A stretch of DNA of 64,000 bases, taken from the NCBI GenBank assembly GCA_050287085.1, contig JBNKBE010000011.1:128001-192000 (forward strand), given 5' to 3'. Position 1 is the first letter of the stretch; every line of letters starts with the position of its first letter. This DNA comes from Polyangiaceae bacterium. Lineage in GTDB: Bacteria > Myxococcota_A > Polyangia > Polyangiales > Polyangiaceae. Below, piece after piece: positions 1-64,000 of this stretch. The notes below the pieces were generated by a model. The model was not told where the DNA came from. It saw nothing but the letters and a program-made list of their open reading frames with translations, and did no database searches. Made by a program: the position numbers and the translations under genes.

Positions 1-543
1 ATTCCAGTGGACGCGGGGGACTTCCGCCTGATGAGCCGGCGCGTAGTCCTCGCGATGAGGGCCCTACGAGAAACTCACCGCTTCGTACGTGGGATGGTCA
101 GCTGGGTCGGCTTTCGACAGACGGCCGTGCTTTATGACCGGCCAGAGCGATTCGCCGGGGAGACCCACTACCCCTTGGGCAAAATGCTCCGCTTCGCGAT
201 TGACGGCATTACCTCGTTTTCCGTCGTTCCGCTCAAGATGGCGATTTGGCTCGGCGTATTCGCCGGCCTCATGGGCGTCGTGGTCGCCTTGCTCGCTGCC
301 TACGCTCACTTCTTCACGCAAGCTACGATTCCTGGTTGGACGGGCATCATGGTCGCCGTCTGCCTTTCAGCCAGCGCCCAACTACTCATGACGGGAGTCT
401 TGGGCAACTACGTGGGCCGCATCTACGAAGAAGTCAAACGGCGTCCGCTCTATCTCGTCGAGGACGAATACAACACGAACGTCAGGCCTGTCACCGATGA
501 GCCACCCGCGAGTATCCGCACCTTCCCTCATCCCAAGACCTGA
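1..543 (+). CDS. GT2 family polyprenol-phosphate glycosyltransferase (GtrB/YkcC-like), 5' partial
   Basis: DAGDFRLMSRRV, RFVRGMVSWVGF, RFAGETHY, two C-terminal TM helices, YVGRIYEEVKRRPLY. Confidence 0.9.
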   Translation: MPVDAGDFRLMSRRVVLAMRALRETHRFVRGMVSWVGFRQTAVLYDRPERFAGETHYPLGKMLRFAIDGITSFSVVPLKMAIWLGVFAGLMGVVVALLAAYAHFFTQATIPGWTGIMVAVCLSASAQLLMTGVLGNYVGRIYEEVKRRPLYLVEDEYNTNVRPVTDEPPASIRTFPHPKT

Positions 544-617
544 GCTCACGCGAGCCACAAGCGCCGCGAGCGCCACCCCCAATGCCGCGGCATGCGCCGG
601 CCCGGCCACGAAGGCCC

Positions 618-1580
618 TCAAGCTAGTTGCGTGGTGTTGAACCCCAGTGCCCGGTCCTCCGGTGGAGTCCAATCAAGCTCCGGGCCCCGCGCCACGATAC
701 CGTATGGATTCAAGCTCTCGTGAGAACCGTAGTAGTGCTTGCGAATGTGTTCAAAATCGGTCGTTTCGCGAACACATGGTAGGGCATACAACTCGCGTGT
801 ATAGGCCCACAACGCGGGATAATCCACGAGTCGCTTAACGTTGCATTTGAAGTGCGTATGGTAGACATGGTCGAAGCGCAACAGAGTGGGTAGCAATCGG
901 ATATCTGCCTCTGTGATCGCATTGCCCACCAGAAAACGCCGCTGCGCAACCATGTTTTCCAAGCGGTCTAGCGCGGTAAAAAGACGCTCGATCGCGACGT
1001 CGTATGCATGCTGAGAGCGAGCAAAACCAGCGCGGTACACGCCGTCGTTCACGTCGTTGTACACCCAGTCGTTCAGTGCGTCGATCTGAGACCGAAGTGG
1101 AGCTGGATACAAGTCCTGGGGATGTCTTGCCAAGGGCTGAAAGGCCTCGTTCAGCATCCGAATGATCTCGGAGGACTCATTGTTGACGATGCGCCCCCCC
1201 AACTTGTCCCAAAGGACCGGCACCGTTACGGCCCCCGCGTACCCAGGCATCGTCTGTTCGTAGGCCTCCCGCAGCAGTGAGAAGCCGTTCACCCGATCCC
1301 CCGTGGCCCCGGGGTTCTTTGTGTCGAAGGTCCACCCTTCGGGCCCCAGATGGTGGTCGACGACGTCGACGGAGATGTGATCCGCAAGCCCCTTGAGGTG
1401 CCGGGTAATGAGGACGCGATGAGCCCAAGGACATGCCAGCGAGACGTAGACGTGGTAACGCCCGGACTCGACGGGAAAGTCCGCGTGCCCGACCACGCCG
1501 TGGAATGTGGTCGCTCGCCGCGCAAACTCACCCTCTTCGGTGACTTGCTTCTCCCAAGTGCGTTCCAACGGGTCGCCCAT
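618..1580 (-). CDS. Glutathionyl-hydroquinone reductase (YqjG/ECM4-like glutathione S-transferase)
   Basis: GRYHVYVSLACPWAHR, VTVPVLWDK, IVNNESSEIIRM, GVYRAGFA, HFKCN; start placed at ATG 1580. Confidence 0.92.
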   Translation of the reverse strand: MGDPLERTWEKQVTEEGEFARRATTFHGVVGHADFPVESGRYHVYVSLACPWAHRVLITRHLKGLADHISVDVVDHHLGPEGWTFDTKNPGATGDRVNGFSLLREAYEQTMPGYAGAVTVPVLWDKLGGRIVNNESSEIIRMLNEAFQPLARHPQDLYPAPLRSQIDALNDWVYNDVNDGVYRAGFARSQHAYDVAIERLFTALDRLENMVAQRRFLVGNAITEADIRLLPTLLRFDHVYHTHFKCNVKRLVDYPALWAYTRELYALPCVRETTDFEHIRKHYYGSHESLNPYGIVARGPELDWTPPEDRALGFNTTQLA

Positions 1581-1943
1581 GGTGGGTGAATATGGCGCAG
1601 TAGCCCCAGGACACCAGTGATTTCCCTCGTCTATTGCGCTCCGTGGCCTACTGCGAAAGCGCCCCTTGACATGAGCGAGAAGTGCACCACAGACCAAGCG
1701 CGCGACGCGTCGGCGGGCCCCGGAAGACGGGTCGCGCCGGATTACCCAGATTGGGGCGGCCCATCGCGAGAAGCCCGACTGGGTCGCATAATTGTGGCAA
1801 GCATGGAAGCGGCGTATCGAACTTGGATCGCGACAACCCTCGGGGAGAGCCCGCGAATTCGAGGAACAATCTCACCGGAGCACAAGCGCTTGCGGTGCGG
1901 AGAGGCACCAGGCAGACTCGACTTCGTGTCTCCATCGGCTCGC

Positions 1944-3386
1944 GTGCGCTTGCACTTCGCCTCACTCCTCTCCACTTCGCTGTCCGCAGCAGGCAGCCGA
2001 TTGCGCTCACGCGCACTCGCAGCAGGTGTCGGTTTGGCCTGCACGCTCGCCGTGGCGCCGGCACTAGCTCTGAGCCGAGGGGCCCCGTTCTCCGGCTGCA
2101 CCGGATGTCACGGTGCCAACGGCGACTCCGACGTCGAGCTCACTGCCGATGGCCCGATCGAGCCCGGACAGACCACCGCTTTCTCCCTTCGCATTTCGGC
2201 CGCCACAATCCGCTCGGCGGGCTTCATGGCGACCACGGACGGGGTCGGAACGCTCATTCCAGGTGCGAGCTCACAACTCTCAGCGGCCGACCTCACCCAC
2301 ACGTCACCCGCCCAGGCGAACGGAGGCAGCGCGGAGTTCCACTTTAGCTGGACCGCGCCCCCCGAACCGGGGGGGGTGGACATCTGGATCTACTCGCTAG
2401 CGACCAACGGCGACGGAAGGACGTCGGGCGATATCTCCGGCGCGACGAAGTTTAGCTTCGCCTACGGCTGTGATGGCATCACGCTGTATCGAGACTCAGA
2501 TCGGGACGGTGTTGGTAGCGAGGATTCGACCTCGCTAGGATGCGACGCCCGAGACGGATGGGCGACAAGCGCTGGCGACTGCAACGAAAACAACCCCAAT
2601 GTCTATCCCGGTGCCGTGGAGCACTGCGACGAACGCGATAATGACTGCGACGGAGAGATAGACGAGGACATCGTTCCTGTCCCGCTCTACGTCGACGAGG
2701 ACGGCGACGGATACGGGGATCCCGCAATTGCCCCCATCATGGGGTGCGACGAAGAGCCCGGCTTCGCTACCACCAACGACGACTGCAACGACTCCGACGC
2801 CAACACCCACCCAGACGCGCTTGAAACCTGTGACGGGCGTGACAACAACTGTGACGGCCGCGTTGACGAAGGAGCCCGTACACGCTGCGGCGTTGGCTGG
2901 TGTGAACGCGAAGCAACTTCCTGTTTTAGTGACGAATGCTATCCAGGCGAGCCGACCGAAGAAAGGTGCAATGGGCTCGATGACAACTGCGATGGCGTTG
3001 TCGATAACGACGCCACCTGCGGCAACGGCGAAGCCTGCTACCAAGGTGCATGCATTCCAAGCGAGGACGTCGCCATCATTGAAGGGATGCCGGATGGGAT
3101 GTCCCCCGTGGGCGGCAGTGGGAATGCTCCGGCGGCGACGGCGGGCGCCAACAACGCCGGCAGTGGCCTCGCCCCGACGACTGAGCCACAAGCCACGAAC
3201 GGCGGAGCGCCCAACGCCGGTCCCCAGATGGCAGCGGCAGGAAGTTCCCCCACGAGCTCATGCGCGGTAACCTCGGCTCGCGCCGCGACGGGAGCCCACT
3301 GGCTGCTTGCAGCCGCCGCATTGCTTCTGTGCCGACGAGGTCGGTCCCGCCCAAGCGTGGCCCGCGGGACGCGCGCCCGCCAGTAG
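1944..3386 (+). CDS. Secreted Reeler-like domain protein with Cys/Asp-rich putative metal-binding repeats and MYXO-CTERM-like anchor
   Basis: CTGCH then Reeler-like FSWTAP; repeated DCN..YPGA.E.CD.RDNDCDG; C-terminal SSC..hydrophobic..RRGR; start uncertain (ORF open from 1617). Confidence 0.75.
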   Translation: MRLHFASLLSTSLSAAGSRLRSRALAAGVGLACTLAVAPALALSRGAPFSGCTGCHGANGDSDVELTADGPIEPGQTTAFSLRISAATIRSAGFMATTDGVGTLIPGASSQLSAADLTHTSPAQANGGSAEFHFSWTAPPEPGGVDIWIYSLATNGDGRTSGDISGATKFSFAYGCDGITLYRDSDRDGVGSEDSTSLGCDARDGWATSAGDCNENNPNVYPGAVEHCDERDNDCDGEIDEDIVPVPLYVDEDGDGYGDPAIAPIMGCDEEPGFATTNDDCNDSDANTHPDALETCDGRDNNCDGRVDEGARTRCGVGWCEREATSCFSDECYPGEPTEERCNGLDDNCDGVVDNDATCGNGEACYQGACIPSEDVAIIEGMPDGMSPVGGSGNAPAATAGANNAGSGLAPTTEPQATNGGAPNAGPQMAAAGSSPTSSCAVTSARAATGAHWLLAAAALLLCRRGRSRPSVARGTRARQ

Positions 3387-3481
3387 CGGCCCCGATATCG
3401 TCACAGAACGCTCGGGCTCACCCAGTTGAGTCGAGCCCGGAAGCTGCGCGTTGGTCTGAACCGTGGTACGTTCGTGACTCG

Positions 3482-4417
3482 ATGTCGCGTCCAATCCAAG
3501 CTCCGCTCCAGTCCAACGTTGCGTCACGACCGTCAATTCTAGCAAGACGAAGCCGCGCGCTAGAAATCCAACCTTGGCTTCGAGCTAGCGTCGGCGCCCT
3601 TGGGCTGGCGTGCTCGGTGTGGGGTTGTTCCACCGCAGAGCTGGCGAAAAGCAGCACGCAGGCGCAGCTCAATGACGCAAACGCCCCCTCGAGCCGCCCA
3701 GACGGAAGCGCGCAGCTCGCCGATACCCGGGACGAGTCGGCGACGTCAGAAGACCCGTCGAAGCCCCCCGTGGGAGGAGCCATTAAGGACGCAGACACCC
3801 CACGCGCGACGGACCCTGCGAAGATTCGCGACGGCGCCGCAAGCGCACCGCGAGACAGCGGCGCCGTCACGCCCGCAGATGCGAGCAATACGGGAAACAA
3901 CGACGCTGGTAGCAGCTGCGAAAACGTAGCCTGTCTCCGCGCGTTCGAGTGTGCGGAAGCATGTGGGGGTGAGGTCTTGTACAGCGGTTGTTGTGCCTGT
4001 GAGGCCCCCTTGATCGACATCGCATCGGAATGTCCCAAGCCCGAAAACGAGGTAGCTTGCGGCGCACGTGCAGGAAACACTTGTGCAGAGGACGAATACT
4101 GCGCCTACGAGGAAGGTCAATACTGCGGGGCGGCTGACGCAAGCGCCCTATGCAAGCCCCGCCCGTTCGCGTGCACGCGTGAGCTACAGCCGGTTTGTGG
4201 GTGTGACGGTAAGAACTACAACAATCGCTGTGAAGCCGCTAGCCACGGAACCGGCGTCCTGCATTCTGGCGATTGCGTGCAGAACAATGACTGCGGTCTC
4301 CGCGAGTGTTTGCGCAACGTTCGCTGCGCAGCTGACTGCGGTGGCGACATCGTCCAGGAGGGCTGTTGCCCCTGTCCCGATGGTACGATCGACGTAGACG
4401 TGATGTGTAGGAACTGA
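3482..4417 (+). CDS. Cys-rich lipoprotein with Kazal-type domain
   Basis: Lipobox-like VWGC; CTRELQPVCGCDGKNYNNRCEA Kazal motif; duplicated C-x-C-LR-xx-C..CGG..GCC-x-C module. Confidence 0.75.
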   Translation: MSRPIQAPLQSNVASRPSILARRSRALEIQPWLRASVGALGLACSVWGCSTAELAKSSTQAQLNDANAPSSRPDGSAQLADTRDESATSEDPSKPPVGGAIKDADTPRATDPAKIRDGAASAPRDSGAVTPADASNTGNNDAGSSCENVACLRAFECAEACGGEVLYSGCCACEAPLIDIASECPKPENEVACGARAGNTCAEDEYCAYEEGQYCGAADASALCKPRPFACTRELQPVCGCDGKNYNNRCEAASHGTGVLHSGDCVQNNDCGLRECLRNVRCAADCGGDIVQEGCCPCPDGTIDVDVMCRN

Positions 4418-4497
4418 GCCCCCACTGCAGGCCGCCGGTAGCCGCCGTGCACGCCTCCAACGGACCCGCTCGCCGCAGGTGGAGGACTCTCAGCTTC

Positions 4498-4803
4498 CTA
4501 CGCGCGGCCGCGACGTGACCAACGCCGTAGCGCGCTGCTCCTCCACAAAAACTCCCAGGGCAGAAGCGAGGCAAATACCGGCACCATCGCGGGAAACCCC
4601 ACGCCCAACGTGAGGTAGATACCGAACTGCAACGCGGATAGGCCGCCGCCGATGAACAGAGTCCAGCGGCCTCCCAGCATCATCAATAGCGCCAGGAGTT
4701 CTAGTACCAGCGCCCCAAGGGCCATGCCCTGACACAAGAGCGGAAACCGAGCAAAGAAGAGTCCCAGCTCCGTCACCGGTGAGGGCGTGAAGTGATCGGG
4801 CAT
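4498..4803 (-). pseudogene. Fragment of an HTTM-like membrane protein (C-terminal part only)
   Basis: Hydrophobic 101-aa ORF (LCQGMALGALVLELLALL..LQFGIYLTLGVGF..LPW) resembling HTTM C-termini; no matching N-terminus upstream. Confidence 0.4.
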
Positions 4804-5126
4804 GATTTGGACTACCGAATGAGGCGGCCGATGACGTTCTTGAGGCGTTCAGCCGCGCCGTAGAACTCCGCCAGCTCGGTGGGCTTGCCGCGGAGTCCGG
4901 CATCGGTTTCGATCGCTGCCGCGGCCTCGCAGAGAGCGCAATGGCGTAAAACCGGCTGACCTCGAAGGCCACCCTTGTGCTGGCCGGGGGTAGGCTCGGC
5001 GGCGCTCGGCTCCGAATCTGTGCATGCCAGCCCCAAGCCCGAAAGCACCTTGTTGCCGACGAACTGGCAAAGCCCGGTGGGGTAGTTCCGGACCGACTGT
5101 CAATCAAGGTTGCACTCGAAACGACA

Positions 5127-8100
5127 CTATGCAGTGCCGACCGCAGGAAGCGCCTTGGGCATAGCCGCTTCCACGCTGAGGCTCTCCTCCCCTTCGCGCT
5201 CAGCAGGCTCTCGTGCCGCCTCTCGCAGTAGGGTCACGAGCCGCGGCACGTTGGTGGCCGCGGCAGAAGCCCCCACGACAGTGGCCCACCCGAACGGGCC
5301 GAGCGGGCGACAACCGAAGAAGTGTGACAGTCCGGGAGTCTGAATGATTGCAGCGAGCACTGCCGCCGACCCGATGCCGGTCCACCGCACCGTGGCGTCG
5401 CCGTGACCGGCAGACAAGGTCTGGCTTAACTGGGTACCAACGAGAGAGGCCAGCGCGACTGTGCTCGCACGCGCCCGCGTGCCGGTAAATCGCGCAATCG
5501 TCCAGGCGCCAGCCGCCCCGAGCCCCGTGAGCCCTGCTCTCAATGCAATGTCACGATTGAGAGGTTGCCCGAGAGACGCCTCCGGTCCCTCCTTGGCCAA
5601 CGCGTCCAAGGTTTCCTCCGACGGTGGACGAATTGCAATCGCCATTGCCGGCGCCACGTCTGTCAGCAGGTTAACAAGCAGCAGCTGTCGCGCGTTCAGA
5701 GGCGGCCGGCCGCTAATAACTCCCACGGCGGTCGTGAAGCCGATCTCCCCGAGGTTGCCCCCCATCAAGATGGAAACCGCATCGCGCACGGACGACCACA
5801 TCGCACGGCCCTCGGCCACCGCGCGCAGGAGGGTCTCTATTCGCCCGTCGGTCAACACGATGTCCGCGGCTCCCCGGGCTGCCGCGGTGCTGTTTTCACC
5901 GATGGCCACCCCAACGTCGGACAGTCGAATTGCCGGAGCATCGTTTGCGCCGTCGCCCAGCATCGCGACTACGCGCCCGGCTCGCTGCAATGCACGTACG
6001 ATTCGCACCTTCTGTGCTGGAGTTACTCGAGCAAAAACAGCGATCCGCGGCAGGGCCAAATCAAGAGCCACGTCGTCCATGGCGGCCAGCTGTACGCCCG
6101 TTAGCACCTCGGCACCGCGCAGCAAGCCAAGCTCCGTCGCAATGGCCTCAGCCGTGCTCGGATGGTCGCCCGTGATCATCACAGCTCCGACGCCGGCCTT
6201 CGCCAGATCTTGTAGTGCCTGGCGCGCAGTGGGCCGCACAGGATCTGTGAACGCCAAGAAGCCACAGAATGCGAGTCGCTCCAGCGACTCCGGTCCCTCG
6301 GGGGTCTGTTCGGTGTCGATCACGCGCTCGGCAACCGCCAAGACACGCAACCCGCGCCGTGCAATCCGTGTTGCTTGCACAGCCAAGCTATAGCGCTCGT
6401 CGGACCCCAGCTGGCGCTCACTCTTGCCACGTCTCCAGCTCGAGCACATCGGCAAGACAACCTCCGGTGCTCCTTTGACGCTCAGTACGCCACCGTCAGC
6501 AGAATTGCCAAAGGTTGCGTGATAGCCCCGCCCTGATTCGAAGGATAACTCGCTCCTGCGTCGCCACTCGGGGCACCCGAAGTCGGCATCGAGTCGCGCG
6601 CGCGCAGCGGCACGGTACAGCGCCACGTCCGTGGGATCGACCGCAACGCCTTCGCTAGGTCCGCTGGCTCTGAGCGCCGCTGCCAACGCGTCCCGCCGGG
6701 CCCGGCTGACGTCCTCCACGAACTCGTGCAGCTCACCATCGCTGACGGAACTCAGTTCGATGCGTCCCTCCGTCAACGTACCGGTCTTGTCGACGCAGAT
6801 CGTGTCAACGCGCCCCAGCGCTTCGATACTCCGGCTGTTTCGCACTAGCGCGCCGCGCTGCGAAAGACGCTCTGCTGCGGCGAGTTGGGCTGCCGTGGCG
6901 AGCAGCGGGAGCCCTTCGGGCACCGACGCAACCGCCAAACTCACCGCGCTGCCAACCAACTCGTCGAGGCGTCGACCGCGAAGCAGTCCCCCCCCAACAA
7001 CGCCAACCCCAGCGGCCAGGGCGATGGGGCCCGTCAAGTCCATCAGCGAACGCAGACGTCGCTCAACCCCGCCCTGAGCGCGTCCCGCCTTGGCCACACT
7101 CGCACCACGCCGAACCTCCATGTTCTCGCCCAGCGCAACGACCACGGCCACGGCTCGGCCAGCCGCGATGCTCGTCCCCGCGTAGAGCATCGAGCTTCGA
7201 TCGGCGATACTATCCTCAAAGGAGGCGTGCTCGCCCTTCGACACGGGCAAAGACTCCCCCGTCAGCGTCGAAGCATCGACCTCCAGCGATTCGCCGGAGA
7301 TGATCCGGCAATCCGCCGGTACTACGTCGCCCGTTGCCAGAACGACCACGTCCCCCAGCACGAGGTCCGTCGCCATGACCTGGTAGTCAAAACCACCTCG
7401 ACGCACCCGTGCGACGGGCGTGACGGCCTCTGTCAGCTCCCGAATTTTGCGCTCCGTCCGATAGCGCTGAGTGCCGCCCACCAGCGCATTGACGACCACA
7501 ACCCCTGCCACCATGGCGGCATCCCCGACCGACCCCACCACCGCGGACAAGCCTGCCCCCACGGCCAAGAGCGGAGCGAACGGGCTAAACAGCTCGTCGG
7601 AAACCGCCTCCGTCAGCTGGGCAAGTTCATTGCTTCGTACAACCCCCGACTCGCTACGCCTGACGATTTCTTCGCGGCCAAGTCCATCGCGAGATGTGCC
7701 AAGGCGCGCGAGAACACCCTCTACCTCCAGGGCGTGCCACGGCGTCGGATCCCATGGCGCGGGAAGCTGCAACCGGCGTAGTTCCGTGGAGGAACGAAAG
7801 CCGTTCGCCATCGAGATGAGACTTGCAGAGTTTACGACGAAGAGCACCCGGCGGGTGGTCATCTTCAGCAAGCCGCCAGCGGAGACCAAGGCACCCACGC
7901 TGGCCGCCGATAGAGCAATGTTGACGGCCTGCTTGCTCAGCTCGCGGGCCTGCTTGCAAGCGTGGATCAGAAATCGAACGTCACCTAGGTCGCGACGGCA
8001 GATGATATGCGCTCCCCAGGGAGTGGGCTCGCCTTCTCGAACAATGCCAATGCCGCAGTCGGCGAGCGGCAAGCCAATCGAATCTCCGGTCGCAACGACC

Positions 8101-9554
8101 AGCACACCATGCCCCTCGCGCTGGAGGCGGCGTATCCCAGCACGCATGCCCTCAGTCTGAGAGATCATGTCGTCGACATTGAAACGGTCGAGCACAGACT
8201 CGTCGGACGACGCAATGACCACACGCATCTGCGCGTCCTGCGCTGCGGCGATGAGCTCCTCAACGCCCGTTCGCGGGACGATTTCCACGTCCACCACGGC
8301 GACTGCCCGACCAGCACGCTCGAGACATAGCAACAGGGTGCCGGTGCGCTGGCTCGCTCTTGCGTGCTCCTGCAAGCGAATATCCGCCGAAGCGCCGCTT
8401 TGGCCCCACGGTCCTAGGCGCCACAGACCGTCACCCTGAGATCTGAGCGGCTGTTTGGGATCGAACATCGCGCGAACGCGCTCCCGTAGGTCCGCCGCCT
8501 CATCGGGCTCGTCGGAGGTGACGCCGGACAGCACGAAATGATCCGTCGTCACCAGGTCGCCCTGGAGCACCAAACAGTTGAGACGGTCGAAACGCCGCAG
8601 AACCTCCGGCTCCTGAACGAGCAAGCCCCGCTGCGCGAGCGCCAGTGAAAGCTCCGCCGCAAAGATGTCGCGCCCGACGCGCGCCGGACGTGGAAGACCG
8701 CCAAACACCGCGGCTGTAGCCCGCTGGATGCTTCGAGTCGCAACCAAGCTCAGAGCAAAACCGCTCAGCGAAACAGCCCAAGCCCGATCGGCGTATTCTT
8801 CGATAGGTCCGCGCGGCAGTGGGCAGGGTCGGGTCGGGCTCTGGCCTATGCCTCGCGTGGCAAATCCATCGCCCTTGTGCACGAGGAGCTCGGCCTTGCG
8901 ACGCTCCCAAACGGATGCCTGACCCCGAAGCTCACGAAGCTGCTCAAACTTGTGAACAGAGTCCACAAGCGAGGTCATCGGTCGCTGCGCTGCGGCATGT
9001 ACGACAGAGTTGGCCAGATTGAGGATGAGGTCGGCGCGTTCCGGTCCCCAGCGCTCTTCGAGGCCCCCTCGCAGGCGCGGCACGCTTCGAAGCAAGGACA
9101 CGGCTGCCACTAGGTTACCGACGCCGGGGACCGCGGGAAGCGGCGTCACTCGGAGGCTAGCCCCCACGGTCAGTGCAACCAGATCCGCGAAGAGCTCGAC
9201 GCTGCGGCGCAGCGGCAACTCCTGGTCTTCCGGATGATAGACTTGGCGCTCAAATCCGGCGTTGTCCACAGAGGCCATGCGCTCGGCCCGCTCGACGACG
9301 GACACGAGCTCGTCTTCCCCGTATGCGTTGCGTTGATAGGCAAACACCACCCGCTGCGTGTGGGCGTTCAGCTCCACCCAATCCAGATAACGCATGTCGG
9401 CAGCCAACGTGCTGATCGCGTCGGCCAGCGCGGGCAGCTCTTCGTCCACGACGGTGCGAAACTCGACGTGGGCGCGTTCAGCTCCGATCGACACGCGGCG
9501 CTTGCGAGCGCGAAATAACTGGCTCACTTGGTGAGCTACCTGCAGAAAACCCAT
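5127..9554 (-). CDS. Large cation-transporting P-type ATPase (CtpH/CtpI-like)
   Basis: LTGES, VPEGLP, DKTGTLT, KGAPE, MITGDH, GDGANDAPA; about 650-aa N-terminal extension. Confidence 0.9.
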   Translation of the reverse strand: MGFLQVAHQVSQLFRARKRRVSIGAERAHVEFRTVVDEELPALADAISTLAADMRYLDWVELNAHTQRVVFAYQRNAYGEDELVSVVERAERMASVDNAGFERQVYHPEDQELPLRRSVELFADLVALTVGASLRVTPLPAVPGVGNLVAAVSLLRSVPRLRGGLEERWGPERADLILNLANSVVHAAAQRPMTSLVDSVHKFEQLRELRGQASVWERRKAELLVHKGDGFATRGIGQSPTRPCPLPRGPIEEYADRAWAVSLSGFALSLVATRSIQRATAAVFGGLPRPARVGRDIFAAELSLALAQRGLLVQEPEVLRRFDRLNCLVLQGDLVTTDHFVLSGVTSDEPDEAADLRERVRAMFDPKQPLRSQGDGLWRLGPWGQSGASADIRLQEHARASQRTGTLLLCLERAGRAVAVVDVEIVPRTGVEELIAAAQDAQMRVVIASSDESVLDRFNVDDMISQTEGMRAGIRRLQREGHGVLVVATGDSIGLPLADCGIGIVREGEPTPWGAHIICRRDLGDVRFLIHACKQARELSKQAVNIALSAASVGALVSAGGLLKMTTRRVLFVVNSASLISMANGFRSSTELRRLQLPAPWDPTPWHALEVEGVLARLGTSRDGLGREEIVRRSESGVVRSNELAQLTEAVSDELFSPFAPLLAVGAGLSAVVGSVGDAAMVAGVVVVNALVGGTQRYRTERKIRELTEAVTPVARVRRGGFDYQVMATDLVLGDVVVLATGDVVPADCRIISGESLEVDASTLTGESLPVSKGEHASFEDSIADRSSMLYAGTSIAAGRAVAVVVALGENMEVRRGASVAKAGRAQGGVERRLRSLMDLTGPIALAAGVGVVGGGLLRGRRLDELVGSAVSLAVASVPEGLPLLATAAQLAAAERLSQRGALVRNSRSIEALGRVDTICVDKTGTLTEGRIELSSVSDGELHEFVEDVSRARRDALAAALRASGPSEGVAVDPTDVALYRAAARARLDADFGCPEWRRRSELSFESGRGYHATFGNSADGGVLSVKGAPEVVLPMCSSWRRGKSERQLGSDERYSLAVQATRIARRGLRVLAVAERVIDTEQTPEGPESLERLAFCGFLAFTDPVRPTARQALQDLAKAGVGAVMITGDHPSTAEAIATELGLLRGAEVLTGVQLAAMDDVALDLALPRIAVFARVTPAQKVRIVRALQRAGRVVAMLGDGANDAPAIRLSDVGVAIGENSTAAARGAADIVLTDGRIETLLRAVAEGRAMWSSVRDAVSILMGGNLGEIGFTTAVGVISGRPPLNARQLLLVNLLTDVAPAMAIAIRPPSEETLDALAKEGPEASLGQPLNRDIALRAGLTGLGAAGAWTIARFTGTRARASTVALASLVGTQLSQTLSAGHGDATVRWTGIGSAAVLAAIIQTPGLSHFFGCRPLGPFGWATVVGASAAATNVPRLVTLLREAAREPAEREGEESLSVEAAMPKALPAVGTA

Positions 9555-9737
9555 GGATGAAATGCGCAGTCGAGAGCGTCTGAATACGCGAAGAAACCCG
9601 GAAGGCTCTAGTGGACTTCCCTCAAAAGCGGGAGACGCCTCCACCCGCGCGGCCCAATGGCCAGAATCGGACCAATCGGGCCATTCGGCCCCAGATTTTG
9701 CGTCCGGGCAGCATGTCGGTGTAAGACTGTGGGTCAA

Positions 9738-10565
9738 ATGACCGATGAACCGTCGGAAACTGCGGATCCGGAAGAGGGTGACGCGCTCTATGAAGACCTT
9801 TCAGAGGTCGTAAAGGCGGCGCGGCGCGGTTTCTTGCGCGATGTAGAGCTGCTCGTTCGTGCCCTGCCCCGGGGTGGGCTTCTGGTACCGCTTGCCACAG
9901 AAGTGCGCAGCGCACAGGCCCCAGACGGCACTGACGACGATGAAAGCGTCACGATTCGACCTCATCTCTTACCCGATCGCGACGGAACGTCCTTCGTCCC
10001 CCTCTTCACCGACGCCGACGCGCTCGTCACCGTCGGGGAGTATCTGCAGTGGTCCACCGACGACAGTAACGAGCTGCAATACTGCACCCTGCCGGCCCTC
10101 GTAGCCGTCGAACTCGCACTCTCCCTGCTGGCCGACGGCACCGTTGTGGGCGCGGTCATCAACCCTTCGGACGAACACGAATTGGTACTGCAGCGACACG
10201 AACTGGCGGCCCTCAGCCAACAACAGGCCCTCCCCTTGGTCGGGTACGTGCAAGAAATTCCGGTCGCAGACGATGAAGAGGTGCTGGTCGCCGAACTGGC
10301 CGCCCCCCCGAGCCCAGAGCTGATCGCCGCCATCGAAGCGTGTCTTGCCCACCTCCCGCACGTAGACGGCTACGCCCTCGAACAAACCTTCAACAAAGAG
10401 CGCGATCTAGAGCCCCATCCGACTCTGACGCTACGCGTCAAAGATCCCGAGGCGATAGACGCAAACAAGCTCAACGAGTTGCTGGCCGAGAAACTGGAAG
10501 GCAAGCTTCCGGACCCCGGATACATCGACGTTTTGTTTGACACAGCTGGCGCAAAGACCGATTAA
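9738..10565 (+). CDS. SseB family protein
   Basis: LLVP..DGTSFVPLFTD..GAVINP pattern of SseB N-domain plus acidic C-domain. Confidence 0.7.
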   Translation: MTDEPSETADPEEGDALYEDLSEVVKAARRGFLRDVELLVRALPRGGLLVPLATEVRSAQAPDGTDDDESVTIRPHLLPDRDGTSFVPLFTDADALVTVGEYLQWSTDDSNELQYCTLPALVAVELALSLLADGTVVGAVINPSDEHELVLQRHELAALSQQQALPLVGYVQEIPVADDEEVLVAELAAPPSPELIAAIEACLAHLPHVDGYALEQTFNKERDLEPHPTLTLRVKDPEAIDANKLNELLAEKLEGKLPDPGYIDVLFDTAGAKTD

Positions 10566-10575
10566 CGCTCCCCCG

Positions 10576-11442
10576 ATGGCGCGTCCCGATCTTGTCAATG
10601 CGGCAAAGGCCCAGCTGAATCCGGTCGAATGGTGGCAGCTACGAGCCGTCCGCCGAACGTTCATGCCTGGCCGGCTTGCAGACACCGTTCAATGGCTGCA
10701 GCGCAACGTCGGCTACCGCTGGATCCGCTTTGCGACCCGCCAGCTGCATCGAGTTCATCATATCGAGCGAATGCCGCTCTACCAGCCCGATCAGAGCTTC
10801 ATCATCGCATCCAACCACCGTAGCTTCTTCGATCTCTACATCATCACACCTGCGATGATGTACTACGGAGTCAAGCAGCGCATGGTCTTTCCGGTGCGCG
10901 CCAACTTCTTCTATGATCACCCGCTGGGCTTGGCGGTTAATGGCGCCATGAGCTTTTTCGCCATGTACCCGCCGTTCTTTCGTGACCGCAAGCGGACCGC
11001 GATCAACATGATGGGCGTCGACGAGCTCATCTGGCTGCTGCAGCAAGGAGGCCACTTCGTCGGCTTTCATCCGGAAGGGACTCGCAACATGGGAGATCCC
11101 TACGAGCTGCTCCCCGCAAAGGCGGGCATCGGAAAGCTTGCGCATACCTCCCGCGTGCCCGTCATTCCGGTCTTCACCAACGGGCTGTTGCCGTCGGATT
11201 TGGGCAAACAGCTCAAGGGCAACTTCAGCAAGAACGGCATGCCCATTCACACTGTCTTTGGGGCGCCGATCGACTTCGGAGAATTGCTGGACGAACCCGC
11301 ATCGCAATCGCTGTACAAGCGCATGGCCAACGTCGTGCGCGAGCGCATCATGGAGCTTGGCCAGGAAGAGAAGCAGATCCGGTCAGAGTACGAGTCGGGC
11401 GTTCGCAACTACGATACCGACGGGCACTCTCAAGGTCGCTAA
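10576..11442 (+). CDS. Lysophospholipid acyltransferase (PlsC-like)
   Basis: NHRSFFD (HX4D), FHPEGTR, VPVIPV. Confidence 0.88.
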   Translation: MARPDLVNAAKAQLNPVEWWQLRAVRRTFMPGRLADTVQWLQRNVGYRWIRFATRQLHRVHHIERMPLYQPDQSFIIASNHRSFFDLYIITPAMMYYGVKQRMVFPVRANFFYDHPLGLAVNGAMSFFAMYPPFFRDRKRTAINMMGVDELIWLLQQGGHFVGFHPEGTRNMGDPYELLPAKAGIGKLAHTSRVPVIPVFTNGLLPSDLGKQLKGNFSKNGMPIHTVFGAPIDFGELLDEPASQSLYKRMANVVRERIMELGQEEKQIRSEYESGVRNYDTDGHSQGR

Positions 11443-11474
11443 CGCTGGCCGTCCAGGGTCGCTGGCGTTCGGGG

Positions 11475-12533
11475 TCAGCGCCTCGCCCGCGGTAGGGCGA
11501 CCACGTCGCCAGTCCGGAGCGGTCTCAATTCGCCGACGCGTTGCTCAATATGGCCGACGCGACCTCCCAAGGTCTCGAGGTAGGCGGGTCGACAGTCGGC
11601 GCAATCTAGAGGCAAGAGTGCGGCGCGAGTGACTATCAGCCCGCCGTCCCAACGCGCGTCCACGGACTCGACGCGATAGGAGGTGGGCGCCGCTCCCGGG
11701 GGAAGTAGCGCAACCAAGCCAATGCCGGAGACAAGAACGACTCCGGCGCCTGCGTGCACGCGGCGGCGCGCAAGGTAGAGCGCGCCAGCCAACGTGACGC
11801 CGAGCAGGGCCAGGCCACGATCCGAGCCACGCCTTCCGGCAACGCTGGCGCTACCGCATCCGACCTCCTGAGTGTGCACGGTATCGTCCTGAGGCAACGG
11901 ACGCGCGTACAAAGTGGATACCGTGATGGCGTCGCTCTGCTCCAGATCGCGTTTCGACGTCTCACCCGGCTCAGAGTAGGCATACATGGTGGCCCCCTCG
12001 TGGTCGTAGTCCTCACCCAGGCCCAAGAAGTGACCCATCTCATGCGTCAGCACATTCTGCAGGTCGTAGGCCTTGGCTGCTCCGGGCTCGGCTCCATTCA
12101 AGCACGCAAAATGGTGCTCCCCGTTGAGCAGTATGTCCGCATCGAGAATGGCACCTCGGTCGAGATCGAAGGTGATTACAGTGATAGCCAAGGCGCCGTT
12201 CGCACGCTCGGAACCGTTGCGCGCGTACATAACGGTATTCGTGTTCTTCCCAACTCGGGAATACCCAAGTTCCTGAGTTTCGCCACGAGCTACGGTCACC
12301 GTCGGCAGGCCGGTGCCGACGGTTTGCCAAGCGCTAACAGCCCCTATCAGTGCTTCGTACCCATCATGGGTGAGCTGGTCGACAGACACGTCGACCACCA
12401 TCTGCACCTCGTCGCCTATCCATCGCGCACCCTGCGCGCCGCTACCGCGGCCGCTGTCAGCAGCAGAGGCAGAAGCGGACGTGGCAAACAGCCACGTCGC
12501 AATCGCTAACAACAAGCGAGGAGGGCGACCCAT
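11475..12533 (-). CDS. Matrixin (M10-like) zinc metalloprotease with C-terminal extra domain
   Basis: Signal peptide, DADILLN, YDLQNVLTHEMGHFLGLG, ATMY Met-turn; third Zn ligand position is E rather than H. Confidence 0.8.
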   Translation of the reverse strand: MGRPPRLLLAIATWLFATSASASAADSGRGSGAQGARWIGDEVQMVVDVSVDQLTHDGYEALIGAVSAWQTVGTGLPTVTVARGETQELGYSRVGKNTNTVMYARNGSERANGALAITVITFDLDRGAILDADILLNGEHHFACLNGAEPGAAKAYDLQNVLTHEMGHFLGLGEDYDHEGATMYAYSEPGETSKRDLEQSDAITVSTLYARPLPQDDTVHTQEVGCGSASVAGRRGSDRGLALLGVTLAGALYLARRRVHAGAGVVLVSGIGLVALLPPGAAPTSYRVESVDARWDGGLIVTRAALLPLDCADCRPAYLETLGGRVGHIEQRVGELRPLRTGDVVALPRARR

Positions 12534-12773
12534 GTATCCGGGAACGGAAGCACGGCGACCAGCTTTAGCATTCGCGAACGGTCGCGCGCTCTGCGAGCCA
12601 AAGCAGGTCGCCGTCGGCCCCTCGCGCGTTCTCGAATCCACGGAACGCGCCGAGAGCAGCTATTCTTGCTTAAGAACCCTCGCCAGAGGACGTATGCCTC
12701 AGCCGATTGGCGAGCTCAGTGAAACCACGGCGGGCTTTGCTGCGCGTCGTAGCCGCGGTATGACCGGCTTGCC

Positions 12774-13316
12774 ATGATCAGTGCCGAGCCGTTTGCCCAC
12801 ATCGAGCTACTCACTCCGCAAGCCAAACCAACGCCGTTCGGTTCACTCTGGGCCGATGGCCCCGTGGTGGTTACGTTCCTGAGACAGTTTGGGTGTATTT
12901 TCTGCCACCAGGCTGCGGCGGAAGTCCTCGACCACCGTTCCGAAATCGAGCGCCACGCACGCATCGCTTTCATTGGAAACGGTAATCCGTCGCACGCCGC
13001 CGCGTTCGCGAATCGCTTGGGTCTGGAGGGCTGCGTCTATACGGACCCGGCTCGGCTATTGTACAACGCACTGCGCCTGAACTTTGGCGTATTCAAGACC
13101 GTCAACGTCGCGAGCCGCCGGCTCTATCGACAAGCTCAAGCGCAAGGTTTCCGACAAATCGGGACGTGGGGAGATCGCTGGCAGCTAGGTGGAACCTTCG
13201 TCATCAATGCCGGGGGCCTACTGGTCTTCACGCATCGCTCGGAACACGCTGGCGAGCATGCGTCGCTACGCGATTTGCTGCTCACATTGCCAGACGTCAC
13301 CTCACAACCCCACTGA
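12774..13316 (+). CDS. Peroxiredoxin-like AhpC/TSA family protein (PRXL2-like)
   Basis: FLRQFGCIFC, YTDP.R.LY.AL, QLGGTFVI. Confidence 0.85.
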   Translation: MISAEPFAHIELLTPQAKPTPFGSLWADGPVVVTFLRQFGCIFCHQAAAEVLDHRSEIERHARIAFIGNGNPSHAAAFANRLGLEGCVYTDPARLLYNALRLNFGVFKTVNVASRRLYRQAQAQGFRQIGTWGDRWQLGGTFVINAGGLLVFTHRSEHAGEHASLRDLLLTLPDVTSQPH

Positions 13317-13380
13317 GAGCTTGCCCTCCGCCCAGCGCCCAAGCCCACGTTGGGATTGCGCGTGCGCCAAACGGGCCCCG

Positions 13381-15183
13381 CTACAACCAAGGATTGATGG
13401 CAAAGGGCGCAGTTCGGCTGCGGGCTAGGGTGGCGGCCCGCACGAGGGCCGCCGCAACAAGCACCAACGCGGCGGCCCCCAACGCGTGGCTCGCGCTCTC
13501 CCGCAGCCATTCAGGCCATACGCCGGCCCCCCACGCCGGCGCCCCGATCGCCGCAAGCAACGCCCAGGGCAGGACCCATTTGACCTGACCTCGATGCAGA
13601 TACTGCCCCGGCACCGGAAGCTGATGGCCCAGGAGCAGTGCCCCGATGAACAAACACGTGCTGAGGAACTGATGGAGCAGCGCGCCAGAAAGGTGCATGA
13701 CCCCTCCGGTCCCCAAGAACGCCGCCTCGAAGCAGTGACATAGGAGCGCTAGATGCACCATGTCGAGCTGGCGCTCTGAATATCCACGCAGAACGGAGCC
13801 GCGCACCCGATAGGCCGCCGACGACAAGGCGGTCGAGCCGATCATGAGCAGCCACACCCCCCCCGCAACGATGGTGGACGGCGAATGAAGCAGGACCCAC
13901 GAACTCGTGTCCAATCCCCTCCCCCCGAAAACGACAAGGTGTCCGGTGTCCAACACCACGGCCAGCAGACAGGATAAGAGAGCGATCTGCGAGAGCGCCG
14001 CCCACAACACGCGACGCAAACCGTCAAACAACGACCAACGTCCTGCACGCTCGCCTTCCAGCCAGCGAGCCAGCAGAGCGCTGCATAGCAGCGCGCCAAG
14101 CAGAACCACGAGATCGTAGTCCGCTGGCCATGGCACCGCCCGAAAACGCATCAAGGCAACGAGGGCACTGACTGCCAAGAACGCCCCAAGTCCAAATGCA
14201 ACGCTGCCGTTTGCACTCGTCGCCGCCTGATGTTTGCCTCGCAACAACCCCGAACGCAGTGCGCTGACGACGCGCACGCGAGTCACCACCAAAACAAGCG
14301 CGCGCAGCCCGCCCAGCCGCGCCCCCATCAGCGCAAGGCAGAAGGGGAGCACCAACATCAGCGCACGCCCCCAGCGGCGCGCTTCTTCCGGAAGGTAGCC
14401 GGCGACGTCTATCGTCACCTCGGCGGCTCCTTGCACTCCTGCACGCTCCACCAACCAATGTGCCACTCTCTGCCCCGGAGCGGGGGCTAGATCCGAAGGC
14501 GCCAGGGCCGCCAACGCATCGGCCCGAAGCACGACGTCTCCGTTCCGCACGCCAGCCGCCGCAAGGCGGCCCTCGGTCCCAAGCGTCACCACCCGAAGCC
14601 CCAGCGCTTCGGAAACCGGGGCGAACTCACCTCCGAGGAACGCAGCCAACCTCGGCTCAGCGTCCATCGCGCTCAGCTCCGTTGGGGCGGGGAGAAAGTC
14701 GAGCTGAACGTGAGCACTTCCTACGACCGGCGCCGCTCCAGCCACCTCGGGCGGAAAGGCTACCTGCACATTGCCCGTGAAGACGCAGTGTTTCGAACCA
14801 TGCTCGACTCCAAGGGCCAAGCGCTGCGAAGCCGGCTCTAGCTCAAATGCAATCGCGTCGGCCGATTCGCTATGCCCACTACCGCTCAAGACAACGGGTT
14901 GCTTTGCCTCGCCCGCGCAACGCCGCTCACCTCTGAGCCGAACCCGCGCGTCGCGCCCCTCCGGAAATCCGCCGCCGCGGACGCGGAGCGGTTCGCTCGG
15001 TTCGACCACCGGCGGGACGATGTCGTGGACGGCGACTAGCTCCGGAACTTCGGCCTCGCAGGCGACCAATAACACGCCGACCAATACGCAAAACACCCGC
15101 GCCGTCCCGGGCAAGCTCAATGCTGCGAGTAGGCGCGCCCGCACTGCGCATCGGTTTAGTTGAGGGGAGCGGCCATCATGCAT
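13381..15183 (-). CDS. Hypothetical polytopic membrane protein with lipoprotein-type N-terminus and PDZ-like domain
   Basis: LLVAC lipobox; GLRVVTL..AAAGVRNGDVVLRAD PDZ-like segment; multiple C-terminal hydrophobic helices. Confidence 0.55.
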   Translation of the reverse strand: MHDGRSPQLNRCAVRARLLAALSLPGTARVFCVLVGVLLVACEAEVPELVAVHDIVPPVVEPSEPLRVRGGGFPEGRDARVRLRGERRCAGEAKQPVVLSGSGHSESADAIAFELEPASQRLALGVEHGSKHCVFTGNVQVAFPPEVAGAAPVVGSAHVQLDFLPAPTELSAMDAEPRLAAFLGGEFAPVSEALGLRVVTLGTEGRLAAAGVRNGDVVLRADALAALAPSDLAPAPGQRVAHWLVERAGVQGAAEVTIDVAGYLPEEARRWGRALMLVLPFCLALMGARLGGLRALVLVVTRVRVVSALRSGLLRGKHQAATSANGSVAFGLGAFLAVSALVALMRFRAVPWPADYDLVVLLGALLCSALLARWLEGERAGRWSLFDGLRRVLWAALSQIALLSCLLAVVLDTGHLVVFGGRGLDTSSWVLLHSPSTIVAGGVWLLMIGSTALSSAAYRVRGSVLRGYSERQLDMVHLALLCHCFEAAFLGTGGVMHLSGALLHQFLSTCLFIGALLLGHQLPVPGQYLHRGQVKWVLPWALLAAIGAPAWGAGVWPEWLRESASHALGAAALVLVAAALVRAATLARSRTAPFAINPWL

Positions 15184-15301
15184 TGTTGGTTACGCGCTAT
15201 AGGCGATTACGAACTCGCGGGCGAGTTAACGGAGAGCGCAGGAGCAAGCTGCACTAGTTGCCTTTCACCGCCAGATCCGCCTATCTGTGCGGCATCCCAT
15301 C

Positions 15302-15802
15302 ATGTCCACCTCCGCGCCGCCGACTCCCCCTGAAAGGCACGTCATCAAGCGATACTCCAATCGCAAGCTGTACGACATGAAGAGCAGCCAGTATGTCACG
15401 CTCCAGCAAGTGGCCGAATTGGTCCGTGCGGGAGTCGACATCCAGGTCGTCGACAACGCCACCAAAGACGACAAGACTGAAGTCACCCTGGCGCTCATCA
15501 TTTCTGAGGAGCTCAAGACCCGACCACGGGGGATCCCGCTGACCATGCTGAAGGAGCTCATCCGCAATCGAGGGGAACGTCTGCTCAGTACTCTGCGCGA
15601 TGGTCCTATCGCCAAGTTGATTCCAAAAGACGGGGCGGAGCCTGAGCCGCGCGTTGAAGCCGCTTCTGCCCAGGAGGAGCTCAAGGGCATTCGCCAGGAT
15701 CTCAACCGTCTGAACGACCGGCTGCGAGCGCTCGAATCGCGACTGGACGCATCTAGGGAATACTCCGAGCAACCCCCTGTTAGCCCTGCAGACGAATTAT
15801 GA
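15302..15802 (+). CDS. PhaR-like (PHA synthesis regulator) DNA-binding domain protein
   Basis: IKRYSNRKLYD..SQYVTL..V..VVDNAT..D.T..TL..II; C-terminal coiled coil. Confidence 0.88.
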   Translation: MSTSAPPTPPERHVIKRYSNRKLYDMKSSQYVTLQQVAELVRAGVDIQVVDNATKDDKTEVTLALIISEELKTRPRGIPLTMLKELIRNRGERLLSTLRDGPIAKLIPKDGAEPEPRVEAASAQEELKGIRQDLNRLNDRLRALESRLDASREYSEQPPVSPADEL

Positions 15803-16455
15803 TGAGTGCCGAGCAGCAAGCCCGTTTCGAAAGCGAAGCACTGGAGCAAGTCGAAGCCTTGATGGGGCTAGCCCGGCGACTGACGCGCAACGATGCTGAG
15901 GCGGAGGATCTCGTACAGGACACCTTCCTGAAAGCCCTACGGGCCCAGGGCCAGTTCCAGCCGGGCACCAATCTGCGCGCGTGGCTGATGCGCATCCTAC
16001 GGAACGCATTCATCAATCGCTACCACCGAGGTGCGCTCGAGAAGAGCGTACTCGGCGCTGCAGTGCCCGATCCCGTAGCCGACGGTTGGCTCAGTTCCGC
16101 GACAATGCAGGCCATGCGCAATCCCGAAGCCGCAACGCTTCGTCCCGAACTGGAACGCAGTCTCAGCACCGCGGTAGACGCCCTACCTCCAGAATTCCGA
16201 GAAGTCATCCTACTGGCAGACGTGGAAGAGTTTTCCTACAAGGAAATCGCCGAGATGACAGGGTGTCCAATCGGAACGGTCATGTCTCGACTGCATCGCG
16301 CCAGGAAGCTGCTCAAGGCGAGCTTGATCGAACACGCGCGCGACCAAGGAATCGTCAAGGCGGAGACCGATATTGGCGCGGCCGAACCCATTGATCTCAA
16401 CCGCTTCCGAAAGGCGGCCACGGAAGCCCAATCGAAACGAGAGCGAGGCAAGTGA
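15799..16455 (+). CDS. ECF RNA polymerase sigma-70 factor (SigH/SigR-like)
   Basis: AEDLVQDTFLKA, GTNLRAWLMRILRN, FSYKEIAEM..PIGTVMSRLHRAR. Confidence 0.93.
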   Translation: MMSAEQQARFESEALEQVEALMGLARRLTRNDAEAEDLVQDTFLKALRAQGQFQPGTNLRAWLMRILRNAFINRYHRGALEKSVLGAAVPDPVADGWLSSATMQAMRNPEAATLRPELERSLSTAVDALPPEFREVILLADVEEFSYKEIAEMTGCPIGTVMSRLHRARKLLKASLIEHARDQGIVKAETDIGAAEPIDLNRFRKAATEAQSKRERGK

Positions 16456-17432
16456 TGGATTGCACCAAAGTGCAAGCTCGGCTTGAAACGTTCTTAGACG
16501 GAGAACTTCAGCCCGAGAGCACCCTAGAAGTAGAAGCCCATTTAGACTGCTGTCCGCGCTGCGCTGAAAGCATCAAGTTCTCTCAGGCATTGCGCAACAG
16601 TCTGTGTCACGTCGTCAAGCGTGAATGCATCGTCAGCGACGAGTTCAAGCGCCGTCTCAGAACGGCCCTAGCCGCGGAACGCTGCCGTTCACCCGTGACT
16701 GAGCGAGCGGCAGAGGCCGAGCCCGTTCAAACGCAGAGTCCGCGCGGCGACCTTGCGCGGCGGCGTGCGGAGGTTGAGCAGCGACAACATGAGGGCTTTC
16801 CCTGGCGCCCATTGTGGACGCTGGTGGCTGCCGCTGCAGGATGGGTGCTATTTCTCAAGTGGGTCCCAGCCGAAGAGCGCATGGTCATGCCACCACTGGG
16901 GCATTCGAAAACCGCTGTCCCCGACAACAGCACCCACACGGCTGGCTTCGCTGGCGCAAGAACCAACGTGGTCGACGACGCCTTGGACAAGCTCATCGAC
17001 TATCATTCCTCCCCCCCCGCTCCGCAAGTCGTAGAGGAGGAACTTGTTCGTGATTTTGAAGCCGACGTCGGGGTTCGGGTTCACGCGCCAAGCTTGCAGC
17101 AATTTGGCGCGTTGTGGGAAGGAGCTAGCCTCGTTCCGGTGACTGATCACGCTGCGGCATACCTACGCTATCGGATGCCGCGAAGACATGTGACGCTGTA
17201 CGTCTATGATCCGCGCAAGGTGCCACTGCGACGTAGCCATGCTTGGCGAGCCGTGCACACGGGCGACGAGGTCGCCAAGTCCTCCAGTGAAGAAGGCCAC
17301 GCCAATACAGTCTATCTAGGACACTGGCGTGGCTACTCGGTTGCGGCCAAAGAAGCCGAAGGTATCGGCTACGCGCTTGCCGCAGATCTGGATGACGATG
17401 CTGTCAGTCGGTTGATTACTGAGATTCACTGA
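16452..17432 (+). CDS. Zinc-binding (zf-HC2/ZAS) transmembrane anti-sigma factor
   Basis: FLDGEL..HLDCCPRC, single TM helix, GTGA overlap with sigma gene. Confidence 0.85.
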   Translation: MMDCTKVQARLETFLDGELQPESTLEVEAHLDCCPRCAESIKFSQALRNSLCHVVKRECIVSDEFKRRLRTALAAERCRSPVTERAAEAEPVQTQSPRGDLARRRAEVEQRQHEGFPWRPLWTLVAAAAGWVLFLKWVPAEERMVMPPLGHSKTAVPDNSTHTAGFAGARTNVVDDALDKLIDYHSSPPAPQVVEEELVRDFEADVGVRVHAPSLQQFGALWEGASLVPVTDHAAAYLRYRMPRRHVTLYVYDPRKVPLRRSHAWRAVHTGDEVAKSSSEEGHANTVYLGHWRGYSVAAKEAEGIGYALAADLDDDAVSRLITEIH

Positions 17433-18369
17433 TCCGTCGGGCCGAGTCGCTCGCGCTTCTTCCCAAGCGGCCCCCGACGCCCTCTGAGTCCTCCCGCCAA
17501 CGACGCGACCTGAAGTAGCGCTCGCTGGCGTAGAAGGCGTCGTCCTCATTGGCGGCAAACCAGCCGGGGATGCCCAGCACGGGCAGCGGATGAAGCTCAA
17601 TGTCTGCGCCCGCTATTCGCGCCCGCAACTCGGCGTCTTGCTGGGCTCTCGAGAGCTGACTCGGTGCCATTCGCGTGTGCACCAAAAGACAGTGGCCAAC
17701 CAGACCAATGTAGGGATCCAGCAGCGACTCCAACAGGGCGTGCCCCAGGGCGAGCGGAACCAAGTCGCGATTCCAAGCTCGCCGCTGAGCGAGGAACAAC
17801 TCCTGCCAGCGTAGCGCTCGCACCAATTCCAGAAGTTCCTGGGAACTAGAGAATACGACAACACCCCGCTCGTCGAGATGCGTCAATTGATTCTGCAGAG
17901 GCGTCCGACCTGTGCTTCCAGCGCCACGGTCGGGCGGCGCCGCCTGCGCTCGGTGGATCGCCCACTTGGTCATAGGCAGGGCGCACCAGATCAGTGCATT
18001 GTAGAGGTCGTGCCAGTTTCTAGTGCGTGTGGGAATCACTCCCTGCGCGTCGATGAACGCGTCGTATCCACCCGCGCGACGCACCACCCCTTTATCCACC
18101 TCACCGAAGCGCAACGCCCTCCCTGCCACGTGTCGCAGAGGCTCCGCGTAGCGCTCGACCTCGCTCACAGAGGGGAAGTCAGCAAGGCGGCCCAGGGACA
18201 CGCGCCACTCCTTTGGAATAACGGTCGTGGGCGCCCCTCGCTCTGGCACCCCCCCGAAGTCGGTGGGCGGTGAAAAGCGGCGGGGCCTAGCGCACACAGG
18301 GCAACTCCTATCGGACGAGCGCGAGACCGTGCTTTCGCGGGTCGGCGCCGGCCGAAACAGCACCGCCAT
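17416..18369 (-). CDS. DUF3025 family protein
   Basis: IPTRTRNWHDLYNALIW..P.TK, LTHLDERGV, GHALLE, PLPVLGIPGW, YFR; true start probably downstream of 18308. Confidence 0.8.
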   Translation of the reverse strand: MAVLFRPAPTRESTVSRSSDRSCPVCARPRRFSPPTDFGGVPERGAPTTVIPKEWRVSLGRLADFPSVSEVERYAEPLRHVAGRALRFGEVDKGVVRRAGGYDAFIDAQGVIPTRTRNWHDLYNALIWCALPMTKWAIHRAQAAPPDRGAGSTGRTPLQNQLTHLDERGVVVFSSSQELLELVRALRWQELFLAQRRAWNRDLVPLALGHALLESLLDPYIGLVGHCLLVHTRMAPSQLSRAQQDAELRARIAGADIELHPLPVLGIPGWFAANEDDAFYASERYFRSRRWREDSEGVGGRLGRSASDSARRISESQ

Positions 18370-20134
18370 CCCAGCTCACAGCCTGCACAGCATGCATTCC
18401 AAAATCGGTATGGCCCACTGCTTCACCACGCAAGACAAGGTCTTTCACGAAGGCTTCGTCCCAGTCTGGCGGCGCACTGATGGTGTCCTTTCCCAATGGT
18501 ATGAGAAAGCGAGGCAGTTGAACCAGCCCAGCGGCGGGCACTCCAAACACCAAATGAGAAACTACCAGCTGCGAAACATTGGTGGCAATGGTCATACCGC
18601 CAGACCCTCCCGCCGCCAGAGTCACGCGCCCCTCCCTTACGACAAGGGTCGGCGTCATGCTCGACAGGGGACGTGCACCGGGTCGTGCACGATTGGGCGA
18701 CACGGCAACGCCTAGACCACTTACCCAACGCTGAGCGGTGAAGTCGTCCAATTCATCGTTCAGCAGAACGCCGGACTTGGGGGCGAGAAGCTTGGCGCCA
18801 AACGCGCGATTTACCGTGACCGTCATCGACGCCACGTTGCCCTCGGCGTCAGCCGTCACCAGATGATGAGTTCCCGACTCCGGACTCTCGAAATCCTCAA
18901 TGCGGTGCGTCCGGAACCCCCCGATACGGGCTCTTCGTGCTCGCATTCTGTCAGGTGCGAGCAACGCTCGTAGGTCCACTTGCTCGAACGCCGGATCTCC
19001 GAACACAGTCATGCGGTCGTAGAGCGCAGCCCGAAAGGATTCTGCCAATGCGTGAACGTAGGCTGGACTATTCAACCCCAGGGCGCGAAGCTCACGAGGC
19101 TCATAGAGAGCCAACGTGTGCGCCAGCATATACCCGCCGGCACTGGGGAGCGGCATCGTGTAGACCTCTTGACCCGCAAACTCGATGCGCAACGGTTCAC
19201 GCACCACTGGCGCGTAGGAGCGCAGGTCCTCCAAGGTAAGAGCCCCACCCGCGGCTTGCACCGTCTCAACGATTTCAGCCGCGACCGGCCCCTCGTAGAA
19301 GGCCGATGGCCCCCGCTTGGCAATGCGCGAAAGCGTGGTCGCCAAACGCGGATTGTAGATGCGAGCGCCTTCCGACGGTACGCGGCCCCGCGACAACCAA
19401 AGCGCAGAAAGCCCCGGGTCTTGGGCAAGCGCCGGACGGGCCAGCTCGAGTACCCGAGCCATATGAGGACCGATCCTGAAACCTTCACGAGCAACGCGCG
19501 CAGCCCGCTCAACCACGTCCTCCCACGGCAACCTACCGAAGCGTGTGTGCAGCGCAAATAGCCCCTTGACCTCACCGGGCACGCCAACCCAACGCCCCCG
19601 CTCGCGGCTGTCAAAAGGACGACGCTCAAAGGCCTCTGCTTCGAGGCGCGCCGGGGCGCTTTCGCGAAAGTCGATAATGATGGCACGCTGCGCACTGGCA
19701 TTCCAATAGTTGACGAAGCCACCCCCACCAATGCCCGACGATGACGAGTTAACAATTCCCCCGACCAGCGCGGCCACGACCGCCGCATCCGCGGCGTTGC
19801 CCCCTTCCTCAAGCACCTTAAGGGCCTCGTGGGTGGCGCGCGGTGCCTCCGTGGCCACTGCACCTCGGGCCGCTGCCTTGCGGCCAGCCCCAATTGCGGT
19901 GGGTAGCCCCGCGGGCTCTTCATCACCTCGCCGCAGGGCCGTCGGCACCGGTGTTTCTTGCGCAATCTGGTCCGTCGAGTGCTGCGCGGCTGCGTTCGGA
20001 GCCAAGGTATGCCGGGGTGCTGCGCTGAGCAACACGAGCCCAAAGCCAAACACCAACAACACTGGAAACAACTTTCCGCCCGACTGGCGCTTACACCGTT
20101 CAGGCCTCATCCCAATCTCCAGCTTGCCCGTCAC
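18308..20134 (-). CDS. ggt: Gamma-glutamyltransferase
   Basis: GGNAADAA, SGIGGGGF, IDFRESAP, GVPG, GTHHL (catalytic Thr), LLNDELDDF, PLSSMTP. Confidence 0.93.
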   Translation of the reverse strand: MTGKLEIGMRPERCKRQSGGKLFPVLLVFGFGLVLLSAAPRHTLAPNAAAQHSTDQIAQETPVPTALRRGDEEPAGLPTAIGAGRKAAARGAVATEAPRATHEALKVLEEGGNAADAAVVAALVGGIVNSSSSGIGGGGFVNYWNASAQRAIIIDFRESAPARLEAEAFERRPFDSRERGRWVGVPGEVKGLFALHTRFGRLPWEDVVERAARVAREGFRIGPHMARVLELARPALAQDPGLSALWLSRGRVPSEGARIYNPRLATTLSRIAKRGPSAFYEGPVAAEIVETVQAAGGALTLEDLRSYAPVVREPLRIEFAGQEVYTMPLPSAGGYMLAHTLALYEPRELRALGLNSPAYVHALAESFRAALYDRMTVFGDPAFEQVDLRALLAPDRMRARRARIGGFRTHRIEDFESPESGTHHLVTADAEGNVASMTVTVNRAFGAKLLAPKSGVLLNDELDDFTAQRWVSGLGVAVSPNRARPGARPLSSMTPTLVVREGRVTLAAGGSGGMTIATNVSQLVVSHLVFGVPAAGLVQLPRFLIPLGKDTISAPPDWDEAFVKDLVLRGEAVGHTDFGMHAVQAVSWDGGAVSAGADPRKHGLALVR

Positions 20135-20188
20135 AAAGGTGTTATAAAGGTCTGCGCCGCGTTTTCATAGCGGGCACCAGAGTTTCCA

Positions 20189-21127
20189 ATGCGTTTCCTT
20201 TTCATTATGGACCCGCTCGACGGGATCCTCCCTGACAAGGACACGAGCTATGCTTTCATGCTCGCGTCCGTGGCCCGCGGCCACCAAGCATTTCACTGCC
20301 AACCCCACGAGGTATCCAACCACGGCCACGCCGTGGCGGCCTGGACGCGCGAAGTCTTGATCAGCGATGGTGCGCGGCCGCCCGCAGCCGCCGCCCCGCA
20401 GCGAATGTCGCTGACGGAATTCGATGCGGTACTGATTCGGAAAGACCCGCCCTTCGATGCCGCGTACCTACATCTGACGCAGCAACTGTCCCTGGCGGGC
20501 GAGCGTCTGCTGGTGGTCAACGCTCCCGATGCCTTGCGCGCTGCAAACGAAAAGCTATACGCCTTCCAGTTCGCCGAGTTCATGCCGGAAACGTTGGTGA
20601 GCAGCAATACCCAAGAGCTGCTCGAGTTTGTCATGAGCGTCGGTGGACGCGCCGTAGTCAAGCCCTTGGATGGCGCAGGCGGGGCGGGGGTCATGGGTCT
20701 TGAGGGAGGCTCTCGCAACACGCGAGGTATTCTTGACTACGTGACCCGTGAGGGACGCGAACTGGCGATGGTCCAGGCGTTTCAGCCCGAAGTGGTTGCA
20801 GGCGACAAGCGGGTCCTATTGCTCGATGGTGAGCTCCTGGGCGCGATTCGGCGCGTTCCTCGAGAAGATGACATTCGAGCCAATATTCACGTGGGCGGAC
20901 GCGTCGAGGCAACCGACTTAACGCCAGCGGAACAGCGGCTGGTAGACACCGTCGGACCGCGACTCAAAGCCGTCGGACTATTCTTCGTCGGACTCGATCT
21001 CATCGCCGAGAAGCTCATCGAGATCAACGTCACCAGTCCCACAGGTATTCAAGAGCTTTCGCGCTTGTCGGGCACAGATCACGCCGCCCGAGTCATTCTG
21101 TGGCTCGAGGCAAATGCTCGAAACTAG
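20189..21127 (+). CDS. gshB: Glutathione synthetase
   Basis: FIMDP..KDTS, RKDPPFD, NEKL, KPLDG.GG, GDKRV, EINVTSPTG. Confidence 0.95.
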   Translation: MRFLFIMDPLDGILPDKDTSYAFMLASVARGHQAFHCQPHEVSNHGHAVAAWTREVLISDGARPPAAAAPQRMSLTEFDAVLIRKDPPFDAAYLHLTQQLSLAGERLLVVNAPDALRAANEKLYAFQFAEFMPETLVSSNTQELLEFVMSVGGRAVVKPLDGAGGAGVMGLEGGSRNTRGILDYVTREGRELAMVQAFQPEVVAGDKRVLLLDGELLGAIRRVPREDDIRANIHVGGRVEATDLTPAEQRLVDTVGPRLKAVGLFFVGLDLIAEKLIEINVTSPTGIQELSRLSGTDHAARVILWLEANARN

Positions 21128-21225
21128 AATCTAGCCCGCGCCCCATGGCGCGCAACGCTGCTCTCGGCCCACCAGGCCAGCCACCTTCGACCCTTGTTAG
21201 CTCGCACCCCGTACAACCGTCCATC

Positions 21226-23757
21226 ATGAGCCACGACTTCACCCAAGACGACTCCCCGCCACAGTCCATGTTGCCCGCATTCGGCGCCCGCACCGGGATG
21301 TCGGCCCCCGTACTGAAACGGGCTACTCTCGATCATCTCCACTACACTCTGGGACGCGACGTAGAAGACACAACTCCGGGGGACCTCTACGCTGCCCTGG
21401 CCCTAGCCATTCGCGATCGGTTGGTACACCGTTGGCTCTCGACGGAACGAGCGTACGAGGAGGGCAACGTCAAGCGAGCCTTCTATCTGTCGAGCGAATT
21501 CCTCGTCGGACGTAGCCTCCGCCTATGCCTACTGAACCTTGGGTTGGAGGAAGTGGCCGATCGTGTGCTGCGAGAGCGCGGCAGCAACCTCGAGGAAGTG
21601 GAGCAGCAGGAACTCGACCCCGGGCTTGGCAACGGCGGCTTGGGACGTCTAGCCGCGTGCTTCATGGACTCCCTCGCCACGCTGCAATACCCGGCTCGTG
21701 GCTACGGCATTCGGTATCGGTACGGCATCTTCGAGCAGTTGATCGAGGATGGCTATCAGGTCGAACGCCGCGATGACTGGCTGAGACGACCGAATCCTTG
21801 GGACCTTCCGCGCCACGATCTGGAACAGAAGGTCCGGTTCTTCGGACGAACCGAAACCCGCAAGGACGAACAAGGCAACCTGATCATCGAGTGGCTCGAG
21901 ACGAAAGACGTCGTGGGAGTCCCGTACGACTCGTTCATCGTCGGGCACGAAACCAATACCGTCAACACGCTACGCCTCTGGGACGCTCACGCCACGCTCG
22001 ACTTCGATCTGAAGCTCTTCAACGCTGGGGACTACAGGCGCGCAGTCGAAGAGAAAATGGACTCGGAGAACATTTCCAAGGTGTTGTATCCGATGGACCA
22101 TACACCCGAAGGCAAGTTGCTGCGTCTCAAGCAACAATACTTCTTCGTGGCCTGCTCGATCGCAGACATCATTCGTGAGTTCAAGGAGCAGAACGAGAAC
22201 TTCCACGCGTTTCCGGACAAGGTAGCAATCCAGCTCAATGACACGCATCCTGCGATAGCTGTTGCCGAACTCATGCGCATCTTCGTCGACGACGAACATC
22301 TCCCCTGGGACTTTGCTTGGAGCCTGGTCCAAAGGACGTTCGGCTATACCAATCATACGCTGTTGCCGGAGGCTCTCGAGAAGTGGCCAGTTTGGATGTT
22401 CGAACTGCTGCTTCCACGACATCTGTTGGTTATCTACGAGATCAATAGACGCTTCCTCCGACAGGTGGAGATTCGTTGGCCTGGCGATGTAGAACGGCTG
22501 CGCAAACTGTCCATTATCGAGGAAGGCGCCGAACGACAGGTCCGCATGGCTCACCTCGCTACCATCGCATCCTCGAGCGTTAACGGGGTAGCAAGGCTGC
22601 ATACCGAGCTCATCAAGTCCGATCTGATGCCGGAATTCTACGAGCTCTTTCCCGAACGGTTCAACAACAAGACCAACGGCGTGACCCCACGACGCTGGGT
22701 ACTCAGCGCGAACCCAGATCTGTCTCGCGAGATCACGGCGCGCATCGGCGAAGAATGGATAATCTCTGACTTCTCAAACATCGTACGACTGCGCGAGTTC
22801 GTGAGCGACCGGTCAACGCTCGAAGCGTTCACCCAGGTTAAGCAGATCAACAAAGAACGGCTGTGTCGCGTGATCGCGGACACCACGGGCACATACACGT
22901 CACCGAACTCGATGTTTGTTGTTCACGTGAAACGCATCCACGAGTACAAGCGGCAACTGCTCGCGATTCTGGGAGTCATTGCTCTCTATATTAAGGAGCG
23001 CAACAGTCCCACTGAGGCTTTCACGCCGCGCACCTACGTGTTTGCGGGCAAGGCCGCGCCTGGGTATGCGATCGCCAAGTTGCATATCAAGCTCATCAAC
23101 GCTGTGGCGGAGGTGATCAACAACGACCCGGAGCTGCACAATCGCATCAAGGTCGTGTTCATCCCCAACTACAGCGTGTCGCTAGCCGAACGGATCATTC
23201 CCGCTGCCGATCTATCCGTCCAAATATCCCTGGCTGGCAAAGAGGCCTCCGGCACCGGCAATATGAAGTTCGCGATGAACGGGGCACTGACGATCGGGAC
23301 GCTCGACGGAGCGAACGTGGAAATCCACGAGGAGGTCGGCGACGAAAATTTCTATCTTTTCGGGATGCGAGTTGCCGAAGTCAGGAAGTTGCAGCAGCGA
23401 GGTTACAACCCGTCGGTCTTCATTGAGCAGTGTCCCGACCTCAAAGCTGCCATTGAACTGATCGAGTCAGAGCTGTTTAGCCCCGATGAACCCGGTATTT
23501 TTCGACAGATCACGGACTCCCTGCGCTACCACGATCCCTACATGGTGTGTGCGGACTTCCAGTCTTATGCGGATACTGAGGCGCGTGCCGCTCTAGACTA
23601 CCAAGATACCGTGGATTGGGCCCGCCGCGCATTGTTGAACATCGCGGGCTCAGCCCGCTTCTCCAGTGACGAGACTATTCACGCCTACGCCCGCGAGATC
23701 TGGAAGCTGCAGCCGGTACACGTCGATCTAGGCGAAGACGATCACCTGATGCGGTAG
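21226..23757 (+). CDS. glgP: Glycogen/alpha-glucan phosphorylase
   Basis: GLGNGGLGRLAACF, LNDTHP, KRIHEYKRQ, EASGTGNMKF. Confidence 0.96.
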   Translation: MSHDFTQDDSPPQSMLPAFGARTGMSAPVLKRATLDHLHYTLGRDVEDTTPGDLYAALALAIRDRLVHRWLSTERAYEEGNVKRAFYLSSEFLVGRSLRLCLLNLGLEEVADRVLRERGSNLEEVEQQELDPGLGNGGLGRLAACFMDSLATLQYPARGYGIRYRYGIFEQLIEDGYQVERRDDWLRRPNPWDLPRHDLEQKVRFFGRTETRKDEQGNLIIEWLETKDVVGVPYDSFIVGHETNTVNTLRLWDAHATLDFDLKLFNAGDYRRAVEEKMDSENISKVLYPMDHTPEGKLLRLKQQYFFVACSIADIIREFKEQNENFHAFPDKVAIQLNDTHPAIAVAELMRIFVDDEHLPWDFAWSLVQRTFGYTNHTLLPEALEKWPVWMFELLLPRHLLVIYEINRRFLRQVEIRWPGDVERLRKLSIIEEGAERQVRMAHLATIASSSVNGVARLHTELIKSDLMPEFYELFPERFNNKTNGVTPRRWVLSANPDLSREITARIGEEWIISDFSNIVRLREFVSDRSTLEAFTQVKQINKERLCRVIADTTGTYTSPNSMFVVHVKRIHEYKRQLLAILGVIALYIKERNSPTEAFTPRTYVFAGKAAPGYAIAKLHIKLINAVAEVINNDPELHNRIKVVFIPNYSVSLAERIIPAADLSVQISLAGKEASGTGNMKFAMNGALTIGTLDGANVEIHEEVGDENFYLFGMRVAEVRKLQQRGYNPSVFIEQCPDLKAAIELIESELFSPDEPGIFRQITDSLRYHDPYMVCADFQSYADTEARAALDYQDTVDWARRALLNIAGSARFSSDETIHAYAREIWKLQPVHVDLGEDDHLMR

Positions 23758-23904
23758 GGTATGCACACCTCGAAAGTGTGCACTTCCGGGGTGTTCACTT
23801 CCGATGTACATGGAGCTGGCCGCGGATCTGCCGCCAACTGGCACCCCGGGTTGGGCTCTGGTGGACGTCGCCGTCTGCGTCTATTCCTGATGCTAGCAAT
23901 GCCT

Positions 23905-24001
23905 GCCGCAGTGCCCTGAGCCGCGGTGCCCTGAGCCGCGGTGTCCTGAGCCGCGGTGTCCTGAGCCGCGGTGCCCTGAGCTGCGGTGTCCTGAGCTGCG
24001 G
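23905..24001. repeat. 15-bp tandem repeat, about 6.5 copies (GCYGCRGTGYCCTGA)
   Basis: Read directly in the intergenic region after glgP. Confidence 0.9.
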
Positions 24002-24191
24002 GGGGCACCCGCTGCTTCGGCGGCCGAGTCGTGGCGGGGTCTGCGCAATTTCCGCGCGAAGTGTCTCGCTTGCCCCACGAGCGGACCCCGAGCCGGAGAG
24101 CGGACGGCCGCAGCTCGACGCCATTGCACCACGGCCCATTGCATTTCTGCGCCGTGGGTGCTGCGATGTTTGGGTGCCAACGCTCCCAAAC

Positions 24192-25313
24192 ATGTTCCCC
24201 AAGTGCGCGCCAAGGCCGCGAGTCGGGGGCATTGGGGGGATCGGCGTTGCGCTGGCATCGGCCTTGCTGTCAACCGCGGCAGCGGCCGGCGACTTAGCCG
24301 TTCGATACGAGGCTCCGGGGGGGTGCGGCTCCGCGAGAGCGGTTCGGGAACGAGTGCGGCGGGCGCTCCCTGAGCGGGAGTTTGCGTCTTTGACGGCAAC
24401 CATCGAAGTCAAGGCGGAGCCCGGCGGATATGGCATGGCTTTTCATGCCAGCGCTGGCAGCGCCGTCGTCGACAAGACACTGCACGTGGAATCTTGCGAA
24501 GCAGCCGTCGAAGCGGCCGCTCTGCTGCTGCTGCTAACGGTGGAGGAAGCACCGTCCGCGTCAGACGCCGTCGGAGCGGGCGCAAGTGGCGCCCCAGAGA
24601 AGCCCCCCGTCGCTACGGGCCAGACCCCCGTCGCTACGGGCCAGACCCCCGTCGCCGCGGGCCAGACCCCGACCCCAGCAACTCCCACCAAAGCGGACGC
24701 CACTGACCCGAGCCTTCGGCGCGCACCGGCGCCTCTCGACGACCTCACTGCAGATGTCTCCACCGCCAGTCGCAGCTCCTCGCTAGAGGCCCTCGCGCTG
24801 GAGCTCGACGTGGGAGTTCAGGGCGCTTCGGGGCTGAGCCCCGGCTGGTCTCCGCTGGGGCGTTTGGAACTCGCGGTCGACGTAGAAAACCTCCGCATCA
24901 GCCTTGCGGGGGGCTGGGGACTGGAGCGCCAGACCGCGATTGAGGGGAGCTCTGGCCTTGCTCTCCGCTGGTCTGAGATACGGGCAGAGGGAAACCTCGG
25001 CTGGACTTTGCGCCGCGGTCCGTGGCGCCTGACCTCGCTGGTGGGGCTCGGTTGGTTGCGGCTGAGTGCGATCCCGGTCAATACATCAACTCCAGCGTCC
25101 GGAGCTACCGGATGGTTGTATATCCCCGTAGGTCTGCTGGCTTCCAGGAGCATTGGGAAGCACGTGGGTATCTTTGGGCGCCTCGCGGGGGAAATCAGTT
25201 TGGAACGGCCAAAGTATGAGATCGGGGGTCTTGTAGCACCCGCGCACACCCCAAACCCCCTAGGACTCGCACTGGGTCTGGGAGTGCGTTTGAGCTGGGG
25301 AGAGCACGACTAG
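24192..25313 (+). CDS. Secreted protein with probable C-terminal outer-membrane beta-barrel-like domain
   Basis: Signal peptide, Cys pair N-domain, PVATGQT x3 linker (21-bp repeat), amphipathic beta strands ending GLGVRLSW. Confidence 0.6.
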   Translation: MFPKCAPRPRVGGIGGIGVALASALLSTAAAAGDLAVRYEAPGGCGSARAVRERVRRALPEREFASLTATIEVKAEPGGYGMAFHASAGSAVVDKTLHVESCEAAVEAAALLLLLTVEEAPSASDAVGAGASGAPEKPPVATGQTPVATGQTPVAAGQTPTPATPTKADATDPSLRRAPAPLDDLTADVSTASRSSSLEALALELDVGVQGASGLSPGWSPLGRLELAVDVENLRISLAGGWGLERQTAIEGSSGLALRWSEIRAEGNLGWTLRRGPWRLTSLVGLGWLRLSAIPVNTSTPASGATGWLYIPVGLLASRSIGKHVGIFGRLAGEISLERPKYEIGGLVAPAHTPNPLGLALGLGVRLSWGEHD

Positions 25314-25418
25314 ATGCAGGCCATATCATTCGAAATGGGTCACCTGCTGCAGGGTATTCGCGCCCTTTTTTCGACCTCTTTCACGGAATCATCCGTTGCC
25401 GGCCACTGGATATGTTGG

Positions 25419-26009
25419 ATGGCATTGCCGGCTCGCCCGGCTCCTGATCCGTCGGGCGACGCAGGTAGCGCCGCCCAAGGACCCGAGGAGTCCCCTGATC
25501 ATGTTTCCTTCGAACAAGTCTACAGCGAATGTTTCGACTTTGTGTGGCGCGCAGCCCGAGGCATGGGCATGTCGGGCGCCGCAGCCGAGGACGTCGTTCA
25601 GGACGTGTTCGTGGTGGTACATCGCAGACTCGACTCGCTCGAAAACCCAGCCGCGCTACGGAGCTGGCTCTTTGGGATCACCCGCCGCGTCGTCAAGGAC
25701 CATCGCCGCGCCGCCACACGGCGCGGCCCTCATGTTGAGCTCGACGCAGAGCGTGCAGGCGAAAGTGGCCCCGACCCCCAGCGGGTCGTTTCTGGGCAAC
25801 AAGCACTCGGTCTCCTTCAAAGATACGTCGAGGGCTTCGACGAGGATCGTAAAGCTCTGTTCTTCTTGGCCTTCATTGAAGAGCTGCCCATCGTCCAAGT
25901 TGCCGAAGCGCTGGGGGACAACGTGAATACCGTCTACTCAAGAGTCAGGGCACTCAAACGCGACCTGGCAGCCGCGCTGGCTGATGACCCAACGTCGGAG
26001 AAGCCATGA
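25419..26009 (+). CDS. ECF RNA polymerase sigma-70 factor
   Basis: FDFVWR, AEDVVQDVFVVVHRRL, LRSWLFGI, NTVYSRV. Confidence 0.9.
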   Translation: MALPARPAPDPSGDAGSAAQGPEESPDHVSFEQVYSECFDFVWRAARGMGMSGAAAEDVVQDVFVVVHRRLDSLENPAALRSWLFGITRRVVKDHRRAATRRGPHVELDAERAGESGPDPQRVVSGQQALGLLQRYVEGFDEDRKALFFLAFIEELPIVQVAEALGDNVNTVYSRVRALKRDLAAALADDPTSEKP

Positions 26010-26830
26010 AGAATCTCGACGAAGCACTGGCTCAGCTCCGCGAAGAGTACAGCCCCGACTCAGGCGCCAAGGACCGGGTTAAGGCGTCACTTGCCGGGCT
26101 GATTGCCGCCAGCCAAACGGGCATGGAATCGTCGCCGGAAACGTTGCCCAACGCAAACACGCCAGCGGGCGCCGAAAGTGGTATCGGGACCGGCGCGGCA
26201 GAGGCGACGCGCATTGGGAGCACCCTGGGCGTCAAGGCGCTCAAGCTGGGAGCTTTGCTGGGGCTCGGCACCACGCTGGCCGTGGTGGGCGTCAAGCTCT
26301 GGTCCTCAGGTGAAGACACAACGGCCAACTCTCAGCAGGCTCAGACGCTGACCACTCCTGAGCAGCCCCTCGCTGCCCCCCTTCCCCAAGTGCCCCCAGC
26401 TGAGGCCGCTCCTGCGGAGGACAAGGCATCGACGGCACACGACGGCGCGGAAGCGGCCGCCGCAGCAGCGCTGCCCGAGCGCTCTTTCGCAAAGCCGCCC
26501 TCTGGAAAGGCGGTCAAGAGTCGTCGCCGACAGACGACTGCGAAGTCGACGGATTCCACGGGCAAGACGCCCGAAATGCTCGCTGAAATTCGCCTACTGC
26601 GAGCCGCTTCGAACGCCGTGCGCTCCGGAAAACAAGACGAAGCCCGCCACCTGCTTGCTCAGCACAGGCGACAGTATCCAAACAGCCAACTGGGTGCTGA
26701 GCGGCGCGGTCTCAGTTTGCTGCTAGACTGCACGAGCAGCAGCCAGGGACGCGCACGTGCCCGGCGCTTCCTAGCCGACCATCCGCGCTCGCCCGTTGCC
26801 GAGAAGATCCGCAAACAGTGCCTGGAATGA
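26006..26830 (+). CDS. Putative transmembrane anti-sigma factor with C-terminal TPR-like helices
   Basis: ATGA overlap with sigma; TM helix, Pro/Ala linker, LAEIRLLRAA..YPNSQL.AER..FLADHPRSP. Confidence 0.7.
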   Translation: MKNLDEALAQLREEYSPDSGAKDRVKASLAGLIAASQTGMESSPETLPNANTPAGAESGIGTGAAEATRIGSTLGVKALKLGALLGLGTTLAVVGVKLWSSGEDTTANSQQAQTLTTPEQPLAAPLPQVPPAEAAPAEDKASTAHDGAEAAAAAALPERSFAKPPSGKAVKSRRRQTTAKSTDSTGKTPEMLAEIRLLRAASNAVRSGKQDEARHLLAQHRRQYPNSQLGAERRGLSLLLDCTSSSQGRARARRFLADHPRSPVAEKIRKQCLE

Positions 26831-27300
26831 TGTTGCCCCTTTGCCACCGCCATCTTCGTTGGATGGGCCTTGCGCTCCTCGTCGCGTGTTCACGAGACGT
26901 TTCGCTCGGCGAAAACGTGCCGGCTCAGACCACACCTCCTGCCGCGACTTCGGAAGGCTCGCCGCCCAACGCGGCACCTACGCAGTCGCCCTCGGACGAC
27001 GACGAGCCCGGAATGTCTACCGATGACGAGGCAGACGCTGAAGACGCGGGCGCTAGCGCGACCCCTCCGTCGAGCACCGGCGACGACACCAACGCAGCGG
27101 GCGCCAGTGACGTCGATGATGTCGACTCAGATGACTCCGACACGCTAGACAGAGACGATGCAGAGCTCGGTGAGGATAACGACCTGCTCGAGGGGCCCGA
27201 CGAAGCGGATGAACCCGCCGATGGCCTCACCGACTCAGACGATGCTACAGACGCCGGAGCCGATGAGGCCGACGCCGCAGAGCCCGAAGTCGAGCCCTAG
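26827..27300 (+). CDS. Acidic low-complexity lipoprotein
   Basis: LLVAC lipobox, Asp/Glu-rich tail, ATGA overlap with the previous gene. Confidence 0.6.
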   Translation: MMLPLCHRHLRWMGLALLVACSRDVSLGENVPAQTTPPAATSEGSPPNAAPTQSPSDDDEPGMSTDDEADAEDAGASATPPSSTGDDTNAAGASDVDDVDSDDSDTLDRDDAELGEDNDLLEGPDEADEPADGLTDSDDATDAGADEADAAEPEVEP

Positions 27301-28054
27301 GCGGCGTCGGCTAGTCCACAATTGAGCTCTCGAGTCGGCTGATGCCCGACGCGGAACCGTGCTGCACCCCCAAACCGTGCTGCGGCGCTCCGCCGCTCAG
27401 GTAGCCGCGCCGCCCGCGACGAGGGGCAACCCCAACAACACATGGATACCCAGGCTCGCTGAGCGATCGCCTTCGCGTGTCATGACAATCGCCGGACTGC
27501 GCAGCCATTCGAGGAGGGCGGAGACGAGCCCGAGCGCCACAGAGCACGACGATCGGCCGAGGTGGTATGGCTTTCCCATTCGCGAGCCTCAGGCTCGTAC
27601 AGTAGCCGAGTAAGGCGAACACCTACAACGGGCGCCATCATTGTCGCTTTCAGGTTACGAACCTTGTCAGTGCTGCGGCCTTGTGCGGTTCGGCCACCGT
27701 CCCCCAACTCTATTCACCTAAACGCGATATCGGACGTGATTGGACAAGTTCGATCTCCCTGTGCCGCGCACAAACACGCCCAACAACACAGTTCGCAGGA
27801 CAAGGGAGCCGACGCCAATGGGAGCGTTCTGTATCGCAGCGCGCCAGAAAGCACGTTTGCCGTTTCTCAATGCACCACGCGCGCCCCAAGACAGTCCCGT
27901 TCTGAGTCGCTTGGTGCGATCTAGTCGCGACTAATTGAGAAGCGCTCACAGATCAACAGCCCAGGGCCACTGCCTAGTCAAAGCCGATGCGCGCAACAGG
28001 GAGCGCCCATTGGCGAAGAGCTGAACCCTGACTTCCCGTTCCGGAGACCACTCA

Positions 28055-28648
<594 letters not shown>

Positions 28649-28884
28649 GCGCAGCGTCCGGTGTGCGCCCTCGAGTTCCCGCTGGAACTTGAAAGCCTCA
28701 ACGCGACGACGGACTCCAGGTGGAGTCCGTCGTTGCCGTTTGTGTGTCCAGCATAGCCTTCGCGCTTAGGGCGCGCGGCTATGGGCGCGTTGGGAGTGTG
28801 GCACCGCATCGATACGAGGTGAACTCGGGACGCAGCTACTTGGGTAGAAAGGTCCGCCGCGAGCGACGGCCAGAGCCCCGTGTA

Positions 28885-29289
28885 TCAGTCAGCAGCAGGG
28901 ACGCGACCGGAAGCCAAGAGTGGCAACAGCTGCGCGCGGTGCGCGACACATAGGTAGGTCTCGAGCGCCACGAGCACTGCAACCATGCCCAACGAAGGCG
29001 CCAGCAACCAATGGAAGAGCGCGATGTTGACGATGATCGGGGCCAGTATGACAAGCGCGAGCGGAACTGCGCGACCCGCTAGTAGGAGCAGTCCGGCTAC
29101 GACCTCGACCGCCTTGAGTACTGGGAATAGATAGCCGGTCGCCGCTAGAGCTCCGACAAACGCCCCCGCAGCATCGGGCATGGGCGGCATGGGCATGAAC
29201 TGAAGAAAACCGTTCAAGCCAAAGACGAAAAAGATCAGGCCCAGGACGAGGCGAGCAGCGGTCGGCGCAATACGTTTGATAGCTTCCAT
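28885..29289 (-). CDS. DoxX family membrane protein
   Basis: ARLVLGLIFFVFGLNGF, TGYLFP, PIIVNIALFH; AAGGAG SD. Confidence 0.85.
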   Translation of the reverse strand: MEAIKRIAPTAARLVLGLIFFVFGLNGFLQFMPMPPMPDAAGAFVGALAATGYLFPVLKAVEVVAGLLLLAGRAVPLALVILAPIIVNIALFHWLLAPSLGMVAVLVALETYLCVAHRAQLLPLLASGRVPAAD

Positions 29290-29399
29290 AAGTCGGCTCC
29301 TTAAAAAGGGATGGCCCAGATTGTGGACCGCTTGCGCTTCCCCACAAGGAGGGTAGTGTGGCCTTCACTGTCCCAAATCTGGGATAGCCGGAGGCCTTC

Positions 29400-30323
29400 G
29401 TGACCGACGTCAACCTCGACAATGTTCGTATCTTCATGCACGTAGCTGACAGCGGCAGCGTCACCGCCGCCGCTAGGCGACTCGGGGTGCCCAAGAGCAC
29501 CGTTAGCCGGCGCTTGTCTGAGTTGGAGACAGCAGTCGGAGCTCGATTGGTTCATCGAACGACGCGCAGCCTGGCGCTGACATCCGCAGGCAAGCGCTAC
29601 TACGAACAGATCGCTGGCCCGGTCAAAGAGCTCGAAACGGCACTCCGCTCGCTGCATAGCCTCGACGCCAGCCCTCGCGGCACGCTGCGCATCACAACGC
29701 CAACGGATCTTGCCATTTCCGCCATGTTGCCGATGATGGAGTCGTTTCTGTCGACCTATCCCGAGGTGCAATTGGTCATTGTGCCCACGAGCCGCCGCGT
29801 CGACTTGATCGCCGAAGGCATCGACCTCGCCCTGCGCGGTGGTCCGCTCCCGGAAAGCACCTTGGTCGCGAGGCGACTGCTCAAGGGGCACTTCGAACTT
29901 CTCGCCAGCTCCGAATATCTGGCGCGCCGCGGAACGCCCCAAACCCCCGAGGACATCGAGCAACACGACTGCTTGATCTTCAGCGCTGACGCGCCCGTCC
30001 AGACTTGGCACCTGATCAGCGTCGAGCGAGAAGTGACCGTCACCGCGCGAGGTCGACTGGCCATGAACGACTTCGGTTCACTCACGCGGGCTTGTGTGGG
30101 AGGCGCGGGTATCGCGCTCCTGCCTCGTACGTGGCCACTGGCCGTGGGCGCCCCGGAAGGCCTGGTGCGTGTACTGCCTGGGTGGCATGGCGCAACAGCC
30201 GAGCTTCACGCCGTGTTTCCAAGCAGACAACAGCTGTCGCCCACGGTGCGCGCCTTCATCGACCACGCGACAGAGTACTTTCGCGACGTGCAAGGGGCGC
30301 TGCCCCCCCACGCCGCCGTCTGA
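29400..30323 (+). CDS. LysR family transcriptional regulator
   Basis: GSVTAAARRLGVPKSTVSRRLSELE..RTTRSLALT; VDLIAEGIDLALR; divergent from DoxX. Confidence 0.93.
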   Translation: MTDVNLDNVRIFMHVADSGSVTAAARRLGVPKSTVSRRLSELETAVGARLVHRTTRSLALTSAGKRYYEQIAGPVKELETALRSLHSLDASPRGTLRITTPTDLAISAMLPMMESFLSTYPEVQLVIVPTSRRVDLIAEGIDLALRGGPLPESTLVARRLLKGHFELLASSEYLARRGTPQTPEDIEQHDCLIFSADAPVQTWHLISVEREVTVTARGRLAMNDFGSLTRACVGGAGIALLPRTWPLAVGAPEGLVRVLPGWHGATAELHAVFPSRQQLSPTVRAFIDHATEYFRDVQGALPPHAAV

Positions 30324-30423
30324 GCATCGCCGTCTGAGCATCGCCGTCTGAGCACCGCCGTCTGAGCACCGCCGTCTGAGCACCGCCGTCTGAGCATCGC
30401 CGTCTGAGCATCGCCGTCTGAGC
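30314..30423. repeat. 14-bp tandem repeat, about 8 copies (CGCCGTCTGAGCAY)
   Basis: Read directly; first unit contains the LysR stop codon. Confidence 0.92.
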
Positions 30424-30532
30424 GCGATCGGCACGCCCCCTATCGCTACCTGCGGTCGCGGCCCCCTCCTATCGCTGCCTGCGATCGAACGGTGCAGCAC
30501 ATCGCAGCGCCTCCGCACATCGCAGCGCCTCG

Positions 30533-30946
30533 TCACGAGGTGCTCAGAAGTTCCGCCCCAAGCTTGGCCATCGCGATATCCTCTTCCTCGGACATTCCGC
30601 TCACACCCACTGCACCGGCGACGCCACCCCCGACGCAAACGGGAACACCGCCGCCCCACGTGACATAGCGGAGCTCACCGAAGTTCGTCAGCGGAAACCC
30701 CTCCCGCACTGCGGCTTCTCCCAGAGCCTTGGACTCGGCTCGTTCTCTAGCAGCCGTATAGGCTTTGTTGATAGCCACGGCGATGCAGGACAGCCGGCAG
30801 TCGTCCGTCCGCAGGAATGCAAGCAGCTCCCCGTGAGGATCAACAACGGCCACAGCCGCCCCCCGACCGTGACGCTCTAGCTCAATCTTGAGCGCCGCAA
30901 TGATTCGAAAGGCGTCGTCGTGTGAAAGCGAAGTACTGTTGAGCAT
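30533..30946 (-). CDS. GlcG/HbpS family heme-binding protein
   Basis: VAVVDPHG.L..F.R.D, A.NKAYTA, GGGVP, GAVGVSG..EED. Confidence 0.88.
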   Translation of the reverse strand: MLNSTSLSHDDAFRIIAALKIELERHGRGAAVAVVDPHGELLAFLRTDDCRLSCIAVAINKAYTAARERAESKALGEAAVREGFPLTNFGELRYVTWGGGVPVCVGGGVAGAVGVSGMSEEEDIAMAKLGAELLSTS

Positions 30947-31102
30947 GAGGTGATTCTAGGCGGCTCGGGCGAGCCCTGAGGACCTCATTGCACGGGCTCC
31001 GAGGCAGTCACTCGCTGGCAACGCGCAAATCCAACCCGGATGGCTGGTAAGTGGGCGGAACGGTCCCCCAACCTGGCCGTCGATTTTGAGTATAGTCCAC
31101 CC

Positions 31103-32200
31103 GTGAAACAGCGACCGCGCCTCGACTACCTGGATGGTCTGCGCGGCTTGGCCGCGACCTACGTCGTGATTTTCCATGCGGTGGGCTTCCACGCGGGGGA
31201 GTTCGACACCCTGGGAAAGGTGCTTCGGAAGCCCTGGCTGTTCGGGCACGAGGCCGTCGCAGTCTTCATCGTACTGTCCGGCTACTGCCTGATGCTCCCC
31301 ATCGCACGCTCGGATGACCAACGAATGCAGCGGTCGTTCGGGACCTATCTTCGACGCCGCGCCCAGCGCATCCTGCCGCCCTATTTCGTCGTACTCTTCG
31401 CGTCCATCGCCGCCATAGCCTTCATCCCGCTCATGAACGAGCGCACCGGAACGACGTGGGACGAGTCGTTTCCCGGCATAACGTGGGGACCCATCACAAG
31501 CCACGTGTTGTTGGTGCACAATTGGATGCCTGAGTACGCGACCCAAATCAACGGGCCGCTTTGGAGCGTGGCCAGCGAATGGCAGATCTACTTCCTACTG
31601 CCACTGCTCGTATGGGTGCGGCGGCAATGGGGTATTGCTGAACTGCTATCGTGCGCCGCTGTCATCGGCTACCTACCCGCCGTCTTCTTTCCGGAAGCCG
31701 CGGGAGCGGCAAACTCCTGGTACGTGCTTCTGTTTGCGATGGGTATGGCTGCCGCCGACATCAATTTCAGCTCGGACGCGCTGAGTCAACGTCTTGCGCG
31801 TTGGAATTGGACGCGCGTGGCCTCGCTGCTGTGGCTGGGCTTTGTCGTGCTCGGCGTGGGACTCGCCCGCTACTGGTTTCGCTCCAAACTGTTGAGCGAT
31901 CCCTATATGGGCGTCGCGACCGCCGCACTACTCATCACCCTAGGCTCCCAGTCGCACGCATCATCCCGACTTCGTCGTTTGCTTGACTCGCGCCCCTCTC
32001 AACTAATCGGGCGCTTTTCCTACAGTCTGTACCTCAGTCACTTGCCCGTTCTCGCTGCGACCTACGCGCTCAGTCGCGGGCTCCACCTCGACCCAGCAAG
32101 CAACCTCTTGTTCATGAGCAGCGTCGGGCTACTGGCAGCGTACGGCGTGGCACATCTCCTATACATCACCGTCGAGCAACGGTTCCTCAACGCGCGCTGA
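31103..32200 (+). CDS. Acyltransferase family 3 (OafA-like)
   Basis: LDGLRGLA..VVIFH, FIVLSGY, RRAQRILPPY, WSVASEWQIY, SYSLYLSH. Confidence 0.92.
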   Translation: MKQRPRLDYLDGLRGLAATYVVIFHAVGFHAGEFDTLGKVLRKPWLFGHEAVAVFIVLSGYCLMLPIARSDDQRMQRSFGTYLRRRAQRILPPYFVVLFASIAAIAFIPLMNERTGTTWDESFPGITWGPITSHVLLVHNWMPEYATQINGPLWSVASEWQIYFLLPLLVWVRRQWGIAELLSCAAVIGYLPAVFFPEAAGAANSWYVLLFAMGMAAADINFSSDALSQRLARWNWTRVASLLWLGFVVLGVGLARYWFRSKLLSDPYMGVATAALLITLGSQSHASSRLRRLLDSRPSQLIGRFSYSLYLSHLPVLAATYALSRGLHLDPASNLLFMSSVGLLAAYGVAHLLYITVEQRFLNAR

Positions 32201-32320
32201 CGAGCTCAGAGCGCCCGACGGAAGCTCTAATAGCCTAGAGGCCCGACGGATCACCGCGAGGAGCAACACATCAGGCCATTCCAGCGGCCGTCGCTCTCGC
32301 AGCGGCTTGGACAATCCGCG

Positions 32321-33166
32321 TCACTCCGCCCCCGCGGAATACACAGCATCAAAGTGGTCCGCAAAACGCTTCATATAGCGTTGCCAGTCAAGTTCTTGAT
32401 GGAGCTCGTGATAACACCCCTCTACAACGTGCAGCTCTCCATTCGGTAGGCGATCGAAGACCGCTTGCGTCGCTTGAACCGAGACAATGAAATCAAGCTG
32501 TGATTGGAGGCAGAACACTGGACAGGAAAGCGCCGGCGCTCGCTGCAATACTTCCTGCTGAGCCTCCAGCACCTCCGTGAACCAGCGCGCAGTAACACGG
32601 TGAATGGCCAACGGATCGGCATCGAGCAGGCGAGCGCGCTCAGCGTCATGAGTGAGTTTGTCAGAGGAAATCGTCGTCTCGTCAGAGTAGGTGGGCCAGA
32701 CGCGGCTCATCCAACGGCCCAGCGCTACACGCCACGCAGCGGGCTGCAACCCAATGCCGAAGAGCGGAGAGCTCAGCACCAAAGCGCGCACATCAAGACG
32801 GTGTTGCAGCCAAGTTCGAGCGGTGATGAGGCCCCCCATGCTGTGCCCAAACAGCACCGGCTTACCTGCGGCCGACCATGTGGGAAGCTCGTCCAGGGTC
32901 TGTAAGACGTCGAGCAGGTCGCGACTCCAGTCGTCGAAGCGCGCAACATGGCCGCGCCGCCCTTCGGACAGCCCCTGACCGCGGGGATCGTAGACGGCTA
33001 CCAGATGACCGAGAGAGCGCCAATACTCCGCCACGTGGGCCCAACGCCCCACGTGCTCAGCGAACCCCGGGGTCAACAATACAGCGCCGCGAACGGCGGT
33101 CGACGGCTCAAACACGCAATAGCGCAAAGTCGGCATGCCAGGCCGCCGCAGGAAGAGATCTGCCAT
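32321..33166 (-). CDS. Alpha/beta hydrolase (lysophospholipase PldB-like)
   Basis: GFAEH.GR, D.RGQG.S.G.RGH, GHSMGG, D..V, HELHQE. Confidence 0.9.
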   Translation of the reverse strand: MADLFLRRPGMPTLRYCVFEPSTAVRGAVLLTPGFAEHVGRWAHVAEYWRSLGHLVAVYDPRGQGLSEGRRGHVARFDDWSRDLLDVLQTLDELPTWSAAGKPVLFGHSMGGLITARTWLQHRLDVRALVLSSPLFGIGLQPAAWRVALGRWMSRVWPTYSDETTISSDKLTHDAERARLLDADPLAIHRVTARWFTEVLEAQQEVLQRAPALSCPVFCLQSQLDFIVSVQATQAVFDRLPNGELHVVEGCYHELHQELDWQRYMKRFADHFDAVYSAGAE

Positions 33167-33223
33167 ATATGAACCAAGGTAGCACGCAGTGCCCCTCAAG
33201 CGCACGCTGGGAGCCACGGGCCC

Positions 33224-33715
33224 CTAGGTGCGCCCGCAGGCGGCGGCTGCCAACGCGCTTCCTTGAAGCGCGAGCCCACGAGCTACCGCGGCCCTTGCCT
33301 GCTGCACCGCTTTCAGGTCGCGCGCGATGAGTTCGCGCTCACCCAGCGATTCCCTTCGCGCCCCCGGGGCAACAACTGCCTGCGCGTTCATCACGCCGGC
33401 AGCAACGCTCGAAGCTACAGGCCGCTCGGAGGTGCTCCACGCTGCGGCAACCCCCGTGGTCCCTTCGCCAGACGCCGGGGACAACCCCAGACCGAGCCCT
33501 CCTTCTCCCTCGTCGAGCCACAAGGCGATCTCGTCCAGCCATTGCAGTTCTCCTCCGGACAGCTCTGATTGACCTTCCGACAAGTCGGTGCAGTCTTCCA
33601 AGAGCGCCAGGATCTCGTCGTCGGTAAGCTCAGACAGACATATTCCAGCGTTCTGGAGTCCCTCCGTCGGCGCCGGGGGAGCGCTCGAGTGAGTGGCCAT
33701 TGCCTCCACGTTCAT
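33224..33715 (-). CDS. Hypothetical protein
   Basis: ORF coupled (ATGA) to the upstream TPR gene; no recognised motif. Confidence 0.45.
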   Translation of the reverse strand: MNVEAMATHSSAPPAPTEGLQNAGICLSELTDDEILALLEDCTDLSEGQSELSGGELQWLDEIALWLDEGEGGLGLGLSPASGEGTTGVAAAWSTSERPVASSVAAGVMNAQAVVAPGARRESLGERELIARDLKAVQQARAAVARGLALQGSALAAAACGRT

Positions 33716-34116
33716 GCTTCGGCTCCCCCTGAAGAAGCCCGGACGGGAGCGTTCGACCGCGACACACTCCCGGGTTCACTGGACAGCCTGAGGCCTGCCT
33801 CGCAGAACAGAGCCGCCGCGCCGCGATGCGCTCCCAGCTCAAATGCGCGCTGCGCCGCTTCGAACCGTCCGGCCTCGGCCAAGCTGCGCCCAAGCAGATA
33901 CCAGGCAGCAACGTCTTGCGGCTTGGACAGCACCAACAAGCGTTGAATTGCGGCCGCATCGCGATAGTGCGCCCCCTCGAATAAGAAGCGGCCCCACCGG
34001 CGAAGGCCTTGCTGCAAGCTCGGCGACAAACAGCTGAGCACACGGCCGCGCGGGGCCGTTGTCGGCGGCGACTGGGCGCCGTTCCCCTCGGAGGGCATCA
34101 TCGACTGGTTGTTCAT
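33712..34116 (-). CDS. Small TPR protein (SycD/LcrH-like)
   Basis: G..LFEGAHYRDAA...L...P....WYLLGRSL...GRFEAA..AF two-TPR pattern. Confidence 0.55.
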   Translation of the reverse strand: MNNQSMMPSEGNGAQSPPTTAPRGRVLSCLSPSLQQGLRRWGRFLFEGAHYRDAAAIQRLLVLSKPQDVAAWYLLGRSLAEAGRFEAAQRAFELGAHRGAAALFCEAGLRLSSEPGSVSRSNAPVRASSGGAEA

Positions 34117-34217
34117 GCCAAGCCCTCGCCCCGAGAATGGACGGGTTGCGCACAAAGGTTCGCAGACTCAACAAAGCGCAGGGTGCAAACTCAGAGCGGC
34201 AGCCCCTGGTACGGATT

Positions 34218-35300
34218 CTAGTCGGAACCGAGCACGTCCAAGAGACACCGAAAGTCGACGCTGTCCAGCGTCGGCAACTCTCGAGTCACGCACTCGCGCA
34301 GCAGACGCTCCAGGTAGGTCGAACGAAAGAAGTGCTGACCCGAACGCACCACGTAGTTCAAGAGGAAGAAGCGATACGCCTCCTTGAGAAAGAGGAGGTC
34401 CTCTTCCTGCAGGGGAAAGATCTCGTGATAGGCCCGCAAGAACTCCCCGAAGCGTGGCTCGAAGAATGGGCGGGCATTGTAGCTAAATAGCGTCTTATCC
34501 CCCTCCGAGCGGACCACGCGGGCAGCAAAGTAGAAGTCGAGCGTGCGAGGTCCGATCCGGAACCAATCGTAGTCCCAACGCGAGTAGAATTTGAAGCCTG
34601 TGGCCTCCAGCCCCACCGAGAAGTTCCCAATGTTCCAGTCCAATAGCACGGGACTTCGCGGCATATGATGATATCCCAGTCGCTCCGCGTTGAGCAGCAA
34701 TAGCTCACACTGTCCCCGCAGGAAATGCTCCTCCTGATCGCTCAATCCGTGCTCGTGGCGAAAGGAGTCACTGCCCAATACCTCGTGCAGCGCGGCAACG
34801 TCACTCCCAAGGGTCTTCCAGGTCGGATCCAAACGCGGAGCCACCGCGGCAGAAGCCAGATGAAAGTGAGCCAACTCCCGCCCAAAGGCCCGCACCTGAT
34901 CCAAGGTCAATACCCGCGGCAGAAAGTCGTAGAACGGGGCCTTGTCGTAGAACACCACCCAGCGTTCTTGTTCGCGATAGGTAAACACGTCTCCCGGTGG
35001 ACCAATGATGGGCGCCAAGAACTCCGAGAAGCGCGTGCCTCCAAGCAAGCGCCGCCACTGCGCGATCAGTTGGTGGTCTTGACGGAAGTGTACGTATGAC
35101 CCGTAGCTCGAGGTCTTGGCGATCACCTCTGCGCCGCGTTCGAATGTGAGTCGAAACACCCGGTTCGTCGACACTTTGGCGCTGATGTCTTGAATCCCCA
35201 CCGGGACGCCCGAATGACCCAAGGCTTCCCAAGCGCGACGGACGAGGGCCGCATCGTTGAGCCTGCGGATATCGCTGTCACGATCACCCATTGGGCCCAT
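34218..35300 (-). CDS. APH/choline-kinase-like phosphotransferase fold protein
   Basis: TNRVFRL, VIAK, GRELAHFH, LDWNIGN (Brenner-like), WDYDW. Confidence 0.65.
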   Translation of the reverse strand: MGPMGDRDSDIRRLNDAALVRRAWEALGHSGVPVGIQDISAKVSTNRVFRLTFERGAEVIAKTSSYGSYVHFRQDHQLIAQWRRLLGGTRFSEFLAPIIGPPGDVFTYREQERWVVFYDKAPFYDFLPRVLTLDQVRAFGRELAHFHLASAAVAPRLDPTWKTLGSDVAALHEVLGSDSFRHEHGLSDQEEHFLRGQCELLLLNAERLGYHHMPRSPVLLDWNIGNFSVGLEATGFKFYSRWDYDWFRIGPRTLDFYFAARVVRSEGDKTLFSYNARPFFEPRFGEFLRAYHEIFPLQEEDLLFLKEAYRFFLLNYVVRSGQHFFRSTYLERLLRECVTRELPTLDSVDFRCLLDVLGSD

Positions 35301-35571
35301 ACTGTGACGCAGTTCAGTCCTCGGAGCATGATTTCCGGCACAGGCCAAGCAGCCTGCGCTCTCGTACCCAAGTTCCGAACGGCCCGAGGTACTGGAATTG
35401 ACGCAGGAAGCACTATTCGGACGCTCCTTGGCCGTCGGATTGTGCTGGAGTTTCAACCGCTTTGGGGTGCAAATGAGCAGCGGCGGACGGCCCGCGTCGG
35501 GGGCGTGGCTTTTTTGTCGGACAAGCGCTTGCTAACTGACCCGGACGCGACTAGCTTTGCCGCCCCTTCAG

Positions 35572-35883
35572 ATGGCACACGCGATATTTAAGACCGGCGG
35601 GAAGCAGTACCGGGCCGCAGAGGGCGACCGGATCCGCATCCCAAAAACCGACGGAAACCCCGGTGACAAGCTCACCTTTGACCAGGTCCTGGCGCTCGAC
35701 GGCGACAGCCCTAAGTTCGGCAAGCCGTTCTTGGCCGGAGTCAAAGTTGAGGCGGAAATCCTCAAGCAGGATCGAGACAAGAAGCTCATCGTCTTCAAGT
35801 TCAAGCGCCGCAAGCGTCATCGCAAGAAGGCCGGGCACCGTCAGGACTTCACTGAGGTGAAGATCACGGGCATTTCGGCCTGA
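35572..35883 (+). CDS. rplU: 50S ribosomal protein L21
   Basis: AIFKTGGKQY, FKFKRRK..RKKAGHRQDFT. Confidence 0.97.
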   Translation: MAHAIFKTGGKQYRAAEGDRIRIPKTDGNPGDKLTFDQVLALDGDSPKFGKPFLAGVKVEAEILKQDRDKKLIVFKFKRRKRHRKKAGHRQDFTEVKITGISA

Positions 35884-35919
35884 TCGGGCGATTACACCGC
35901 AGACTGGAGAGAATGCAGC

Positions 35920-36177
35920 ATGGCACATAAAAAGGGCGGCGGCTCCACACGCAACGGACGTGATTCGAATCCCCAACACCGCGGCGTTAAGCGCTTCGGG
36001 GGTGAGCAGGTCAATGCTGGTACCATTTTGGTGCGCCAGGTAGGTGAAAGCGTCGCGCCCGGCACTAACGTCGGCAAGGGCAAGGACTTCACCCTCTACG
36101 CATTGATAGACGGCAAGGTAGCGTTTGAGTACGTGACCAAGTCGAAGCGGAAAGTCTCCGTCTACCCCGCAAACTAG
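35920..36177 (+). CDS. rpmA: 50S ribosomal protein L27
   Basis: [31 protein letters not shown]. Confidence 0.98.
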
Positions 36178-36242
36178 ATTGATCTGGGCGCACCTCGCGT
36201 CCAGCGATGTCACTGAAGCAGGCCGCAAAGACAGCGGCCGAG

Positions 36243-36271
36243 GCCTGATCCCACCTGGGGTCGGGCTTTTT
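36243..36271 (+). terminator. Rho-independent terminator after rpmA
   Basis: GCCTGATCCC-ACCT-GGGGTCGGGC stem followed by TTTTT. Confidence 0.75.
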
Positions 36272-36311
36272 CGTTTGCGCGCTGAGTGTTAGGGTGCGCA
36301 CTTTCGAGCCA

Positions 36312-36899
36312 ATGGCTGCTGCAACCTCACAGACTCCTCCGAGACGACCCGTCTATCTAGCCCTTGCGCTCTCTCTGTGCTGGTTTCTGGCGTTCACCAT
36401 CATTCAGAACGGCTACTTTACGATCAAAGTGGCCAACGCCCCCTTGGCGGCTCAAAGCATAGGCCTTCCCTCCGTGGTGAGCGAAGCCTGGGTCGAAGCC
36501 GTCGCCAGCAACCTCGGCACAGCAATCCCGATTTCGGTCGCGCAGTTGCTGCTCGGCGGGCTGCTCCTATTCGTCAGCTCCATCATCGTCCTGGGCGGAC
36601 GGGTGCCGCTCGCTTTGAGCCTGCAAGCACTGGCAGCCAACGCGGTGCTCGCAGTAGTCCACTATGCCATGAGCGGCGACGAGCGCTCCGCGTTGATCCG
36701 CGCCTTTGTAGAGCTCTCGGAAGTGCCCGGAGAAGATCCAGCCAGCATCAAGGCGATGGCAACCTCCGCCTATTACTGGGCGTTTCGTCTTGGACTCCTG
36801 ACGCACTTGCTTCTTTTCGCGGTGGGAGCGTTTGCACTGACGCGGCAGCGTGCGCGCCACTACCTTGCGTACGCCCCCGATCCGGGTCGCGAGCGGTAG
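36312..36899 (+). CDS. Hypothetical 4-TM membrane protein
   Basis: Four hydrophobic segments. Confidence 0.6.
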   Translation: MAAATSQTPPRRPVYLALALSLCWFLAFTIIQNGYFTIKVANAPLAAQSIGLPSVVSEAWVEAVASNLGTAIPISVAQLLLGGLLLFVSSIIVLGGRVPLALSLQALAANAVLAVVHYAMSGDERSALIRAFVELSEVPGEDPASIKAMATSAYYWAFRLGLLTHLLLFAVGAFALTRQRARHYLAYAPDPGRER

Positions 36900-36932
36900 A
36901 AGGCGGCAAGTAGACCTAAGATACTCAGCGTC

Positions 36933-38951
36933 ATGCCCCGGATCGCAGTTCTTCCCGCCGCTCTCGCCAGTCAGATCGCCGCTGGCGAAGTGGTGGAGCG
37001 CCCCGCGAGCGCTCTAAAGGAGCTGATCGAGAACAGTCTCGATGCAGGTGCCGAACGCTGCGATATCGAGATTGAAGGCGGTGGGATCTTGCGACTCCGC
37101 ATTCGCGACGACGGCTCGGGCATGAGCCCAGAGGACGCGCCCCTCGCGGTGCAGCGCCATGCAACCAGCAAGCTGCAACGTTTCGAGGACCTCGACGACC
37201 TGCCGAGCTTCGGCTTCCGCGGGGAGGCACTGCCCAGCATTGCTTCCGTGAGCCGCTTTTCGCTCGAGACGCGCACTCCGGAAAACGAAGCGGGCACTCG
37301 CATCGTCGTCGACGGAGGGGGTCCGCCGGCGGTCAGTCCCGTCGGGATGGCCCCGGGCACATGTATCGACGTGCGCGACCTGTTCTACAACGTACCCGCC
37401 CGACGCAAGTTTCTACGATCGAGTGGGACCGAGTCTGGGCACATCGCCGAAGTGGTCGACAACGCCGCCCTCGCTTGCCCCGGCGTCACCTTCACGCTGC
37501 TGCGCGACGGCCGCCGGGCGCGAGAATGGCTACGCGCGCCGGGAAGGGGTGAACGGGTTCGAGACGTCCTCGGCGAAAGCATCCCTTACACTTGCGCAGG
37601 AGAGCGAGGTCCGCTGCGCATAGAGGCGTATCTCAGCGCCCCCCAGCAGGCGCGCAGCGGCTCTTCGGCGCTGCGCCTGTTCTGCAACGAACGCCCGATC
37701 CGCGATCGCGCCATCCTCGGCACCGTCGCCCAGGTGTACGGCGCGGCGCTCGAACGCGGTCGTTATCCCCGCGGCGTGGTGTATATCAACCTGCCTCCAC
37801 AGCTAGTTGATATCAACGTTCATCCGCAAAAAACGGAAGTGCGTTTCGCCGATCCCCGCGCTGTGTGCGACGCCATATTCGATCTCCTCCACGGCCAGCT
37901 CGCCACGCAACTGACGCTGCCGCCTCCTGAGGTTCGACGCGACACCTTCGTGGGACAGACGCCGCGCGAGATCAACCCACTGACCGAGCATCTGCGGCGC
38001 GGCTCCTCGCGTCCAACGCAGCTCAGGCCCAGTCTCAAGCTGGCCGATGTGGCGAGCAGCGGACGCTTGCAAGCTAAGCCTAGGTCACAGCCGACAGGCA
38101 GCCAGACGATCTCTGCACAGCCGTTCGGACGTTCTGAGGGTCACGCAAAGCAAGTACTCGAAGGACTGAGCAACGCTCCGGCGCCGCACAGTGCTCCAGC
38201 ACCGCACAGTGCTCCAGCACCGCACAGTGCTCCAGCGCCGCACAGTGCTCCAGCGCCGCACAGTGCTCCAGCGCCGCACAGTGCTCCAGCGCCGCACAGT
38301 GCTCCAACAGCCCCCGAGGCACCCGGTGCAACTCCCTCCCCGTCGCTAGCCACGCCAGGTCGCGGCGCACGGACTCCGCAGGGTGATGCTTTCGATGCGC
38401 TGCGCGTCCTTGCCACCATCCGCTTTGGGCTGCTCGTCTGTGAAGGGCCCACCGGGCTGTACATCCTCGATCAACACGCCGCGTCAGAAGCTGTAGTCCG
38501 CCATCGTCTCACGCAAGGCGACAACGGACAGGGCGCGGCACGGCAGCGATTGCTCTTCCCCGAATCGATAGTTGTGACCGAAGTCAGTGAACAACACCTC
38601 GAGCGAGCGTTACCCTATTATGAACGCCTTGGGTTCGAACTGCGACTCCACGGCGCGGGCGCGGCGAGTCTCCACTCCGTGCCACGGGTACTCAGTCATC
38701 GCCCGGCGCTGGAATTGGCCACAACACTGCTCGGTGCCGCGCGTCAGGACGACGAACTGGACGAAAGCCGTTTGCTCTCGGAGCTGGCATGCCAAGGTGC
38801 CTGGCGCAGCGATGAATCTCGAACCATTGCAGCGGCCCAAGCTCTTGTTGCGGAACTCGCCGGGCTCGATACGAAAGCACCCGCGATCCATCGACGCATA
38901 GTCGTACACTTCACGCCTTGGTCCGACGTGGAGCGGCGCATTGGACGATAG
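36933..38951 (+). CDS. mutL: DNA mismatch repair protein MutL
   Basis: QIAAGEVVERPAS, HATSK, GFRGEALPSI, VDINVHPQKTEVRF, LDQHAA; adjacent to miaA. Confidence 0.95.
   Translation: MPRIAVLPAALASQIAAGEVVERPASALKELIENSLDAGAERCDIEIEGGGILRLRIRDDGSGMSPEDAPLAVQRHATSKLQRFEDLDDLPSFGFRGEALPSIASVSRFSLETRTPENEAGTRIVVDGGGPPAVSPVGMAPGTCIDVRDLFYNVPARRKFLRSSGTESGHIAEVVDNAALACPGVTFTLLRDGRRAREWLRAPGRGERVRDVLGESIPYTCAGERGPLRIEAYLSAPQQARSGSSALRLFCNERPIRDRAILGTVAQVYGAALERGRYPRGVVYINLPPQLVDINVHPQKTEVRFADPRAVCDAIFDLLHGQLATQLTLPPPEVRRDTFVGQTPREINPLTEHLRRGSSRPTQLRPSLKLADVASSGRLQAKPRSQPTGSQTISAQPFGRSEGHAKQVLEGLSNAPAPHSAPAPHSAPAPHSAPAPHSAPAPHSAPAPHSAPAPHSAPTAPEAPGATPSPSLATPGRGARTPQGDAFDALRVLATIRFGLLVCEGPTGLYILDQHAASEAVVRHRLTQGDNGQGAARQRLLFPESIVVTEVSEQHLERALPYYERLGFELRLHGAGAASLHSVPRVLSHRPALELATTLLGAARQDDELDESRLLSELACQGAWRSDESRTIAAAQALVAELAGLDTKAPAIHRRIVVHFTPWSDVERRIGR
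38175..38306 (+). repeat. In-frame 18-bp tandem repeat x7 in the mutL linker (APAPHS)
   Basis: GCTCCRGCRCCGCACAGT units read directly. Confidence 0.92.
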
Positions 38952-39900
38952 AATTCTCGCACTCGTCGGCCCGACTGCGTCCGGCAAGACGGCGCTCGCC
39001 ATTGAACTGGCTTCGGCTATCGACGCCGAGATAGTCAGTGTAGACAGCGTTCAGCTGTACGCACACTTTGATATTGGAAGCGGTAAGCCCTCAGCCGAGG
39101 AATTGGCACGCATCCGTCATCACCTGATCGGCGTCGCCGATCCGCTCGACGCCTGGGACGCCAGTCGCTTTGCCGCGGAGGCCCGCCGAATCGTCGACGA
39201 GATTCAACAACGCGGCAAACGCGTCGTGTTGTGCGGCGGCACCTACCTGTGGCTCAAAGCGCTGGTATTTGGACTAGTCCCAGCGCCCCCGAAAAACGAC
39301 GCCTTGCGCGCGCAACATCTCGCGCTAGCGGAAACCCACGGACGAGCGGCGCTGCACGAGCGCCTGACCCAGGTGGATTCCGAGGCCGCAGCGCGCCTGA
39401 ATCCGAACGACTTCGTCCGCGTGAGCCGAGCGCTCGAGGTATACGAGCTTACCGGCCAGCGCCTGAGTGAGCTGCAAGCGGGTCACGGCTTCCAGCGCGC
39501 GCGCTATCCCACTTCGCTCGTCGGCATTCACTACGAACCCGCGGCTCTCGGCATTCGCATCGAAAAGCGAGTCCAGACCATGCTCAACGCCGGGTGGGAA
39601 GCGGAAGTCCGACGACTGATAGCTCTCGGCTATCGCGATACCCGAGCCATGCAGAGCGTCGGCTACCGCCAGGTGCTGGCGAGTCTGGATGCAGAGAACT
39701 CCGACCGCAGCTCGCTCGCTGCGAATGTGACGCAAGTCACGCGCGTATTCGCACGAAGGCAGCGTACGTGGCTTCGGGATCAGCCCGTTTTGTGGCTGCC
39801 AGGCGACGCGCCCCTCGACGTCTCAGAGGTAATCCGCCGGCTGCACGCGGCGCCCCTGCTTGGCGCGACGGCTGCCGGCAGCGCTACTGACCAAGCTTGA
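38941..39900 (+). CDS. miaA: tRNA dimethylallyltransferase
   Basis: GPTASGKT, DSVQLY..FDIGSGKP, GGTYLW, RVSRALEV, FARRQRTW. Confidence 0.95.
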   Translation: MDDRILALVGPTASGKTALAIELASAIDAEIVSVDSVQLYAHFDIGSGKPSAEELARIRHHLIGVADPLDAWDASRFAAEARRIVDEIQQRGKRVVLCGGTYLWLKALVFGLVPAPPKNDALRAQHLALAETHGRAALHERLTQVDSEAAARLNPNDFVRVSRALEVYELTGQRLSELQAGHGFQRARYPTSLVGIHYEPAALGIRIEKRVQTMLNAGWEAEVRRLIALGYRDTRAMQSVGYRQVLASLDAENSDRSSLAANVTQVTRVFARRQRTWLRDQPVLWLPGDAPLDVSEVIRRLHAAPLLGATAAGSATDQA

Positions 39901-41002
39901 GAGCGTCGAGTAAGAGCTGACCGAAGCTCATTTCGGCGACGGGCGAAGGAATCACAATAGTCGGCTCGAAACCAGTTGGCAGAGCGGCTTCGATGCGCGC
40001 GCCTGCACCCGTGGCACTCGTGCTCTCGGCCGCAGAGGGCCGACTCGAGCCAACTGCGTCGGGCTCTGAACGCAACCCCAGATCAGAATACGCCCCCGAC
40101 TCCGACACGGATTCGTGGCGCGCCTCATGCTGGCGCTGGCGTTCTGCTTGCGCGGCATCGTGCGCCCGCAGCTCCTCTTGCGCTTGAGCCGGGGGGCGCA
40201 AGCTCGCATCATACGCTGCGGCAAAGGTGCCGACTGGCAACACTTCCTCGAGCCCATCTGGCTGCAAAGCATCTTGCTCTGAGGGCTCGGGCGGCCCCAC
40301 TGTCGTCCGGTGCAACTCGAGCCGGGACGGATCCGAATCGCCTTCGAGCTCAACCGTGGTGCCCAACTGCGCCATGGTGGGAACGGAGCCCGGCATGGAA
40401 ACGGGTGCCCCGATATCGAGCTCGGGCTCGGGCATTTCGATCCGCAGCGGCGGCGTAGAAACGATGGGACCGGACTCAGGCGGCGGGGTTCGCCCCTCTT
40501 GCTCGATGGAGCTTGCGCCATCGATTCCGTCCACCTCCTCCATCTCGCTGGAGGCCGGCATCGTCTCTTCTTCTTCTGCGCTGAGCTCTTCTTCAACGTA
40601 TCCCGGAACACCCGAATGCGGAGGCTCGGGCTCCTCAGCCGCGGTCCACTCGGTGCCACTCGATCGCTGAGACAGCGGTCCAGCGTCCTCCTCCTCAACC
40701 GAGGCCCCAAAGGCAGCTTGGGCGCGCGCCGCCTGCACGTCTCCGTCGGTCACAATCGGATGCTCAAATGAAGTCGCGATCGCGTCCCGATGGGCTGCCT
40801 CGTCCGCAGCCACGTCCAAGGTCGTGACCTCCAGATCGGTATTCGGGGTGCTCGAGAGCAGGATGTCCTCGGCATTGAGCTCGAGCGCGCTTTCTTCTTC
40901 GACGGCCAAAGGAGAAAGACCGGCGCTGCGCTCAGCAACAAGGGCCGAAGCATTGCGGCGCACTCGTTCGAGAAGGCCTTCGAGTTTCTGAAGCTGCTCC
41001 AT
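39884..41002 (-). CDS. Acidic, Pro-rich, probably disordered hypothetical protein
   Basis: Helical ends (LEGLLERVRRN; FGQLLLDALKL) around a low-complexity core; abuts the upstream gene. Confidence 0.6.
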   Translation of the reverse strand: MEQLQKLEGLLERVRRNASALVAERSAGLSPLAVEEESALELNAEDILLSSTPNTDLEVTTLDVAADEAAHRDAIATSFEHPIVTDGDVQAARAQAAFGASVEEEDAGPLSQRSSGTEWTAAEEPEPPHSGVPGYVEEELSAEEEETMPASSEMEEVDGIDGASSIEQEGRTPPPESGPIVSTPPLRIEMPEPELDIGAPVSMPGSVPTMAQLGTTVELEGDSDPSRLELHRTTVGPPEPSEQDALQPDGLEEVLPVGTFAAAYDASLRPPAQAQEELRAHDAAQAERQRQHEARHESVSESGAYSDLGLRSEPDAVGSSRPSAAESTSATGAGARIEAALPTGFEPTIVIPSPVAEMSFGQLLLDALKLGQ

Positions 41003-41584
41003 TTACGCCGCTCCTTGTGTCGCGTTCAGCCGGGCCAAGATCTCCCCATAATGGCGCCCCTCCCCCAACCACGACAAGACTGTTCCACGCGCACGCTCGT
41101 TGCATGCAAGCAAACGCACGACGCTGCCATCACGCGAAAGAGCCACAACACGCGCAGATAGGTTCAAACGGCCCAGGACACCCTCCAGCACGGCCCCCAG
41201 GAAGACATCACCTGGATCGACCTTTGCGCCCGTACCAGCGCTGAGCAACAGGGTGCTGTTGGAAATGGTGAACACTAGGGCGCGTCCCCAGCGCTCCAAG
41301 CCCAAACGCCCGAGCCCCATCATAGCGAGATGGCAACCAAGGTGGTCCACCACCCGTTGTGGAGGTAACTCCTCGAGATCGGGCAGCTCGTCCTCCAGAA
41401 CACGCGCAACCTGTAGGCCCAGACCACGCCCGAAGTCGACCAGCGTTTCCGTCGAGAGTTCGCGAAAGAGCCCAACCAGGCTTTGAAAGGGCACAAGCAC
41501 ACAGGGCTCGCCCGAACCAAGACGAACTCGTCCTTCGCCCAAGTCAAATCGGACCGCGCTCTGCATCGTGGACTGCTCAGCCAA
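41003..41584 (-). CDS. V4R-like domain protein
   Basis: GRV..GE..VLVP...L, FG..LG, LAMMGLGRL.LERWG, FLGAVLEG. Confidence 0.55.
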   Translation of the reverse strand: MAEQSTMQSAVRFDLGEGRVRLGSGEPCVLVPFQSLVGLFRELSTETLVDFGRGLGLQVARVLEDELPDLEELPPQRVVDHLGCHLAMMGLGRLGLERWGRALVFTISNSTLLLSAGTGAKVDPGDVFLGAVLEGVLGRLNLSARVVALSRDGSVVRLLACNERARGTVLSWLGEGRHYGEILARLNATQGAA

Positions 41585-41785
41585 TGATCATCCTTTCCAC
41601 CGTGAGCGCTACGGGCCCGGCGTCTCGAAAGTATAGGCCGCGTTGGCCACTCCATGTCAAAGTCCTTGCAAATGAGGGCGTTCTCCAAGGCCGAGCCCTC
41701 CGGGTGCGCACTAGGCCACCTTGCGGGTTTGCGTAGGCAAGCGTAGGACTAGATCAGGTGTAATGAGCGCGTCTGGGCGCGGGAA

Positions 41786-43243
41786 GTGGTAGTGAGTCGG
41801 GTAGTGAGATGGAGCTGGGTGTCATACTTCGATAACCGTCTCCCGGGCGGGCTACGGGCGGCGCCCCACCCCTTTGCCAAGTCAAGACCGTTCTGGACCA
41901 CGTTTCTGCTCGTGCTGGCGCTCTCTGCGCCGCTGCTTGCCGATCCGTCGTCGCGAAGCCTGTTGCTCGGAGGCCCGGCAAGCAGCCACTACCAGCCGAA
42001 AGACCTCGCCGCCCACCTTCCCCTGGGGGCGGCACTGCGAGTCCAAGTTCGGCCAGCTCTACCAGCCGTAGCCTGCGCCCCCAGAGCCCCCGTGTGCGCC
42101 CACGCTTCAACGCAGGCCTTGGCCGACCGCGGCGCGCAGCTCATGGCGCAAGCCTACGAACGACTGAGCATCGCCGTGGACCTACCACTGCCCCACGGCG
42201 ATGGAGATGCGGGCGGCGGACCGGAACTCGATCTGTATCTCGTTTCGGACGCAAGCCCCCTCGTTGTCACCGCCGATCTGAGGACCCTGCAAGCAGACAG
42301 CACGTCGGGCCATTGTCAGCTCGGGGCCCTGGCATTGTCCGCCCAGGCGGCGACCCGCTGCTGGGTAGAGCTGAGCGCACTCCGCCTAGATGCCGCAGAG
42401 ACTCCGGCTTTGCGGGCAGGCCTAGGCGAATACGAGTCATGGTTGGCGCTCGGTCCCAGTGCCGCGGCAGCCGATCTCATCGGATTCGCACAAGCGAACC
42501 CTCAGCTCGGTTTGGCTGGACGAGCGCGCACCCCGGAATCCGCCGCTAGCGCCCTCTGGTGGGCTCACCTAGACGCCTCCTTGTCCAAATGGGAGCCAGG
42601 CAAACTGCCGCTCGCCACCTACGCTCTCAGCCGCCGCGACGAATCCTTGAAGCATAAGTGGCCGCCCAATGAGAGCATACAGTGGCGCAATGCCCCGGAC
42701 GCGCTCGATGTGGTGCGCTCCTTCTTCGATCTAAATAGGGAGCGCGAGGCAGAGCATTGGCTACAATGGGCCGTGGACCGTGCCTTCATGGGCAGCCGCG
42801 ACGACGGCGCTCACGCTGCTGCGGTACCATGGACGCAAGACGAGGGACGGATCCGCTTCGACTGGACGCTGAAGACATCCACTCTGCCTCGCTACGTGAT
42901 GAGCGAGCGGGCCATTGAACCCCTTGGCGCGATGTACACCTGGGTAGAGCTGGACGACGCCCCCACCCAGCTCGGTTTGCGCGTCGAGTGGGAGCCTCCC
43001 GTCCGCTTTCACTGGGCCGTGGTGGGCGTGGACGAGAAGGGACGCGAAACCACCCGCTGGGAACTCGCCTACACGGAGCAGGAGCAACGGCTCGAACGTA
43101 CGCTCATGAATTTTGCAAACGCGGTTGGGTTGATCATCGTGGGCGTCAATCTAGGAGGGGTGTCCTTGCAAACCCCTTTCGAGCCGGACTTTCAACCCTG
43201 GGAGCCACACCGCGCGTCTGTTTATCTCGCTCGCCTCGAGTGA
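41786..43243 (+). CDS. Secreted hypothetical protein (degenerate myxobacterial metalloprotease-like)
   Basis: Signal peptide, LP.P.GDG..GG.PELDLYL; no HEXXH seen; start uncertain. Confidence 0.5.
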   Translation: MVVSRVVRWSWVSYFDNRLPGGLRAAPHPFAKSRPFWTTFLLVLALSAPLLADPSSRSLLLGGPASSHYQPKDLAAHLPLGAALRVQVRPALPAVACAPRAPVCAHASTQALADRGAQLMAQAYERLSIAVDLPLPHGDGDAGGGPELDLYLVSDASPLVVTADLRTLQADSTSGHCQLGALALSAQAATRCWVELSALRLDAAETPALRAGLGEYESWLALGPSAAAADLIGFAQANPQLGLAGRARTPESAASALWWAHLDASLSKWEPGKLPLATYALSRRDESLKHKWPPNESIQWRNAPDALDVVRSFFDLNREREAEHWLQWAVDRAFMGSRDDGAHAAAVPWTQDEGRIRFDWTLKTSTLPRYVMSERAIEPLGAMYTWVELDDAPTQLGLRVEWEPPVRFHWAVVGVDEKGRETTRWELAYTEQEQRLERTLMNFANAVGLIIVGVNLGGVSLQTPFEPDFQPWEPHRASVYLARLE

Positions 43244-45672
43244 GCGTCGCGACGTCGCGACAGCGTCGCAAGAGCTGCCGCGCCAAAGGCCAACAAGCTA
43301 CCGGGAAGCGGCTCGTGGGGCAGCCCGAAAGCGCAACCGCCGTCCCCCTCTTGAGCAGACGCGTCGCGCTCCCGCTGGCGTACAATCGGGACCTCGACGT
43401 CCATGCTGAAGCCTTGGCCGTCGGAAAGCCCGACCGTCAGCGTCTTGCCAGCGGCCGCTTGATAGGCTTCAAGCGAAAGCTCGATTAGCCCGTTAACCCG
43501 TTGCTTCCTAGAGCGAAGTCTACCGTTGGCGATTGAGAGCTCGAGGGCGCGAAGCGACTCCTTCGCAAGAGGGTTCCCCGAGGTATCGCGCAGCAGCGCC
43601 AGCACCGCCAGCGGGGGCTCGCCCCCGGCGTAGGCTATGTTGTCGCCAGGTCGAAGCTCCGACTCCGCCGCACTCGGGCGCGACCTCGCGGCGGCCGAGC
43701 CCTCCATCGCGGAGAGACTGCGCCGGGCATTGACGATGCCCGCCCCCGCAAGGGATCCCTCGTCCTGAGTTCGGGATGCCCCTGCCAGCAACAAAGCTCG
43801 CATCTCCTTGTGATCGATCGAGGGATCCCGTTCGAAAAGGAGAGCCGCTACTCCGCTGACCAGCGGTGCGGCAAAGGACGTTCCTACCGCCGTACCCAAG
43901 TTATCATCCACCAATGCGCAGTTCGGCTCGGGGTTGGAGTCCGCGTCAAAGCACACCGGACTTCGCAGGAAGAGACTCACCGAATTGTTGCTCCCAAGAC
44001 GCAGAGGATGAGCACGCGTCGAAACTGCACCCACAATCGCCGCCCCAGGCGCCAAGAGCTCTGGCTTCAGGGTCCCGGCCTCGGCAGGCCCGGCAGCACT
44101 GAACGGCGCTACACGCCCCAACATGCCCTGCGGCACCAGCTCACCGTGAAAACGAGCCGACACAGCTTCATCTTGTTGATACCCCGGCCATTGGAGCCGG
44201 TTCCAAGTGGCTCCAACCGCTATGAGCTCCGGCGCGTCCGCGGGAACGCTCACGGTACCCGAGCGCCATGCGGAGGTGAACAACACGCCCGAGCTCCCCG
44301 CAAACGGGCTGTAGCTGCCGTCTGACTGAACCCATAGGTCCACCACGCCGCCGCCTTCGATCACGATTTCGTAGTCCGCATTGGGCGTGATATCGCCGGC
44401 GAAGACCAGCGCCGCGCCGCGATCGAGTCCATCGACCTCGATATCAGGCTGCGCCTGGTTAAGCACACTGACCTCCCAGCGCCGGTCCGCACCGTCCACG
44501 ACGCGAACCGCCTGTTGCTCACCTGGAGCCAGCGGCTCGACCAGCACCTGACCGTCGCCTGCCCGTAAGCCAACACGCAACTCATCGAGCTTCGTTGCGC
44601 TAATCCAGAGGAAAGCAAGTGCACTATCGTAGGCGTCGATATCGGGAGTCCGAAGGGGCGCCGCGCGGCTCTCGCCCTCAGCAACATGAAGCTGAGTATG
44701 GATCCCCAAGCGCTCGTTGCCGTTCGCCTGAACCTCTCCGCCGTTGCCAGCGGCCAGTACAATCGCGCGCCCAGTCCGTTCGGACGCAAGCTCGACCAGA
44801 GCCTGGCCGATGGCCGAGGAGCCATCGTGAGGTCCAAAGTCGCCACCCAAACTCAAGTTGACGACGGCCGGCTTGGCATCGTCAGCCGCCCGCTCGAAGA
44901 CAAAACGAGTGCCAAGCAGCACCGCTTCATCCGCAACCATCGCGTCGGTCGTGGCAACACGAACCACAATTAGCTCGGCTTCTGGGGCTACGCCGGCGTA
45001 TTGCGGCTTGCGCCCGCCGTTGCCAGCCGCGAGAGACGCGACGAGCGTACCATGACCCAAGATGTCGGGAGGCAGTGTGACCAGGTCACCGTTGAGCACT
45101 ACCCCTCCGGAAGTAACCAGCTCCTGGAGCTCCGGAGGGCCTAATACGGCGCAGCTATACGCCTCTCCGTCGCAGCCTAATTCCGCTTCGATTTCAGGAT
45201 AGATCCCAAGCGGCTGCAGACCAAAGTCGAGCCACCAACTGACCCGGCTCACACCACCGCCCGCCAGCGTGGGATGGCGAAGCTCAAGGCCGCTGTCGAT
45301 GATCCCGATCACAACACCCGCGCCGCTGCCACGGTCAGCCCCCAGCGACTCCCGCGCAGCACCGAGCTCGAGAATACCACTGGCCCGATCCAGCAATAGC
45401 CGCCGCGGCGCTGACCACAAGGCGATGCCATCGCCCTCGTCCGCCCGGCCCCCCCTAGGGAGAAGTGAATAGTGCCGACCGAGCGCCACGGCCCCCAGAG
45501 GGCCAGCCCCCGCCGCGTGCCGCATCAGGTGGAAGCGGCCTCCGAAACGCGTGCCCTCCCAGGCCCGTAGCTGCTCGAAAAGCTGCGGCTTTCCGAGGTT
45601 TTGCGCCTTGTGAGGAGGGACGGCCGCGGGAGCCACAGCCGGGGCAGCGAGCAACAGCAACAGCAACAGCAT
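43222..45672 (-). CDS. S8 (subtilisin-like) serine peptidase with MYXO-CTERM-like anchor
   Basis: IIDSG, GHGTLVAS, AAGN, GTSFAAPLVSG; C-terminal GGC..hydrophobic..RRR. Confidence 0.9.
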   Translation of the reverse strand: MLLLLLLLAAPAVAPAAVPPHKAQNLGKPQLFEQLRAWEGTRFGGRFHLMRHAAGAGPLGAVALGRHYSLLPRGGRADEGDGIALWSAPRRLLLDRASGILELGAARESLGADRGSGAGVVIGIIDSGLELRHPTLAGGGVSRVSWWLDFGLQPLGIYPEIEAELGCDGEAYSCAVLGPPELQELVTSGGVVLNGDLVTLPPDILGHGTLVASLAAGNGGRKPQYAGVAPEAELIVVRVATTDAMVADEAVLLGTRFVFERAADDAKPAVVNLSLGGDFGPHDGSSAIGQALVELASERTGRAIVLAAGNGGEVQANGNERLGIHTQLHVAEGESRAAPLRTPDIDAYDSALAFLWISATKLDELRVGLRAGDGQVLVEPLAPGEQQAVRVVDGADRRWEVSVLNQAQPDIEVDGLDRGAALVFAGDITPNADYEIVIEGGGVVDLWVQSDGSYSPFAGSSGVLFTSAWRSGTVSVPADAPELIAVGATWNRLQWPGYQQDEAVSARFHGELVPQGMLGRVAPFSAAGPAEAGTLKPELLAPGAAIVGAVSTRAHPLRLGSNNSVSLFLRSPVCFDADSNPEPNCALVDDNLGTAVGTSFAAPLVSGVAALLFERDPSIDHKEMRALLLAGASRTQDEGSLAGAGIVNARRSLSAMEGSAAARSRPSAAESELRPGDNIAYAGGEPPLAVLALLRDTSGNPLAKESLRALELSIANGRLRSRKQRVNGLIELSLEAYQAAAGKTLTVGLSDGQGFSMDVEVPIVRQRERDASAQEGDGGCAFGLPHEPLPGSLLAFGAAALATLSRRRDAHSRRAR

Positions 45673-45754
45673 CCGGACGAGGATGACCCGAGGCCAAGCG
45701 CAGTATCGTGCGCGCGGCGTCTGCCGGCGCCCTGCGCGAGCCCCCGACGCCCTT

Positions 45755-46675
45755 TCACGGCTCGGCAAGCAGTTGCTCCACGCTCGACTCAAAACGCTCG
45801 AGCTCAGGACCGCTAACGCCCACCATCAGGTCGTTCACAATCCCCCGCTTGTCGATCGCAAAAACAAGCGGCAGCGAATAGGCGCTATAGGCATCTGATA
45901 TCTTGCCGCCTTCATCCCACAAGACTGGGTAACGCAACCCCAGCGACGCCGCATCGCGAGTCGCCTGTTCAAAGGGGTCCAGCGTTACCCCAATCACGGA
46001 AACACCGAGGGCACGGCGCTCGTGCCAGGCGTTGAGATGAGGCGTCAAGGCGCGACAAGGACCGCACCAGGCAGCCCAAAAATCTAGCAAGACGACGCGC
46101 CCCTGAAGTTGGAGAAGGCTGGTGGGGACGTTGCCCTGAACAAGTCGCCCCGTGGACACATTAGGCGCGGGATAGCCCACGTAGTGCCGGCGCAGACGTT
46201 CGCTCAGCGACGGACGCGGCACCACTTGTATTCTCACGAGCCGCGCCTTGCCATCGCGCAGAAATGCTAGGCCCCCAACGTCCCCCGGGTGCAGCGCCGA
46301 AGTCACCCGCCGGAAGTCGTCCACGGTGGCCAGCGACTCCCCGTTCCAAGTCTGCAGCACATCACCCTCTTCCAACCCAACGCCTTCCGCCGGCGAGCCC
46401 CGTGAAACGCGTTGCAAGGTAAGCCCGGCTGCGGCCGGTCGAACCTGGAGCCCCAGCCAAGGCTCACCCGCGGAGGACCGCGCGTCGGACACACTTGGAC
46501 CGGCGGGCACCGCTTCAATTGTTTGGGGCAGCTCCGGAGACGCCGGCTGGAACGTGCCCTGAAGGTCGATGGGAGGTGCCAAGGGCAAAGCGCTGGGTAT
46601 GGCTGTAGCGGGATCTTGCCTGGGAGGCAGCGAGGGCTCGGAAGGATGGCAAGCGCTCAAGGCGAGTACTGCCAT
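45755..46675 (-). CDS. PDZ-TlpA/ResA thiol-disulfide oxidoreductase lipoprotein
   Basis: LSAC lipobox, WLGL..SPAE.VGL.EGDV PDZ, LDFWAAWCGPC. Confidence 0.85.
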   Translation of the reverse strand: MAVLALSACHPSEPSLPPRQDPATAIPSALPLAPPIDLQGTFQPASPELPQTIEAVPAGPSVSDARSSAGEPWLGLQVRPAAAGLTLQRVSRGSPAEGVGLEEGDVLQTWNGESLATVDDFRRVTSALHPGDVGGLAFLRDGKARLVRIQVVPRPSLSERLRRHYVGYPAPNVSTGRLVQGNVPTSLLQLQGRVVLLDFWAAWCGPCRALTPHLNAWHERRALGVSVIGVTLDPFEQATRDAASLGLRYPVLWDEGGKISDAYSAYSLPLVFAIDKRGIVNDLMVGVSGPELERFESSVEQLLAEP

Positions 46676-46717
46676 CAGGAGGTTGCTCACCACGGCCCGG
46701 AAAGATAGTGCTCTTGG

Positions 46718-47290
46718 ATGCGCCACGCGCTCGCCTTCGGATTGCTGCTGAGCGGCTGTACAGGACGTACGCCCTACCCGTCCAACATCGGATCTAGCCA
46801 CTATAGCGCGAGATCGGCAAGTGCCGACGAAAGCGACGCCCAATCGCAAGACACCGACGCAACCTCAAGACCGCGACACCGGGTGCGCCCCGACTCCGAG
46901 AAAACGCAACTCATCCCTTGGCCGCCCGCAGAAGGCCAGCGTCGCGCAAGCAGTCACGGCCCCAATCGTTGGTACGAAGTACGGCTACCGCGGGAATTCG
47001 GCCCGACCTACGCAGTGTGGTCACGCGGAGCTCAGGCTCCGGAAGGAACGCTCATCGCAGTAGCACTGGCGGCGAGTCCGGACGCGGACTTCGACGCCCT
47101 ATGGACGATGGTCAAGAAAGACGGTGTCTGGCGCTTCGAGGTTTGGCCCACTGATGGCAACAGCGCTGATTCAACCCCGCTCCGGAGTAGCGAAAACACG
47201 CGGACCACCACGCTCTGTCATCAGTGTCATAGCCAGGCGACAAGCGACTACGTCTTTGGTCCAGGCAGCTCGAACGGCGCTGAACGTTGA
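46718..47290 (+). CDS. Cytochrome P460/c'-beta family lipoprotein
   Basis: LSGC lipobox, PEGTLI, MVK..GVW.F, C-terminal CHQCH..DYVF. Confidence 0.65.
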   Translation: MRHALAFGLLLSGCTGRTPYPSNIGSSHYSARSASADESDAQSQDTDATSRPRHRVRPDSEKTQLIPWPPAEGQRRASSHGPNRWYEVRLPREFGPTYAVWSRGAQAPEGTLIAVALAASPDADFDALWTMVKKDGVWRFEVWPTDGNSADSTPLRSSENTRTTTLCHQCHSQATSDYVFGPGSSNGAER

Positions 47291-47294
47291 GCGC

Positions 47295-47655
47295 GCAAAC
47301 ACGGCTCAAGCGACAGGCAAACTAAGCGTAAGCGTTAAGAAAGGCTGTGAAGCGAGCCATCTCGACCGGAACCCTGACGCGGCTGGACGGCCGCAGCTGA
47401 CAGGGGCGCAAGACGGCAAGGGTTAGACCTGTAATTGGGTACTTGCAAGATGACGGCCGGCTCCAGAGCGACGACCAGGCTCAAGGCAAGAAAGAATGCC
47501 GACGGGATGACTCAACGCCAGCAATGAACCGAAACTAGGCAAGTTCGGCGGTGCAACGGTCCAGGAGCACCGCCGAAAAGGCAACCAAGGAGGAAATTAA
47601 GCGAAAGGTAAGAAGTGTGTAAGCTAAGCGACAGAAGATTAAGGAAGGTTGCACC
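47295..47655. ncRNA. Candidate structured ncRNA with about 17 YAAG (+) / CUUR (-) motifs
   Basis: No credible ORF, strong purine skew, perfect 11-bp hairpin 47544-47577, adjacent sigma54-like promoter; strand unresolved (minus favoured). Confidence 0.5.
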
Positions 47656-47664
47656 AAGGCCTTA

Positions 47665-47680
47665 AGCATAGGTCGTGCCA
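47665..47680 (-). promoter_or_regulatory. Sigma54 (RpoN) -24/-12 promoter
   Basis: TGGCACGACCTATGCT versus consensus TGGCAC-N5-TTGCW, correct GG/GC spacing. Confidence 0.65.
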
Positions 47681-47690
47681 ACCCCATCAG

Positions 47691-47712
47691 GCGCCAGAAT
47701 TCTGGCGCTTTT
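47691..47712 (+). terminator. Perfect 18-bp palindrome plus T tract (terminator or protein-binding site)
   Basis: GCGCCAGAATTCTGGCGC followed by TTTT. Confidence 0.45.
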
Positions 47713-48050
47713 AGGCTCGTACCTCGCCAATTCTCCAGTCCGTTGCGAACTTGGAGGAGTTTTCCCGGATCCTCATGTCATACTCGACCCCGCGTTGGGC
47801 CGCTCCCGAACCCATCGAAGCCCGCGAAGCCACGGGCCGCGGGGTGGTGTTTGCGCCGGAAACGGACATTGCCGCTAGCTCCACGACTCTCGTGTCCTAG
47901 TCGCCCCCGCGGGTCCTAAGACGCTTCCCTGAGCACAACCTGCTTCCAAGGCGGGCCAGACCTACAGCCGACCAAAGACTGTTTTTTGCCCCGAGCCAAC
48001 AGAAGATACTCGCAACCGCCCAAAGGCATGTTAGTAACCGCGCTCCCAAA

Positions 48051-48124
<74 letters not shown>

Positions 48125-48410
48125 CAGCATCAAAAAGGCCTGATTCGCTCCCCTTCGCGGGGAGCCCTGTTCACAGCCTGATAACACGCGAGGAAGCCTT
48201 GGCTCTCCTCGCGTTTGCACGTGAGGGGGTCGGAGTTCCCCGGGAGCGTGCCGAAGCATTTGCTCGCGCGGTTCTTGACCTGGACGACGCCAGCCGTCTG
48301 GCGTTGGCCGTTCTCGACGGCGGACTGTTCGCCGGTGCGCGACTGGTCGAGCTCGCGGCACTCGTGGCCGAACCGTCCGCGGGGGCGGATGGCGCGGAAG
48401 GCGCATCGTC

Positions 48411-49711
48411 ATGATGGCGCGAGCGGGCATCGTTCGCCCCTCTCGGGCGGCTCGGCGCGCTTGTAAGAACAAGGATAAGTCGCCGGAGACGGAAACGAGG
48501 CCCGACAGGGCCGGCCGTCTTCGGCGTGCGAAGGCACTACCCAAACAGGCTTGGGAAGGCCTACCTCCGTACGTCCAAGCTTGCGCAGCGAACCGCCACC
48601 GCAAGCGCCCGTACTTCCTCTACGTGTGGAACCCCGACAATCCAAACAAGAAGACCCGCATCGACTACTTCTGTCGCAGCTGGCGCTGCCCCTACTGTCG
48701 ACACCATGAGAGTCACGTCTTGTATTCGCGTGTCAGGGAGGCCTTCGAGCCATTCAACGCCGCGGACATCGTGTTCTTTGTGCTGACGCTCGACCCGAGG
48801 GAACACCAACGCGGCAAGACCGAGCTGACCCAAGTCTACAGGGAGTTCACCCGGCGCGGTGCCAATCTGCTCAAGCGTGTGCGACGCTGGATGACGAAGC
48901 ACGGCATGAAGCCGTTCGGAAGCGAGTGGGTCTCGACTATCGAAGCGCACAAGTCTGGCGTTCCGCACATCAACTACATGGTGCACAGTCCCGAGCTCGC
49001 GGCGTTCTTTCGGGCGGACGCAGAGTCGAGACGGGTTGCTGGTGAAAGCAGCGTCGAGTCCATCATCATCCGCGGCGAGCTGCGTCAGCACCTGGAGGCG
49101 TGCGGCTTCGGTTGGCGGTCAACCGCAGAAGCTGTGCGCCTCCATGGTGATGCAGTGAACGGCGTATCCAAGCTCGCGGGCTACATCACGAAGATTGCCG
49201 GCAACACGGAGAAGACGCACGGCGAGCTCGCCAAGTTGAGCCAAGTGCCATTGATGGCGCCAAAGAACTTCCGTCGACTCCGCTCGGGAAAGAAGTTCCT
49301 GCCCAAGCGCCGCAAGGGTGACGGGACCGGCGCTCTCCTCCGGCGTTACCCATCCAGGGAAGGCGACGAGGCGCCGAAGCGGTCACGCGCAGTTCCGACC
49401 CGGAGTACATGGCTCATGTGCGCGCTTGCGTGAGGCAGGAACAGGAACTGGTCTTCGAGGATGAGCGGCGGGTTGCGACGAACCGTTTCTGTGTGCGGTG
49501 GGGCCTGCCGCTGGCCACGGTGCCGCCCGTTCAGGCGTTCTTGTTGCCGCCGGTGAAGGTCTACGCGAAACCCGTGCCGCCCGCCGTCGACCAGCGCGAA
49601 CAGTGCGCGTTCGATTCACCAGTTCAGCTTGTGATACGGGTCAACGGTCATGCGCGAGGCGGGCGCCAGGGCTACGCACCGGCGTCGCTCTCCTTCGCGG
49701 GCTGCTCCTGA
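48411..49711 (+). pseudogene. HUH rolling-circle replication initiator with N-terminal Zn finger, frameshifted near 49375
   Basis: CRSWRCPYC, motif I FFVLTL, motif II EAHKSGVPHIN, motif III YITK; coding continues in another frame (AVTRSSDPEYMAHVRAC..) to 49711. Confidence 0.7.
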
Positions 49712-50166
49712 CGTGCGCCAACCCTCCCCCCCAGCTGGTTCCTCTTCTGAAACGTACCGATGTTGATAGTGGGCAGCGGAGGTAGCACGAGCCCGCCGGC
49801 GCCTGTCACCATCGCCACGTGAGCGCGAAAGTACGGGTATACAGCCATGCGGCCGACGTCTGTCAGAAAAGCGATAGCAGCACCGTCGTCTTCGTCGACC
49901 CGGCTGTAGTGCACAAGGTAGCGAGCCTTTACGACGAACATGGCCTCGCGAGCCTCGTTGTCCCTGATTCCGCGAAAGAGCCATTCGCAAACGCCGACGA
50001 CGGCGCCCTCGTTTGCCCGATGCTCCTGTTCGACCCAGTTGGTACCAATCTCCAACGACAGCGGCTCCCCTTGGGCATGCTCGGGCTTCAGGTCGAACTC
50101 CGAGTACACCAGCTTGAGCGCTTCGAGGCGCGCCTTCGCCGCGATGGACGCGTACGCTTCGCTCAA
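49672..50166 (-). CDS. SecB-like chaperone of a TAC system
   Basis: L.LVYSEF, F.VKARYLVHY, AVYPYFRAHVAMVT.AGGLVLPPLPTINI SecB signature; TTGA overlap with the antitoxin. Confidence 0.82.
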   Translation of the reverse strand: MSEAYASIAAKARLEALKLVYSEFDLKPEHAQGEPLSLEIGTNWVEQEHRANEGAVVGVCEWLFRGIRDNEAREAMFVVKARYLVHYSRVDEDDGAAIAFLTDVGRMAVYPYFRAHVAMVTGAGGLVLPPLPTINIGTFQKRNQLGGRVGARQEQPAKESDAGA

Positions 50167-50717
50167 GCTGCCCTCACATCGTTCGCGGGGTCAAAGTCGA
50201 ACTCGTATTCTGGCGCGGGTGACCAGACATGAACAGGCTCATGCCAGACAATGTCCTCTTCGGCATGAGCCGCCACCCTAACGCTCGCGGTGTCGTGCGC
50301 GCTCTCGCGCTGCAAGCGACGGTGCACCTCGGTAGGATAGATAGCAAAGGCTTCCAAGAGCCCTATGAGCGGCTCACTTGCTTCCTTCCGCCCCTTGAGC
50401 AGATGTGACAAGTACGTGGGAGTAACACCACACGCACGCTCGACGTCACGATTGGATACTCCGGCTTTCTCGTGAATGGTCTCCACCAAGAAGGTCAGGT
50501 GCGTTCGTTGGTCCGCCAGGTACGTTGGTCTGAGCACTGCCTTCGCTGCCTCGCGCAGAGACTCATCGAAGAACATCGCACCGCAGACGCTGCACGTTGG
50601 CACCTCAAAGCCCGTCGGCAGTTCGTACTTGCTACCACGGCGATAGGTGAACATGCGACCCTCGCCGGAGCGGGGCTCGATTCGTCCCTCTAGGCATTCG
50701 GTACAGATTTCACTCAT
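50163..50717 (-). CDS. MqsA-like antitoxin (Zn ribbon + XRE HTH + C-terminal extension)
   Basis: CTEC..CSVCG Zn ribbon, SNRDVERACGVTPTYLSHLLKG HTH, aromatic/acidic tail. Confidence 0.82.
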   Translation of the reverse strand: MSEICTECLEGRIEPRSGEGRMFTYRRGSKYELPTGFEVPTCSVCGAMFFDESLREAAKAVLRPTYLADQRTHLTFLVETIHEKAGVSNRDVERACGVTPTYLSHLLKGRKEASEPLIGLLEAFAIYPTEVHRRLQRESAHDTASVRVAAHAEEDIVWHEPVHVWSPAPEYEFDFDPANDVRAA

Positions 50718-51126
50718 CGTCTTCCTCTTCGTAGTCCAGGACGGTGGTCCTCAGGACGGTTTGGTCTGCAAGGCGTATCTCTCGGGTTGGATGAAAGGAC
50801 AAGAACCACTTCTTGCTACTGAGGCCTTCGCCCAGACGGACGCCGAGCTTGATGTACCAGGCGTATTCTTCCTCTGAGCGGCCACCAAAAGCGTCGCGCA
50901 TGATTCCGTAGACGTCGGCGCACGGCTCGTATTCGGCTCCAGGTTGGGGCCAGTTGCCGCAGAAGTCAGAAGGGTCTAGCTGGCGACATATCTTCTTCAC
51001 GACCTGCATGTACTCGTCCCCCAAGAGTCCAATAAGTCGCTCCACCCGGGCCTCGCTGATGCGAAGCTCGACTGCGCCGCTTGCTATACCGGCCTTCAAT
51101 GCGGCCAAATCGTGGAGCGGCTTCAA
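50710..51126 (-). CDS. MqsR-like (RelE-fold) toxin
   Basis: P.HDL..LK, L.P.DF, DVYG, WYIKL, FLSFH; first gene of the operon, overlapping the antitoxin. Confidence 0.75.
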   Translation of the reverse strand: MKPLHDLAALKAGIASGAVELRISEARVERLIGLLGDEYMQVVKKICRQLDPSDFCGNWPQPGAEYEPCADVYGIMRDAFGGRSEEEYAWYIKLGVRLGEGLSSKKWFLSFHPTREIRLADQTVLRTTVLDYEEEDDE

Positions 51127-51143
51127 CCTGGCCTGTGCCCTTC

Positions 51144-51171
51144 ACTATAGGGTGCATTGTACTCAGTACAA
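51144..51171 (-). promoter_or_regulatory. Sigma70-like promoter of the TAC operon overlapped by a palindromic operator
   Basis: TTGTAC-N16-TATAGT; palindrome TTGTACT-N-AGTACAA at 51157-51171. Confidence 0.6.
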
Positions 51172-51331
51172 CCCATGACGACCGATTTGTCCAAAACGTT
51201 GAGGCTGCCCGCACCAATTCGGCCCGAAAGCCCCGCCCTGAAACGGTGCCCCCTGAACCCCAATTCAGCCTATTTGGCGCCGAATCTTGAGCGCCTGTCC
51301 AGTCTTTTGTGAGTTGAATCCGCTTAACCTG

Positions 51332-53500
51332 TCACGCCACCGCGTACTTGCTCTGCCCGTCGCCCCAGTAGCTCTCGTAGACGTGTTCGAAGACCTGACC
51401 GCACTTCTTGTCGTACAGGTCGTCGCTGTAGGCGTCGGGGAGCGCGTCGAGCATGTCTTGGATGCACGCGCGGACTCCGGCTTTGCGGCGCGCTTTTTTG
51501 CGCCAGTCGATGACTAGCTTGTCCGCCTTGAGCTTGCTCAGTAGCTCCTTGGACAGATCTTTCACCAGCTGCCGGTCCTTCTTGGTCAACTCGACGCTCG
51601 GCTTGGTGAGCAGGTCGAAGACCGCGAGCTCTTCCACGCTGAGCCCCTCCTTGACGTGGCGCAGCTCTTCTTGGTTGAGCGACGCGATGAACTCCTTCAG
51701 CTGCTCGAAGGACTCTTGGACGTTTTGGGAGCCGGAATTGTACTCCTCAATGAGCGCCTGCAGCTTCTCGTAGAGGTCTTTGCGCGTCGGGTTCTGACGA
51801 ACAAGCTCGTCTACCTTGCTGGTCGCGGCTTGCTGCAGTGAGTTCAGTGTGGCCCGCTGGCTCTTGGACTTGTCGAAGAACGCCTTGAGCGCGTCGAAGT
51901 CGATTTGGCTCAGGTCGACGCGACGGCTCACCGGCGGCACCGAATCGGAGATGCGCATCGTCGTGGGCTCGGGGATGACATATCCGTGGGCGTCGATGGA
52001 CTCGTCAAGCAAGTGCTCTACTTGCTGCATGACCTGGCTGATGTCTGGGGGCGGTATGTTCGCTTTGATGGCCTGGGCTACGAGCTTGATGACATCGCGG
52101 TCCTTCGCAAAAGGGTCGACACGCTCATCCAAGCCGATGGCTTTGAACAGGCGCTCGATACGTCCGGCCATGGCGAGGTACTTGCGCCGTGTCTCATCCG
52201 GGAAGATAAGTGCCTCCCGCGCTTCCTTCAGTCGAGCGAGCCGTTCGAGCACCGAGCCGTCATGAACGGTGTCGAGCTCGGTGCCATTGTCCTTGGCGAA
52301 CGCTTTCTTGTCGCGGATGAGCTGCTCGAGTTCTGCTACTTGCTCATCCTTGGGCTTGACCGGTGTGTCGCTCGCGCTCGTGCCTCCAGCGCCGCCGTAG
52401 ATGGCGAGTGCCTTTTGCAGATTTCGGAAGACGCCGACATAGTCGACGATGAGTCCGCTCGGCTTGTCCGGGTAAACGCGATTTGCGCGGGCGATGGTCT
52501 GCATCAGCGTGTGGTTGCGCATCGGCTTGTCGAGGTAGATGGTTGAGCAACTCGGCACGTCGAATCCCGTGAGCCACATGGCGCAAACGAACACGATACG
52601 GAGCGGGCCCTCGTCGTCTTTGAACTGGACGTCGATGCTCCCTTTCTTCATCCGCTTGCGATGCGGGGCGATGTCCAGGCCCTTCTCCTTGAAATCCGCC
52701 ACCTCGTTTTGCGACTCGGAGACGACAACAGCCATGTCGGTCTCGCGCATGAACTCAAGCTCGCGCTCGCGAGCCTGGCGCACCTGAGCGGGCGCGACCT
52801 TGAGCGCAGCCAACTCCGCTTCCAGCTTGGCCAGCTTCGCCTTCCAGGCGGCTTGCACCTTGTCGAACATGCGGACAGCGGTCACCTTGTCGATGGCGAT
52901 GACCATGGCCTTGCCGCGACTGTCGCAGTCGCCGAGCCCCATGTAGTGCTCGACGAGGTCCGCTGCGACGGTGTCGAGGCGCTCATCGCGCGTGATGAGG
53001 TGGTACTGGCGCCCGAACTCGCGCTCGACCGCCTCTGTCTGGTCTTCGTCCAGGTCGGCCTTCTCAACGATGTCCGCCAGCTGCTCCGAAAGCTCTTCGT
53101 TGCTGAGCTGGAGTTCTGGAATACGGTTCTCGTAGTAGAGGGGGACGGTGGCGTTGTCCTCGATGGCTTGGCGGAAATTGTAGATGGAAACGTAGTCACC
53201 GAACGTTTCGCGGGTCTGCTCTTCACCGGCCATGAGGGGCGTCCCGGTGAAACCGATGAACGCCGCGTTGGGGAGCGCGTGGCGCAGATTGCGGGCGAAG
53301 GTGTCGTACTGGGAGCGATGGGCTTCGTCCGCAATGACGATGATGTTGCTGCGCTCAGAAAGCGTTGGGTAGCGTTCGCCCTTCCGCTTCGCCTCTTTGT
53401 CGACCTGGAACTTCTGGATGAGCGTGAAGACGTAGCGATGATTCTCGGTGAGCAGCTTCTTGAGGTGGGCGCCGCTCGTGGCCTGGACCCCGACATGACT
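51332..53500 (-). pseudogene. hsdR: Type I restriction endonuclease R subunit, 5'-truncated
   Basis: TLIQKF, DEAHRSQY, FTGTP, MWLTGFDVP, LMQTIARANR, DUF3387-like tail; nuclease domain and Walker A absent; no hsdM/hsdS in window. Confidence 0.88.
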
Positions 53501-53539
53501 GGAGCTTGAATCCGGGGCGAACGACCTGGCCAAGAGGTG

Positions 53540-53960
53540 GCCGACTCAACGTTCACTTCCACATCATCCAGATCGACGGCGTTTACCTCCCCGAAGACGC
53601 AGCGACCGACGCTGGCCCGCTCAGCTTCTACCCCCTGCCAACTCCGAGCCGAACCGAGACGACCCGGGTCGCTGCTCGCATAGCCGATCGCGTGGACGCG
53701 ATACTGAAGAAGCACGGCCGTAGTCTCGACCCCGACGAGGCCGACTCCGACCCCACCGAGCTTCAGCTCGACCATCCCGCTCTGGCTGCCTGCTACAGCG
53801 CGGCGGCCTTGGGTGTCGAGGTCAGCGGAGCAAGGGCGGGGCAGCCAGGACAGAGTCCGCTGCGAGGAGGCTGATGACCAAGCTGGGACTCGCCCCACAC
53901 CCGCCGCCCACGCGACCCGCACCGCCGCTCGGTCAACTGAGCTTGCCGTTCGGCAAGTGA
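53540..53960 (+). mobile_element. IS91-like (HUH) transposase remnant with internal deletion
   Basis: LNVHFHIIQIDGVY..AGQP joined out of frame to TESAARRL..QLSLPFGK*; homologous to the copy at 55868-56880. Confidence 0.75.
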
Positions 53961-54367
53961 ACGGAGCTCAGTTCGAGGCCAACTCTCACCCTCGGACTCA
54001 CCGAGGCCGCCCACTGCTCCATCCTCCGCACGGCTGCTGTAAGCCCGGGCAGGGTTCGTTGCGCAGAAGCCACGAGCCTCAGGCCATCGAGCAAGGTCCC
54101 CAGAACCCACCACGCACGCGGCCCGCGGTCCGAGACTTCCGTTTCCTGCCGTTTTCGTAGGTCGTTTGTCTTTGGCGCCGCCGGAACGAATCACGGAGTC
54201 ACGCCCACAGATTCTCCGGAAGAGCCATAAATCCTAGAATGTGCGCCAACTGGTTCGAGCAGCGGCTATGCGCTATGACGCGAGCTGATCCAACCTATTG
54301 CAAGGCGCTGTAATAGCGCCGACGGCCATGGACCAAGACAAAGTGCAACAAGGAGGGAGATCTAGAG

Positions 54368-55105
54368 ATGGTACGTGAGATGATTGTGGCGTGTGGCAAG
54401 CTAGCGAGCTGTGTGATTTTTCTCGCGGTAGGCTGCGGTGGTGAACACCAAGCAGATTCGCCAACGTCGGGAGCGGCAGACGTGGCGGCTACCACAGAGT
54501 CAGGTGGCATGGGGACGGGTGATGAACAGTCACTCCAGGGCGCAGCGGAAACCGGCACAAAGGAAGTCGACGAGCGTAATTTTTACGCATTATTGCGAGA
54601 GACGCATATCACCTTTCCAGTTGCAGCGAATTATGTCGAACAGACTGAGCGCAGCGAGTTGGTCGTGCGGGGAACGTTTGGCGCGATCGAGGGCAGCAGT
54701 ATCTCTGCCTTTACTGGCGCCGGACGACAACTGAACGTCATGGTCTTGGAGGTCGTGGTCAGCGAAACATTGAAGGGCGATCCGACAGAAAGCGCATACT
54801 TTGGCTACATCGTCTCTGGAGAGGTTTCGCTCGAAATGATGCGGGAGCGCAAACCGGGAGACGAGCTCATCGTCTTTCTGAATGACGTCACTGACCTCGG
54901 TGTTTTCCCGGGCGTTGAGGGGCGTCCCGAAGGGACGCGACTATATGAGATGGCAACGCCTCAAGGCCTTGTAGTCCGAGCAGAGAACGGAAGCGCCCTC
55001 CAGCCCTTGCTAGACGATCATCCTGACGCGATCATCAGCGAGCCATCGTCCTTTGGGGAGGTGGTGCTTGCCGTAAAGGCCGCAACTGAGGAACAGCCTC
55101 CATGA
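54368..55105 (+). CDS. Hypothetical lipoprotein
   Basis: AGGAGG SD, LAVGC lipobox, SELVVRGT..V.ETLKG..GDELIVFL. Confidence 0.65.
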   Translation: MVREMIVACGKLASCVIFLAVGCGGEHQADSPTSGAADVAATTESGGMGTGDEQSLQGAAETGTKEVDERNFYALLRETHITFPVAANYVEQTERSELVVRGTFGAIEGSSISAFTGAGRQLNVMVLEVVVSETLKGDPTESAYFGYIVSGEVSLEMMRERKPGDELIVFLNDVTDLGVFPGVEGRPEGTRLYEMATPQGLVVRAENGSALQPLLDDHPDAIISEPSSFGEVVLAVKAATEEQPP

Positions 55106-55381
55106 GCCGAGCGGCGGCGAGGTAACCCGCGCTCGCCGGCCAGTCGGCTTGGTGGCGTAGATCGTCCGTCACGCCGAGCGCGTCGTGCGCAACGAGGATG
55201 TTCGAACGGTGTTTTTGTGTACGAAGTCGCCGAGGCCCGTCCTGCAAAGCCGCGATGGCAGCCGCGACCGAGCCGATGAGCGGGAGCTTCATTCGCTCAA
55301 AGCGATCGGCTGATCGGTGGAATGCGAATAACGAAAGAAAGCATGAATCAGAAGCGGCGCTGATGGCACTTCATCATTGAA

Positions 55382-55663
55382 GTGTCGAGCACGCAGCCTT
55401 CGATTCAGACGACTCCCGACGAACTCCGCACCTGGCTCGAGGAGTTGGTGCGGCAGCTGCAGTTTGCGCGACTGATAGCGGCGGTGATCGCGCTGGTGAC
55501 GCGCCTGCGGGACCTGAACACGGAGCTGACGAAGCAGCTTGCAAATCTGCCGCGCTCCGAACGCCTTCGGGTATTGGAGGCCCAGTTGCAGTTGCCATGG
55601 TTGAACGCGAACTCCGATCAGGGGCATAGGCAGAATGAACTGTCAAAACCGGCAAGCTGGTGA
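55382..55663 (+). mobile_element. IS66-family transposase N-terminal fragment (tentative)
   Basis: Coiled coil LVTRLRDLNTELTKQLA..RSERL..LEAQLQL typical of TnpC N-termini; rest absent. Confidence 0.5.
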
Positions 55664-55867
55664 GCACCTGTGCAGGGGAAAGGGGGTGGCAAGGGCGACT
55701 CGGACCCATCACTCCGCAGTTCGGCCGTCACGATCAGCTCGAGGTCAGGCCTCCCGCAGCCCCCACGAACTCTCGTGAGGCACATTGCGCCCCCGAAGCA
55801 CACAGCGGATGGAGCCGTGCCCCACGCCGAACACACCGACGTCGCGAGTTGGCCGCAGAAGTCGCTT

Positions 55868-56880
55868 TCAATTGTCGAACGGCAACCCCAACTGACCAAG
55901 CGGAGCTTGGTGTGGCCGCGGGGGCGGTTGCGGAGCATAGCCGAGCTGCACCATCAGTCGGTGGGCGGCCGCTTCAGTCTTCGCAACCTCGACCCAACGC
56001 ATACAGCCGCCGCACTTCACACAAATCTCAACGTCAGCGCGAAACACATGCGCGAGCATCCACGCCCAGCGATACCTGTTTGTGTTAGATGAACATCCAT
56101 CTTCTTCCCCCAGAAGCTCCAGCTGGTCGCCTGCCGCTGGAGCTGGCCGATGACATGTGGTATCCTCCGGCGGCTCAGGCACGACGCGAGACCGGTGAGA
56201 GGAATGGCTCGAGAGGACGCCAAAATACCTGACCATGTGGAAGCGCGGAGGCGCCACTGCAGCGCAAAGACGCACCAGCAAATCTTCCGGCTGCAGCACG
56301 AGGCCGACGCTGCCGTCCTTCCACTGCTTCTTGAAGCCCAAGAAGAGCGTATCGTCATCACGGCGGGTGAGCCGCTCCTGTGCGATTGGAGGGCGCGTGA
56401 TGTACCTCGCCAGCCGCTCTATTTGTTTTCTGTCGATACCATCGACCCATTGCTTGCCGTACAGATTGACCCCACGAACCTCTGCGACAGGCTCGTCGGG
56501 CAAGGGTTGACGCTCCGGCTTCTGCTCGACATCAGTGAGCATGAGCCGAAGCTGCGGCTGCCCTGCCCTGTCGCCACTGATGCCAACTCCGAGTGTGGCG
56601 GCGTCGTAGCAGACAGCCAGAGCAGGATGCTCCAATTGCACTTGGGTTGGCTCCGCGTCGGCTTCATCGCGATCGAGACTACGCCCGTGCTTTTCGAGGA
56701 TCGCATCGACACGGTCAGCGATGCGGCGAGCGATGTCTTCTGTTTCTCCACGCGTGGGTGGCGGCAGAGCGTGAAACGTGAGCTCGCCGTGATGGTCATC
56801 CGGGTACTGCCGAACGTAAACACCGTCCAAGCTCAAAATATGGAAGTGTGTGTTGAGTCTGATCGCGGAGTCGACTCGCT
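55868..56880 (-). mobile_element. IS91-like transposase, 5'-truncated
   Basis: QRVDSAIRLNTHFHILSLDGVY, ERLARYITRPP, WKDG, PPRFHMVRYFGVL, CVKCGG. Confidence 0.85.
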
Positions 56881-57695
56881 GGGAGATCCCAAAAACCAGG
56901 GTCTCCCATCCTTCCATGCGTGCTCGACACAATCGAGGCGTGTCGGCACATGTTGTCGTACGAGAAGAGGAACCGGCCAATCTTGCCAACGGCTTCGCCG
57001 CGCACGACGAGCCAAGGACAATTGCGACCTGGTTCCCTTCAACCTTGGAAGTTGCGGCCTCCGGTAGAGACGGCTCTGAGGCGCCTACGCAGCCTCTGAA
57101 GCTGGACGCAAACGGTCGGGCTCGTAGACTGAGCCGTCGCGCAGCACGTAGTACGCGATCCGCAGGATGTGGCGGGCCGCTGCTACGACAGCGATCTTGC
57201 GCCGTGCGCGGCTCGTGTGGACGCGCTCGGCGAGCGCTTTGAGCGGCTGTGCCTCTTTGGTCTGGCAGCGAGATAGCAGGACGTGGCCGCACTGCACCAA
57301 GCAACGGCGCAGCTGGCCGGTTCCCTCCTTCGTGATGCGACCAGAAAGCAACACATCGCCGCTCTGATGCGTTGATGGGACAAGCCCCGCGTAGGAGGTT
57401 AGCAGCCGGGCGTTTCTGAAGCGCGAGATGTCTCCCACCCAGGCGTAGATCATGATTGCGGTCAAGTTGCCGATACCGGGGATGGTCTTCAGGCGCTCGA
57501 TCGCATCGATCGGCTTGCCAACTTCGAATAGACGTTTCTCCACGTCGCGCAGTTCCTTTTCGGCGCTCTGTTCCATTCGGATACAGAGCTCCAGTGCTTG
57601 CGCCAGATACTCGTCGAGGCCATCGGGATTCGACACTGCGGTCTCGAGCAGCCGCGTCACCGAACGCGTGATTTGGGTCTTGTAGCCCGCGCCTT
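56881..57695 (-). mobile_element. IS110-family remnant: transposase C-terminal domain (57085 to about 57695) plus downstream non-coding end
   Basis: LKTIPGIG, GDISRF, SYAGLVP..HQSG, ITKEG..LR, AVVAAAR; RuvC-like DEDD domain missing. Confidence 0.85.
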
Positions 57696-57699
57696 AAAG

Positions 57700-58512
57700 G
57701 TGGGCTCTGGCTGTTGCCAACCAGCGCCGTCGTTCCACTAACAGAGCCTGCCGCTGTGACAGCAAACTTCGCAATAGCCGAACGGTTCCCGTCGGAATGT
57801 AGACTGGATGCGGAGTTGGCCACGGCCACGGGCCGTTCCCGCCACAGCGTCGGGCGCTGGCTGTCGGGACGCACGCAACCGCGGTTCCACGAGTTCCTGC
57901 AGCTGATCGAAGCGACAACTGGACGTGTCCACGATTGGGTGGCGGAACTGCTGCCAATCGAGTTGGTGCCCAGCTTGCTATCGGCTCATCGACAGGCGCA
58001 AGCTGCTCGCGACATCGCCTTCGAACACCCTTGGGCCGAGGCTGTGCTGAGAGTGCTGGAAACGGCTCACTACAGGCACGCGCCGGAAATCACCCACTCG
58101 ACCATCGCGGCTTGGCTTGGGATCAAACAGGAGCAGCTCGAAGCCGCCTTGACCGGGCTGGAGGATGCAGGGATCCTCACCCGCAAGGATGGCAAGTACG
58201 AAGCCGTGAGAGAGCTGACGGTCGACAACGCGGGGAAGCGATCACTCGCTGACAACCTTGCGTCGTCACTGGCTGCAGGTGGCGTTGGACCGAGTCGAGG
58301 GTGAGCACGAGGACTGGTTTGCGTACAATGTCTTCACTTGCAGTCACGCGGATCTGAGGCGCATCCAGAGCGAGCTCCAGCGGATCTATCGCGACTCGCG
58401 TGCCGTCATCGCCAAGTCCGAGCCAACGGAAGTCGCTGCTCTGATGTTGATGCAACTCGTTCGCTGGTCGCCCCATGAGGCAGGCGAAAAAAGAAAAGGG
58501 CCCACGAGCTAG
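57700..58512 (+). pseudogene. HTH/DUF4423-like regulator, 5'-truncated and frameshifted near 58240
   Basis: SRHSVGRWLSGRTQP HTH, winged helix, second frame RRHWLQVALDR..FAYNVF. Confidence 0.6.
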
Positions 58513-58565
58513 CGTCGAGATACGTCGCTCGAGGGCCCTGTGACGAGTCTTCCGTCAGATACCCT

Positions 58566-59252
58566 CTAGAGGTACTGAGAGCAGAACTCGTCCTCGACGT
58601 TCACCACGCGATGAGTCAACAACGCGGGATCGTCCTGCTTGCCACCGTCATTGGCCCGAAGATCGGCTACGTCGGGGCTGTCTAGGACGCTGCAGGAGAC
58701 TCCCAGATTCCCAGTGAACTGAATATCGATGGCTTTGCCATCGACCAGGACATGGGCCGAACCAGAGAGGCGACCCATCTCGTGGCTCTCTATCACCAAT
58801 GTTCCGGACTCGGCGAAGACTTCGGTTTCGCCGCGTCTCAAGCCGATACTGACGTCTCTGGATAGCTCATATTCACCCAGCAGCGAGAACCCTCTTGGCT
58901 GAACCCTGGGTAGCTGTAGAGTGAGGGTGACGCGATCGACGTTGGAAGCGTCCGTCACCTGGATTGAGAGTTCGGCTGAGTCGGTTTCCCCTAGCTCCTC
59001 GCGTATCTCGAGTAAGGCGCTCCAGTTGGAAAGCTCGGCTCGAGCGCCGTCTTCTAGGACGACAGCGCCACCGCGAGACACCTTTGATTTTGCGCCGAGC
59101 TCTTCTGTGGGAGCAGCTGGCCCCGATCCGCTGGACGTGGAGGAACGCTCCTCGCCGACGGTAGAGGGGCGCTCACCCTGGGTAGCACCATTGCACGCGA
59201 CGACGAGTGCAACGAACCCCGCCGCACTGAGTAGAGTAATTCTCTTCATCAT
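58566..59252 (-). CDS. Hypothetical lipoprotein
   Basis: MMKR..LVVAC lipobox; 3 bp from the upstream protease stop. Confidence 0.65.
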   Translation of the reverse strand: MMKRITLLSAAGFVALVVACNGATQGERPSTVGEERSSTSSGSGPAAPTEELGAKSKVSRGGAVVLEDGARAELSNWSALLEIREELGETDSAELSIQVTDASNVDRVTLTLQLPRVQPRGFSLLGEYELSRDVSIGLRRGETEVFAESGTLVIESHEMGRLSGSAHVLVDGKAIDIQFTGNLGVSCSVLDSPDVADLRANDGGKQDDPALLTHRVVNVEDEFCSQYL

Positions 59253-59255
59253 TTT

Positions 59256-60338
59256 TCAGCACCCCGACGGGACGGTGACGCGTAGCCCCGTCTCTGTTGC
59301 ATTGTTGAATTCATCGTCCTCAGTGAACTCGTCTCCGGGATCGATGATAACGCCCACGTGATACGTTCCTGGGGACAGCGAGGGTACGGTGACGGTCCAG
59401 CTGGTGGTTCCAAAGTACCCGCTGTCCATCCACGACGTGCCAGTGGCAGCCAGCACATCGCCCGTGCTGATGTAGTCGTCGTTCGAGAACACGATGTGTA
59501 CGTCGGCGTGATTGGACGACTCGATGTTCTTCTTGCCTAGGTTCGCAAGAGAGAACTTGACGCTGGTGGTCTGCCCGGGGCACTTCTGGCGGTTCGTTCC
59601 GTTGTAGTTCAGACTGATCCCGCTCGAGGTGAACTGCCAAGGGCTCACCGTCGGATCAACGTTTCCTGAGTTGCTGGTGCCGTGATAGCGGACAGCGAAC
59701 AGTGTTTCATCACCCCAAATGGTTTCGGGATGACGACCCAAAGAACTGGTCGTTGCCCCACTCCGACGTCCAACTTTGCCACAAGTGTTGGACGTGCACA
59801 TGACGGCCATGACGTCGTCTTCGTGGTCGGCGCCAAGTACGTGCCCAAGCTCGTGGATCAGCGTCTCACGCGCCCCCAGACGCGTGTCGAGTTCCTCCAA
59901 GAACCCGAGGGGGAGTGTTTGGTCGATCACGACGCTGGCCCCGCTCAGGGCCCCATTGTTGGTGCAGTCCGTTGGCCCAAACTTCGACGCCACGCCGGCA
60001 TTGCCGTCGAGCACCGCATCGCTTGCGGGGACGAGTCCGATGTCCCAGACACCGTTTGAACCGGGGCCCACCGAACAGTTGCTGTCGCCACCGGTAGAAG
60101 AGAAGCGATCTGACATGCCGTATAGGTCATTCCAGTCGTGCATTGCCTCGTCGATGACTGTCTGTTCAGCGCTGCCAGCGGGTGTGTCGCAACGGTCGAC
60201 TGCGAACGTGACGTTGCTGTGGAGTCCGCGGTATATCTCGCCGTTGCATTGGAGCGCCTCGTAGGCGGCGACCCTGCCTACGCCGAGCGCGACCACGAAA
60301 ATCGCTGGGATAGCCCCCAGTACTGTCCTGCTATTCAT
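59256..60338 (-). CDS. Secreted matrixin-like zinc metalloprotease with C-terminal CARDB/Ig-like domain
   Basis: AGGAGG SD, HELGHVLGADH, AVM Met-turn, PGTYHVGVIIDP..E.DEFNN. Confidence 0.82.
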   Translation of the reverse strand: MNSRTVLGAIPAIFVVALGVGRVAAYEALQCNGEIYRGLHSNVTFAVDRCDTPAGSAEQTVIDEAMHDWNDLYGMSDRFSSTGGDSNCSVGPGSNGVWDIGLVPASDAVLDGNAGVASKFGPTDCTNNGALSGASVVIDQTLPLGFLEELDTRLGARETLIHELGHVLGADHEDDVMAVMCTSNTCGKVGRRSGATTSSLGRHPETIWGDETLFAVRYHGTSNSGNVDPTVSPWQFTSSGISLNYNGTNRQKCPGQTTSVKFSLANLGKKNIESSNHADVHIVFSNDDYISTGDVLAATGTSWMDSGYFGTTSWTVTVPSLSPGTYHVGVIIDPGDEFTEDDEFNNATETGLRVTVPSGC

Positions 60339-61134
60339 CTGACTCCTCCTTGCCAGGCGCTTCATCGCTTCCACCCTGCTGTTCGGATTCTTGCCCTCGC
60401 TCTTGGGTACTCTGCGGCGTCCTGCTGCTGTCGTTCGGCGGTAGGGATAGTGGTGCTATCGGAAACACGCCCGGTGCCCGGCTGGTGTGCGAGGCCTGCG
60501 CTCTCAACAGAGCCAGCACTGCCGATGCGCCGGGCAAAGGTCCGTCTTGTGCGAAGGACGACACTGTCTCAGGTACGCGCGCGGTACCTCGCTCGGCTCT
60601 TGCTTTCTCGGCCCTCTCCTCGAGGGAGTCCGCAATCTTCGAGCCGCGGAGCAGACCGAAGGTGGGGCTCGCCTTGATGATTCGTCCGCTCATGTCCACG
60701 GCGACGTCGTTTCCGCGTACGGTCGTGAGCCTGAGCAGCGCGTCGCGCTCAGGAAGTAGCGGGCTAACATAGTAGTCCGACCGAAGAGTGAATATATAGC
60801 GATCTCCGACGACTAGCGCCGGGACATTGCTGAATGTTTGGCGTTGACCGTCTGGCGTTACCCCGCCGCGAAACACCAAGTCGACTGTCTCACCTGAGGG
60901 TTCCTGACCCCGCACTTTTTCGACCTGTCCAAGGTGGACAACTGTGAGCGGATTGTCGGGATCGTCACTCGCCCGTTCGTCGATTGACACGACGGTTCCA
61001 ACGACGACGGCGTCGCTCCGTTGTACCATCGTTGAACTGTCTGCGGGTCGTGGCTTCCAGGCGAAGGCCGCTGCACTCAGCGTGGCTAGTGATACCGCTA
61101 GCAGCCCACCACTCCATTTGTGTCGTACTCCCAT
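60331..61134 (-). CDS. Secreted hypothetical protein upstream of the metalloprotease
   Basis: AAGGAG SD, signal peptide AAFA, SDAVVVGTV..GG..P.L.VGDRY.F.L. Confidence 0.65.
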   Translation of the reverse strand: MGVRHKWSGGLLAVSLATLSAAAFAWKPRPADSSTMVQRSDAVVVGTVVSIDERASDDPDNPLTVVHLGQVEKVRGQEPSGETVDLVFRGGVTPDGQRQTFSNVPALVVGDRYIFTLRSDYYVSPLLPERDALLRLTTVRGNDVAVDMSGRIIKASPTFGLLRGSKIADSLEERAEKARAERGTARVPETVSSFAQDGPLPGASAVLALLRAQASHTSRAPGVFPIAPLSLPPNDSSRTPQSTQERGQESEQQGGSDEAPGKEESDE

Positions 61135-61220
61135 TGCATCTCCTTGCACTCCCCCGCTCTGTGCGCCGGAGTCTCGCTCCTAGCAATCCTGGATTGGTAC
61201 CGTCAACTACCGTGGGGTCC

Positions 61221-61906
61221 CGGAACGTGTCAACGAGTTGGAGACAGACGGTTGTTGAATATAGGCGGCGTCCTCCGTGTACGGACCGCCTGTCACGGCG
61301 CGTGCATCGCGCGAGCCGTCTGAGGTCACGCCCGCACGCCCCGCGCCAGGCTCAGGTTTGTTGATCCAGACGGCGCGTTCGGGGCGTCGTGCCAGCGGAC
61401 GGCCCAGCGGAAACCGTTCAGGATGGGCGACGAAGGCCTTGTCGAGCACACTCTGGCGCTCGATGACGCGCTGTTCGGTACGACCGTAGTGTACATCTGA
61501 AGGCGTCAGAAGCTCAAGTCCGCTGTGGTGGTGCTCATTATTGTACCAGGAGAAGAAGTCTTGGCTGAAGGCACGAGCATCCTCGATGCAGCCGAAGCGA
61601 GTTGGAAAATCAGGGCGATACTTCATCGTCTTGAAGTGCGACTCACTGAATGGGTTATCGTCCGACACGTGCGGCCGAGAATGGGTCCTCGTTACCCCGA
61701 GGTCCGCAAGTAGAAATGCCACGCACTTCGACTTCATCGATGACCCCCTGTCAGCATGAAGCGTGAGTTGCTCTGGCTTTACGCCTTGGCGCAGATAGGT
61801 TTCGGAGATGAGCTTACGTGCCAGGGTCGCGCTTTCGCGATGCGCGACCATCCAGCCAACCACGTAGCGACTGAACACGTCCAGAATCACGTAGAGGTAG
61901 AAGTAG
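61221..61906 (-). mobile_element. IS3-family transposase (integrase core) 3' fragment with right end
   Basis: YLYVILDVFSRYVVGW, HADRGS, DNPFSESHFKTMK, YNNEHHHSGL; probable terminal repeat TGTCTCCAACTCGTTGACACGTTCCG at 61221-61246. Confidence 0.85.
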
Positions 61907-61939
61907 CTCCACTCCCCAGCCGCACATGGCGGCGGGTTT

Positions 61940-62173
61940 ATGCTGACTGACCCGTGGGAGCCTGGGGCGAGCGACAGCGCGTTCGAAAGCGGCGCGGAAA
62001 TAGAAGACCCGTGGGCGGAGCCGCCGATCAGTGAGTTAGCGCTATTAACAGATCCCTGGCCCGCAAGACCGGAGCCTGAGGTGAACGCAGAGCACTCGGC
62101 GGCTGACTTGAACGTTCCAGCGGATGTGGATGCACCGTGGCGCAGCGCTGAGCCACTGCTGCCTGCTCCTTAG
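61940..62173 (+). pseudogene. Acidic peptide with repeated DPW motifs, probably the tail of a gene truncated by IS3
   Basis: DPW x3 plus DAPW in 77 aa, directly after the IS3 break. Confidence 0.35.
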
Positions 62174-62242
62174 ATTGGTCTAGGTGCGGAAGTGGGGGAC
62201 GGCTGCGGGGTCGTGCATTAGGTCCAGCACGCCCCAGTCGCG

Positions 62243-64000
62243 TCAGTTGCAGACGGCGCTGTCGTCGTTGTCGTAGGAGCCGTAGTACCCCGCGTAATCG
62301 ACGAGCTGCTGCAGCAGCGCGTCCGCGGCGCACTGGGGCAGGACGGGGTTTTGCCTCAAGAAAAGGAATTCACCACCGCTCGCCCCTAGGGAGCTAAGCT
62401 TCGCGAGACCGCTGAGGCTTGCGAGGGTGCTGTTATTTTGAACCTTCATGTCTAGGCCGACGGAGACGAGACTGTCGAGACCAGAGAGGCTTGTGAGGGA
62501 GGGATCGCTTTCGACGATGAGGCTCCCGCCGATAGAGGTGACGTTGTCGAGGCCCCTCAGGCTCTCAAGTAGCGGGCTATCCGTGATGGCCAGGTCGCCG
62601 CCGACAGAGGTGATGTTTTCGAGTCCCCGTAGGCCTTTGAGGACCGGGTTGTAGGAGAGCGATAGGGCCCCGAGGCTTGTGAGCTTGCGAAAGGGAGTGA
62701 GATCCATGAGCACGGGGTTCGAGCTGATCGCCAGGGCCCCGACAGAGGTGAGGTGTTCGAGGGGGCTCAGGTCGTCAACGGGTGGAACGCGCATGGTCTC
62801 CCCCACGGAGGTGAGGTTTTCGAGCCCTTTGAGGCTGGTAAGAGAGTTAGCAGTCAGGGAGCCCCCGATCGTGGTGAGGTTTCCGAGACCGGCGAAGCTC
62901 GTGATTCGGGTGTCCTGGATGAAAAGATCGTCGCCGATTGAGCTGAGCCTTTCAAGGCCGGCTAGGCTCTCGAGAGCGGGGTTGTTCTCCAAGGTCAGAG
63001 AGCTACCGATATTCGTGAGACTTGAGAGGCCGCTGAGGCTGGTGAGAGTCGAGGACAAGCGGACCCAGAAGTCGCCCCCGACTGCGGTGAGCTTGCCGAG
63101 GCCGCTCAGACTTTTGAGCGATTCAGGGTTTTGAATTAGCAGTCGCCCGGTAACAATGGTGAGATTGTTGAGGCCGCTCAGACTCTCGAAGGCGCTTGAC
63201 CCAATCGCTAGGTCACCAACGCAGGTCAGGTTTTTGAGAGCGTCCAGGCTTCCGAGCGCGGTATTGCCGGCGATTGCTAGGCCGCCTGGAAGGGAGGTGA
63301 GTTCGAGGCCGTCGAGGCTCTCCAACCCTTCGTTCAGCCGGACTTCCAGAAAGCCCCCAATGAAAGCGAGACTCTCGAGACCGCCCAGATCCCTAAGCGC
63401 CGTGTTGCCGAACCGCATGCCATTCTCGTCCGTCACGGGCCCCAATGTCAGGTCGCCGGCGACCGACGTCAGATTGCGGAGCCCGTCGAGGCTCGTCAGC
63501 GAAGCGTTGCCGAGGAGCGCCAGGTTGCCGCCGACGGCAATGAGCGCTTCGAGGTCGCTCAGGCTTTCGAGGTCCAGCACTCGGATGTCCAAGTCACCGC
63601 TGATGGAGGTGCAGCCGCGCAGGCTCGCGAGATCCGCTTTTGACATAATCATGAACGAACCGTCGCATGGCTGAGCGTCAGCGATGCATTCGCCGATGAC
63701 GCACGGGTTGACCGCGTCGCAGGTGAGGTCTGGCATGGGGGACGCGCCGCGGGTTCCGGCCTCGGCACCTCCACTGCCGATACCGTACGCCGGAGAGCCG
63801 CCAGCGCCGTCTTCGTCAGCATGGGAGATGGACATGCCGCCCGCGAGCTCGCTGCCCGCATTTCCGCTCCCGCCGTCTCCAGCGACATCTTGTTCAGCCC
63901 ATTCTGCACCACCGGCTGGTCCAGTGCCATCAGCCGCCCCAGAGCCATTCGCCGCAGAAGCTTTGGAACTACTCTGTCCGCAGGCGCCTACCCAAGGGAC
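62243..64000 (-). CDS. Receptor L-domain / leucine-rich repeat lipoprotein, 5' partial
   Basis: Many SL.GL..LT.VGG.L.I..N..L repeats; frame open to the window edge with VGAC lipobox. Confidence 0.85.
   Translation of the reverse strand, partial: VPWVGACGQSSSKASAANGSGAADGTGPAGGAEWAEQDVAGDGGSGNAGSELAGGMSISHADEDGAGGSPAYGIGSGGAEAGTRGASPMPDLTCDAVNPCVIGECIADAQPCDGSFMIMSKADLASLRGCTSISGDLDIRVLDLESLSDLEALIAVGGNLALLGNASLTSLDGLRNLTSVAGDLTLGPVTDENGMRFGNTALRDLGGLESLAFIGGFLEVRLNEGLESLDGLELTSLPGGLAIAGNTALGSLDALKNLTCVGDLAIGSSAFESLSGLNNLTIVTGRLLIQNPESLKSLSGLGKLTAVGGDFWVRLSSTLTSLSGLSSLTNIGSSLTLENNPALESLAGLERLSSIGDDLFIQDTRITSFAGLGNLTTIGGSLTANSLTSLKGLENLTSVGETMRVPPVDDLSPLEHLTSVGALAISSNPVLMDLTPFRKLTSLGALSLSYNPVLKGLRGLENITSVGGDLAITDSPLLESLRGLDNVTSIGGSLIVESDPSLTSLSGLDSLVSVGLDMKVQNNSTLASLSGLAKLSSLGASGGEFLFLRQNPVLPQCAADALLQQLVDYAGYYGSYDNDDSAVCN

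Follow-up and report, generated by a model that had tools for sequence, protein, structure and literature searches.

To our knowledge, only a few RNA systems that titrate proteins have been described in bacteria, and each of them marks a global regulator. CsrB and RsmZ are stand-alone small RNAs with many short repeated GGA motifs in variable number, which align poorly and end at an intrinsic terminator, and CrcZ and CrcY of Pseudomonas have a sigma54 promoter with an upstream activator site and bind Hfq through A-rich motifs. The Polyangiales include major producers of natural products, and we know of hardly any work on post-transcriptional control in this order. Among myxobacteria, the available portions of the published work describe Pxr (RF01812) of Myxococcus xanthus as a sigma54- and enhancer-dependent RNA that operates without Hfq, has a length of 108 nt with three hairpins, lies directly behind pxrR, and is reported for Cystobacterineae (PMC5568312, PMC10217877, PMC5684412). 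In Bacteroides, the corresponding portions describe FopS and GibS as small RNAs occupied without Hfq by the RRM protein RbpB, with a preference for single strands (PMC11697453, 10.1101/2021.04.27.441718).

A CUU-rich interval behind a sigma54-type promoter

We analyzed a stretch of 64,000 nt from a Polyangiaceae genome (the window), in which a preliminary description had marked the interval 47295–47712 as a candidate sigma54-driven sponge RNA on the minus strand built from about 17 YAAG motifs, that is, CUUR in the RNA. We counted 18 YAAG on the plus strand, 17 of them before 47660, which agrees with that figure; those at 47655 and 47663 sit upstream of the predicted transcription start, leaving 16 CUUR, eight of which are CUUA, inside the RNA. 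The earlier expectation of about two copies matches the mean over the genome (2.36 copies in 400 nt of one strand) but is too low for DNA of this composition, for which mononucleotide and dinucleotide shuffles give 4.8 and 5.9 copies, respectively; 18 copies were reached in none of 5,000 shuffles of either kind. No 400-nt window of the genome is denser in YAAG; one other reaches 18 copies, and it is an open, Lys-rich reading frame. Among the 49 strict sigma54-like sites of the genome, the promoter at this locus is followed by 11 CUU in the next 100 nt, and the runner-up by five. No reading frame is open across 47295–47712, as had been claimed, and the folding energy is unremarkable relative to shuffles (z of −0.64 for the minus and −1.32 for the plus strand). 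Rfam covariance models had no match over the interval at E values up to 10 or at 15 related loci, and the tmRNA gene sits on another contig, in line with the earlier statement that the region is not recognizable as tmRNA, RNase P, SRP, or 6S.

All parts of the putative unit lie on the minus strand. The putative enhancer (47767–47780) has two mismatches to the family consensus YGACA-N4-TGTC and starts 100 nt upstream of the TGGCAC of the sigma54-type (−24/−12) promoter (47665–47680), which predicts a start near 47654. The predicted noncoding RNA (47285–47654) would thus be about 320–370 nt long with a 3' end within 47285–47336. Its predicted 5' domain (47581–47653) is a 6-bp stem around a 60-nt pyrimidine loop, the six CUUR of which have predicted unpaired probabilities of 0.73–0.95; further 3', CUUR are predicted to be unpaired at 0.15–0.63, with one at 0.81. 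An 11-bp hairpin follows at 47544–47577 (arms 47544–47554 and 47567–47577), and a cluster of four CUUR lies near the 3' end (47307–47339). A hairpin over the stop codon of the convergent gene (47285–47310; no strand assigned) is a possible 3' end without a clear U tract, a clean terminator being absent in this genome. The promoter, the 11-bp hairpin, and the GCAACC/GGTTGC stem are all present where the preliminary description had placed them; the two helices are not kept as such in relatives, and the 11-bp hairpin is particular to this genome.

The alternative that had been offered, a plus-strand RNA ending at 47691–47712, found no backing: the palindrome followed by T4 exists on the plus strand between enhancer and promoter, outside the RNA, but it is single copy, has no counterpart in the 15 relatives inspected, and received no call in the terminator scan. 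The convergent neighbor (46718–47290, plus strand) encodes a lipoprotein with a weak match to cytochrome P460 (E value of 2.5e-4, below the curated cut-off), and a P460-like lipoprotein gene recurs downstream of the RNA within the family. Next to it lies a minus-strand gene for a PDZ and thioredoxin-like (AhpC-TSA/Redoxin) protein (45755–46849). On the other side, the divergent tRNA-Arg(ACG) gene (48051–48125, plus strand) serves as a synteny anchor within the family. The DNA behind this tRNA gene (48126–53533) resembles an integrated island with an ORF of 340 aa without a Pfam match (48411–49433), two further ORFs without a match, a gene for an HTH_3 protein (50163–50717), and an ORF (51332–53533) that we take to be restriction-subunit-like.

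Conservation in the genus, the order, and beyond

A BLAST-type DNA search of 61 genomes, which the preliminary description had proposed as a way to relatives, returned only the genome itself and one 24-nt match and hence no alignable relative, whereas searches by synteny and by pattern recovered the unit. This genome contains no paralog of the RNA. The tRNA anchor was applied to all 18 genomes of the genus set, and 17 loci had DNA upstream of tRNA-Arg(ACG). Because this set was picked by tRNA and promoter and not by motif, it provides a noncircular test of the motif. At 15 of these 17 loci a sigma54-type promoter faces away from the tRNA gene and is followed by a pyrimidine-rich stretch with motifs; the first 200 nt of the 15 stretches contain 107 CUUA versus 0.8 from distal flanks, and 13 of the 15 loci have the enhancer with two or fewer mismatches. 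In one further genome (G010) the unit lies 2.8 kb from the tRNA gene, making it the 16th carrier among the 18 genus genomes; the unit was not found in G002 and G012. A second palindrome, TATGCA-N4-TTGC, occurs 32 nt upstream of the enhancer (123–145 nt upstream of the promoter) in most genus members (L004–L019), is absent from the genome studied here, and is possibly a second activator site.

Outside the genus, a pattern combining promoter and motif matched in 89 of 251 genomes, chance matches among them, and sets of 30 and 40 matching loci were examined individually. The enhancer, which the pattern did not ask for, was present at two or fewer mismatches in 41 of the 48 matches with at least five CUUR (13 of the 48 being from one genus and some being coding), compared with three of the 20 matches with fewer than five CUUR and eight of the 82 sigma54-like sites of this genome. 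Using a lolA-like gene as an anchor added families f5, f7, and f22, in which the motif drifts to GCUUC; a lolA-anchored look at f11, f17, and part of f22 revealed the RNA in five of 20 stretches, all from f22. A conservative filter (at least six CUU, no ORF of 100 codons, and an enhancer where the flank allowed) retained 57 of 103 loci, which represent 10 families of the order, apparently the Polyangiales, together with six named records and, from the same class, a single weak locus. This number is a floor because the ORF filter also dropped plain members (e.g., L063, L103, L073, L074, and L141). Among 20 further enhancer-promoter matches, 12 are the RNA, one is ambiguous, and seven enter reading frames that mostly start signal-peptide-like or pilin-like. 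Six pattern matches (L041, L075, L082, L086, L096, and L101) proved to be mRNAs for exported proteins and were rejected as RNA loci; four of them (L041, L082, L086, and L101) remained in part of the motif counts and were excluded from the set of 47 RNAs described below.

Two neighborhoods are seen, tRNA-Arg with the P460-like and thioredoxin-like genes in this family and a membrane-protein gene with lolA in other families, and the orientation of the next gene downstream differs between lineages, being either convergent or co-directional. According to a heuristic terminator call, a hairpin with a U tract ends 41 of 56 RNAs at about 100–350 nt. The RNA is kept even in genomes of 2.7–2.9 Mb. One genome (G188) has two copies (L401 and L402), one of which is expanded by many CUU-bearing tandem units, and the locus L042 of G062 has 16 CUUR and a repeated 16-nt unit with no enhancer match.

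In the phylum as a whole, the enhancer-promoter pattern occurs in 164 of 401 genomes. Among the 30 loci listed from other orders and classes none had five CUUR, and most enter reading frames for exported proteins, including one Flp-type pilin (names read from sequence); the 16 enhancer-promoter loci examined from another class do not represent the RNA either. Among the 120 matches listed in a scan of all contigs, nine have at least 12 CUU within 250 nt; each of these carries the label Polyangiaceae, Myxococcales, Myxococcaceae, or delta proteobacterium. Two loci labeled uncultured Myxococcaceae (L192 and L277) were set aside as evidence for Myxococcales, the former because its neighboring lipoprotein gene is that of L051 from this order. 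The palindrome before a sigma54 promoter was also observed, without the RNA, in records of Mesorhizobium, Comamonadaceae, and Gammaproteobacteria (L190–L309). Comparison of these genomes thus indicates a unit kept order-wide; in the other classes sampled it was not detected, and there the shared enhancer would drive mRNAs for exported proteins. We regard it as a real and apparently undescribed RNA family: the literature searched, in which most subscription journals were outside reach, contained no description of it.

For the motif analysis we used 47 RNAs, leaving out nine of the 11 from an over-sampled genus as well as L139, with dinucleotide shuffles as the control. Relative to shuffles, the RNAs are enriched in CUU (668 vs. 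459), CUUA (201 vs. 61), GCUUA (98 vs. 20), CUUG (134 vs. 83), and CUUC (209 vs. 132) and are low in CUUU (118 vs. 180), an enrichment that is circular in part, since CUU content was a criterion in choosing the members. Closely spaced pairs are more frequent than in shuffles (CUU-N-CUU, 81 vs. 22; CUU-NN-CUU, 119 vs. 21; CUUCUU, 34 vs. 19). The repeated motif that had been written as CUUR (YAAG) is better written (G/A)CUU(A/G/C), often in pairs 4–5 nt apart; as had been noted, it is unlike GGA, which is depleted (78 vs. 105 expected; ANGGA, 10 vs. 17). Words complementary to Shine-Dalgarno sequences are also under expectation (CCUCC, 17 vs. 25; CUCCU, 20 vs. 34), and A makes up 14% of the RNAs. 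A motif spacing of 4–5 nt and not 3 is out of frame, and no ORF is conserved among the member RNAs.

The members share little beyond this motif. The most widely shared 9-mer occurs in at most 13 of 55 RNAs, no seed is common to the families, and the number and position of motifs as well as the RNA length vary, with tandem duplication of CUU-bearing units in L042, L288, and L401. Motifs are predicted to be unpaired at 0.61 versus 0.50 and 0.54 in controls, a modest difference. Within the only genus that can be aligned, 99% pairing is seen for two helices, and the helices of the best-aligned subgroup showed no covariation above shuffles (131 of 500). A loop with UGCCCGG is invariant in f9 (L056–L066, L102, L103, L169, L407, L408, and L410), and a CCCCGGGGAUGGGGUGC loop element occurs in part of f1 (L070–L074, L400, and L406). 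CCCGG is found in 29 of 55 RNAs (46 vs. 23 expected), and this second recurring element is absent from the copy in this window. The minus-strand, sigma54-driven noncoding RNA of the preliminary description is strongly supported by this comparison across the order, in which promoter and motif, whose conservation had been named as a check, are kept together with a phased enhancer and terminators, and we infer that the unit is transcribed.

The candidate activator and candidate protein partners

The distances between enhancer and promoter cluster at 66–69, 89–92, 100–103, 111–114, 122–126, and 136 nt with a period of about 11.3 nt (R of 0.67 for 23 distinct values; none of 5,000 random sets). Such helical phasing is expected for an activator site that must face the polymerase. 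The genome has rpoN and about 30 sigma54 activator domains. The available part of PMC2725144 gives an RpoN consensus and describes activator genes as often adjoining their targets. We used 17 activators of this genome as queries against genes located before enhancer-promoter units. The best match, with 48–60% identity, is a protein with FHA, GAF, AAA+, and HTH domains (C6:40802–42628), which matches the activator genes that directly precede the unit at six loci (four from a single family). Of 30 diverse genomes, 27 have an ortholog of this FHA-GAF protein, and its recognition helix, DPRT(I/V)FR, is nearly invariant across the phylum, as is the palindrome. Among 25 complete FHA-GAF loci, a sigma54 promoter immediately follows the gene at six, four of which also have the palindrome at one or no mismatch, compared with two of the 82 sigma54-like sites of this genome; 21 of the 25 loci have no enhancer-promoter unit behind them, and four loci in Gammaproteobacteria have the same palindrome beside other activators. 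We consider it likely that this FHA-GAF activator is the regulator of the unit. A candidate binding site and a regulon of exported proteins, pilins, and the RNA are predicted for a phylum-wide sigma54 activator. PilR was rejected as the activator, as the available papers gave no site and none of five pilin-like genes here has the palindrome within 400 nt. Orthology of the FHA-GAF activator to Nla18 was not established either.

Neither Hfq nor a cold-shock-domain protein was found in this genome (96.8% complete); 10 of 14 control genomes have the latter. The genome has CsrA and four RRM genes, three for single-RRM glycine-rich proteins resembling plant glycine-rich proteins and hnRNP A1 and one for a tandem-RRM protein, and RRM proteins may fill the role of cold-shock proteins. 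In the available parts of two reports, a Bacteroides RRM protein binds single-stranded RNA with some preference that includes a C/U-rich motif (10.1101/2021.04.27.441718) and an RRM protein of Bacteroides binds small RNAs in vivo (PMC11697453). RRM genes are phylum-wide (178 of 201), unlike the RNA, and no canonical RRM was found in the fragmented genome G043, which carries the RNA (L094). The tandem-RRM protein (C8:68877–69761, L037) was rejected as the partner: it is nearly confined to f1, f4, and f17, occurs in 17 of 42 genomes of the order, and went undetected in the carrier families f8, f9, and f22. The single hit outside the order (G342) is probably a mis-binned contig because it is identical to the copy in G129. 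Of 61 genomes from the order, only 20 have a CsrA, and none was found in the carriers G043, G044, G064, G067, G068, G074, G075, and G079; this distribution together with the depletion of GGA excludes it as the partner. The csrA gene of this genome (C21:43352–43539) is itself preceded by a sigma54-type promoter, and a loose enhancer match lies 76 nt upstream of this promoter. RRM proteins lead among the partner candidates, and their identification as the partner is tentative.

On the target side, sense and antisense occurrences of the motif in 3,568 leaders, based on rough gene calls, show no significant sense excess (11 vs. 9, 49 vs. 38, and 143 vs. 117), there is no motif excess near the start codons of this genome on the same rough calls, and the leaders of the RRM genes lack the motif. 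Because leaders and starts show no sense excess, mRNA targets of a CUU-binding protein are not visible in these counts. One exported-protein mRNA (L086 in G104:C131) has the same enhancer and promoter and a 60-nt CUUA-rich leader before a clear Shine-Dalgarno sequence; this mRNA may be a target of the partner protein, or it may point to how the RNA arose. Sense CUUA clusters also precede two exported-protein genes in this genome (C14:105500–105700, partly a tandem repeat, and C28:11650–11750).

Titration, pairing, and the known systems

Variation in motif number and position and tandem expansion fit a protein-titrating RNA, and depletion of GGA and of anti-Shine-Dalgarno words, together with the lack of CsrA in many carriers, indicates that the RNA is not a CsrB and is probably not a pairing small RNA. 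We therefore favor, with some reserve, a stand-alone, trans-acting noncoding RNA that acts as a decoy for a CUU-binding protein; the sponge of the preliminary description stands as the best reading, one that draws on the architecture of the RNA and on ruling out CsrA and anti-Shine-Dalgarno pairing. According to this model, the FHA-GAF-AAA+ enhancer-binding protein would bind the GACA-N4-TGTC palindrome and turn on sigma54 transcription of the RNA along with a regulon of exported-protein and lipoprotein genes. The RNA would display numerous (G/A)CUU(A/G/C) motifs, most of them unpaired and frequently arranged as pairs 4–5 nt apart, and would titrate a sequence-specific, single-strand RNA-binding protein off its mRNAs, a mode of action that CsrB and CrcZ achieve through different motifs; glycine-rich RRM proteins are the leading candidates. 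If the partner is an RRM protein, phosphothreonine input through FHA-GAF may induce the exported-protein genes and the RNA together, and the RNA may free mRNAs from RRM control.

A base-pairing small RNA that forms the noncoding arm of an envelope regulon, its C/U-rich strands pairing with purine-rich ribosome-binding regions in many mRNAs, is rather unlikely. It would account for a 13-nt segment (47585–47597) complementary to a full Shine-Dalgarno context, for UAAG at positions −20 to −11 of ATG starts (95 vs. about 25), and for the invariant loop of about 18 nt in one genus and the recurrence of CCCGG, and the available portion of one report describes pairing near Shine-Dalgarno sequences without Hfq for Pxr and MXnc1 of M. 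xanthus (10.1101/2025.09.11.675593). However, besides the scarcity of anti-Shine-Dalgarno words, the lack of a seed common to families, and the motif spacing, the 5' 70 nt of 10 RNAs, tested on rough gene calls, paired with 150 initiation regions no better than their shuffles did and no better than with coding regions, and start regions show no enrichment of AAGC and little CAAGC. Alternatively, the RNA may serve as a decoy or scaffold not for a regulatory RNA-binding protein but for a housekeeping factor, for instance Rho, ribosomal protein S1, a KH protein, or a nuclease (a ribonuclease or a toxin). Such a role would accommodate leaders without motif enrichment, the poor match to the RRM distribution, and retention in genomes of 2.7–2.9 Mb; the strict motif of 4–5 nt and its paired spacing suggest a sequence-specific binder instead, and we regard a housekeeping target as unlikely.

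Several families have a lolA-like or lipoprotein gene in the same orientation behind the terminator, and elsewhere the same enhancer drives mRNAs, L086 with its CUUA-rich leader among them, as would be expected of a cis-acting leader or attenuator of a downstream lolA, thioredoxin-like, or small lipoprotein gene. This is very unlikely, as the next gene is convergent here, in other family members, and in the largest genus sampled, and the intact unit has moved between at least two neighborhoods. The least probable reading takes the interval for a plus-strand RNA, the remains of a gene, or low-complexity DNA without function: relatives without alignable sequence and folding no better than shuffles would fit, but the minus strand has retained its promoter, phased enhancer, motif, and terminators throughout the order, no ORF is conserved, and the motif spacing is out of frame.

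As a protein-titrating RNA with a new motif and an order-wide distribution, it would point to an unrecognized global RNA-binding protein in myxobacteria without Hfq, offering both a bait for finding this partner and its likely motif. Because the family is invisible to BLAST and Rfam, it also represents a class of RNA that alignment-based screens miss.

Like CsrB and RsmZ, the RNA consists of short motifs repeated in variable number, aligns poorly, and usually has a terminator; unlike them, it carries CUU motifs with GGA and ANGGA depleted, has a sigma54-type promoter and no Rfam match, and occurs in many genomes that lack CsrA even though CsrA is present here. It resembles CrcZ in its sigma54-type promoter with an upstream site, its length of about 370 nt, and its repeated motifs, and differs from CrcZ and CrcY in being A-poor, in a genome in which Hfq was not found, with an activator candidate that has FHA and GAF domains and no receiver. 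With Pxr it shares a myxobacterial host in which Hfq was not found, a sigma54-type promoter, and an enhancer; unlike Pxr, it is longer, built from repeats, and not adjacent to its activator, no activator gene being found beside member loci save one weak match at L081. The Pxr model RF01812 had no match in 16 loci (this window and 15 related ones) or, in scans without a positive control, genome-wide in 141 and five genomes. MXnc1 of M. xanthus, as far as the available part of its description goes (10.1101/2025.09.11.675593), could be related to the CUU RNA. A candidate RRM partner in a bacterium in which Hfq was not found recalls FopS and GibS with RbpB, but the FopS RNAs share a long seed and pair, and the available parts of those reports do not describe titration of the RRM protein. 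A first dedicated sponge for bacterial RRM proteins, and with it a third titration system beside Csr and CrcZ-Hfq, is a possibility that we put forward with considerable doubt. Judged by its sequence features, the unit appears to be built like CsrB and CrcZ while belonging to neither of these families nor to that of Pxr.
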